Shown one piece after another: positions 1 through 64,000 of a stretch of DNA of 64,000 nucleotides. The stretch lies in assembly GCA_038087875.1 (NCBI GenBank), contig CM075993.1, forward strand, positions 11,844,001 to 11,908,000, read 5' to 3'. The notes below the pieces were generated by a model. The model was not told the origin of the DNA. It made no database searches and worked only from the letters and a program-made list of their open reading frames with translations. Within the stretch, counting starts at the first letter, position 1. Each line of letters opens with the position of its first letter. Source of the DNA: Malacoraja senta. Its lineage: Eukaryota. Both the position numbers and the translations under genes were made by a program.

Positions 1-214
1 AGCCTGCTATAATCATAACTAATTAACTATCTTCAGAGTCATATCAGAAACATTGAATTCTCCAATGTCAAGTAATACATCCCTCCACTCACATTTCCCT
101 CCATCTCAGACTTAACTCCACCCATCTGCCATGTGCCCCTGACCCTCAGCAATAGTCACTTCTCACATGCCAGGCTTTGCCCCACTCCCACCCCTTTTCC
201 AGCATTCTCTCCCC

Positions 215-1370
215 ATCTCTATCAGTCTTTTAGCCCAGCGTATACACCTCTGCAAGATCTACCCTCATCCTCCTGCATTACAATGAATAAAATGCTAGTC
301 AACCCAACCTCTCCCCAGCTCATGCACTCATGTCCTGGCAACATCCTCGCAAATCTGCTCTGCACTCATTACAGCTGAACATCATCTTTCCTGCAGCAGG
401 ATGACAAAAACTGAACACAGTATTTAAAATGTGGCTTCACCAACGTCTTGCACAACTCTAACATAACATCCCAAATGCTATACACAATACCCTGACTGTT
501 AAAGGCCAATGGGCTGAAAACCTTATTGACCACCCTATCTACCTGTGATGCCACTTTCAAGGATTTATGCACCTGCATTCCTAGATCCCTCTGCTCCACA
601 ACACTCCACACAGCCCGAGATCCACTGTGAAGTTCCTGCCCTGGTTTGAGTACCCACAACTCCGTTAAGCAACTGATCAAGATACTGCTGTAATTTTTGA
701 TAACCATTTTTACTATCTACACCACCTACTTTAGTGTCATCTGCAGACTTACTAATCATGCCGTGTACATTCTCATCCAAATAGTTGATATAAACCACAA
801 ACAGCAATAGGCCCAACACCAATCCCTGAGGCACACCACTAATCACAGGCCTCCAGTCTGAAAACTCCATCATCCTCTGCTTCCTTCCATGAAGCCAATA
901 TTCTATCCAATTGTCTAGCTCCCTAGATCCTATGCAATCTAACCATCCAGAGCAGCTTACCAAATGCCTGATGAAATCCTTGTTGGTTCGTTTACGGCTC
1001 TGCCCTCATCAATCTTTTTGGTGCATATTCAAAAAACTCAGATTTATGAGACATGATCGCCCACATACATGGTTATCCCTAATCAACCCCTGTCTATCCA
1101 ATGCATAAATATCTTATCCCTCAGAATCCTCACCAGTAACTTGCCTACCACAGATATTAGGCTCACTGGTCTATAGTTCCCAGGCTTTCCTTGCAGCCCT
1201 TCTCAAATAGAGGCACAAGATAAGCCATGCTCTAGTCTTCCGACATCACACCCGTATCTAATGATAATTCATATAACTCAGCAAGGCTACCTGTCATTTC
1301 TTCTCTAGCTTTGTAGTGTCCTCGGATATATCTTATCAGGTCCAGGAGATTTGTCTACCTTCATACGCCT
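215..1370 (-). mobile_element. CR1 LINE RT fragment, degenerate
   Basis: GVPQGLVLG, SADDTKVGG and YCVQF motifs in ORFs 369-707 and 565-963. Confidence 0.85.
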
Positions 1371-1515
1371 TGACGTTCAGATACAGATACAGTAGATGAG
1401 GTTGGAGGAGGTGCAAGTGAACCTCTGCCTAACCTGAAAGGACTGTCAGAGTCCCTGGACAGAGTCGAGGGAGGAGGTATAGCGTCAGGTGTTGCATCTT
1501 CTGTGGTTGCAGGGG

Positions 1516-2895
1516 AATCTTCTGGAATATTTTGAGGATGTAACTAGGAAAATGGAGAAGGGAGAGCCAGGAGATGTAGTGTACCTGGACTTTCAGAAAA
1601 CCTTTGATAAGGTCCCATCTAGGAGATTAGTAGGCAAAATTAGAGCACATGGTATTGGGGGTGGGATACTGACATGGATAGAAAATTGGTTGGCAGACAG
1701 TATTGATTTAGAGTCCTTGTAATAATAATGACCTCACACCATGTCAGGTTATAGAGTTTATTAGGAATAAGCAACTACAACTTCTCACTTGAGAGTTGAC
1801 TTTTTAGACTAACGGAGTGCAGTAGAACGCGACGCTAACAAGCTAGTGGGCGTACCTGCATGACTCGTAGCATGAGCCACTAATCTACAGACAGGAAACA
1901 AAGTGTAATGATTAACAGGTCCCTTTCAGGCAGGCAGTGACTAGTGGGGTACCGCAAGGCTCGGTGCTGGGACCGCAGCTATTTACAATATATATTAATG
2001 ATTTAGATGAAGTGATTCAAAGTAACATTAGCAAATTTGCAGATGACACATAGCTAGATGGCAGTGTGAACTGTGAGGAGGATACTATGAGGATGCAGGG
2101 CGACTTGGACAGGTTGGCAGATGCAGTTTAATGTGAATAAATGTGAGGTTATCCACTTTGGTGGCAAGAATAGGAAGGCAGATTATTATCTGAATGGTGT
2201 AAAGTTAGGAAAAGGGGAAGTACAACGAGATCTGGATGTCCTTGTTCATCAGTCACTAAAAGCAGTGAAGAAAGCTAATGGCATGTTGGCCTTCATAACA
2301 AGAGTTGAGTATAGGAGCAAAGAGATCCTTCTGCAGTTGTACAGGGCTCTAGTGAGACCACACCTGGATAATTGTGTGCAGTTTTGGTCGACAAATTTGA
2401 GGAAGGGCATTCTTGCTATTGAGGGAGTGCAGCGTAGGTTCACAAGGTTAATCCCCAGGATGGTGGGACTGTCATATGTTGATAGAATGGAGCGACTAGG
2501 CTTGTATACACTGGAATTTAGAAGGATGAGTTGGATCTTATTGAAACATATAAGATTATTAAGGGATTGGATACGCTAGAGGCAGGAAACATGTTCCAGA
2601 TGTTGGGGGAGTCCAGAACCAGGGGCCACAGTTTAAGAATAAGGGGTACGCCATTTAGAACGGAGACAAGAAAAAACGTTTTCACCCAGCGAGTTGTGAA
2701 TATGTGGAATTCTCTGCAGTGGAGGCCAATTGGATGCTCTCAAGAGAGAGTTAGATAGAGCTCTTAAAGATAGGGGTCTAGGGATATGGGGAGAAGGCAG
2801 GAACGGGGTACTGATTGTGGATGATCATCCATGATCACAGTTAATGGAGGTGCTGGCTCAAAGGGCCGAATGGCCTATTCCTGCACCTATTGCTA
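1516..2895 (+). mobile_element. CR1 LINE 3' half
   Basis: YLDFQKTFDKVP and KCEVIHFG motifs; 3' UTR ending ggccta.tcctgcacctatt. Confidence 0.88.
1701..1889 (-). mobile_element. Short insertion, probable solo LTR, inside a CR1 RT region
   Basis: Interrupts CR1 WLADR|KQRV; direct repeat gacag at 1696-1700 and 1890-1894; minus strand begins TGTAG and contains AATAAA. Confidence 0.55.
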
Positions 2896-2898
2896 TTG

Positions 2899-3588
2899 AA
2901 GGTACCTGAGGGGGTGGTTTGGGTGGGAAGGGATGAGTTAACCAGGGAGTTGCAGAGGGAACGGTCTCTGTGGAAGGTGGAAAGGGGTGGAGATGGGAAA
3001 ATGTGGCTAGTGGTGGGATCCCGTTGGAGGTGGCGGAAATTTCGGAGGATTAAGTGTTATATGTGATGGCTGAAGAGGTGGAAGGTAAGGACTAGGGGGA
3101 TTGTCTCTTCTGCGACTAGGGGGAGGGGGAGCAAGGGCGGAACTGTAGGGTACTGAGGATACACGAGTGAGAGCCTCATCTATGATGGGAGAGGTGAACC
3201 CCTGTTCCCTAAAGAATGAGGACATCTCTGATGTTCTTGAATGGAACACCTCATCTTGGGCGCAGATGCGGCGTAGACGGAGGATTTGGGAGTAATGGAG
3301 AGTTTTTGCAGGAGGTAGGGTGGGAAGAAGTGTAGTCGAGATAGTTGTGGGAACCTCATCTACTGTATCCGTTGTTCCAGATGTGGACTCTTATATATCG
3401 GCGAGACCAAATACAGACTAGGCGGTCGTTCCGCGGAACACCTTCGCTCAGCCCGCGTGAACCAACCTGATCTCCCAGTTGCTGGACACTTTAATTCTCC
3501 TTCCCATTCCTGCACTGACCTTTCTGTCCTCAGTTTCCTCCATTGTCAGTGAGGCTAAACGGAAGTGAGGAACAGCATCTCATATTTC
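2899..3588. mobile_element. Penelope-like element fragment: RT C-terminus on minus (2899-3351) joined to GIY-YIG endonuclease on plus (3352-3588)
   Basis: Plus strand reads NLIYCIRCSRCGLLYIGETKYRL..R..EHLRS..PVAGHFNS. Minus strand reads HNYLDYTSSHP.SCK and FFREQGF..IIDEAL. Confidence 0.85.
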
Positions 3589-4210
3589 CCCATCGTTTAA
3601 GAGACAGTTAGACAGGTACATGGATAGGACAGGTTTGGAGGGTTCTGGACGAAGTGCAGGCAGGTGGGACTAGTGTAGCTGGGACATTGTCAGCTGTGGG
3701 CAAGTTGGGCTGAAGGGCCTGTTTCCACACTGTGTCACTCTGTCACTCTATGACCTGAATTGTTTGCTCTGGAACATTGGAGTGGCATAGATAGGCAAAA
3801 TTGTGAGGGCCATAGATGAGATACACAGTCAGAATGTTATTCCCCAGGGTGGAAATGTCCAACACCAGAGCTTTAAGGTGAGACGAGAAAAGTTTAATGG
3901 AGATGAGCAGGGCAAGGTTTTTTTGGGCACAGAGGGTGGTGGGGCCCTGGAACGCATTGCCAGGGGTCGTGGTGGTGGAGGCTGATACAATAGTGGCGTT
4001 TAAGAGGCTTTTAGATAGGCACATGGAAGTGCAGGGAATAGAGGGGATATGGATTATGTGCAGGCAGACAAGATCAGTTCAGCTTGGTATCATGTTCGGC
4101 ACAAACATTGCGGGCCGAATGGCCTGTTCCTGTGCCTTACTGTTCTACAATTCACAGTGAAATGATGTTAGCAAGAAGACAAATAACTGAAAGCTTTTAT
4201 ATTCCATGAA

Positions 4211-4500
4211 GTTTAGTTTAGTTTAGAGTAGGAGCACGGAAACAGGCCCTCCGGCCCACCAAATCTGTGCCAACCAGCAATCCCCACACACTAACACTAT
4301 CGTACACACACTAGGGACAATTTACAATTATACCAAGCCAATTAACTCACAAACTTGGAGTATGGGAGGAAACCGGAGCACCCGGAGGAATCCCACGCTG
4401 TCACAGTGAGAACGTACAAACTCCATACGGATAGCACCTGTAATCAGGATCAAACCCGGCTCTCTGGCCCTGCAAGGCAGCAACTCTACCGCTGCGCCAC
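4211..4500 (-). mobile_element. tRNA-derived V-SINE (HE1-like)
   Basis: A-box/B-box head (GGCGCAGCGGTAGAG, GGTT.GATCC), V-domain, CR1-type 3' tail and (CTAAA)n. Confidence 0.85.
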
Positions 4501-4511
4501 TATGCACTAAC

Positions 4512-4809
4512 CTCTAACATGTAGGTGAGACGATATGGTAGAAGGTTGCGAATGAGAACTGTGGGGCGGAGATGAATGATATAGGCTGGATCCCACTCAT
4601 CTTCACCAAGGTTACTGATGAAGTTCAGCTCATCTGGAATGGCAATGGTGTTTACTATGAGCGGTAAATAGCCGGTGTCAGTGGAAGGACATTGTAGGAT
4701 ACACTGAATCTCTGTGCTCCTGTGAATTTCTTCCTTCCATGTGATGTACGTTGTTGTTGCTTTGAACTTATTCTCCAGCTCTCCTGCTGGCTTTAAAAAC
4801 AAGTGGTCT
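4512..4809 (-). CDS. VPS13C: VPS13C exon (DHLFLKPAG...TTYITWKEEIHRS...AYIIHL...RNLLPY...LE); last in window
   Basis: VAB-repeat RNLLPY motif; ttctgttttag acceptor, GTTAGT donor; 298 bp, phase 2 to 0. The gene continues beyond both window edges. Confidence 0.95.
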
Positions 4810-5960
4810 CTAAAACAGAAGACAACAATTAATGCTCCATACAATGAACCAGAGGTTGTGAACCTTACACTTTATTCCTACATGCAAAGGGAAAACATAT
4901 TTCTACTTTCTTCTACCCAGAGTAGAGGATCCAAGAACTAAAGGGCATGGGTTAAAGGTGAGAGGGGAGAGATTTCATAGGAATCCGAGAGACAACTTTT
5001 TCACACAGACGGTGGTGGGAATAGGTAACGAGCTGCCAGAGGAGGTAGCTGAGGCAGGTACAATAACAACATTTAAAAGGCATTTGGACAGGTACATGGA
5101 TAGGAAAGGTTTACAGGGATAAGGACTGAAAGCGGGCAGGTGGTTAATGGGGCATCTTGGTCGGCATGGGCAAGATGAGCCGAAGGGCCTGTTTTAGTGC
5201 TGTAAGACTAAACAAGCTATAGATCCTTTGCATTGCCTGGGTTTTGGATATTAAAGGGTTATGCAATAAACGCAAACTAATCTCTCTCACTTTGCTGTTT
5301 GCTTGCAAGCTTGTTAAGCTACATAGCAAAGTCATTTGATTGCAAAGTTGCTTCTTCAGATGGGAAGAATACACAGATACGCATGCATCAAGGAGCATTA
5401 AATCTTGGACAGTCAGGCAGGATGGAATGCTAGCCGTTAAAGAAAGCTACTTATTTACCCTGTCCCCGCACCACAAATTACACTCATAGCGAGAAATCAG
5501 TTATATTCATGATTCTAACACTATAGGAACTCAAGCGGGTCAGGTAGCATCGGTAGAGTGAGTGGACAACTAATGTTTGGGACCCTTCGTCAGGTCTGTC
5601 CAGTCCTTCCACAGATGCTGCCTGACCCAGAAGGTCCTCCAGCACCTGACGTTCTGCTCAAGATTCCTGCATCTGTAATCGCTTGCATTTCCATGTTGCT
5701 GACTTTCCCAACACTGGGCAGAGGGTTTACGATTTTGAGAATTTCCTGTCAATATAACCTACCACATAGAGACAGACACAGGGGACTGCAGATGCTGGAA
5801 TTGTGCACAGAACACAAATTTAATGAGTAACTCAGTGAGTCAGGCAGCATCTGTGGAGGGCATGAATGGGTGTGACGTTTCGAGTCTTTAGACTGTTGGA
5901 GGAAGAGGGGAGAAAGCTGGTAAAGAGAGATGAGAGGAAGGTGGGATGAAACTGGCAAGG

Positions 5961-6275
5961 TTTAATTTAGTTTAGTTTGGAGATACATCGTGGAAACAGG
6001 CCCTTCGGCCCACCGGGTCCGCGCCGACCAGCGATCCCCGCACATTAACACTATCCTACACCCACTAGGGACAATTTTTACATTTATCAAGCCAATTAAC
6101 CTACAAACCTGTACGTCTTTGGAGTGTGGGAGGAAACCGAAGATCTCGGAGAAAACCCAAACAGATCACGGGGAGAATGTACAAACTCCATACAGGCAGC
6201 ACCCGTAGTCAGGATTGAACCTGGGACTCTGGCGCTGCATCCGCTGTAAGGCAGCAACTCTACCGCTGCGCCATC
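5961..6275 (-). mobile_element. V-SINE (HE1-like)
   Basis: Same consensus as the 4211 copy. Confidence 0.85.
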
Positions 6276-6390
6276 AAGACCGCCCTAAAGGTGATAGGTG
6301 GATATTAATACGGAGAGGCATTTGGCAGATGAGTGGTTGGCATATTCTGCTTGGGTAGCCTGCAAGTCAAAGGCACAAACCCACCCACGG

Positions 6391-6710
6391 CGGCATGGTG
6401 GGGCAGCGGTAGAGTTGCTGCCTTACAGCGCCGGAGTCCCACGTTCCATCCCGACTACAGGTGCTGTCTGTACGGAGTTTGTACGTTCTCCCCGTGACCG
6501 GCGTGGGTTTTCTCCGAGATCTTCGGTTTCTCCCCACACTCCAAAGACGTACAGGTTTGTAGGTTAATTGGCTTGGTAAATGTAAAAATTGTCCCCAGTG
6601 TGTGTAGGATAGTGTTAATAATCGTGTTAATATGCGGGAATCGCTGGTCGGCGCGGTCCCTGTGGGCCGAAGGGCCTGTTTCCACGCTGTATCTCTAAAC
6701 TAAATTAAAC
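6391..6710 (+). mobile_element. V-SINE (HE1-like)
   Basis: ggcagcggtagagttgctgccttacagc...gtttgtacgttctccccgtg...gggccgaagggcctgtttcc...ctaaactaaa. Confidence 0.85.
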
Positions 6711-7720
6711 CCATCCCTCTTCTCCACCTTGTGTAGGAGAGAAAGGGTCTCGACCCGAAACGTCACCCATCCCTTCTCTCCAGAGATACTGCCTGTCCCG
6801 CTGAGTTACTCATTTTGTGTTGACCTCTTCTCCTCCTTGTTCCCTTTCACCCTCCCTTGTGCTCATCTAACTCCCACTGCTTCCCTCTCTCACCCAATTC
6901 CTTTCCCTTCCCTTTTTGCTCATCCCCCCATCCCTCTCTACTGGAATACCCTATTTTCCTTTTCTCCCCCCTCTTTCACCTCCTCCCCCTCGCCCTACAC
7001 CCACTTTCCTGCCCTGCTGCTTCACACCATTCCCCCTCTTCTTTCTTTATCTGGAACCTTTCTATCTCTATTTCATCCCAAGCCCTTGTTACGCTCTGCA
7101 TCCTCTGCCACCTATCATCCACATTTCACTTGCTAGCTTTTGCCCCATCTGTTGCCCTGACCTCTCTTTCCCAGCTTTCTCCTTTCTACTACATCAGTCT
7201 GAAGAAAGGTCCCATCCCAAAGTGTAGTCTGTCCATTGCCCTCCACAAATGCTGCCTGACCCACCGAGTTCCTCTAACATTTTGTTTTTTTGCTCAGGAT
7301 TGCTCAGGTTCCTCTAACATTTTGCTCAGGATTGCAGCATCTGCAGTCTCGTGCCTCCATTACGTACTGATCATTGACAAATAACAGACCTAGATGATGG
7401 TCTCTCTCGGGAGTGAACTTGCACTGATAAAATAATTTAGAAAATAAATCTAATGGTGAAGTTGATTGTTGACACATATGCATAAAATTCATGGACCACA
7501 CTGCGTTGATTGTGGCAGTTCCAATGGAACCATCCCCTCTCCAGCCCCGATCTGTGCTCCTGCCTGATCAGTGTAGGAAGGAACTGCAGATGCTGGTTTA
7601 CACTGAAGATAGACAGAAAAATGCTGGAGTAAATTACCTGGACAGGCAGCAGCCCTGGAGAGAAGGAATGGGTGATGTTTCTGGTCGAGACCCTTCTTCA
7701 CACTATTCTCCAATTTTAGC

Positions 7721-7748
7721 CTGAAGAAGGGTCTTGATCCGAAACGTC
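7721..7748 (+). ncRNA. Hammerhead ribozyme motif in a fold-back PLE-derived unit
   Basis: CTGAAGAAGGGTCTTGATCCGAAACGTC. Confidence 0.68.
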
Positions 7749-7880
7749 ACCCATTCCTTCTCTCCAGAGATGCTGCCTGTCCCGCTGAGTTACTACAGCA
7801 CTTTCTGTCTATCCCCTATCTGATACAGTTGGTTTACCTCCTTACTCCAACATATACAAATACTTTAATAAATTCCCTAC

Positions 7881-8002
7881 CTGTACGAGTCTAAAGGCAC
7901 ATGGAACTCCTCTTCCGGACTGACCACACCAATCTGCTGCAGTGACTGCTCAGACGGAACTAATTTATAGACTATAAAGGAGATGGAGAAGTGGTTCTTT
8001 AT
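7881..8002 (-). CDS. VPS13C: VPS13C exon (IKNHFSISFIVYKLVPSEQSLQQIGVVSPEEEFHVPLDSYR)
   Basis: Manual translation; IKNHFSI and PEEEFHVPLDSYR match VPS13C; 122 bp, phase 0 to 2. Confidence 0.95.
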
Positions 8003-8313
8003 CTATGATAAATAAAACAGAGCATTTCATTATTTACACCAGTCTCTGACGTGACTACATCTTTAAGCAAAGTGCTGGAGTAATTGAGTGGGTCAGACAG
8101 TTAAGCAGTATCTTTGGGAAGTTCCGTGAACGGTACGTGTGAGTTGGGCCTGTTTCCATGCTGTCTCACTTTACAGATCAAGGCAGTAAACATTTAGAGT
8201 CACCGACTCTTCCCTGGTTCCAGCTTCCTAAAATACAACTGGTTCTCGTTTTGCATCAAATTCACTTCAGTGTGGACAATAATCTCAAATAAACTAACTC
8301 ACTGTATTAGTGA

Positions 8314-8703
8314 AGGGCCTGTCCCACGAGCATGCGACTGCATGCGGCAAGCGCGACCAAACCGGAAGTGGGGGCTGCGCGGAGGTCGAGTGATCCCGTA
8401 CGAGTTGACGTGAAGTTCGAGCGAAGTCCGCGGGAAGTGCGTGCGTGACGTATGGCATCAAGACGCTGCGTACGGCGTCGAGACGCTGCACACGCCCGTC
8501 GAGGCGGTGCGTACAGCCTCAATGCGGCTGCGGGTCGACAGGCCGCTGCTGCGCGGAATTTTTGAACAGTGTCAGTTTTTCGGGACCAACTCCATACAGC
8601 ACCAGCGATCGAAGTGGGACCGGCCCCGCGAGGCCGTACGGCTCAAGCGACCACGTTATGTCGCGCTTGCCGCATGCAATCGCATGCTCGTGGGACAGGC
8701 CCT
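8314..8703. mobile_element. PIF/Harbinger-like MITE
   Basis: TIRs AGGGCCTGTCCCACGAGCATGCGA... of about 45 bp; 3-bp TSD TGA; CpG-rich, so probably young. Confidence 0.8.
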
Positions 8704-8762
8704 TGAGGCATTGAAGACAATACTAGCAGTGTAATTGATATGGAGAGCTAAAGTGAACAATG

Positions 8763-11700
8763 TCCAAGATATCCTGAAAGGGCAGGGAGAGGAGCCCGAG
8801 GTCGTGGTACATATAGGTACCAATGACATAGGTAAAAAAAGAGAAGAGGTCCTGAAAGGAGAATTTAGGGAGTTAGGAGGGGAGTTAAAGAGAAGGACAG
8901 CAAAGGTAACAATCTCGGGATTACTGCCTGTGCCACGCGACAGTGAGAGTAGGAATGGAGCGAGGTGGAGGATAAATGCGTGGCTGAAGGACTGGTGCAG
9001 AAGGCAGGGATTCAAATTTCTGGATCATTGGGACCTCTTTTGTGGAAGGTTCGACCTGTACAAAAAGGATGGGTTGAACTTGAACCTGAGGGGGACTGAT
9101 ATCCTGGCGGGGAGATCGGCAAAGGCTACTGGGGAGACTTTAAACTAGAATGGTTGGGGGGAGGGACTCAAATAGAGAAATCTATTAGACAGTGTGTGAG
9201 GCAGGAGGCAGAGAAGGAAAGCACTCAGACCCAACATGTAGGGGGGGAAGAAGAAAACAATAATAAACAGAGAATAAGAGGTGGTGGGGTTCTTAAATGG
9301 GTGAGCAGAGAAACAGAGGGGTGTAAAATGCGGGCGGAAGCAATAGGTAGCAAGGTGAAAAGTAAAAGTGGCAGGCAGACAAATCCAGGGCAAAAATCAA
9401 AAAGGGCCACTTTTCAACATAATTGTATAAGGGGTAAGAGCGTTGTAAAAACAAGCCTGAAGGCTTTGTGCCTCAATGCAAGGAGCATTCGTAATAAGGT
9501 GGATGAGTTGAACGTGCAGATAGCAATTAATGATTATGATATAGTTGGGATCACGGAGACATAGCTCCAGGGTGACCAAGGCTGGGAGCTGAACATCCAG
9601 GGATATTCAATATTCAGGAGGGATAGAGAGAAAGGAAAAGGAGGTGGGGTAGCGTTGCTGGTTAGAGAGGAGATTAACGCAGTGGAAAGGAAGGACATTA
9701 GCTTGGAGGATGTGGAATCGGTATGGGTAGAGCTGCGAAACACTAAGGGACAGAAAACGCTGGTGGGTGTTGTGTACAGGCCACCTAGCAGTAGTAGTGA
9801 AGTTGGGGATGGCATCAAACAGGAAATTAGAAATGCGTGCAACAAAGGCAAAACAGTTATAATGGGTGACTTCAATCTACATATAGATTGGGTGAATCAA
9901 ATTGGCAGGGGTGCTGAGGAAGAGGATTTCTTGGAATGTATGCGAGATAGTTATCTAAACCAACATGTAGAGGAACCAACGAGAGAGCAGGCTATTCTAG
10001 ACTGGGTATTGAGTAATGAGGAAGGGTTAGTTAGCAGTCTTGTTGTGCGTGCCCCCTTGGGCAAGAGTGACCATAATATGGTTGAGTTCTTCATTAGGAT
10101 GGAGAGTGACATTGTTAATTCAGAAACAACGGTTCTGAACTTAAAGAAAGGTAACTTTGAGGGTATGAGACGTGAATTGGCCAAGATTGACTGGCAATTA
10201 GTTCTAAAAGGGTTGACGGTGCATATGCAATGGAAGGCATTTAAAGACTGCATGGATGAACTACAAAAATTGTTCATCCCAGTTTGGCAAAAGAATAAAT
10301 CAGGGAAGGTAGTGCATCCGTGGATAACAAGGGAAATCAGGGATAGTATCAAACCAAAAGATGATGCGTACAAATTAGCCAGAAAAAGCAGCATACCAGA
10401 GGACTGGGAGAAATTCAGAGACCAGCAGAGGAGGACAAAGGGCTTAATTAGGAAAGGGAAAATAGATTATGAAAGGAAACTGGCAGGGAACATAAAAACT
10501 GACTGCAAAAGTTTTTATAGATATGTGAAGAGAAAGATATTAGTTAAAACAAATGTAGGTCCCTTGCAGTCAGAAACAGGTGAATTGATCATGGGGAACA
10601 AGGATATGGCGGACCAATTGAATAACTACTTTGGTTCCGTCTTCACTAAGGAAGACATAAATAATCTGCCGGAAATAGCAGGGGGCCGCGGGTCAAAGGA
10701 GATGGAGGAACTGAGTGAAATCCAGGTTAGTCGGGAAGTGGTGTTGGGTAAATTGAATGGATTAAAGGCCGATAAATCACCAGGGCCAGATAGGCTGCAT
10801 CCCAGAGTACTTAAGGAATTAGCTCCAGAAATAGTGGATGGATTAGTGATCATTTTTCAAAACTCTTTAGATTCTGGAGTAGTTCCTGAGGATTGGAGGG
10901 TAGCAAACGTAACCCCACTTTTTAAGAAGGGAGGGAGAGAGAAAACGGGGAATTACAGACCAGTTAGTCTAACATCGGTAGTGGGGAAACTGTTAGAGCC
11001 ACTTATTAAAGATGGGATAGCAGCACATTTGGAAAGTGGTGAAATCATTGGACAAAGTCAGCATGGATTTACGAAAGGTAAATCGTGTCTGACGAATCTT
11101 ATAGAATTTTTCGAGGATGTAACGAGTAGAGTGGATAGGGGGAAACCAGTGGATGTGTTGTATCTGGACTTTCAGAAGGCTTTCGACAAGGTACCACATA
11201 AGAGATTAGGATACAAACTTAAATCACACGGTATTGGGGGTTCAGTATTGATGTGGATAGAGAACTGGCTGGCAAACAGGAAGCAAAGAGTAGGAGTAAA
11301 CGGGTCCTTTTCACAATGGCAGGCAGTGACTAGTGGGGTACCGCAAGGCTCAGTGCTGGGACCCAAGCTATTTACAATTTATATTAATGAACTGGATGAG
11401 GGAATTGAAAGCAACATCTCCAAGTTTGCGGATGACACTAAGCTGGGGGGCAGTGTTAGTTGTGAGGAGGATGCTAGGAGACTGCAAGGTGACTTGGATA
11501 GGCTGAGTGAGTGGGCAAATGTTTGGCAGATGCAGTATAATGTGGATAAATGTGAGGTTATCCACTTTGGTGGCAAAAACGGGAAGGCAGACTATTGTCT
11601 AAATGGTGGCCGATTAGGAAATGGGGAGATGCAGCGAGACCTGGGTGTCATGGTACACCAGTCATTGAAAGTAGGCATGCAGGTGCAGCAGGCAGTGAAG

Positions 11701-12356
11701 AAAGCGAATGGTATGTTGACTTTCATAGCAAGAGGATTTGAGTATAGGAGCAGGGAGGTTCTACTGCAGTTGTACAGGGTCTTGGTGAGACCACACCTGG
11801 AGTATTGCGTACAGTTTTGGTCTCCAAATCTGAGGAAGGACATTATAGCCATAGAGGGAGTGCAGAGAAGGTTCACCAGACTGATTCCTGGGATGTCAGG
11901 ACTTTCATATGAAGAAAGACTGGATAGACTTGGCTTATACTCGCTAGAATTTAGGAGATTGAGAGGGGATCTTATAGAAACGTACAAAATTCTTATGGGG
12001 TTGGACAGGCTAGATGCAGGAAGATTGTTCCCGATGTTGGGGAAGTCCAGGACAAGGGGTCACAGCTTAAGGATAAGGGGGAAATCCTTTAAGACCGAGA
12101 TGAGGAAAAACTTTTTCAGACAGAGAGTGGTGAATCTCTGGAACTCTCTGCCACAGAGGGTAGTTGAGGCCAGTTCATTGGCTATATTTAAGAGGGAGTT
12201 AGATGTGGCCCTTGTGGCTAAGGGGATCAGGGGGTATGGAGAGAAGGCAGGTACGGGATACTGAGTTGGATGATCAACCATGATCATATTGAATGGCGGT
12301 GCAGGCTCGAAGGGCCGAATGGCCTACTCCTGCACCTATTTTCTATGTATCTATGT
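8763..12356 (+). mobile_element. CR1-clade LINE, young, 5'-truncated in ORF1
   Basis: ORF1 SGNH-esterase part (VVVHIGTNDIG..ISGLLPVPR..DGLNL). ORF2 has APE (LNARSIRNK, GITET, MGDFN, SDHN) and RT ([22 protein letters not shown]). One TAG at 9562-9564 replaces the W of ETW. CTATGT-type tail; candidate TSD aacaatg at 8756-8762 and 12357-12363. Confidence 0.95.
9655..12264 (+). CDS. CR1 ORF2 endonuclease/reverse transcriptase, open portion
   Basis: 869-aa ORF in frame with the upstream 9154-9564 ORF. Confidence 0.9.
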   Translation: MLVREEINAVERKDISLEDVESVWVELRNTKGQKTLVGVVYRPPSSSSEVGDGIKQEIRNACNKGKTVIMGDFNLHIDWVNQIGRGAEEEDFLECMRDSYLNQHVEEPTREQAILDWVLSNEEGLVSSLVVRAPLGKSDHNMVEFFIRMESDIVNSETTVLNLKKGNFEGMRRELAKIDWQLVLKGLTVHMQWKAFKDCMDELQKLFIPVWQKNKSGKVVHPWITREIRDSIKPKDDAYKLARKSSIPEDWEKFRDQQRRTKGLIRKGKIDYERKLAGNIKTDCKSFYRYVKRKILVKTNVGPLQSETGELIMGNKDMADQLNNYFGSVFTKEDINNLPEIAGGRGSKEMEELSEIQVSREVVLGKLNGLKADKSPGPDRLHPRVLKELAPEIVDGLVIIFQNSLDSGVVPEDWRVANVTPLFKKGGREKTGNYRPVSLTSVVGKLLEPLIKDGIAAHLESGEIIGQSQHGFTKGKSCLTNLIEFFEDVTSRVDRGKPVDVLYLDFQKAFDKVPHKRLGYKLKSHGIGGSVLMWIENWLANRKQRVGVNGSFSQWQAVTSGVPQGSVLGPKLFTIYINELDEGIESNISKFADDTKLGGSVSCEEDARRLQGDLDRLSEWANVWQMQYNVDKCEVIHFGGKNGKADYCLNGGRLGNGEMQRDLGVMVHQSLKVGMQVQQAVKKANGMLTFIARGFEYRSREVLLQLYRVLVRPHLEYCVQFWSPNLRKDIIAIEGVQRRFTRLIPGMSGLSYEERLDRLGLYSLEFRRLRGDLIETYKILMGLDRLDAGRLFPMLGKSRTRGHSLRIRGKSFKTEMRKNFFRQRVVNLWNSLPQRVVEASSLAIFKRELDVALVAKGIRGYGEKAGTGY

Positions 12357-12746
12357 AACAATGAAGAAATGTGTAGGAAGGAACTGCAGATGCTGGTTTA
12401 AACGGAAGATACTTACAAAATATTGGAGTAACTCAACGGGTCAGGCAGCAGCTCTGGAGAAAAGGAATATGTGATGTTTTGGGTGGAGAGTCAGGGAAAG
12501 GGGAAACGAGAGATATGGACGGTACTAAGGACAAATGAATGGAAGATATGCAAAATGTAACGATGATCAAGTAAAGATGGAGCCATTGTTGGCTGTGGGG
12601 TCGATGATAACGAGTTATACAGACAGTGAAACTCAACAGTACGATACTGAAACTAGTAGGGTGACTAAGATGGGGGAGGGACGGAGAGAGAGGGGATGGA
12701 AGGGTTACTTGAAGTTAGAGAAATCAATGAAGAAAAGCTCTATTAC

Positions 12747-12907
12747 CTGGAGAGGGGATCGGATGACAATACTTTTATCACCTTCCACGGCATCTATCTG
12801 GACCACAAGTGATACTGAATGCTCACTGTTGGGACAATGCACATTGTACAGACGCCGTCCCGGCATCGCCATCGGGATATTTGGCACTTCTGTGTAATTA
12901 CATGGCA
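12747..12907 (-). CDS. VPS13C: VPS13C exon (VPCNYTEVPNIPMAMPGRRLYNV...VQIDAVEGDKSIVIRSPLQ)
   Basis: PGRRLYNV and RSPLQ motifs; 161 bp, phase 1 to 0. Confidence 0.95.
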
Positions 12908-13065
12908 CTGCGGAAATAAAGTTGAGTTTTTGTTTCAGTTTCGTTTAATTTATTGTCATGTGTACCGAGGTACAGTGAAAAGCTTTTGTTGCCTGCTAAC
13001 CAGTCAGCAGAAAGACAATACAATGATTACAATCGAGTCATATACAGCGTATAGATACATGATAA

Positions 13066-13964
13066 AACTGGAGTGTGGCGGTGCCTAACGGCAGCGGCTC
13101 GACTGCAGTCCGTCTGTCTTTTTTCTATTTTGTCTCGTTAAATGTGTGTTTTTGATTCTAGTTTTTATTATTTTTTAGTTGTGTATATGTGGGGGGTGGG
13201 AAACCGTTTAATCTCTTCCCTGTACGGGGACCCGACTTTTCCCTGTCGGGTCTCCGGTGTCGTTGGGCCTAACATCGTGGAGCCGGCAGCGGACTCCGGC
13301 CGGAACCAGCCTCAAGGCTCCAGTCGTGGAGCCTGCGGACTCACCATCGCGGAGCTGGCCGACTTCGGAGTGGGGAGAGCTGTGGTGGCGCGCGGCTGCA
13401 ACCCGACATCGGAGTGGGGAGAGCTGTGGTGGCGCGCGGCTGCGACCCGATTTCGGAGCGGGGAGAGCTGTGGTGGCGCGCGGCTGCAACCCGACTTCGG
13501 AGCTTCGGAGGCTCCGGCCGCAGGCCCGGTGGACAGGAACATCGGGAGCTCGCTGGTCCCTGGCGTAAGACCGCTTTTTGGAGCTGCCGCAACGGCAACT
13601 TCTCCCGCCGGAATCGCGGGGTTTAAAGGACTTGGAGCGGGGCCTAACATCGCCCGGCGCGGCTTAAACGGCCGCGGGACTTACCATCGCCCGCCGTGGG
13701 CTTTAACATCATGAGCCCCAGTCGCCTCGACGCTGCAGTTGGACTGCTGGACCATCGCGAAGAAGAGCAAAGGGAAGAGATAAGACTTTTGTCTTCCATC
13801 ACAGTGAGGAGGTGTTGGAGATTCACTGTGATGGATGTTTGTGTAAATTGTGTTAAGTGTGTGTCTTGGTTTGTTTTGTAATGTAAAAGACTGTAGGAAT
13901 GAAATTTCGTTCAAACCTTGTCTGTTTGAATCACAATAAAAGGCATTCTATTCTATTCTATTCT
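13066..13964 (+). mobile_element. GC-rich non-autonomous retroelement with AATAAA and (ATTCT)n tail
   Basis: TSD atgataa at 13059-13065 and 13965-13971 inside a Rex1-like 3' UTR. Related minus-strand copies at about 46555-46920 and probably 40828-41500. Confidence 0.7.
13361..13502 (+). repeat. 44-bp tandem repeat, about 3.2 copies
   Basis: Unit gacttcggagtggggagagctgtggtggcgcgcggctgcaaccc. Confidence 0.92.
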
Positions 13965-14559
13965 ATGATAAGGGAATAATGTTTAGTGCAAGGTAAGGCC
14001 AGCAAAGTCCAAACAAGGATAGTCCGAGGGTCACCAAAGGAATTCCACAGATTCACAACTCTCAGGGTGGAAAATAGAATTAAATTAAATAGTATGAAAT
14101 TCTCCATATTGGCAGGAAAGTAAGTACATTGTCTAAACGGGAGAGATTACAGAGCTCCGAGATGAGGCATCTTGACGTTCCCATCTCAGGGTGCAGGCAT
14201 GCTGTGTAGCACTCAATGGGAAATTCTAACAAAACATGACTGCTCATTGTGAGAAGAGTTGCATACTAATAAAGCAAGGTTATATTCAGTAAATGCCAAT
14301 GATGAGATCACATCTGGAATACATTATTTGCCTCCATATTTAATGATGTTAATACACTGGAAGCAGTTCATGGACTGATTCTGGAATGGGCGGGTTATTT
14401 GATGTTATCTTTACAGACTGTACTTGTATCCACTGGGGTACAGAAGAATGAGAAGTTGTGTAGAAAGGAGCTGCAGATGCTGGTTTACATTAAAGATTGA
14501 CACAAAATGCTGGAATATCTCAGCAAGACTGGCAGCATCTATGGGTAGAAGCTATGGAT

Positions 14560-14587
14560 GACGTTTCAGGTCAAGACCCTTCTTCAG
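14560..14587 (-). ncRNA. Hammerhead ribozyme motif
   Basis: Reverse complement CTGAAGAAGGGTCTTGACCTGAAACGTC. Confidence 0.65.
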
Positions 14588-15746
14588 ACTGAGAGTGAGA
14601 ATTTTGGGATTTAAACGCAAGATTCTGGAGGGGTGCCGACATGGTTGATGGAAAGGATTCTTCTTCTGTTGGGAGAAATGAGTAGTTGTCAACACTTGAA
14701 AACAATTTTTCAAATAAATGTTTGAAATTATAGAAAGTTCAAAAGGAATTGCTCAAAAACAAAGGCATCCATTCTACTCATCATAAACAGACTGACCTTG
14801 GTGTTCATTTTCTTCTAGAAGCTATTTAGGAATGCTTTTCTGTAACGTATGACCATTCAGTGATATAATGCATTGGGGAGAACATGTTTGATCTCATTAA
14901 AAAAAGGATGTGCATGTTGGAATTAGTCACAAGAGGCTTGCTACACCGCTAACTTGAATGGATGGGATGTCAGGCAAGGAAAAATTGGACAGATCAGGTC
15001 TGTGTATCTTTTTTTAGTTTGGAGATACAACCCGGAAACAGGCCCTTCGGCCCGCCGAGACCACGCCGACCAGCGATCCCTGCACTGTTGGAGTTCCAAA
15101 GAGTGAGAGCGGAACTTGATTGATCCCAAGGGATCTTAATCGACCAAATGTGAAGTAATTTCTCTTGTAGGAGAAGCAAGAACTATTAAACAACATTTTT
15201 AAATAACTATATTTTTTAATATATGAGAACTTTTTTTGTCTGGTTGAAAGGCACAGCTAGGAAACAGGCCCTTCGGCCCACCGAGTCCATGCTGACAATG
15301 CCAACCATTGATCACCTGTTCACACAAACTCTGTGGTATCCCACTTTCGTATTCACCGCCAACATACATCAAGGAATATGGGGAAAAAGTAGGAATGGGG
15401 TACTGATTTTGGATGATCAGCCATGATCATTTTGAATGGCTCGAAGGGCCAAATGGCCTACCCCTGCACCTATTTTCTATGTTTCTATACCAGGGACAAT
15501 TTACAGAAACCCATCTACAAACCTGCACACCATTGGGATGTGGGAGTGAACCAGAGCACCCGGAGAAAACCAACGCGGTCATAGGGAGAATATGCAGACT
15601 GCACTTGAGGTCAGGATCAAACCCGGGTCTCTAGGCAGCAGCTCTACCAGCCTGTGTCTTAAATGGTGTAAAAGGTTTGAGAGGCCATGCTGACCTTTTC
15701 CAATCCTAATTTGAGTGCATGTACGTACTCTCAATGTCTAACTTAC

Positions 15747-16011
15747 CCACTGTCACAGTATAGAGGTTGCTCTCCTGCTTCTGTAACACAGAAAGCTTCC
15801 CTTCAGCTTTGGGTTGCACCAATGCATAATCCAGTTCCAGTACGTGCCCGACATCGAGACGATGCAGCTTCTGATCCGTGGTGGAACCAACAACCTGTAG
15901 ATTTGAGGTGTGATGCACATCAAGAGCAATGCCCAGGGCATTTTTGAAGGTGTATGGAACCTGATCCTTCAGTAGATAGTTAAACGTTGAATCTGTTCCT
16001 GCCGAAAATGC
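15747..16011 (-). CDS. VPS13C: VPS13C exon (AFSAGTDSTFNYLLKDQVPYTFKNALG...LELDY...QESNLYTVTV)
   Basis: Matches the VPS13C region leading into the VAB (SHR-BD) repeats; tttccacag acceptor, GTAAGT donor; 265 bp, phase 0 to 1. Confidence 0.95.
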
Positions 16012-16731
16012 CTGTGGAAAAGTCACAGATTTCATGCAAACATTTATCAAAGGCCAGAGAGAACTATTCTTTCCCAGCTTCATTCTCTGGGTTCCATCCA
16101 CGTTCTTGCCTCACAACAGCACCCATCACCGGATACTGACCGGATCACCAGAGATGCAGCTTATCTCCGTGGTTTTACCTGAGCACAGATATTCCTCTTC
16201 CTCACCCTCTCTACAGCTTCACACATCATTTCTCTCTTTTTCGGTTCAGACCGAGAGTTTTCAACCTGAAACATTAACTCTGCTTCTCTTTCCACAGATA
16301 CCACCTGACCTACTGATCATTTCCAGCTTTATCTGTTGTTGCCCGCAACAAGTTTACCACTGAACAAAAAAATTAACATGTCCATAAAGCTACACTGATT
16401 TCTGCTACTTAAACAGCAGCCAACAGATTGAGCACATCTTTTAATTGCTGCTGTGCACTATAATAGCTGCAAAACACAACACAATCAAATAAATGTGGAG
16501 GAAAGAACTGCAGAGGCTGGTTTAAATCGAAGGTAGACACAAAATGCTGGAGTAACTCAGCGGGTCAGGCAACATCAAATAAATGCGACTAAGGTGCTAT
16601 TGAAGTGTTAGAATCAGGGACGACTGCTGCATGCTGTATTCTACATCTGACCCAGTACTGTCTCAACAAATATGTAGAAATTTCAATTCAAAATCTCTTC
16701 AAAATCTTTTGTCTATATATAGGTAAAATCT

Positions 16732-18437
16732 CATAGAAACATAGAAAATAAGTGCAGGAGTAGGCCATTCGGCCCTTCGAGCCAGCACCGTCATACAATA
16801 TGATCATGGCTGATCATCCAAAATCAGTACCCCGTTCCGGCTTTCTTCCCATATCCCTTGATTCCGTTAGCCCTAAGAGCTATATCTAACTCTGTCTTGA
16901 AAACATCCAGTGAATTGGCCTCCACTGCCTTCTGTGGCAGAGAATTCCACAGATTCACAACTCTCTGGGTGAAAACGTTTTTTTCTCATCTCAGTCCTAA
17001 ATGGCCTACCCTTTATTATTAAACTGTGACCCCTGGTTCTGGACACCCCCAACATCGGGAACGTTTTTCCTGCATCTACCCTGTCCAATCCTTTAAGAAT
17101 ATGTTTCTATAAGATCCCCTCTCATCATTCTAAATTCCAGTGAATACAATACAACCCATTCTTTCATCACATGTCAGTCCCGCCATCCCGGGAATTAACC
17201 TGGTGAACCTATGCTGCACTCCCTCAATAGCAATAATGTCTTTCCTCAAATTAGGAGACCAAAATTGCACACAATACTCCAGGTGTGGTTTCACCAGGGC
17301 TGTGTACAAGTTCAGTAGGACCTCCTTGCTCCTAAACTCAAATCCTCTCGCAATGAAGGCCAACATGCCATTAGCTTTCTTCACTGCCTGCTGTATCTGC
17401 ATGCTTACTTACAGTGATTGATGTACAAGCACACCCAGGTCTCGTTGCACCTCCCCTTCCCCTAATCTGACGCCATTCAAATAATAATCTGCCTTCCTGT
17501 TTTTACCACCAAAGTGGATAACCTCACATTTATCCACACTATACTGCATCTGCCAAGTTCTGCCCATTCACCCAACCAATCCAAGTCACCCAGCAGCCTC
17601 ATTGCATCCTCCTCACAGCTCACACTGCCACCCAACTTTGTGTCATCTGCAAACTTAGAGATGCTACATTTAATTCCCTCGTCTAAATCGTTAATATATA
17701 TTGTAAACAACTGAGGTCCCAGCACCGAGCCTTGCAGCACCCCACTAGTCACTGCCTGCCATTCTGAAAAGGACCCTTTAATTCCTACTCTTTGCTTCCT
17801 GTCTGCCAACCAGTGCTCTACCCATGTCAATACCCTACCCCCAAAACCCTGTGCTCAAGTTTTGCACACTAATCTCTTGTGTGGGACCTTGTCTAAGGCT
17901 TTTTGAAAGTCCAGATACACCACATCCACGGGCTCAAAATCTATCCTCAACATCCATCCTCAAAAAATTCCCAAAATGATTAGTCAATCATGATTTCTCC
18001 TTCATAAACCCATGCTGACTTTGACCGATCCCATCACTGCTTTCCAAATGCGCTGCTATAACATCTTTAATAATTGACTCCAGTATCTTCCCCACTACCG
18101 ATGTAAGGCTAACTGGTCTATAATTCCCCATTTCCTCTCTCCCTACTTTCTTAAAAAGTGGAGTTACATTGACTACCCTCCAGTCCACAGGAACTGATCC
18201 AGAGTCGAGAGAACATTGGAAAATGATCACCAATGCATCCATGATTTCAAGGGCCACCTCCTTGAGTACTCTGGGATGCAGACCATCAGGCCCAGGGGAT
18301 TTATCTGCCTTCAGTCTAACAGTTTACCTTACACCATTTTCTCACTAATGTGGATTCTCTTCAGTTCCTCCCTCCCACTAGATCCTCGGTCCCCTAGTAT
18401 TTCCGGGAGATTGTTTGTGTCTTCCTTGGTGAAGACA
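16732..18437 (-). mobile_element. CR1 LINE 3' half
   Basis: NYRPVSLTS, FADDTKLGG and HLEYCVQFW motifs; microsatellite tail at 16732. Confidence 0.9.
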
Positions 18438-19360
18438 GATTAGCAAGTTTGCTGATGATACAAAAGTTCGTGATTTTGCAGATAGTGAAGATGGTTGTGA
18501 AAGATTGCAGCAGGATCTGGATCGATTGGCCAGGTGGGCGGAGGAATGGTTGATGGAAGTGACGGGATACAGAAAAGTGTGAGGTGTTGCATTTTGAGAC
18601 GTCAAACAAGGGCAGGACCTACAGTAAATGATAGGCCTCTGTGTAGTGTTGTAGAGCAGAGTGATCTAGGAGTACATGTGTATGGTTCCTTGAAGGTCGT
18701 GTCGCAGGTAGATAAGGGGTCAAAACGGCTTTTGGCACTTTGGCCTTCATCAGTCAGAGTATTGGGTATAGAATTTGGGATGTCATTGTTGCAGTTGTAT
18801 AAGACTTTGGTGAGACCGCATTTAGAATATTGTGTTCAGTTCTGGGCACCGTTATAAGAAAGATATTGTCAAGCTTGAAAGGGTTCAGAAATGATTTACG
18901 AGGATGTTGCCAGGACTAGAGGGTGTGAACTATAGGGAGAGGTTAAATAGGCTGGATCTCTATTCCATGGAGCGCAGGAGGATGAGGGGCGATCTTATAG
19001 AGGTGTACAAAATAATGTGAGGAATAGATCGGGCAGATGTACAGTCTTTTGCCCAGAGTAGGGGAATCGAGGACCAGAGGACATAGATTCAAGGTGAAGG
19101 GGAAAAGATTTAATAGGAATCCAAGGGGTAACGTTTTCACGCAAAGGTGGGTGTATGGAACGAGCTGCCAGAGGAGGTAGTTGAGGCTGGGGCTATCTCA
19201 TCGTTTAAGAAACAATTAGACAGGTACATGGATAGGACAGGTTTGGAGGGTTATGGACCAAGCGCAGGCAGGTGGGACTAGTGTAGCTGGGACATTGTTG
19301 GCCGGTGTGGGCGAGTTGGGCCGAAGGGCCTGTTTCCGCACTGCATCACTCTATGACTCT
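18438..19360 (+). mobile_element. CR1 (HER1-like) 3' fragment
   Basis: Runs from FADD to a 3' tail gggccgaagggcctgtttcc, which the V-SINEs share. Confidence 0.85.
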
Positions 19361-19559
19361 AACCAAATTACTCGTTTAACTGTTCTGCCATTTCATTGTT
19401 TCCCATTATAAATTATAATCATAGTCATATAGCATGGAAACAGACCCTTCAGCCCAACTTGCCCATGCTGACCAAGATGCCCGATCTACACAAGTCCCTC
19501 CTGCCTAGGGTTTGGCCCCTATCTCTTTAAGCCTTTTTTATCCATGCACCTGTCATACA

Positions 19560-22126
19560 GTCATAGAGTGATACAGTGCTGAAACAGGCCCTTCGGCCCA
19601 ACTCGCCCACACCGGCCAACAATGTCCCAGCTACACTAGTCCCACTTGCTTATGCTTGGTCCATATCCCTTCAAATCTGTCCTATCCATTTGCCTGTCTA
19701 TTTGTTTCTTGAACGATGGGATCGTCCCAGCCATAACTACTTCCTCTGGCAGCTTGTTCCATACACCCACCACCCTTTGTGTGAAAAACTTACCCCTCGG
19801 ATTCCTATTAAATCTTTTCCCCTTCACCTTGAACCTATGTCCTTGATTCCCCTACTCTGGGCAAAAGACTCTGTGCATCTACCTGATCTATTCCTCTCAT
19901 GATTTTGTACACCTCTATTAGATCACCCCTCATCCTCCTGCGCTCCAAGGAATAGAGACCCAGTCTACTCAATCTCTCACTATAGCTCACACCCTCTAGT
20001 CCTGGCACCATGCTAGTAAATCTTCTCTGAACCCTTTCAAGCTTGACAATATCTTTCCTATAAAATGGTGCTCAGATCTGAACACAATATTCTAACTGTG
20101 GTCTCACCAACGTCTTATACAACTGCAACATGACCTCCCATCTTCTATACTCAATACTCTGACTGATGAAGGCCAAAGTGCCAAAAGCCTTTTTGACCAC
20201 CTTATCTACCTGCGACTCAATCGACAATAGCAGGGCTTGAAATTAGCGGTTGCCATGGTGCCCCTGACCACTCAAAGCGCCACCGGGCAACCTAAATGCC
20301 GAGTCATTTTGCCCGGCTTGGCAACCAGATACTGGTTTGTACCGAAGATAGACACAAAAAACGATTGTCACTGCTACCGTTGACACGTTATTACAGAATT
20401 CATTTTAACGGCAAATCAATGCTCTTAATATGGAGTATCAGTACTGTAGTTATTTAATGAGCAACATCCACAACTATACGTTGGATTTATCCAGGTTTTA
20501 CTTCTACAGTCAATCATATACATCACAAATTTGGTCAGGAGATATTTCAGTTGAAATTTTAATGTTAATTCTGAAGTGGGAATGATGGAAACAGCGTTTA
20601 TCAATATATTTTTTTTAAATCTGGTGCTTACAAACTGGGTATCTTCATTGCTGTTCACAACACGTACATTTAATCTGAATGTCCGGTAATGTGGCGTCTT
20701 GACACCTTTAAATATATTACCAAAAGAACATTTGCCGCAGTTATGTCCTTTGGCCATCTCTTGTCAGCTAGTGTAATGTTTAACCTGTCAGATGGGTATA
20801 GTTGGTTTTAACAGCTATTATCATAAAATGCCTGTAGAAATGTCCTTGCAACCTGTATATTTTGTTGTGGATAAATTATGTGGGAAGCGAGAGTGTTTCA
20901 GTACTAATAGCAATAACGACCCATGCTATGGTAATTTTCGGTCCTTCACAGAAAACATGCTTGCATCAATCAATCTGTAGTGTGCATGGTTAAGCATATA
21001 TGTTACCATGGTCCAGGATTTATTGACACAGGTTGATCATATGCTGAATAATCCAACCACATAGCTGTTTGGAAGTGGAAAGAACTAATAGAAATTGCAT
21101 TAATTGCAATGTGTAAAAAGAGTTGAGATACTGTCTTATAATTTTGCTGCATGTCATTGTGGGATATATCATGTCTTGATTGGTGAATATGTTTAGTTTG
21201 TGACTTTATTTGAAGCAGAAATAATATGTGAATGCTTCATTGAGTATAATTCCGACTGGTAACTACGCACTTCGTCCGAGCACATTATCGTACGCCATCT
21301 TAAATGACCACCTAAACTGTCAGTTGGCAACCTAAAAAGCTACCAAGGTTGCCCGGCTGGCAACAGGGAAAAAAAGTTAAGCGAGAGCCCTGAATAGGTG
21401 CAGGAGTAGGCCATTCGGCCCTTCGAGCCAGCATTGCCATTCAATGTGATCATGGCTGATCATCCTTGTTGACTCAATCTTTAAGGAAACATGCACCTGT
21501 ACTCCTAGATCCCTCTGCTCTATAACATTACCCAGAGGCCTACCATTTACTGTGTAGGTCCTGCACTGGTTCGACGTCTCAAAATGCAACACCTCACACT
21601 TTTCTCTATTAAATTCCATCAACCATTCCTCCGCCCACTTGGCCAATCGATCCAGATCCTGCTGCAATCTTTCACAACCATCCTCGCAATCTGCAAAACC
21701 ACCAACTTTTGTATCATCAGCAAACTTGCTAATCTTGCCCTGTCGGTTCTCATCCAAATCATTGATGTAGATGACAAACAGTAACGGGCCCAGCACCGAA
21801 CCCTGAGGCACACCACTTGTCACAGGCCTCCAATCTGAGAAGCAACCTTCCACCATCACCCTCTGCTTCCTTCCATGGAGCCAATTTGCTATCCATTCAG
21901 CTATCTCTCCTTGGATCTCATGCGATCTAACCTTCCAGAGCAGCCTACCACGCAAAACCTTGTTGAACGCCATACTGAAGTCCATGTACACAACATCTAC
22001 AGCTCTGCCCTCTTCAACCTTTTTGGTCACGTCTTCAAAAAAGTCAATCAGACTTGTGAGACATGACCTCCCACGTACAAAAGCATGCTGACTATCCCTA
22101 ATCAGCCCTTGCCCATCCAAATGCAT
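19560..22126 (-). mobile_element. CR1 (HER1-like) 3' half, split by nested insertions at 20223-21470
   Basis: RT ORF 21377-22126; halves rejoin across TSD gactcaatc (20214-20222 and 21471-21479). Confidence 0.85.
20231..21392. mobile_element. Non-autonomous DNA transposon with CAGGGCT...AGCCCTG ends and a 5-bp TSD (possibly hAT-related)
   Basis: TSD aatag at 20226-20230 and 21393-21397; subterminal GGCAAC/GGTTGCC repeats; AT-rich interior. Confidence 0.72.
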
Positions 22127-22314
22127 CTGCAGTTCCTTGTGTCTCTCTATATTGATATTGCGGATTATATTGTGAAAAGGGATACTTGTTTTTAAACTGC
22201 ACTATGTACAAACATTGAGTTGCAAACTTTTCTCTGAGTTTGATTTGTTATAGCTAAACAGTTACAATGCTAAAAAAGGCATATAATAGTTGTGTTTTAA
22301 CCACATTATTTCAC

Positions 22315-22470
22315 CTTGGCCAAGATGTTCATAACGTTCATGCTGCATTTGGATACTGTGATATTCAGCACGTCCTTTGATGAAATGGTAATGGTAGTCT
22401 GTGGATCAGGGATGGGAAGGAAATCGTCACCCGGAATGAGAGCTTTGTCTGCTCTCGTGTTGGTCTTCAT
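22315..22470 (-). CDS. VPS13C: VPS13C exon (MKTNTRADKALIPGDDFLPIPDPQTTITISSKDVLNITVSKCSMNVMNILAK)
   Basis: Manual translation, not in the ORF track; PGDDF and NITxSK motifs; AG acceptor, GTGAA donor; 156 bp, phase 0 to 0. Confidence 0.93.
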
Positions 22471-22589
22471 CTAACCATGAAACAGAAATACACACAAATA
22501 ATCCAATGCGGCACATGAATTTTGGAATTATACTTTAAAAAAAAGTCATCCCAAAGTTTGCTTATAAAACCAGGAAGTACCAGGAAGGA

Positions 22590-22860
22590 GGCATGGTGGC
22601 GCAGAGCTAAAGTTGCGGGTTCAATCCTGACTACGGGTATTGTTTGTATGGAGTTGGTATGTTCTCCCCATGACCGGCACAGGTTTTCCCCGTGAGCTTT
22701 CTTTTTCCTCCCACACTCTAAAGACGTACAGGTTTGTAGGTTAATTGACTTGGTAAAATTGTAAACTGTCCCATGTGTGTTAATGTGCCTGGTCGCTGGT
22801 CGGCGCATACTCGGTGGGCCGACGGGCCTGTTTCCGCGCAGTATCTCTAAACTAAACTAA
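22590..22860 (+). mobile_element. V-SINE (HE1-like)
   Basis: Same consensus, diverged head. Confidence 0.8.
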
Positions 22861-23648
22861 AAATTTGAATCAATGCATCCTACACCCCTCATCATTCAGC
22901 CCATCAGCTGTCTCCCTCAGTAATAACTCAGCTCTGATTGATGTAAAATTAAATCCATTATAATCTAAACTTTGAGGTACCGAGATTCTTGGTTATAAAC
23001 TGGCATAAAAACTTAAATCTGAAGGATCAGAGCAATAAATTCAATTTCAAAAATACCAGAAGAGAAAAAGGTAAATCAATGTACTTGTGGGGGTTTCAAT
23101 AAAACAAAACAGTGGTGTTTTAACAGGACATAAATAGTATGAAATAATCATATTGAAAAAAATATACCCAGCACTGGATTAGGTTGTAAGATGTGCCCAT
23201 AATAAAATGCCCCACAATTATCACGTACATTTCTGACTAACTTCAACGTCAGCATAATAATTTAGGGTTTTTAAGGTTCTATTTCAAGCTCATTATCTCA
23301 GCCTTTCAAACCTGTCTTTTAAAAATGACATACAAGGTACTGTGCATTAGGTACCTTGTGACAAGAAACTAGTTTGTGCAGCAAAGCTTATCCTGATGAA
23401 ATGGTACGGACATTATCGCCATAGAATCTAAAGATCCTCTGCCTGCGTTTGTTTGTTTGTTTGTTCGTTGGTTCCAGTGAAGGCGCTGTGCCCACGGCAG
23501 CTGGGCAACAGTCGCCTGTCTTTTTCTTTTTTTTTTCACTTTTAATTTAATTTTAATTTCAGGTTTTCGTGTACCTTGTTGTGTGTTGTGTTGTGTTGGC
23601 AGACCAATTTCCCTCCGGGGTGAATAAAGTTCTATCGTATCGTATTAC

Positions 23649-23738
23649 CTGCAGATTCAGACTCCATCTTTGCTCTCCTGGAACCACTTGCTCCAAGAGT
23701 GGCTCCCACACCGCATTCAGTTCATTATAATAAAGGAC
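23649..23738 (-). CDS. VPS13C: VPS13C exon (VLYYNELNAVWEPLLEQVVPGEQRWSLNLQ)
   Basis: VPS13 family YYNE..WEPLLE motif; AG acceptor, GTAAT donor; 90 bp, phase 0 to 0. Confidence 0.95.
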
Positions 23739-25154
23739 CTTTGGATGAAGCAGATTCATTTTATTTCAGAACCGCACCAAATAACTGTCTTGTCTTTCCA
23801 GAAATACTCTCTGTACTAGATATATTCTAGATTAAAACAGTTCAAAAAAAAATGTGGTTATATGTATGCCTCAATATGTCACTAAGAAGGCTTACAACCA
23901 AGGAAACATTTTGAAGAGTAGTTATGTTATAACACAGAAAATGGAGCTGCTGATTTCTATAAATCAGACTTCCATGCAGAAGTATGTTGCCTGTTTTGGT
24001 ATTGTTAAAGATAAATACTGTCCTCAGTAGGTGGGAAGAACCCTCCCCTTTTTAAATTTAAGGTTGTGATATCATTTATATTCACCTAAAAGGGCAGGTG
24101 TGACATCCTGCCAGTCTGGGACTAGAACCAAAATTGTGCTCAGGTCTTTCAAATGGTTCAGTTGACCCAGCTGACCATGCAAAGTGCTCATCTGGGAAAT
24201 GGTGTCTAGATTAGGTGAACACTTCCTCAGAGAAATCTTGCAATAGATTGATAATAATGGTACACTCTATCAAACTCCTCCATCAGACTGCCTTTGGCAC
24301 TATGATTCCTGACCATGCAGTCTCATGGCATTAAGAAATCCACCCTGCTTATCACCCTCCGCCCTCCCTCAGATAATGAACCAGTGCTCCTGTGTGTTAA
24401 ACACTCAGAAGCAACACTGGAAGTTGCAAGGGAATCAAGATCATTGCTGATCATAGGGTCATAAGTGATAGGAGCAGAATTAGGCAATTTGGCCCATCAA
24501 GTCCGCCGCCATTCAAATCATGGCTGATCTATCTCTCCCTTCTAACCCCATTCTCCTGCCTTCTCCCCATAACCCCTGACACCTGTACTAATCAAGAATC
24601 TATCTATCTCTGCTTTTAAAATATCCATTGACTTGACCTCCATAGCCTTCTGTGGGGAATTCAATGGCCTTCACTATTCCAAGCAAGATTCTGGTGAACT
24701 CCTGCACTCTCTCTATTGCTACCTCATCCTTGCTGTAGTATGGTAACCAGAACTGCACACAAAACTCTGTAGTCTAACCAATGTTTTGTTCAGCTGCATC
24801 ATCACATCCCATTTCTTCGACTCAATGACTTGCCCTATGAAGGCAAGCATACCAAATGCCTTCTGCACCGCCCTATCCACTTGTGTCACCATTTTCAGCA
24901 AGCTTTGGACTTCCATCCCAAGGACCACCAGTACAACAACGTTGCTCAGGTCCCTGCCGTTTACCAGTATTTGACTTCCCAAAGTGTATTACGTCACACT
25001 TGACTGAATTAAAATATTCTACTACTGCTCTGCCCCTTTCCAGCTAATCAATGTCCCAATGTACCATTAAACAACCTTCTCTACAACTTCTCAAATTGTT
25101 GCCTTTGGCAAATGTACTAATCAGACCATCTCACATCCAAGTCATTTATATTTA

Positions 25155-26809
25155 CAGTGCCCTTCATAATGTTTGGGACAAAGACTCATCATTTATTTAT
25201 TTGCCTCTGTATTCCACAATTTGAGATCTGTAATAGAAAAAATCACATGTGGTTAAAGTGCACAATGTCAGATTTTATAAAGGCCATTTTAATACATTTT
25301 GGTTTCACAATGTAGAAATGACAGCTGTGTTTATACATAGTCCCCTCATTTCAGGGCACCATAATGTTTGGGACACATGGCTTCACCGGCGTTTGTAATT
25401 GCTCAGGTGTGTTTAATTGCCTCCTTAATGCAGGTATAAGGGAGCTCCCAGCACCTAGTCTTTCCTCCAGTCTTTCCATCACCTTTGGAAACTTTTGTTA
25501 CTGTTTATCAACATGAGGACCAAAGTTGTGCCAATGAAAGCAAAGAAGCCATGATGAGACTGTCAAACAAGAATAAAACTGTAAGAGACATCAGCCAAAC
25601 TTTAGGCTTACCAAAATCAACTGTTTGGAACATCATTAAGAAGAAAGAGAGCACTGGTGATCTTACTAATCACAAAGGGACTGGCAGGCCAAGGAAGACC
25701 TCCACAGCTGATGACAGAAGAATTCTATCTATAATAAAGAAAAATCCCCAAATACCTGTCCAACAGATCTGAAACACTCTTCAGGAGTCAGATGTGTATT
25801 TGTCAATGACCACTGTCCACAGAAGACTTCATGAACAGAACTACAGAGGCTACACTGCAAGATGCAAACCACTGGTTAGCCGCAAAAATAGGATGGCCAG
25901 GTTACAGTTTGCCAAGAAGTACTTAAAAGAGCAACCACAGTTCTGGAAAAAGGTCTCGTGGACAGATGAGATGAAGATTAACTTATATCAGAGTGATGGC
26001 AAGAGCAAAGTATGGAGGAGAGAAGGAACTGCCCAAGATCCAAAGCATACCACCTCCTCTTTGAAACACGGTGGTGGGGGTGTTATGGCCTGGGCATGTA
26101 TGGCTGCTGAAGGTACTGGCTCACTTATCTTCATTGATGATACAACTCCTGATGGTAATAGCATAATACATTCTGAAGTGTATAGACACATCCTATCTGC
26201 TCAAGTTCAAACAAATGCCTCAAAACCCATTGGCCGGCGGTTCATTCTACAGCAAGACAATGATCCCAAACATACTGCTGAAGCATCAAAGGAGTTTTTT
26301 AAAGTTAAAAAATGGTCAATTCTTGAGTGGTCAATTCTCAATCACCTGATCTGAACCCAATTGAGCATGCCTTTCATATGCTGAAGAGAAAACTGAAGGG
26401 GACTAGCCCCCAAAACAAGCATAAGCTAAAGATGGCTGCAATACAGGCCTGGCAGATCATCACCAGAAAAGACACCCAGCAACTGGTGATGTTCATGAAT
26501 TGCAGACTTCAAGCAGTCATTGCATGCAAAGGATATGCAACAAAATACTAAACAAGACTACTTTCATTTACATTACTTTGCTGTGTCCCAAACATTATGG
26601 TGCCCTGAAATGGGGGGCACTATGTACAAACACTGCTGTAATTTCTATATGGTGAAACCAAAATGTATAAAAATGGCCTTTATTAAAATCTGATAATGTG
26701 CACTTTAACCACATGTGATTTTTTTCTATTACAAATCTCAAATTGTGGAGTATAGAGAGGCAAGTAAATAAATGATAGGTCTTTGTCACAAACATTGTGG
26801 CGGGCACTG
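25155..26809 (+). mobile_element. Tc1/mariner DNA transposon (IR-DR type), full length, inactivated
   Basis: TA TSDs; CAGTG...CACTG ends; about 220-bp TIRs with repeated cataatgtttgggaca. Transposase at about 25513-26551 has GRPRKT, WTDE, QQDNDPKH and SPDLNPIE (DD34E-type), broken by a stop at 25770 and frameshifts. Confidence 0.95.
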
Positions 26810-27829
26810 TATTGAAGACAGCTGTCCCTGCATCAATCACTGTGGTTACACTACTTGTTACAAACTTCCAGGCAGGAAACCATCAATATCCTCTGCCACC
26901 TATGACCAAGCCAATGTTGGATCCAGTTGGCTGATACGCCTCCGATCCCTTTGGCACAGAAGGTTAAGGCATCCTACAAAACCTGGTTAAACGCCTTGCT
27001 GAAGTTCATGCAAATAATGTCGACCATTCTACCCTCAATATTAGCAGTCAATTAAATTTAGTGAGACATGATTTCCCCTGCACAAGATCATGCGGACTCC
27101 TCCTAATCAGTCTCTGCCTTTGCAAACCAATGTATATCCTGACCTCGTGAATCTTCTCTCAACAACTTCCAACAATGATGCCAGTCTCACTGGTCTGCAG
27201 TTTCCAGAATTATCCGTCGCCCCTTTTGAATCAGGGAACAACATTAGTTGTCCGAGAAGCCAGCTTTCAGCCATTCAATTCACCGTATCAATTAACTGGG
27301 CACTTTATATTGCCCTAATGAAACATAGCAAAAGGTGCAGGAGGAGGCCATTCGGCCCTTCGAGCCAGCACCTCCATTGCGATGGTGAATGGTAGAATCT
27401 GGGGTATCTGGAGAGATGGGAATTTAGGAAGAATAAAATATGTTAGGGGCTGGATTAATATAAATGTGGGCCAATGGGCTCATTTTTGTGTTGCATTTCA
27501 CAGGGACTTTCGATCCTTTTCCATATTTGTTGATGTTATTTCCAATGTCAACCACCTGCCCAAGTTATCTTACATCTCCACACCGAAGCATTAGTAAACC
27601 TTCTACACTAGCTTAAGAGTCAGAGTAATGGGATGTTCAGCCCATCATGTCCATGCTCACCTTTATGCCCATCTACACTAATTGCATGTGCCTGCAGTCT
27701 GATCATATACCTCTCTGCTTTCTTTTTTTTTTTTTTACTTCCTGTATTTATGCCTTTTAAATGTAACATTGGTACCCAATTCCACCATCCCCTATGGCAG
27801 ATGGAAAGAGCTTCCATACTTTCAAGAAA

Positions 27830-29275
27830 CAAACAGCCCTATGAACGCAACGAGCCAGGCAGCATTTGTGGAGGGAAATAGACACGAGACATTTTGGGTC
27901 GGGGACCGTCTAGAGATTAATGAAGAGAACTGGTAGAGGGAGCTGAAGGGACGGGGTGGGGCAAGAACTGGGACATAGGTAGATCCAGATGAGGAGGGGC
28001 TGATTGGCAGACGACTCAGTTGGGGGAGAGAAGGGAGGAGATAATAACCAAGTATGGAGGTGAAAAGTGGAGGACAAAAGGGTGCAAATGGTGGAATCTG
28101 ATAAGGAAGATATGGAGAAAAACGTAGAACAGCAGAAGAAGGGGAGATGGGTCGAAAAATGGGGGATGCAAGGTAGTGATGGGGGGTGATGTGTGGATAG
28201 AGGGGGTAGAAAAGGGGAAAGGAATTGGGTGACAGGGGAAGGGAGAGCAGAAAGAAAGATGTGCACAATGGGGTGGGGGGGGGGGGGGGGGCGGGGGGAG
28301 GATGGGTCATGAGAAGGGTAGGTTATCTGAAATTGGAGAATTCAGTGATTGTGTTGAGTTGTAGTCTACCCAGAATACGAGATGGTATTTTTTCATGGAG
28401 CCTCACTCTGGCAGTGGAAGGTGCCGAGGACAAACATGTCAACAGGAAGGTGGCAAGCAACCAAGCTCTCCAGTTGGCCCAGGCAAACAGGGTGCATGTG
28501 TTTGGGGAAATGGTCCCCGGTCTACACTGGTCTCACCAATATAGAGGAAGCAACATAGACAGCACCAAATGAAATAGACAATTTTGCAAGAGCTGCATGT
28601 AAATCTCTTTCACATGGAAGTGCTGTTGGAGACAGACACTAAAAGCTGGAGCAACTCAGCGGGACAGGCAGGCAGCATCTCTGGAGAAAAGGAATGGGTG
28701 ACGTTTTGGGTCGAGACCCTTCTTCAGACTGGTTAGGGATAAGGGAAACGAGAGATATAGACGATGATGTAGAGAGATAAAGAACAATGAATGAAAGATA
28801 GGCAAAAAAGTAATGATGATAAAGGAAACAGGCCATTGTTAACTATTGGAGATCCTAGAATGGGTGTGGTAGAGAAGGTGTAGGGATAGATGTTCACCTC
28901 CTGCTGTTGTGGGATGTGGTGTCTGGGGAGAGGGAGGGGTGAGTGAACCAAGGAGTTACAGTGAAAGCAGAATCTGCAGCAAGCAGAAAGGGGTGAGGAT
29001 GGGAAGATGTGACTGCTGGTGGGATCACATAGTTGCTGGTGGAAACAATGGAGAATGATGTGGTGGATGCACAGGCTGGCGGGGTGAAGGATAAGGACCA
29101 GGGGAACTACATCCATGTTCTGTTTGGGAGGTCAGCTCAGATGTCTTAAATTCAAAACCTCTACCTGGAGAACAGGTGCGGCGGCAAGAGAAAACTAAGG
29201 AAGGGATGGCATCCTTGCAAGAGACAGGTTGGTAGGTGTAGTTAAGGTAGTTGTGGGAGTTACTGGGTTGGTGAT
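27830..29275 (-). mobile_element. Degenerate Penelope-like fragments (RT tail, GIY-YIG region, purine/pyrimidine-rich 3' region, ribozyme-bearing end)
   Basis: SNSHNYLNYT..SCKDAIP in ORF 29025-29300; 3' module shared with other PLE copies. Boundaries approximate. Confidence 0.7.
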
Positions 29276-30297
29276 AACTTCTATCCTTCATGAGTTCCAA
29301 TATTGGCCTTGAATATACTCAACAGCAGATTCCATTACAACCTTCGGCAGATAATTCCTTGATTCGTTACATTCTGGGTGAAAAAACTACATTGCATCTT
29401 TGCATTGAAAGGCTGATCCTTAATGTTCATAAGTCATAGGATCAGAATTAGGCCATTTGACCCATCAAGTCTACTCTGCCATTCAATCATGACTAATCTA
29501 TCTTTCCTCTCAACTCCATTCTCCTGCCTTCTCCCCATAACCCTTGACACACTTATCAAGAAACTATCAATCTCTGCCTTAAAAATACCCATTATGCTTG
29601 CCTCCACAGCTGTCTGTGGCAATTAATTCCACAGATTCACCACCATCTGACGAAAGAAATTCTTCCTCATCTCCTTTCTAAAGGTTCGTCCTTTTATTCT
29701 GAGTCTGTGACCTCTGGTCCTGGACTCCATGTTGTGTTGTGTCAAGAGTCTAATTTGTGCCGTGACTCTGTGTAATGTTGTGACTCTAATCCCTAGTTGC
29801 AAACATTCCAGACACAAAGAATCTTCCATCTATCTGCCAAGCACTCTATGTGTAATTGTAAAACGTATGACTGGCTGGTTACACAGGTATGCAACAAGAT
29901 GCTATTTCACGGCAGATGACAACGACTATACCGTCATCAATTTCTCATCTACTAGCACTAGACATTAGTCTTGTCAGATGCAAGAAAAGACCGCTTTGAA
30001 AAATGCAAAAAGCATGGTCCTTCCTCATATTTACCCTTAACTAATATCACAGAACCAAACGATACAATCATTTGCTAATTTTCATAAATTGGCTTCTTCA
30101 TTTCCATCATTATGAAGATTACTACATGTTGGCTGCACATCGCATCACACTAAAGAAAGTTTATATAGATCACACTTTATTTGTATTCAAATATATTGCA
30201 GTGCTAAGCACGATATCAAGTACCTAGTAAAGCAGGTCTAGTAAAATAAAAATATATTAATACATCCCAATCAAAGATAAAACAAGTTACCTCAAGG

Positions 30298-30497
30298 ATA
30301 GACACAAAATACTGGAGTAACTCAGCGGGTCAGGCAGCATATCTGGAGGAAATAGGTGACATTTCGGGTCGTGACCCTTCTTCAGTCATCGTCAACAAAT
30401 GTCATCTTTCCTCCAGAGATGCTGCCTGACCCGCTGAGTTACTCCAGCATTTTGTGTCTATCTTCGGTGTAAACCAGCATCTGCAGTTGCTTCCCAC
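30298..30497. mobile_element. Fold-back PLE-derived insertion with a 16-bp TSD
   Basis: Two inverted copies of the gatagacacaaaa..ctggagtaactcagcggg module; TSD acaagttacctcaagg at 30282-30297 and 30498-30513. Confidence 0.85.
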
Positions 30498-30506
30498 ACA
30501 AGTTAC

Positions 30507-30872
30507 CTCAAGGGTCATGTTTGAATCAATACTGATGAGTGATGTCCAGTTTTCGACTCTTCCAGAAAACGTTGACTCGGTCAAAAGCAAAGGGATGGTG
30601 CTGTGGCCGAGGCCACATTCGAGTGTTACTTTTATTAGTGGAACGATAATCTTGAAGGACTCCCCTATCCTCTGATGATTTTCTCCAAAGTAATTCTCTG
30701 TGGCTTCATCGGCATCGTCAACTCCCAGGAACCAGTAGTTGCAGTTGTGGACGTCTTTCACAGCCCAGAGGTCCGTGTCCCTGCACACTGGCAGCACCTC
30801 TTCCTTCTCTTGCACTTTAGGCCTCATCACAGACATGATTGTCGTAACAGTGTTCAGAATGATAGGAGATAT
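30507..30872 (-). CDS. VPS13C: VPS13C exon (ISPIILNTV...VTLECGLGHSTIPLLLTES...NWTSL...TLE)
   Basis: ISPIILNTV, WFLGVD, VTLECGLGH and NWTSL motifs; 366 bp, phase 0 to 0. Confidence 0.95.
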
Positions 30873-31162
30873 CTTAAAATAAAATAAAACTCTCCAGTAA
30901 TAACAATCATTCACTGGTTTAAGAATAGATGCAAGACGATATATTAGAAAAAGTCTAATTATATTGGAGATCAAAAATAACAGAGTTTAACAGTATCATA
31001 TCGGGGGGAATTAAAGATACTGATACTGGCAGAATTCAGTTGTAGTATGAAAAGACAGCAATTTTGTACACTTACCCCATCCAAATATTATTACATTTAT
31101 TTCAGAATTAGTGCAAAATAAAAGAACACAACACAGTATGCAAAAGAAAGAAACCTTCTTAC

Positions 31163-31255
31163 CTTTAAGTTTATCGGTTCTAATTTAAGACTGATATCTT
31201 GTGGCCCTGAAGTGGGCTCAACGAAGTCCAAGAACAAGGAACAAGGCTGCAACAC
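31163..31255 (-). CDS. VPS13C: VPS13C exon (VLQPCSLFLDFVEPTSGPQDISLKLEPINLK)
   Basis: VLQPCSLF motif; ttccag acceptor, GTAAG donor; 93 bp, phase 0 to 0. Confidence 0.93.
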
Positions 31256-31411
31256 CTGGAATGCACAACACCACACAGTCACAACACAGGAGACCCTGCA
31301 AATGGTGAACCGTGATCAAAACACAAGGTGCTGGAGGAGCTCCAGCAACCTCCTCATCCCATCCTCGTCCTGAGCTATTATTGTGGTTAACCAAGCGTTG
31401 TCTATGAATTT

Positions 31412-31719
31412 GGGCGACACAGCGGTAGAATTACTGCCTTACAGCGGCAGAGACCCGGGTTCAATCCTGACTACGGGTGCTGTCTGTACGGAGTTTGTAC
31501 GTTCTCTCTGTGACCTGCGTGGGTTTTCTCCGAGATCTCCTGATTTCTCCCACACTCCAAAGATGTACAGGTTTGTAGGCTAATTAGCTTCGATAAAAAT
31601 GAAAATTGTTCCTAGTGTGTGCAGGATAGTGTTAGTGGGCGGGGATTGCTGGTTGGCGCGGTATCGATGGGCCGGGGGGCCTGCTTCCGTGTTGTATCTC
31701 TATACTAAACTAAACTAAA
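31412..31719 (+). mobile_element. V-SINE (HE1-like)
   Basis: Full head, V-domain and (CTAAA)n tail. Further copies at about 32376-32660(+), 34927-35227(-), 45240-45680(-), 46066-46380(+) and 51327-51447(-, partial). Confidence 0.85.
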
Positions 31720-32732
31720 GATCAGCTGGTCACACAACAAGAGGGGAGACAATGGACAGACGGCTTTTTTTGTCAGAGCCCATCTTCAAACTGATATGAG
31801 TAAAGGAAAGAAAGCTGGAAAAGAAAGGTGGGCTGCGGGAAAGCCTGGCAAGTGATAGATAGATAGATACAGGCAAGGGGGCATCGCTTGGCAGATGGGT
31901 GGAATAAAGTGACAAAGGCAAGAGATGAAAAACAGACAAAAGGATGTTGGATAAGGAAAGAAGAGGAGGAGCGAAATGTAAAGCCGGAGGGAGGAATGTG
32001 GGTGGAAGGGGACAGGGGAAGATAAAAAGAAGGACTCGGGGATTGGAGATGTGTATAAAGGAGGGGAAGGATGTGATGTAATCCTATCCAACTCCATCAC
32101 ATCCTCTGGCAGCATGCCTGAGACAACAACCATGTCTGTGCAGAAAAACCTCCCGTCAATTCCCACTTCAAACCCTCTTCTCTTATCCTAAAGCCAGGAA
32201 CTGAACCATGGGGAAAAGTTGTAGAGCGATACTCCACATAGTTTTGTGCTGCCTTTAAAGATCAGGCCTCAGCCTCCTTCACTCCAGGGAAAACAAACCA
32301 AGCCTACCCGACCTTCCCCTTCAGTTCAGGCAATTCCTCCAAACTCTCTCCAGTGCACACATCCTTCTTACATTGGTGGCAGAGTGGTGCAGCAGTACAC
32401 CCGCTGCCTTAAAGCACCGGGTTCGATCCTGACTATGGATCGAACCCTGACGCTGTCTATGTGGAGTTTGCACATTCTCCCTGTGACTACGTGGGTTTTC
32501 TCCGGGTTCCTTGCACACTCCAAACATGTGCATCTTTGTTGGTTAATTGGCCTCTGTAAATTGCCCAGAGTATGTAGAATACAGAAGTGGGATAACATAG
32601 AACTAGCGTACGGCGTGGACTCAGTGTGGCGAAAGGACTGTTTCTGCGCTGTATCTCTCAACTCTCATTGTGGTGACCAGAATTGCTTACAGTACAAGTG
32701 CAGTCATTATTTTACAAAAACCTTGTTTGTAC

Positions 32733-32965
32733 CGTTGTAATATTTGTCCCTCTCTTCGCCTGGAGGAATGGACAGGCTAGAATCTTTAGGTCGCTGACCA
32801 ATGCAATCATTCTTCGACATTGTTTTTCATGGATTAACGAGAAGTCACACAGGAGGGAAACAACAAGTGCAGGGGCGTCAGCTTTCGACAGATTTGCCAC
32901 AAACACAACCTCAGGGTTCATGATCATTGCTTTAATGTTCATCCTTCGATTTGGAGAGTCCACAG
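32733..32965 (-). CDS. VPS13C: VPS13C exon (..NPEVVFVANLSKADAPAL...DLKILACPFLQAKRGTNITT)
   Basis: Strong match to VPS13C PEVVFVAxLxKADAPAL and DLKxLACPFL; 233 bp, phase 1 to 0. Confidence 0.95.
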
Positions 32966-34613
32966 CTAGAACAAGATAATAGACGTTAAGGTGCATGGCA
33001 TCAATGCAAGGTCCCCAAAAGATGAGCAAGAGCTATGTGAAAAATCTTAGCGCAATAATATTATACTGTCTGAAGAAGGGTTCTGACCTGAAACATCACC
33101 TATTCCTTTTCCCCAGATGCTGCCTGACCCGCTGAGTGGTTCCAGCACTTTGTGTATACCTTTAATATTATACTTCAGTCTGTTGACTAAATTTTTATAT
33201 TACAAATTAAAAGATTCTATTTAGCTCTGTGTATCATACTCAATGAGCAATCAGGGACAAATAAACCTATCCCATGTAAAAGATTTGTTACGGAACATAA
33301 TAGAAAATTAAGAATCAAAATAGTTGTGCAACATTTACTCTAGTAACAGCATTCTGAAAAAGATAGATTTGGGTGATAAATTAACCTGAAGTGATGGTGT
33401 TATTCTACTGCCTGAACAACTGAGGGTGGTGAATCTGTGGAATTCATTGCCACAGAGGCTGTGGAGACCAAGTCAATGGATATTTTAAGGTGGAGATTGA
33501 TAGGTTCCTGATTAGTATGGGTGTCAGGGGTTATGGAGAGAAGGCGGGAGAATGGGGTTGAGAGGGAGAGATAGATCAGCCATGATTCAATGGCGGAGTA
33601 GACTTGATGGGCTGAATGGCCTAATTCTGCTCCTATCACATAAACAGAAGATTAATGCACAAGAACAGTATGATGTTACATCCTTCATTTAATTTGGGTA
33701 TAATGTGAACAAGGAGTTCAATACTAAGTGGAGAGTTTGTTAAATGTGAAATGGCTGTCCCAACAATATTTCTGAACTGCTCCAAGCTTCTAGCCCCACG
33801 TCATTCCTTACAGAAAAGATTTTTTGCACATAGAGTCGCTGTCTCACAGCATCAGAGAGGCAGTAGCACTCCATGCTGGGAATTAACCATTATTAAATAT
33901 TGAAAATAATTTCTATCAAAAAGTTAATGATGAAATTATCCCCCAGAAGTTGAATTCCATTGATAGACTCAAAATGCTGGAGTAACTCAGCGGGACAGGC
34001 AGCATCTCTGGAGAGAAGGAATGGGTGACATTTCGGGTCGAGACCCTTCTTCAGGCTGATCACTTCAGTAGGGTCTTGACCCAAAACGTCATCCATTCCT
34101 TCATTCCAGAGATGCTGCCTGTCCCGCTGTTACACTCCAGCATTTCATGTCTATCTTCGGTGTAAACCAGCATCTGCAGTTCCTTCCTAAACAGTTGAGT
34201 TACATAATAGGGTTATAGATATGTGTATCACTGTTCTCTTAACATATACACAAGAGAAACTGTCCAGTATGTTATGTCAAATGTGTAGGAAGGAACTGCA
34301 GATGCTGGTTTACATCGAAGATAGACCCAAAATGCTGGAGTAACTCAGGCAGCATCTCTGGAGAGAAGGAATGGGTGACGTTTCGGGTCAAGACAGCTCT
34401 TCACTCCGAGTGAAGATGGGTCAAGATGGGTCTTAACCCAAAACGTTATCCATTCCTTCTGTCCAGAGATGCTGCCCGTTCCGCTGAGTTACTCCAGCAA
34501 TTTGGTTCTGTTATGTCAATTGTGGTACAAGTTTAAAGAGAACCATTTTTGGGAAATTTGTTCAGGGAAGGTAAAATTATTTGTACTTGGGACATGTAGA
34601 AAGTTATTCTCAC

Positions 34614-34846
34614 CACAGCTGGGAGGAGACTTTCCGGTCTGCTTTGGATGCAACTGGACGGATTTATCATTTGTCTTTTCAGGAATAGCTTTGATGAAGA
34701 AATCTGCAACGTCCACGAGGAACTCCACGCTGGCACATATGTACAAATGCTCCAGTAGAACCACAATCGAGGTCCCGTCCTCCAGCTGGCTGTATTGCAA
34801 CTCAATCATCACAGTTTCCCCAGAGCCTTGCTTTTTCTCAATCATT
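34614..34846 (-). CDS. VPS13C: VPS13C exon (MIEKK...LYICASVEFLVDVADFFIKAIP...)
   Basis: LYxCASVEFL..VADFFIKA motif; AG acceptor, GTGAG donor; 233 bp, phase 2 to 1. Confidence 0.94.
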
Positions 34847-35360
34847 CTGTAGAGAAGTATGGCGATAATTTATACACATTCCACATCACAGTAAAATATT
34901 ATTTAATGCCACACATAACAACCAGAGTTTAGTTGAGATATGCAGCCTAGTAACAAGCCCGTCAGCCCACTGAGTCCACAACAACCACCCATCACCACAC
35001 TTGTTCCATGTTCTCCAATTCTCTCATCCACTCTCTGCACACGAGGGACAATTTACAGAGACCAATTAACCTACAGACCCGCATGTCTTTGGGATGTGGG
35101 AGGAAACCAGAGCACGCGGAGGAAATCCACAGTCGCAGAGAGAATGGGCACTCCACACAGATAGCACCATGTCACGATGGAACCGGATTCTCTGGCACTC
35201 TGAGGCAGCAGGTCTACCAGCTGCACCAGTTCGCTTGCCCCTAAATCGGCTGAGGTTAGTGCCTCAGCAAATCGACCATAAGTACCGATGCAGATAAGAG
35301 CGTGAGAGAGTGCCAAAAGTGAACCACGAGAAGAGAATAAAGCACACAATTCATTCTGAC

Positions 35361-35530
35361 CTCTGTGTAACCTTCTCAACCCCTCGTCTTAGATCATCCA
35401 GTGTACATGTAGTAAGCTTCATATCAAACATCAACGAGCCGTCGGAGATCATCTTCCCTGAGGCCGTGGTGAGATGCAACCTGAACTCGCCCAGGGGCGA
35501 ACTTCCCTGGCGTTGCACCGATCCAGTGGC
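35361..35530 (-). CDS. VPS13C: VPS13C exon (ATGSVQ...LGEFRLHLTTASGKMISDGS...CTLDDLRRGVEKVTQR)
   Basis: LGExRLHL..SGKM..DGS..CTLDDLR conserved; AG/GT; 170 bp, phase 0 to 2. Confidence 0.93.
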
Positions 35531-37322
35531 CTTCGTTGGGCAAAACAATAGTGACAAAGCCATTCAGTGCTCAGAATATCCAACTCAATTAAACAAGCAC
35601 ATCATACCAAATCAGTAATAGTGTGAATAAATGGCAGTGCAAGTCTCAATCTACACAAAGGTGCTAGTTATACAAAAATGGCAGACAGCCAGAGAGATTG
35701 GAATCCCTTTACCATCGTTGCTTTTTTGCATATCTTTCATTCATTTGTTCTATATCTCTCTACATCACCGTCTATATCTCTCGTTTCCCTTTTCCCTGAC
35801 TCTCAGTCTAAAGAAGGGTCTCGACCCGAAACATTACCTATTCCTTTTTTCCAGAGCCGCTGAGTTACTCCAGCACTTTGTGTCTATCTTTGGAATCCTC
35901 ACTTTGTTACTCCGCCAAGAACATTGTGGGTGAATGTGCCACTTGGAGGATGAGGAGGTTTGGAGGAATAAAGGTGGGCAGCAAGAAAGGTGGGGGCAAA
36001 GGGGGTGGCAGAGTGTGGGTGTGGGCGAGGATGGCATTGGGGTGTTGGGGAAGACACGGATCAGGAGACAAAGATCGAGAAAGGGAAGGCCTGGATAGAG
36101 TGGATATGGAGAGGATGTTTCCACTAGTGAGAGAGTCTAGGACCAGAGGTCATAACCTCAGAATAAAAGGATGTACCTTTAGAAAGGAGATGAGAAGGAA
36201 TTTCTTTAGTCAGAGAGTGGTGAATCTGTGGAATTTCTTGCCACAGATGGCAGTGGAGGCGGTAAATGGATATGTTTAAGGCAGAGATTGGTAGATTTTT
36301 GATTGGTATGGGTGTCAGGGGTTTTGGGAAGGCAGGAGAATGGATTGAGAGGGAAAGATAGATCAGCCATGATTGAATGGAGGTGTAGACTTCATCGGCC
36401 GAAGGTCCTTATTCTGCTCCGAGAGCATGAGATGCTGTTAAGTTGTCTAAAGAAAATGTCACTGAAACAGTCATAAAGGAACCTGAAGAAGGGTCTTGAC
36501 CCGTAACGTCACCTACTCCTTTTCTCCAGAGCTGCTGTCTGACCCGCTGAGTTACTCCAGCTTTTTGTCTCTATCTTAAAGGTAAGTGCAGTCTTTCTTT
36601 AGTAAGTGCAGGGATTGGCTGTCTACAAAGATGAGCTGGCTAAACTAGCTAAGTAAAACATCACGTTATTGCACTTGCAGTCTTCGTACAATTACAATGT
36701 TCAAAAGCATTTAGACAGGAAAGGCATCGAAGATACGATTGAAGCAGGCAAATGGGATTATGTAGATACGTCAGCATGGATGAGGGGTTGAAAGGGCTCA
36801 ATTCTGTGATTCTCGGAACACGTTCCTATGAAGATGAAAACCTAATGCCATGTGATATTGAAAGCTTGATAAAGACAATAAAGGAAGCATAGAGATAAAG
36901 TATACACACCAAAAACCCTATTGCAGGGAAGTAAATGCAAACATCACACATGCATTGCGATTGAGGCACTTCAGGAGTATATACTGAAATTCTCTGCCAC
37001 AGAAGGCAGTGGAGGCCAATTCACTGGATGTTTTCAAGAGAGAGTTAGATATAGCTCTTAGGACTAACGGAATCAAGGGATATGGGGAGAAAGCAGGAAC
37101 GAGGTACTGATTTTGGATGATCAGCCATGATCATAATAAATGCTCGAAGGGCCAAATGGCCTACTCCTGCAAATTTTATCTAGGTGTCTATACGGTGTAA
37201 AGGAAGTTTTCATTTACCCAGTTTCGAAACACTAATGCTTGCCCCACAGAATTAGCTGTGTAGCTTTGAACAATTTGGGATGTAAAACAAAACGTATTTT
37301 CACCTTCAAAAATGGGTCCTAC

Positions 37323-37456
37323 CTGTTTGAGATCTTCAGTGTACAGCATGATGGACAGGGATTCAAACTTGAAATCAAACTTCAAGGTGTCAAAGGGCGC
37401 AGGTTTAGCTGCTGATTCTGCACGGCACACCTCAGCCGTGGTCCCGTGTGGGGGCA
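37323..37456 (-). CDS. VPS13C: VPS13C exon (..PPHGTTAEV...LKFDFKFESLSIMLYTEDLKQ)
   Basis: FDFxFESLSIxLY motif; acceptor ttccctgttgtttgtag, donor CAG/GTAGG; 134 bp, phase 1 to 0. Confidence 0.9.
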
Positions 37457-37532
37457 CTACAAACAACAGGGAAAACCATCATCACAATGCATTTGACAAA
37501 TCTGTATCAAAATATAATAAAGTAACTTTGCA

Positions 37533-37908
37533 GTTTAGTTTAGTTTTGTTTAGAGATACAGCGTAGAAACAGGCCCTTCGGCCCACCGAGTCAGCGCTGA
37601 CCAGCAATCCTTGCATATTAACATTAGCCTACACACACCAGGGACAATTTTGATATTTACGAAGCCAATTTCCCTACATACTTGTACGTCTTTGGAGTGT
37701 GGGAGGAAAGCAAAGATCTCGGAGAAAACCCACGCAGGTCACGGGAGAACATACATACTCCGTACAGACAGCACCCGTAGTTGGGATCAAACCTAGGTCT
37801 CTGGCGCTGCAAGCCCTGCAAGGCAGCAACTCTACCGCTGCAAGCCCTGCAAGGCAGCAACTCTACCGCTGCAAGCCTGCAAGGCAGCAACTCTACCGCT
37901 GCGCCACC
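37533..37908 (-). mobile_element. V-SINE with a triplicated 31-bp segment in its tRNA head
   Basis: gcaagccctgcaaggcagcaactctaccgct three times at 37809-37900. Confidence 0.85.
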
Positions 37909-38705
37909 ATTTAAGGTAAAAACAATTCTCATTAAGGATAGCACAATTACCATTGCTCTTACACGTGATAATATTCTTATTTAATGATAATACAATAACA
38001 CTTTCCGCAAAAGTGGCACAACACAGGTAGTTCTGCTATAAAACATGATTTCATCGTGCGAATTGGATATAACGTAGTGATTTCTATTTGTTTTAAGCAA
38101 GCATAATTACTGGAGTAACTCAGCGGCTCAGACAGCATCTCTGCAGAGAAGGAATGGGTGATGTTTTTGGTCAAGACCCTTCTTCAGTCTCGACCCGAAA
38201 CATCACCCATTCCTTCTCCCCAGAGATGCTGCCTGTCCCACTGAATTCTCCAACATTTTGTGTCTACCTTCGATTTAAACCAGCATCTGCAGTTCTTTCC
38301 TACACAAGCAGGCATAAATTATTATTATGTGATTTGTATCAGGGACTTAAGAACAAAAGTTACTTTGGAAACTGACAAGCAGAAAAAATCTGTTCTTGGA
38401 GAAAAAACAGCCTAGGGTGTTTCCATGTAACCTCCCACAATAATCCCTCTCAAGAATCCAGCCTGCCATCCTCCCCTTCTTTGCCCGCCCAAAATACATT
38501 ACCCCATTACTGTCAGGATTATAGAGTCATAGGAGTGATACAGTGTGGAAACAGGCCCTTTGGCCCATCTCGCCCACACCGGCCACAATGTCCCAGCTAC
38601 ACTAGTCCTCTTGCCTGCGCTTGGTCCATATCCCTCCAAACCTGTCCTATCCATGTACCTGTCTAATTGTTTCTTAAACGATGGGATAGTCCCAGTCTCA
38701 ACTAC

Positions 38706-39228
38706 AGGGCCTGTCCCACGAGCATGCGACTGCATGCGGCTAGCGCAACCTAACGTGGTCGCTAGCCGTGCGGCCTCGCGGGCCGGTCCCACTTCGATCG
38801 CCAGAGCCGCATGGAGTTGTGCGGAGCTGGTCCCGACATCGCGCGGGCTCCGAAAAACTGACAGTGTTAAAAAATTCTGTACGGCTAAGGCCTGCCGGCC
38901 CGCTGCCGCATTAAGGCCGCACGCACCCCCGCGACGCCGCACGCAGCGTCTTGACATCGAACGCCTAGCGCGTAGCGTTGCGCGATGACGTCACCGCCCG
39001 GCGTGCCGTTGCATGATGACATAACCGCCGACGCCGTGCGACGTCCAAATTCAGTCGGCCCGCCTCCTGTCCACCTGATTGGTGAGTTTGATGTCGGGAC
39101 CAGCTCCGCACAACTCCAGACGGCTCCGCGGTTGGAAGTGGGACCGGCCCCGGCGAGGCCGTACGCCTCAAGCCACCACGTTTGGTCGCGCTAGACGCAT
39201 GCAGTCGCATGCTGGTGGGACAGGCCCT
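38706..39228. mobile_element. PIF/Harbinger-like MITE inserted in a CR1 3' end
   Basis: Same TIR family as 8314; TSD TAC at 38703-38705 and 39229-39231. The empty site (aactac-..ctctggcagc) is seen in the CR1 copy near 19740. Confidence 0.85.
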
Positions 39229-39416
39229 TACCTCATCTGGCAGCTTGTTCCATACACCCACCACCCTCTGTGTGAAAAAGTTACCCCTCGGATTCCTATT
39301 AAATCTTTTCCTGAATTCTCGACACAAGGAACTGCAGATGCCAGTTTACTGAAAAGGGACAAAAAGCTGGAGTAACTCAGCGGGACAGGCAACATCTCTG
39401 GAGAGAAGGAATGGGT

Positions 39417-39444
39417 GACGTTTCGAGTCGAGACCCTTCTTCAG
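39417..39444 (-). ncRNA. Hammerhead ribozyme motif
   Basis: Reverse complement CTGAAGAAGGGTCTCGACTCGAAACGTC. Confidence 0.65.
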
Positions 39445-39931
39445 ACATTTTCACCTGAAGGTGGTCATTGGAATTGACAGGAACCACTTCTACTGACACT
39501 TATACAATTATACTCTATGTAACAATGTAACACGCAGCCTTTAGTATTTTTAGTTTGCAGTTACAAAAATAAACACTGCTTTAGAAAAGACCATTTTTGA
39601 AAATCTTGTCGCAGATCACATTATTTTGAATCTGTGACTCTCCTTGCACCTGTTCCCGTTTGTCATTGATACAATTGTTTTTACAACATGATTAGCTATA
39701 ACATGACGTTTCCCCCCAGACTGCATGGGTTTTCTCCGAGATCTTCGGTTTGTAGGTTAATTGGCTTGGTACAGGTGTAAATTGTCCTTCGTGGGTGGTA
39801 GGATAGTGTCAGTGGATGGGGATCGTTGGTTGGCGTGGACTCAGTGGGCCGAAGGGCTGTATCTCTAAACTAAACTAAACAAAATCTATTATCCAGCTTA
39901 ACATTTGTGCCGCTAAATGGCGAGTTTGTAT

Positions 39932-40754
39932 AGTGGGGTCGAGGATGACATAGGTTTCAGCAGTGACCTCACCGACACTTGCAGTAGGGTGAACTCATGT
40001 GATGTGTTTTATTTACAGTGGTAAAGAAGTCCAGGACCACATGGTAAAGAAGTCCAGGTCCTCGCTGTCAGAGCACACGTGCGATGGCGCTGGTGATCTC
40101 AGACTTGTCCCGCACCTCAGTCTGGTTTTGAAAGAGGAGATGCGGCAATCTCAGGCTTTTCCCTATGGTTCACCCTTGCCTCGAGCAGACGTTGGCAATC
40201 TCAGGCTTATCCTGGCAGCTCAGCTTTGGGGTTTGAAGAGGCGACGCTGGCGTTCTCTGGATTATCCTGTCGGCTCAGTCTTTGCCTCTGTGTGTGGGCG
40301 CAGTCCCTCGTTGTCCGTGGGCAGGAGGAGGCACTGGTGCCTCAAGCTTGCTCTGGTCTTTCAGTCCCAGCTTCAGCAGGGGAGCAGGCTGCTAGGGCTT
40401 TTTCCCAGTCTTGATCACACAGTGGTGTGGGTGGTCTTGTGTTTGTTCCAGTGGCTCAGTCTTCCCTGAACCTGTGACAGGGGAACATAACTGGCAGGGA
40501 GGCGCCCCCACTTTCTCACTTTCTCCCTTTCTCCCTTCCTCTCTCTCTCTCTCTCTCTCTCAAGCATCTTCTCTCATTCCCTTTGTCTGGAATGCCTGGG
40601 TTTTATAGGGAGCAGGCGGACAGGTTCAGGTGGCCAAACCAATATCAGCTAATTGGACCCAGCCATTACTAATGATGCTGGGGATTGGTCTTTCCTGGCC
40701 TGTCAGCCAGTGATAGGGATCAGAGTGGCATCCAAAGTAGGGAGCTCTGTCACA
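39932..40754 (-). mobile_element. Probable solo LTR
   Basis: Minus strand TGTGACA...CCCACT with 4-bp TSD gtat. CCAAT boxes (about 40651 and 40683), TATAAAA (40601-40607), a (GA)n tract and AATAAA (about 40010) lie in U3-R-U5 order. Confidence 0.65.
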
Positions 40755-41986
40755 GTATCAAGATTCGAGTTACAAAGTGAAGCCCAGTTGAACAAGTGAA
40801 GTCAGAGACACAACAAACTGCAGATATAATACAATACAATACGGTTTTATTCGTCACATTGCACATAAAGTGCAAGTCAAATGAATTTGCCAGCAGCGGT
40901 ACAATGAGAAAGAACACACAAAAACACAGTAAAAATTTAACACAAACATCCACCACAGCATTCATCACTGTGGTGGAAGGCACAACATTTGGCCAGTACC
41001 CCTCCATTTTCATTTCTCCCCGTGGTCAGGACCTCAACCCTCCGCAGCCGTCGCTGCGGGCGTCCAGATGAGTGAAAGTCCAGGTAAGTCCTGAATCGGT
41101 GCCTTCCCCACTGGAGACCGCGGCTTCAGGTTGGTGTAGGCCTCAGGCCGGCGGTCGGGTGATTTAAAGTTCCCCCGCCCGCCGCAGCCAGAAGCACCGC
41201 AGACCGCAGGGCCGGCGGTCGAAGTCGAAGCTCTCCTTCAGGGATCCCCAGTGAGGGACCCCGCTCCCGATGGTAAGTCGCCACCGTGCCTGCGTTAGAA
41301 GTAGGCCGGGGTCGGCAGTCGGAGTGGGAAGCTTCTTCTTCCCCCGGGTCCCCAGAGAGGGATCCCAGGCTGAGGACACTGGCCAGCTGGAGCTCTGCAG
41401 ACCGCGGCTTCACGCTGCTGGCTCCGGCGAGCCCCAGCGAGGGGCTCGCCCGCTCCACGCCGAGAGTCCACGCTGCGCGCCCGCCGCTGATGCTGGAACA
41501 TGGAGCACAAACGCCCAGATGAAGGGTCCTGACTCAAAATGTCGACTGTCCATTTCTCTCCACAAATGCTGATTGATCTCCTCCGCAATCTTGTTTTTTA
41601 CGAGCCAGATCTTTGCATCTGCAGTTTCTTCTCTCCTGTCACTATTTGAATTTCAAGTGGTTGTGTGAAAGTGCAATGATAGCAGAAGAAAAGGCAACGC
41701 TTCCTGGACAACCTTTACAAGATAATTTCTATTGACAGAGTGATAGACATTGAGGAACATTGTCCTGTTGATGTTTAACTGCAACTACCTGATGTGCTAT
41801 CACATGACCACCAACTAAAAGCAAAAACTACAACAAGACTACTCAGTAATATGATCCACAAATACTTTGCCTCAGTTCCAAAAGTACTACTACGTGTAAC
41901 TGAGGCTATAATAAAATAGTAGGTACACAAAAATGCTGGAGAAACTCAGCGGGTGCAGCAGCATCTATGGAGCGAAGGAAACAGGT

Positions 41987-42014
41987 AACGTTTCGGGCCG
42001 AAACCCTTCTTCAG
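41987..42014 (-). ncRNA. Minimal type I hammerhead ribozyme motif, sense to VPS13C pre-mRNA
   Basis: Reverse complement reads CTGAAGA-A-GGGTT-tc-GGCCC-GAAA-CG-TT; stem II is kept through G-U pairs. Confidence 0.72.
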
Positions 42015-42472
42015 ACTATAATAAAATAGTGTTGGGGGAAATGTACTTTTCCCATGGATACCAATTATCCCATCTGTTCTGTGTAGGAAGGAACCGCAGA
42101 TGCTGGTTTATACCAAAGATAGACACAAAATGCTGGAGTGACTCAGCGGGTCAGGCAGCATCTTTGAAGAAAAAGAAATAGGCAACGTTTGGGTCGGGAC
42201 AACTTCTTCAGACATGAAACATTACCTATTAATTTCCTCTAGAGATGCTGCTTGACCCGCTGAGTCACTCCAGCATTTTGTGCCTACCCTTTTTAATTCA
42301 GCAACTTCAGATCCCTGCTCAACTCAGTATTGCAATGAGCCTTAACAAGGCGCAAGAACCATCACTAATAGTTGTTGGCCTTAATCTCAAAACTCAGTGC
42401 TTTTCCCAGTCAGATTTATGTTGCTTTCACCGTAGTTGAGGATATAAACAACTAAGAAACAGTGTATTCTAA

Positions 42473-42681
42473 AGGGCCTGTCCCACTTTCACGACCTAAT
42501 TCACGACCTTTTTTACTCGTGGACATTTTTCATCAGGCTAGAAAAACGCCCCGACCTACTTGATGCCACAAGTACCTACGACTAGCATCACGACCTACCT
42601 ACGACCTCCTACGACCTCGTGACGACCATGCTGCGAGTATGAGTCAAGGGCAAACTCGGCAGTGAAAGTGGGACAGGCCCT
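42473..42681. mobile_element. Harbinger-like MITE, short variant
   Basis: AGGGCCTGTCCCACTTTCAC...GTGAAAGTGGGACAGGCCCT with internal ACGACCT repeats; TSD not clean. Confidence 0.7.
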
Positions 42682-43549
42682 TTCTGTACTTCGACAAACA
42701 AATATAGGAAATTTACACAACCTTAAACAGAATTAAATGTATTTTCTGTGTACATATTTATTTTCATAGTGCATGTTTTATTGGTAACTTGAGTTAAGCC
42801 AATAATTTGAAGCTAATTATATAATTCATGGATTAATTATATATTTAAGTAACATTTTATTTCATTTGCAAGGAGTGTCATAAAGTCCGATTTAACGAAA
42901 ATAAAAGCAAACATGACGAGTGGCAGCATGTAATCCGAGCAGCTCCATGTATTGCTGCTACAAATGCCTTGAGATTTTCCTTCATGTTCATCTGCCAGTG
43001 ATATTTCAGCATTGATCCCTCAGGCATCCCACTAGTCACAGGCCTCTGGTCTGAAATACACCCTTCCACCACCTGCTTCTTTCCATAAAGCCAAGGCTCT
43101 ATTCAGTTAGCTATGTCTCCCGGGATCCCATGCGTTTTCACCTTCCAGAGCAGCCTACCATGCAGAACTGTATGAAATGCCCAGCTGAAGTCTATATAGA
43201 CATCGTCTACGGCCTTTAAACCTTTTTGGCTAACACTTCAAAAAACTCGCAGGACGCGGTCTCCCAGGTACATAAACATGCGGCATATCCCTTTTCAACC
43301 CCCTGCCTATCCAAATGTATATACATCTTATCCCTCAGAATTCTCACTAATCGCACCTGGACAAAACCCATGCAGTGACAGGAGAACATGCAAACTCTAC
43401 ACAGACAGCACCTGAGGTTAGCATCGAACCCAAGTGTCCGGCGCTGTGAGGCAGCAACTAGACCACTGTGCCACCCTCTCTCCATAATTGAAGTCTTCCA
43501 GTCCAGACAACATCCTCCCCACTCTCTCCAGCACAACCACTTTCTCCCT

Positions 43550-44395
43550 TCAAGTTTGCGGATGGTACAAAGCTGGGTGGCAGTGTGAGCTGTGAGGAGG
43601 ATGCTGAGGCAGCAGGGTGACTTGGATAGGTTGGGTGAGTGGGCAGATGCAGTATAATGTGGATAAATGTGAGGTTATCAACTTTGTTAGCAAGAACAAG
43701 AAGGCAGATTATTATCTGAATGGTGCGCTTGTACATCAGTCACTGAACGTAGGCTTGCAGGTACAACAGGCAGTGAAGAAAGCACTAATGGCATGTTGGC
43801 CTTCATAACGAGAGGAGTTAAGTATAGGAGCAAAGAGGTCCTTCTGCAGTTGTACAGGGCCCTAGTGAGACCACACCTGGAGTATTGTGTGCAGTTTTGG
43901 TCTCTTAATTTGAGGAAGGACATTCTTGCTATTGAGGGAGTGCTGCATAGGTTCACCAGGTTAATTCCCGGGATGGCGGGACTGACATATGATGAAAGAA
44001 TGGATCGACTGGGCTTATATTCACTGGAATTTAGAAAGATGAGAGGATATCTTACAGAAACATATAAAACTCTTAATGGATGCAGGAAAAATGTTCCCCG
44101 GTGTTGGGGGAGTCCAAAACCAGGGGTCACAGCTTAAGAATAAGAGGTAGGCCAATTAGGACAGATGAGGAAAAACGTTTTCACCCAGAGAGTTGTGAAT
44201 CTGTGGAATTCCCTGCCACAGAAGACAGTGGGGCCAAATTCACTGGATGTATTCAAGAGAGAGTTAGATTTTGCTCTTAGGGCTAATGGAATCAAGGGAT
44301 ATGGGGAAAAACAGGGTACTGATTCTGGATGATCAGCCATGATCGAAGGGCCGAATGGCCTATTCCTGCAGCTATTTTCTATGTTTCTATGTTCT
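43550..44395 (+). mobile_element. CR1 LINE 3' fragment
   Basis: ORF 43793-44137 (LYRALVRPHLEYCVQFW); TTCTATGT-type tail. Confidence 0.88.
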
Positions 44396-44894
44396 ACGAC
44401 ACTGTCTGCGGCATCTGAAGACAACAAGTGACGCACCGTGACGTATCTGATGCAGGCAACGTCGACGGGCGTCGTATGATGACGCAGGTTGTCGCTAAAG
44501 GAATTCGCCACGGTCATACTTTACGACATCGTACGTCACTGGGCGTCATCCTGAAAACAACAACCTACGACAGCACCTACGACATGAGAAGACACGCAAC
44601 GTCAAGCCCAGTGTCGTGGAAAGATTTTCAACATTTCAAAACCCAGCGGCGGCAAGAAAAATGTTGCGGAGACACCGCTCGCCAATACAGGCGTCACCCC
44701 CGCGACCATGTGGCGACAGCCTTTTTTCAGGCCGAAAATGTCACCCAAGTGGGACAGGCCCTTAAGCATTTCATTGTTCTGTTTGGGACAGCTGACAATA
44801 AAACACTCCTGACTCTTGAAATTAATTCAAATAGATAATACGCATATAAAATAAAAATGATTTAAGGGAAAGAATCTTCAAAGTTATTAAATAC

Positions 44895-45041
44895 CTTCAC
44901 ACAGGTTGGCTGGAGAGACCATTTTCCCTCTGGTATTTTGTTCAAGCCTTCTTTTGCAGCACTCTGATCATTAGTGACTTCACCAAGGTTTTCCAGTGGG
45001 ATTCTCAGCAAGAGAGCCAAATCATCCTGACTCACTGTCAT
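44895..45041 (-). CDS. VPS13C: VPS13C exon (MTVSQDDLALLLRIPLENLGEVT...)
   Basis: Not in the ORF track; manual translation gives the S-x-DDL..L..ENLGE motif. Acceptor tttttcttactgcag, best donor AAG/GTATTT. 3' boundary and phase uncertain (see findings). Confidence 0.8.
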
Positions 45042-46928
45042 CTGCAGTAAGAAAAATACATCTGAGAATCAACTGGTTCATCTTGACTTTCATTGTGTTC
45101 TGGGTTACTTAACATCACTGATTTTCTATCAACTACAAAGTAGTCTCCAGCAAAAGTCAGGATAGTACAAGCTAACTGGAACTCAACCATCCAAAGATAA
45201 GATGGTGGGAGGGGGGGAGGAGAAACAAAGGGAGGGAATGTTTAGTTTAGCTTAGTTTAGTTTGAAGATACAGCGCGGAAATAGGCCCTTCGGCCCACCG
45301 AGTCCGCACCTACCAGCGATCCCCGCACATTAACACTATCCTATGACGTTTCAAGTCGGGACCCATTCCTTCTCTCCAGAGATGCTGCCTCTCCCCTGAG
45401 TTACTCCAGCATTTTGTGTCTACCTTCGATTTTAACCAGTATCTGCTGTTCTTTCCTACACAGGAACAATTTACACTTTTACAATTTACTAAGCCAATTA
45501 ACCTACAAACGTGTACATCTTTGGAGTGTGGGAGGAAACCAAAGTTCTCAGAGGAAACCCAGGCGGTTCAGGGGGAGAACATACAGCTCCGTACAGACAA
45601 GCAGCCACAGCCAGGATCGAATTTGGATCTCTGGCGCTATAAGCGCAGTAGGGCAGCAACTCTACCGCTGTGCCACTGTGTCGCCCTAACCGTTGACACA
45701 TGATGCTGCGACTATGACGGGTGCCGGCAAGTCGCCGAAAAAAAATCGCGTAAGTGGGACAGGCCCTTCAGATTCCCTCTAAATCTCTTACCCCTAACCC
45801 TATCCTACAACCTCTAGTTTTGTCTAAATTTGACAATGGGAATAGATTCCTGTATCAACCCCACCAACTTCCCTCACGATTTTATATACCTCCACAGGAG
45901 AATCAAGCAGAGCTGAAGCCAAGTCAGGTACTGTTGAACAGTGGAGTTGGCACAAGGGGCCACAGGAGCTTGTTCTGCTCCTCTCCTTGCACTCTTAAAA
46001 TGCAAGTCATTATTGTTTATCTCAAAACTAGAACCAACCAATCTTAGTTAACCTCCAGGTTGTCATGAGGGTGCAGCAGTAGAGTTGCTGCCTTACTGTA
46101 CAGTTCGATCCTGACTAGCGGGTGCTGACTGCACAGACTTTGTACGTTTCCCTGTGACCATGTGGGTTTTCTCTGGGTGCTCCGGTTTCCTCCCACACCC
46201 ATAGACGTACAGGTTTGTAGGTGAATTTGGTTCAGTAAAATTGTACATTGTCCCTAGTGTGTGTAGGGATAGTGCTAGTGTACTACACTGCGTACACTGT
46301 ATAGTGTGCTAAATCACTGGTCGGTGTGGTCTCGGGGGGCCAAAGGGCCTTTTCAGCACTGTATCTCTCATATCTAAAGTCTGCATTATGTAGTTCTACT
46401 TATGCAGTTAATTTTATGCATCACAAGCAGTTAATTATACTCCTTTCATTCAACTATTCTTCAATATAAAACGCCAGAAAACATCAGCATATCATTCTGT
46501 ATTTAACAAGTACTGAACTTGTTTTTCCTATTTGAAGACGTAAAAAAATGCTACAATGATACAATACAATTTATTTGTTGTCATTTGAACCTTATTGAGG
46601 TTCAAACGAAATTTGGTTTCTGCAGTCATACAAACAAGTAGAAGAACCAAGACACAACACAATTTACACAAACATCCATAACAGCGTATCTCCTCCTCGC
46701 TGTGATGGAAGGCAAAGTCTTATCTCTCCCCTGCACTCCCCATTCTCCTCCCGATGTCAAAGTCAAAGCCCCCGGCGGGCGATGGTAAATAAGTCCCGCG
46801 GCCATTAAAGCCGCGCCGGGCGATGCAAGGCCACGCTCTGGGTCTTGATGTTGGAGCCCCGGCGGGCGCTAGCAAGTCCCGCGCCATTAAAGCCGTGCCG
46901 GGCGATGTAAGGCGATGTAAATACTTAC

Positions 46929-47076
46929 ACTCATAGCTTTTAGATCTCCATGAATTTCTATGCCGGGGATTTGGTGATACCACGCGACAGCTAAGTTTCG
47001 TTTTATTGTCAAGAGCAAGTTCACTGGCTGCAGGATCTGAAAATCAGGCTGCACCAAGTCTTTCTGCAGAATAGTT
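46929..47076 (-). CDS. VPS13C: VPS13C exon (TILQKDLVQPDFQILQPVNLLLTIKRNLAVAWYHQIPGIEIHGDLKAMS)
   Basis: RNLAxxWY motif; AG acceptor, GTAAGT donor; 148 bp, phase 2 to 0, compatible with previous exon. Confidence 0.95.
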
Positions 47077-47901
47077 CTGTCATTCAGGAAAAATACAGCA
47101 ATCAAAAAACTAGAACACAATTGGTAAATGACTCAGAAACTGTAATATAGCAAAAACCAGCACAGAATCATGATTGACAAAAACAAAGATAATTTTAGTG
47201 CTTTTTAATAACATTTTCAGAAAAAAATTGTCTTGAATAACGTGTGCTTTTAAAATCGGAGAAAGGAATTGCAGACGAAATACGTGGGGAATATGCAGTG
47301 TGAAGAACTGTCTTGACCCGAAACGTCACCTATTCCTTTTTTCCAGAGATGCTGTCTGACACACTGAGTTACTCCAGCTTTTTGTGTCTATCTTCGAAAG
47401 GAACTGCAGATGTTGGTTTACAAAAAATGACAACAAAGTGTTGGAGTAACCCAGCGGGTCATGCAGTATACCTTCTTCGGTAGTTCCTTGGATAGAGGGT
47501 GGCTTACTTGCATTCTTTGTTTGGGGGGGGGGGGGGGGTGGTTGGTTCTGAGAGGTGGTTGATGGAAGAGGTGAAATAGGTCATGAATGTCCCTCTCCAC
47601 TGTCTCTCGGTCTGAAGGAGGGTGCCAACCAGAAACGTCACCTAATTGTTTTCTCCAGAGATGCCTGACCCGCTGAGTTACTCCAACATTTTGTGTCTAT
47701 CTTCAGTGTAAACCCGCATCTCCAGTTCCTTCCTACACACTGAGGAACATGAATAGACAAGGTTTTGAGTCGGGGCCTTTCTTCAGACAATGTGGTGGGG
47801 GGAAGAAAGCTGGAATCGAAAGCTGGAACGATGGGAGGCATGACCAAGCATGGAAGGTAGGTGGATATAGGTAAAGGGGGGACAAAATGTGTAAGAAAAA
47901 T

Positions 47902-47929
47902 CTGAAGAAGGGTCTCGACCCGAAACGTC
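47902..47929 (+). ncRNA. Minimal type I hammerhead ribozyme motif (PLE-associated)
   Basis: CTGAAGA-A-GGGTC-tc-GACCC-GAAA-CG-TC: catalytic core, perfect stem II, palindromic ACGT in place of stem III, GUC cleavage triplet. Confidence 0.75.
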
Positions 47930-48580
47930 ACCCATTCCTTCTCTCCAGAGATGCTGCCTGTCCCGCTGAGTTACTCCAGCATTTTGTGTCTACCTATAGG
48001 TGAGGGGGGTTGTTTGGAGGATGGGTGGACAAAGGCCAGAGATGAAAAGAGATAATGAGATAAGGAGAGAAGAGATGCGAATTGTGCAGCCAGAAAATTT
48101 AACTGAGGTTGAAGGGGGATGGGGGAGAGGGAGGGAGAGAATGGGTGTGAATCCAGGCGGGGCACAGGGAAGAGGGGGTGGGGAAATGTTGGGGGGGGGG
48201 GGGGGAAGGAGGTCGGAGAGAGGGTGTTTATTAGTTTGTTACCTAAAATTGGAATCTGCCTGCGTTCACATCATCAACCATATTATCTCACAAAGGATAA
48301 TAATACCAAAAAAATGCACTGGAGCAACTCAGTGGATCAGGCAACATGGAAGATGTGGATAAAGAACATTTGAGTTTGGGACTCTTCAGACCCATCCTGC
48401 CCCGAAACATCACCCATCCAGGTCCTCCACAGATGCTGCCTTACCCACTCCAGCACTTGTGTGTTTTTTGTAAACCAGCATCTGCAGTTCCTTGTATGTC
48501 TAAATACTACTTGCATTTGTTTGATGAAACAACTGCTAACTTTTGGACATGAAAATGAAGAGTTAGTGCAGAGTGAGTTA

Positions 48581-49015
48581 TGGGCCTGTCCCACTTAGCC
48601 GATATTTAGGCGACTGCCGGCGACTGTCATAGTCGTAGCAGGTCGCCGAAAAATCGGCGACTGAACTAATGGGCCTGTCCCACTTAGGCGATTTTTTAGG
48701 TGTCTGCCGGCGAATACGACAATGGAATTCACCGAAGTCAGCACCGGCGACAACCTACGTCACCTGGCAACAACCTACAACATCCTGGCGACAACCTACG
48801 TTAACCTGGCGACAACCTACGACAGCACCTACGTCAAGCTACGCCCATTGGCGTCAAACCAACAGTCGCAACTGTCGGCGAAAAATGTTCAACATGTTGA
48901 AAATCCAGCGGCGACCAGAAAGACGCTACGACTCTTTGGGCGACTGAGGAGCCTACTCACGACCATACAGGCGACCATGTGGCGACAGCGTAGTCGCCTG
49001 AGTGGGACAGGCCCA
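48581..49015. mobile_element. Harbinger-like MITE with a duplicated 5' terminus
   Basis: TGGGCCTGTCCCACT at 48581 and again at about 48670; end AGTGGGACAGGCCCA; TSD TTA. One-ended relatives at about 44395-44762, 45690-45767 and 51448-51768. Confidence 0.78.
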
Positions 49016-61845: not shown

Positions 61846-64000
61846 AAGCTAATGGCATGTTGGCCTTCATAACAAGAGGAGTTGAGTATAGGAGCAAAGA
61901 GGTCTTTCTGCAGTTGTACAGGGCCCTAGTGAGACCACACCTGGAGTATTGTGTGCAGTTTCGGTTTCCAAATTTGAGGAAGGACATTCTTGCTATTGAG
62001 GGAGTGCAGCGTAGGTTCACGAGGTTAATTCACGGGATGGCGGAGAAATGTGATCTGTGGAATTCCCTGCCTCAGAAGGCAGTGGAGGCCAATTCTCTGG
62101 ATGCTTTTAAGAGAGAGTTAGATAGATCTCTGAAAGATAGCGGAGTCAGGGGATATGGGGAGAAGGCAGGAACGGGATATTGAATGTGGATGATCAGCCA
62201 TGATCACAGTGAATGGTGGTGTTGGTTCGAAGGGCCGAATGGCCTACTCCTGCCCCTATTGTCTTACCTTACACTAAACGTTATTCCCTTATCATGCACA
62301 GGTATCTATACACTGTAAATGGCTCGATTGTAATAATGTATTGTCTTTCTGCTGACTGGTTAGCACGCAACAAAAGCTTTTCACTGTACATGTGCCAATA
62401 AATAAAACTGAACTAATCTAGCACTGAACTACTGCTGAAAGCTTTACAAGCTGTCAAGTAATGCCTGCTTGATTCCAAAAGAGAGACTCAGAAGTAATAC
62501 CTTCCATGGGAGGAAACAAGGGAAGTTAACAACCCGATTAGAACACACAATCTGGGAGCTGATTGTGGTCCAATGCATGACGTTACGAGAGATGCTACAC
62601 AGAATATGACCATTCTGATGATCAGTGTTTAGCAGATAAATCCAAATCAATACTTGCATCAAGCAATTTCATCAGCTACGATCATTTACCTTTTTACTTG
62701 AAGAATGTCTACTCTAACCCTAGGATTTCACCCATAACCACAACAGTCCTGTTGGTCCTAATTTCTCTTCCTACTCACTGATAATTTTAAACTTATGACT
62801 TTCTAATGATTACCTCCCAAACCTCTCGCAATAATCACTGTATTTTCATAATCTGGGTGTGTCCACACTCTATATACCTGTGGTTTCAATATCTTCAGAG
62901 GTTTACATTCAGAATTCTATTGCCTGCATCTTCATGACAATTCCAGTTATGATTTTTTCAAGTATTTTTAAATCAACAATGCACATTCATATAATACCAC
63001 TAACTGTGAGTTCCTGTACCTTGCATGGTAATAGAGCCGAGAAAAACTTGACATCTGATCCAAAGCAATGGAATGGAATGTGTAGATTCCATTCCAAAGG
63101 AACTGCAGATGCTGGTTTACGCCGAAGATAGACACAAAGTGCTGGAGTAACTCAGCGGGACAGGCAGCATCTCTGGAGAAAAGGAATAGGCGACCCTTCA
63201 TCAGACGGTTGAAAGGTCTCGCCTCGAAGCGTGACTGGAATGGAATGAGTGGCATTAAGGGGTTGTGTTGAAGCAAGTGAGGAGACACACTTAGGGAAGT
63301 AGTTCCCGAGGGAAGGCACGGCTGCCAATGGTGGAAATTAATGAGATGAGGGAAGCAAATGTCGGAATTTGGAAAGTACTTGGAGAGCTCCCAGCCAGAA
63401 GCAAGTCCCAGATAATGAGGGGCAAAGCATTGGTGGCATTGGGAACATGAGAACAAAATATGGAAATTGGAAAAATTGCTGTACCAGACAACAATGCAGA
63501 TAAGCTGGGACAAAGGTGATGAAGATAAAGGCAGCAGCATCTGGATGTGCTCACATTGGGGCTGAAGATGGAGAACGAGGAGCAACTCGAAAAGCATTTA
63601 AATTGTGAGGTTAGGAAGCAACAAATAGAGGGTTCTAGCTGCAAAATGTGCAGAGATCAGGGGCAGAAATGGGTAATATTTTGGAAGTGTTTGAACAGAG
63701 AGGATATGGGGACAGTTGCTTGGCTTATGGTCAAAAAAGTCTCCCAGATTGTGAACCGTCTGAACCAAATTGCAGTCATGGGCAAGGAACAGGCATCTTA
63801 GTCAACAACAATTTTAAAGAAATTGTGACTCTTGGTAGACTGGAGGACAGACAATCAGTCAGAAAAAACAAAGACCGTTGAAGGTAGAAACCGGTGGTCG
63901 TCAGGGTAGAGGTGGTTGTGGCTGGTATATAATCAATATACATTTTATTATATACAGTAGACACAAAAAGCTGGAGTAACTCAGCGGGACAGGCAACAGC

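Follow-up and report, generated by a model that had tools for sequence, protein, structure and literature searches.

The VPS13C exon and its duplicated splice donor

All positions refer to the window, the whole stretch of 64,000 nucleotides that was analysed. On its minus strand, a VPS13C coding exon from the VPS13 middle region (366 nt, phase 0) was located at positions 30507–30872, with both ends set by a spliced contig from organism H. The best PDB match of the exon was human VPS13C 2205–2324 (E 9e-32, vs 7e-14 for VPS13A) and Pfam returned VPS13_M, which bears out the gene assignment of the initial annotation. Searches by tblastn with three vertebrate proteins showed the neighbouring VPS13C exons to be collinear on the minus strand and detected no exon between 30507 and 23738. 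The next exon occupies positions 23649–23738 (minus strand), its acceptor being placed at 23738 by tblastn, by alignment of the junction and by the organism H contig. Joining 30507 to 23738 yields TLE/VLYYNE, which aligned without a gap to TLEVHYYNE of a lizard and a mammal protein.

The exon ends within a 16-bp direct repeat, ACAAGTTACCTCAAGG, whose copies at 30282–30297 and 30498–30513 are identical at 16/16 positions and lie 216 nt apart, in agreement with the initial annotation. Read on the minus strand, the 16-mer corresponds to CCTTGAG/GTAACTTGT, the last 7 bases of the exon followed by the first 9 bases of the intron. Copy 1 (30498–30513, minus strand) comprises these exon bases and intron positions +1 to +9 and carries the GT of donor 1 at 30506–30505; sequence, protein alignment and contig place this donor in use. 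Copy 2 (30282–30297, minus strand) carries the GT of donor 2 at 30290–30289, identical to donor 1 from -7 to +9, and its use was not seen in the contig. Four of the 16 bases, the terminal TGT and the first C, could also belong to the ends of the inserted element, which read the same; the other 12 are unambiguously from the target.

Structure of the 200-bp insertion

Between the two repeats lies a Penelope-like insertion of 200 bp (30298–30497), which folding and comparison with family copies resolved into two inverted, 5′-truncated pseudo-LTR copies arranged head to head. These 200 nt had been described as a fold-back element, and folding confirmed this with a free energy of -137 kcal/mol (z = -17), which was matched by 0/200 shuffled sequences. 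The hairpin is asymmetric and consists of two arms and an unpaired leader of 35–38 nt. In the VPS13C pre-mRNA, arm 1 (approx. 30397–30462, plus strand) reads antisense to the retrotransposon and arm 2 (approx. 30297–30363, minus strand) in its sense direction; arm 2 ends at the short one of two family end sites. A 38-nt tail (30463–30500, plus strand) is attached to one arm only and lies between these two sites, which were defined by the ends of 20 ORF-3′-linked copies; its last 3 bases are common to the repeat. The copy is devoid of an ORF; only two pseudo-LTR ends were inserted. Its arms differ at 3/65 positions (4.6%), which ranks third of 30 copies by likeness (family median 10.9%). Youth explains this high likeness, and selection on the stem would explain it as well.

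The insertion belongs to an abundant Penelope-like family

The 200-bp hairpin, an inverted pseudo-LTR pair, is a non-coding remnant from a highly abundant family of Penelope-like retrotransposons. In the window, 63.8 kb contain 28 merged loci of the family. The 30 top-ranking copies from the genome have both ends and the fold-back layout in common. Longer members, traced via a copy at 12373–12737, contain reverse transcriptase (YIDD) and GIY-YIG-like remnants, followed by a spacer of approx. 200 nt and a hammerhead-like core that leads into the same arm. Pfam gave no match for any of four decayed ORF remnants. Relatives of the L032 remnant carry PF00078, PF01541 and PF26215.

A sister element, L063 (G000:C6:70338800-70345300), harbors an open frame of 1224 aa at 665–4339 (plus strand), with Pfam matches to RVT_1 (E 7e-6) and GIY-YIG (E 0.0015) that are both below the curated cut-offs. 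The reverse transcriptase and the endonuclease are connected by a CX4CxxC linker (CNRKRCNTC). The available text of PMC8557442 describes a linker of the type CX2-5CxxC at this position as common to the Neptune and Nematis clades. The pseudo-LTRs of L063 are direct repeats (538–627 and 4456–4545) that are 80% like arm 2, the direct repeats overall being 80–83% like the VPS13C insertion; in the VPS13C copy and in L002–L030 the pseudo-LTRs are inverted. L063 looks intact. Many reverse transcriptase matches share one common score and have long open frames, which suggests that this sister family is young and was recently active. The best protein matches of other genes and elements in this genome are to sharks and rays, and we took the host to be a cartilaginous fish. 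Literature searches on Penelope elements in cartilaginous fishes, which covered few subscription journals, returned no description of the present family in rays.

Two other family copies of the window lie behind VPS13C donors. The copy at 12373–12737 (minus strand) is a 5′-truncated direct copy, bounded on either side by an 11-nt repeat, that sits approx. 10 nt behind another VPS13C donor, and the end of its endonuclease tail lengthens tblastn matches past the true exon. Another family copy, at 50758–50850, lies approx. 60 nt behind a VPS13C donor.

The ends of the arms were traced with the 20 ORF-3′-linked copies, including two that look like mutual duplicates. Thirteen of them end near the short site, six at the long site 38 nt further on and one elsewhere. 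These two end sites match the tail and the two start sites of reverse transcription of a Penelope-like element given in the available text of PMC11167929. The VPS13C insertion contains one arm per end site, inverted and joined in the hammerhead region. In all 20 scorable copies (10/30 were unscorable), the two arms of one copy agreed at a subfamily-diagnostic site. The arms of the VPS13C insertion were thereby shown to represent the 3′ end of the pseudo-LTR, with and without the 38-nt tail, from a template of the same subfamily. In all of L001–L030, the arms meet head to head in the region of the hammerhead core, with an overlap that varies between copies. The core may be the place where reverse transcription stops or switches.

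A short, non-coding element of high copy number with inverted arms and a target-site duplication (TSD) would also suit a DNA transposon of the MITE or fold-back type in place of a retroelement. Against such an origin, the arms are non-terminal, with a leader of 35–38 nt on one side, the duplication varies in length (approx. 10–16) instead of being fixed, and this arm is also found in direct orientation on both sides of the RT/GIY-YIG frame and behind 5′-truncated ORF remnants. We consider a DNA transposon highly improbable. Terminal inverted repeats and a TSD of fixed length were both absent, and this candidate was rejected.

A hammerhead-like core in the loop region

A hammerhead-like core, CUGANGA/GAAA/NUH in its general form, was read from the sequence at 30385–30358 on the VPS13C pre-mRNA strand. 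The motif at 30358–30385 (minus strand; CUGAAGA, stem II, GAAA..UC) is decayed and predicted by folding to be locked in the hairpin. An Rfam search of 30000–30800 revealed no hammerhead at E≤5 and returned generic hairpins alone, below their gathering scores. Stem I was lost at the junction and the palindromic ACGU is changed to AUGU in the VPS13C copy. Folding predicts pairing of the GAAA motif and of the cleavage triplet within the long stem (probability of being unpaired ≤0.05).

The presence of the core on the pre-mRNA strand raises the possibility that VPS13C pre-mRNA is cleaved by the hammerhead immediately after the donor, with consequences for splicing or for the amount of RNA. Such cleavage is extremely unlikely, given the paired GAAA and triplet, the lost stem I and the exchange of ACGU for AUGU. 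In addition, single minimal hammerheads of Penelope-like elements did not cleave in vitro according to the available text of PMC4209133, and cleavage by a Penelope-like hammerhead needed the protein according to that of PMC11167929. A free stem I and a dimer-forming helix III, as expected of an active hammerhead, are missing from a copy whose catalytic strand is predicted to be paired, and we therefore took its hammerhead as inactive.

The direct repeat as a probable target-site duplication

To classify the 16-bp repeat, we compared the flanks of sibling copies. Anchored direct repeats of at least 10 nt (at most one mismatch) flanked 15 of the 29 other copies, vs 0.3% of 870 controls with mismatched flank pairings, and anchored repeats of at least 12 nt were found in 0/870 controls. 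A TGT directly preceded the element in 18/30 copies. On these counts, duplications of 10–16 bp are a habit of the Penelope-like family. The 16-bp repeat is read as a TSD because sibling copies carry similar duplications. A chance repeat was ruled out by the controls of at least 12 nt, and a tandem segmental duplication of the exon end was rejected.

The initial annotation had proposed that the element inserted across the exon junction and that its TSD rebuilt the donor and left the gene intact. This proposal gained from the family statistics, from the gap-free TLE/VLYYNE join and from the organism H contig; the TSD itself is deduced from the behaviour of the family.

Presence in other organisms and age

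The element was present in 5/5 organisms examined out of 10 candidate organisms. In organisms A, B and C, unique-flank contigs ran into the element at both junctions; in organisms G and H, they did so at the exon-side junction. The exon-side contig of run X2 ended at 30524 with 24 letters unplaced, and in both runs of organism A, two intron positions (30166 and 30169) are different from the window. When four runs were aligned to the whole element, contigs from repeats dominated. An empty site, by which the duplication might have been verified directly, was not seen among the unique-flank contigs of the five organisms, and the TSD reading rests on the family statistics. As the insertion is shared by all five, it is older than the split that left 5–7% intron divergence. 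At this divergence, an intact second 16-mer has a probability of 0.3–0.7 under neutrality, and 3/65 arm differences are unremarkable. The perfect TSD and the few arm differences thus fit neutral decay.

Choice between two identical donors

The distance to donor 2 is a multiple of 3, and the initial annotation had suggested in-frame exonisation of the 216-nt extension. Translation of 30506–30291 did not reveal an open frame. The extension contains two in-frame TGA codons, the first at codon 35 (30402–30404, minus strand), 111 nt before donor 2, and the second at codon 59 (30330–30332, minus strand), and an in-frame exonisation of 72 codons fails because of them. Likewise, at least one stop was present in the frame read from the donor in 30/30 family copies. 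Use of donor 2 would truncate VPS13C about two thirds along. Premature stops more than 50–55 nt before a junction subject an RNA to nonsense-mediated decay (NMD). With its stop 111 nt before the junction, the donor-2 RNA falls under this rule and its decay is predicted.

The organism H contig of 10,784 nt is spliced and joins 30507 to 23738 and, at 30872, the upstream exon. It was the sole contig aligned from a run that was flagged as possibly DNA, yet it is spliced at both ends of the exon, and its aligned stretch does not contain donor 2. Neither a read-through nor a donor-2 form was seen in organism H, where a single contig is available and contigs drop rare forms. This contig shows use of donor 1, not its exclusive use. 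A contig from run X22 of organism G ended at 30580, short of the donor. With regard to the earlier suggestion of alternative 5′ splice-site use, donor 1 was recovered in 1/1 informative RNA-type contig, from relative H, and donor 2 was not seen among contigs, a type of data that drops rare isoforms.

Both donors match U1 at 7/11 positions and folding revealed no clear or consistent difference in accessibility; donor 2 still lies in the U-rich intron context of the original site. In reporters with strong duplicated donors at least 45 nt apart, the downstream donor was used at approx. 100%, whereas a weak proximal donor left the distal one active and both sites were used when weak (available text of PMC3413131). 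The reporter rule therefore predicts use of donor 2 and counts against its being a bystander. For VPS13C we infer that the upstream donor is favoured. It would win by its own exon context and by defining an exon of 366 nt rather than 582 nt; the site is moderate (7/11 U1 matches) and donor 2 is positioned at the foot of the -137 kcal/mol stem. RNA arising from donor 2 would probably be removed by NMD.

Alternatively, donor 2 might be a poison donor with appreciable or regulated use, in which NMD lowers VPS13C output and the hairpin may modulate the choice. The identity of the donors from -7 to +9, the original U-rich context of donor 2, a first stop that precedes the junction by 111 nt and the retention of the insertion in 5/5 organisms are all in line with this role. 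So is the preference for the intron-proximal donor, or the use of both sites when weak, reported in the available text of PMC3413131, and NMD would hide the product from assemblies. However, the donor-1 form alone was found in the organism H contig, the intact TSD and the arm identity are compatible with neutrality, and chance alone should produce hundreds of such events, of which two more were found (see below). On balance, we regard a poison donor as unlikely.

A further alternative is exonisation of the insertion as a cassette, with donor 1 spliced to an AG in arm 2 and donor 2 closing an in-frame micro-exon of 21 or 30 nt (YFVSILE or LLQYFVSILE). Two of the 11 AG sites at least 60 nt from donor 1 (30311 and 30320) do give an in-frame, stop-free exon, but these acceptors have 9/14 pyrimidines and are predicted to be fully paired in the stem. 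The best acceptor (30342, 12/14 pyrimidines) would result in a frameshifting exon of 52 nt with a stop, and the organism H contig joins the flanking exons directly. A micro-exon is accordingly very unlikely, and donor 2 as a bystander that is unused or barely used is the reading followed below.

Duplicated donors at other genes

Two exact patterns were used in genome scans and gave 29 and 21 matches, with one locus in both lists and some duplicates. Upstream frames of L070, L077, L091 and L105 were checked against Pfam or PDB, with L108 left out; the L091 frame had no Pfam or PDB match. At L070 (G000:C2:106478533-106481567), the same fold-back element with a 13-nt repeat was found at the donor (1533, minus strand) of an ECT2L RhoGEF exon. 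The second donor lies 241 nt downstream and the extension contains a stop. At L105 (G000:C6:51617065-51620093), a 15-nt repeat duplicates the donor of a TPR exon (805, plus strand) at a distance of 720 nt, and another repeat is nested in the tail of the element. The best solved relative of this exon is SPAG1, and it is also TOMM34-like. A different arrangement was observed at L077 (G000:C6:43169278-43172310), where a single arm is located at +10 of the donor (1531, minus strand) of a ZMYND8 PWWP exon. Neither a second arm nor a visible TSD was found at this locus, possibly due to a later deletion of the second donor.

If the density of one window is extrapolated to approx. 850,000 loci and 150–200 thousand donors are assumed, some 500–700 insertions spanning a donor are expected before selection. 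The duplicated-donor event is recurrent and not rare in this genome, as it affected VPS13C, ECT2L and a SPAG1/TOMM34-type exon.

A model for the origin of the insertion

The best explanation, in which we have considerable confidence, is that the insertion is an old, non-coding Penelope-like remnant whose 16-bp TSD copied and rebuilt the VPS13C donor, and that it was fixed and tolerated, with donor 2 as a bystander that is probably unused or barely used. In the proposed course of events, the GIY-YIG nuclease of the element would nick one strand within the exon, 7 nt from its end, and the other 9 nt into the intron, so that the nicks are approx. 16 nt apart. Reverse transcription of the pseudo-LTR RNA would then be primed from both 3′ ends, at its two start sites and with the aid of TGT/ACA and a microhomology of 1 nt, and the two cDNAs would join head to head in the hammerhead region. 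We consider this two-nick, two-strand priming with head-to-head joining of cDNAs a reasonably probable route. Fold-back self-priming, as proposed in the available text of PMC3846280, is a serious alternative to which we give somewhat less than an even chance. The concordance of the arms in 20/20 copies is in line with one template, and a self-priming fold-back would give the same agreement.

Fill-in left a complete donor (-7 to +9) beside the exon, with reading frame and junction unchanged. Splicing at donor 2 would add the 216 nt with their two stops. The insertion would have drifted to fixation before the split of the tested species.

Comparison with known systems

The insertion resembles EN+ Penelope-like elements of the Neptune/Nematis type in several respects. 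The available texts describe inverted, 5′-truncated pseudo-LTR copies with a tail of 30–40 nt at one end (PMC3846280, PMC8557442), as well as a short, variable TSD and a hammerhead motif in the pseudo-LTR (PMC3846280, PMC8557442, PMC11167929); the combination of inverted pseudo-LTR, tail and a TSD of 8–10 bp is described in PMC3846280. The full-length relative, with its reverse transcriptase, CX4CxxC linker and C-terminal GIY-YIG domain, conforms to the element type portrayed in these texts, from which the VPS13C insertion differs in consisting of two pseudo-LTR ends alone without an ORF. According to the available text of PMC11167929, the Penelope protein of the anole cuts and extends both target strands in vitro, and its reverse transcription begins at two start sites separated by the tail. 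The anole element was primed without homology in vitro, whereas the priming sites found here have 1–3 nt of microhomology to the target.

Compared with the minimal hammerheads of metazoan Penelope-like elements in the available text of PMC4209133, the conserved core and the bulged base before stem II are the same. The palindromic helix-III sequence recurs in family copies, and inverted nearby pairs are mentioned for Penelope-like elements in that text. In contrast, the VPS13C copy no longer has stem I or the palindrome, and folding predicts that it is buried in the hairpin.

Introners, transposon-derived introns covered in the available text of PMC11282704, are similar in that a TSD supplies a splice signal, the insertion is spliced out and the protein is unharmed. 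They are derived from a DNA transposon, whereas the VPS13C insertion is a retroelement, and here an existing donor was duplicated and the element joined an existing intron instead of creating a new one. The duplicated 5′ splice-site reporters (available text of PMC3413131) likewise have identical donors approx. 200 nt apart that compete for one acceptor. They differ from the natural, moderate donor of VPS13C with its 6.5-kb intron and the strong hairpin between the sites, and the upstream site was seen here, the reverse of the reporters. An account of a TSD duplicating a splice donor as at VPS13C was not found in the literature searched, which comprised few subscription journals and no supplements.

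Biological implications

The VPS13C insertion is an ordinary tolerated retrotransposon insertion and an example of a TSD saving a gene. The copies of its family record in DNA the two-start-site, two-strand priming that was reported in vitro for a Penelope element. A more far-reaching reading, which we consider improbable, is that in these cartilaginous fishes one Penelope family duplicated donors at many genes, hundreds of cases being expected, and that its stop-carrying hairpins, each placed between two identical donors, seed poison donors, some of them used and regulated via NMD; the usual win of the upstream donor would then test 5′ splice-site choice in a natural setting across the genome. 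If donor 2 were indeed used as an NMD-coupled switch, the insertion would be of greater significance. The set of duplicated donors could serve to test in vivo why, of two identical donors, the upstream one prevails.

Follow-up and report, generated by a model that had tools for sequence, protein, structure and literature searches.

The 64-kb stretch of Malacoraja senta DNA analysed here (the window) holds a 95-bp insertion that consists of little besides a hammerhead ribozyme core and a tail, and the question that it raises is why the insertion begins just before the core. An earlier note on this DNA had suggested, in place of random 5′ truncation, either a discrete minimal retroposed RNA or a stop of the reverse transcriptase (RT) at the ribozyme. 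We find that the boundary recurs across a family of stubs of a Penelope-like element (PLE), and argue that it probably marks the 5′ end of the copied RNA, from which the RT ran off.

Target site duplications and an empty orthologous site

Positions in the element are counted along its sense strand from zero at the C of CUGA, which in the insertion (unit 1) is window position 42014 on the minus strand; features are collected in Table 1. The 15-bp direct repeat reported to flank unit 1 was confirmed as two exact copies, the sole exact 15-mer pair at 95- to 155-bp spacing in the 64-kb window. Because the final two letters of the target site duplication (TSD; minus-strand AG in the copy on the element's 5′ side) are also the element's letters at -3/-2, the 5′ end of unit 1 is placed at -1 to -3. 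The site was also found empty in relatives. Contigs of four runs were compared over window positions 41560-42130, where X21 had no coverage; one contig each from organisms F (run X22) and G (run X24) joins 41905 directly to 42016, so that the site is empty there with one copy of the 15-mer, and one contig from organism D (run X19) spans the insertion junction. With its TSD and empty orthologous site, unit 1 fits a target-primed insertion. Minus-strand VPS13-like exons lie on either side of it (50.9 kb; 30.4-31.0 kb), which makes an intronic position likely; taken singly, the insertion is a dead stub.

Table 1. Features of the two 95-bp units, in window coordinates
Feature	Position	Strand	Basis or remark
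Stub insertion (unit 1), 95 bp	41921..42015	-	Positions -1..+93; by sequence, ribozyme-plus-tail end of a putative young Neptune-type PLE
Predicted minimal type I hammerhead core	41987..42014	-	Sequence compared with the description in the available text of PMC4209133
Part 3′ of the predicted cut	41921..41986	-	Ends at +93, the first of two inferred RT start sites (second at ~+129)
TSD copy, element's 3′ side	41906..41920	+	Exact 15-mer repeat
TSD copy, element's 5′ side	42016..42030	+	Exact 15-mer repeat
Second stub (unit 2), 95 bp	33068..33162	+	From an older subfamily; start at -2; decayed palindrome in the core
TSD of unit 2 (12 bp), left copy	33056..33067	+	Exact repeat
TSD of unit 2 (12 bp), right copy	33163..33174	+	Exact repeat

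The second 95-bp unit that had been noticed, with its 12-bp TSD, proved equally real. The two units share 76 identities over 99 columns and thus belong to different subfamilies, and they start at -1 and -2, respectively, relative to the C of CUGA. Of the earlier argument from a shared length and 5′ boundary, it stands that both units measure 95 bp and start near the core; since the subfamilies and the starts differ, the equal length is a match within a few-base spread.

Several other features of the window were recorded. Two older copies of this type of element lie head to head at 42070-42290, 40 bp from the unit 1 insertion, and are also present in the organisms with the empty site; over the whole 64 kb there are 33 BLAST matches to the element family, most of them stubs of older subfamilies. 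The VPS13-like exon occurs twice (50867-51334 and 54815-55336, the second copy beside an N gap), possibly through assembly duplication. At 9565-12264, a frame open over 899 codons encodes an endonuclease and an RT domain and is a near-intact LINE ORF2, presumably of CR1 type.

A minimal hammerhead whose predicted cut lies inside the insertion

The predicted core is made up of CUGAAGA, an extra A, a 4-bp helix II with a UUCG loop, GAAA, a loopless 2-bp helix III and GUU, which would be the cleavage triplet, with the cut between 41987 and 41986 (+27/+28). Helix I needs positions -1 to -4, and its 5′ strand lies mostly outside the insert. What had been described as an intact core thus has the conserved letters and the helix II of a minimal type I hammerhead, both present in unit 1, but its helix III is two base pairs without a loop and its helix I is mostly external; in unit 2, the helix III palindrome has lost its G. 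The 95-mer folds no better than shuffles (z 0.11), and an Rfam scan of the 64-kb window gave no hits at gathering score. Because the predicted cut is ~30 nt downstream of the 5′ boundary, that boundary is not a ribozyme cleavage product.

The hammerheads described in the available text of PMC4209133 likewise have an extra base before helix II and a loopless palindromic helix III, and are mostly single dispersed motifs, read there as truncated PLEs; the 4-bp helix II found here is unlike that of the minimal hammerheads in the same text. Minimal hammerheads of metazoan PLEs are expected to need a dimer, and the text available gives no end map of single copies such as the one below (PMC4209133).

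The parent is a tandem, RT-encoding element

Unit 1 is identical at 93 of 95 positions to the ribozyme-plus-tail part of a tandem parent copy, L150, whose head-to-tail unit of 3,891 bp gives an element of 3.9 kb. A genome search with the 95-mer returned at least 38 full-length matches at 100% identity among the 47 matches listed. Across the genome, exact matches number 21,662 for a 37-mer from the tail and 340 for a 33-mer just past it, which marks tail-to-ORF junctions; of 30 loci retrieved, 15 have the same 95 letters with a common pLTR running on upstream of them. The partial-tandem structure of pLTRs is present, in the head-to-tail unit of L150, in inverted arms and in two classes of 3′ end. 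The 95-bp unit is one of thousands of stub copies of this PLE.

The longest copies encode an RT and, C-terminal to it, a GIY-YIG endonuclease; the Pfam matches of L062 (RVT_1, E 7.5e-6; GIY-YIG, E 7e-4) are both below curated cut-offs, and those of L150 are weaker. Between the two domains lies a C-x4-C-x2-C linker, which agrees with the CX2-5CxxC motif in the available text of PMC8557442. This motif points to a parent of the Neptune/Nematis type, an EN+ PLE, and the Poseidon label was dropped for Neptune-type on its account. In L150 (5613-6796), the ribozyme is followed by a 41-codon ORF and then by a separate 356-codon ORF without a Pfam match, before the RT; the N-terminal region of the parent is unusually long, with variable internal repeats near +730 to +985.

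About half of the copies end at the 5′ edge of the ribozyme

From the 21,662 tail matches we took the 100 that were listed first, regardless of their 5′ ends, and mapped these ends by chained BLAST. These hits come from the opening 8.9 Mb of a single contig, and among them are paired arms and one segmental duplicate; they are not fully independent. The 3′ ends fell at +91 to +95 in 65 hits and at +123 to +133 in 30. The 5′ ends fell at -6 to +7 in 49 hits and at -15 to -7 in none, with a shoulder reaching +7; 21 others were downstream of +7 and 30 at -16 or beyond. Expressed per base, the rate of 5′ ends was 6.0% in the peak against 0.16% at -100 to -7 (a difference of ~38-fold) and ~0.5% at +8 to +54. 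When the 36 hits with an inverted arm were left out, 35 of the remaining 64 were in the peak. TSDs of at least 10 bp were found at 74 hits, 47 of them 14 to 16 bp long (a few possibly by chance). Among copies of older subfamilies retrieved as by-catch, 107 of 210 reach the core, and, judged by eye, most break off at this same point although the DNA upstream of it differs.

This plot of 5′ ends bears out the earlier view that the boundary is not that of random truncation. Such truncation, or hammerhead cleavage as the source of the end, could be read from the even spread of ends upstream of -16, from the 6 hits of 100 that end at +27 to +32 and from two arrays that start at +28, but the peak compared with -200 to -7 gives a binomial p of 1e-29 (the hits being not fully independent) and the predicted cut is ~30 nt downstream of the peak. 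We give this reading next to no credence, and for the main peak it is already refuted.

Genome-wide, exact matches to the core extended upstream numbered 17,786 at -1, 16,371 at -2, 13,305 at -3, 11,325 at -4 and 10,265 at -5 (by subtraction). The steepest fall comes from -2 to -3, which makes -2, and not the initiator A at -3, the commonest end. The count falls from 10,265 at -5 to 6,883 at -9; this drop was rejected as evidence for ends, since long copies belonging to sister subfamilies made up about half of the 20 copies sampled from this class.

The adjacent inverted arms, seen in 36 of the 100 hits (L031-L119), typically form pairs in which the end of one arm is close to +93 and that of its partner close to +129; a single TSD surrounds the pair, a pattern as expected if both strands were primed.

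A separate SINE-like element of 95 nt, with its own master gene and RNA, might explain why tail matches number 21,662 and tail-to-ORF junctions 340, and why 19 of 23 simple TSD-flanked short copies measure 88-98 bp. The identical 95-mer also ends long copies in 15 of 30 loci, however, both ends vary, with two sites at the 3′ end, every subfamily has its own stubs, and no diagnostic sequence was seen. A lineage apart from the autonomous partner did not emerge, the 95-mer being identical in long and short copies. The discrete minimal element envisaged in the earlier note, with a master of its own, is therefore very improbable.

Read-through and permuted copies point to the template

Loci extending past the tail (30 + 40 + 8 tandem loci) were drawn from the first 100 listed of the 340 junctions, mostly in list order. 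Left out of the counts were L156 (a duplicate of L150), the array-internal L215-L223 and L226-L236, the rearranged L210/L211, L241, L242 and L255, and L256/L265 (start at +198/+189, with no jump). The sequence continues into the ORF in 29 copies; 24 of these reach +7, 2 of the 24 stop at -6 to +7, and 22 pass the ribozyme. Another 20 loci are permuted: their sequence sets out from an RT start site, reaches a 5′ point and there resumes from further along the RNA. This 5′ point lies at -3/-4 in six loci, at +4 in one, at +28 in two (ambiguous by 1 base in one of them) and at -35 to -328 in 11. The six -3/-4 copies resume from +219 to +283 or from +858, with a G directly before the restart in five and an A/T-rich linker in five, and their second pass ends at -6 to +7 in 5/6, compared with 2/24 of the ORF read-through copies (Fisher p 0.0008).

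These copies bear on the proposed stop at the ribozyme. If the RT stalled or aborted at a folded or protein-bound ribozyme soon after priming, the peak would be expected at the 5′ edge of the fold, where it is; the predicted fold of the longer-tail RNA pairs +1 to +7 with the tail end (z -1.8), and short restart duplications, 3-4 in the 100-hit sample, have 82 exact matches genome-wide. Yet the ORF read-through copies pass this same ribozyme in nearly all cases, and the late second pass of permuted copies ends at the same place, which argues for the template rather than early abortion. An RT stop is accordingly disfavoured, with a rather small chance of being correct. Splicing was rejected as a source of the restart duplications, whose junction letters are unlike a GT-AG cut.

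Alternatively, the RNA end near -3 may be real but processed, by 5′-to-3′ decay halting at a protein-bound ribozyme or by a splice-acceptor-like event at the pyrimidine tract and CAG. Processing is consistent with the raggedness of the ends between -4 and +7 and with the weak G signal seen genome-wide; the tract and CAG are kept in long copies of several subfamilies, and a D. virilis intron ends at helix I according to the available text of PMC4209133. Against it, G directly precedes the restart in five of six jump junctions, three junctions retain the CAG that splicing would remove, and no common upstream exon was seen among the extras of the junctions examined. We consider processing unlikely, with a small but real chance.

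Run-off at a transcription start as the probable origin of the stub

The reading that we prefer, and hold to be probable, is that the stub is made by an RT that primes inside the RNA at +93 and runs off at a transcription start 2-4 bases before the core. Internal priming at two sites has been shown in vitro for an anole element (PMC11167929), and by likeness to it reverse transcription here would prime at +93 or +129 and run off the RNA 5′ end near -4 to -2. A Penelope pLTR contains a promoter (PMC2377424; PMC3846280), and the promoter of this pLTR may start at the initiator-like TCAGTCT. Many of the RNAs would end early (+190 to +283), sometimes with an A-tail, and the short cDNA would be integrated as is, joined head-to-head with a second, or jump to the RNA 3′ end; RNAs that start further upstream would give rise to the long copies. 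TCAGTCT at the boundary fits the initiator consensus. TCAGT is also constrained as part of helix I, and it resembles a 3′ splice site, which counts against a start at this place.

For L1, an untemplated G has been taken as a possible trace of the cap (PMC9341517). For simple insertions, G was found at -4 in 38 of the first 100 of 1,980 listed (background 40%, p 0.68), and at -5 the G:A ratio was 35:26 in the first 100 of 1,060 listed (p 0.02), a weak signal. As DNA proxies for a capped start, then, G occurs at 5/6 jump junctions and the genome-wide G test is negative at -4 and weak at -5. Since 11 of 20 permuted copies ran off further upstream, at -35 to -328, starts would be dispersed, and since only 2 of 24 complete copies end at the proposed start, a second RNA pool must be assumed. 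Secondary run-off points recur upstream of the ribozyme, at -35/-36 in L259, L267 and L277 and at -181 to -186 in L268, L272 and L274, and are possibly minor transcription starts. In view of the G test, the modal end at -2 and the few full-length ends, we put the transcription start no higher than probable and leave to a processed end and an RT stall, taken together, a chance that should be reckoned with.

Tandem arrays

Some copies of the family form arrays. L214-L224 (G000:C1:27.817 Mb) comprises 11 matches with a 138-bp period and a unit of +28 to +165, 10/10 full units being identical; L279 (G000:C1:381.27 Mb) comprises four matches at 165 bp with a unit of +28 to +192. Both begin at the predicted hammerhead cut, without the core, and may be fossils of cleavage by the minimal hammerhead in vivo. 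Other arrays keep the whole ribozyme (-129 to +262, 13 matches; -52 to +222, 10 matches; -36 to +219; -35 to +225), several with a TSD. Tandem repeats with a hammerhead in each unit, as in retrozymes, are found in L225-L237, L259, L277 and L278, which measure 254-384 bp, come from the element 5′ region and each have their own junction; the 95-bp unit is single and flanked by a TSD. Further pairs at C1:247.04 Mb, C2:45.75 Mb and C2:79.14 Mb were grouped with the retrozyme-like arrays.

The arrays would arise by rolling-circle or repeated-jump copying; they may instead come from later tandem expansion, or their copy number may be inflated by assembly. Animal non-LTR retrozymes, as described in the available text of a preprint (bioRxiv 10.64898/2026.07.22.740005), are PLE-derived and hammerhead-bearing, and five arrays or repeats with a ribozyme found here are similar to them, unlike the 95-bp unit, which is a single copy. 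That preprint proposes later local amplification; because the present arrays start at an RT start site and several carry a TSD, birth at insertion is suggested here.

Comparison with known elements and meaning

The element type, the tail, the inversion and the ribozyme are already in print. Neptune/Nematis PLEs in the available text of PMC8557442 have the same order of RT and GIY-YIG, the CX2-5CxxC linker, head-to-tail tandems, an inverted 5′ copy, an optional 30-40-bp tail, frequent 5′ truncation and a pLTR hammerhead; 5′ truncation is described there without a fixed end, whereas about half of the copies here end within 14 bases at the ribozyme 5′ edge. The anole Poseidon element PAc, which belongs to another clade, is alike in that its tail is set by two internal RT start sites, cutting and extension take place on both strands, and the main insertions are uncut at the ribozyme (PMC11167929). 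That paper's main text reports neither a peak of 5′ ends nor reads at the cleavage site, although its supplementary Fig. S2 (genomic coverage) may bear on this; here we see a peak and two arrays at the predicted cut. At the level of titles and abstracts, a scope mostly outside subscription papers, we found no report of a fixed 5′ end of PLE stubs, to which the same Fig. S2 may be relevant.

In retroviral minus-strand strong-stop synthesis, priming near the RNA 5′ end yields a short cDNA that must jump to continue. The run-off model differs in that priming would be at the chromosomal target, without a tRNA primer, and in that the short product would itself be integrated. We tentatively propose, as a possibility that falls somewhat short of probable, that PLEs make strong-stop-style cDNA at the target: priming ~95-130 nt from a capped start would yield a stub, a head-to-head joint or a jump to the RNA 3′ end, repeated jumps or circles would yield retrozyme-like arrays in one insertion event, and the +28 arrays would be genomic fossils of in vivo cutting.

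How PLEs copy themselves, and whether the minimal ribozyme cuts in cells, are described as open in the available texts of PMC11167929 and PMC4209133. The run-off reading predicts RNA 5′ ends at -4 to -2 and +28, and RNA 3′ ends near +190 to +283. The value of the locus lies in the family-wide pattern and not in the single insertion: a very young family of >21,000 copies keeps a record of the points at which reverse transcription begins, halts and jumps, and its common stop before the ribozyme hints at the copying mode of a poorly understood class of elements.
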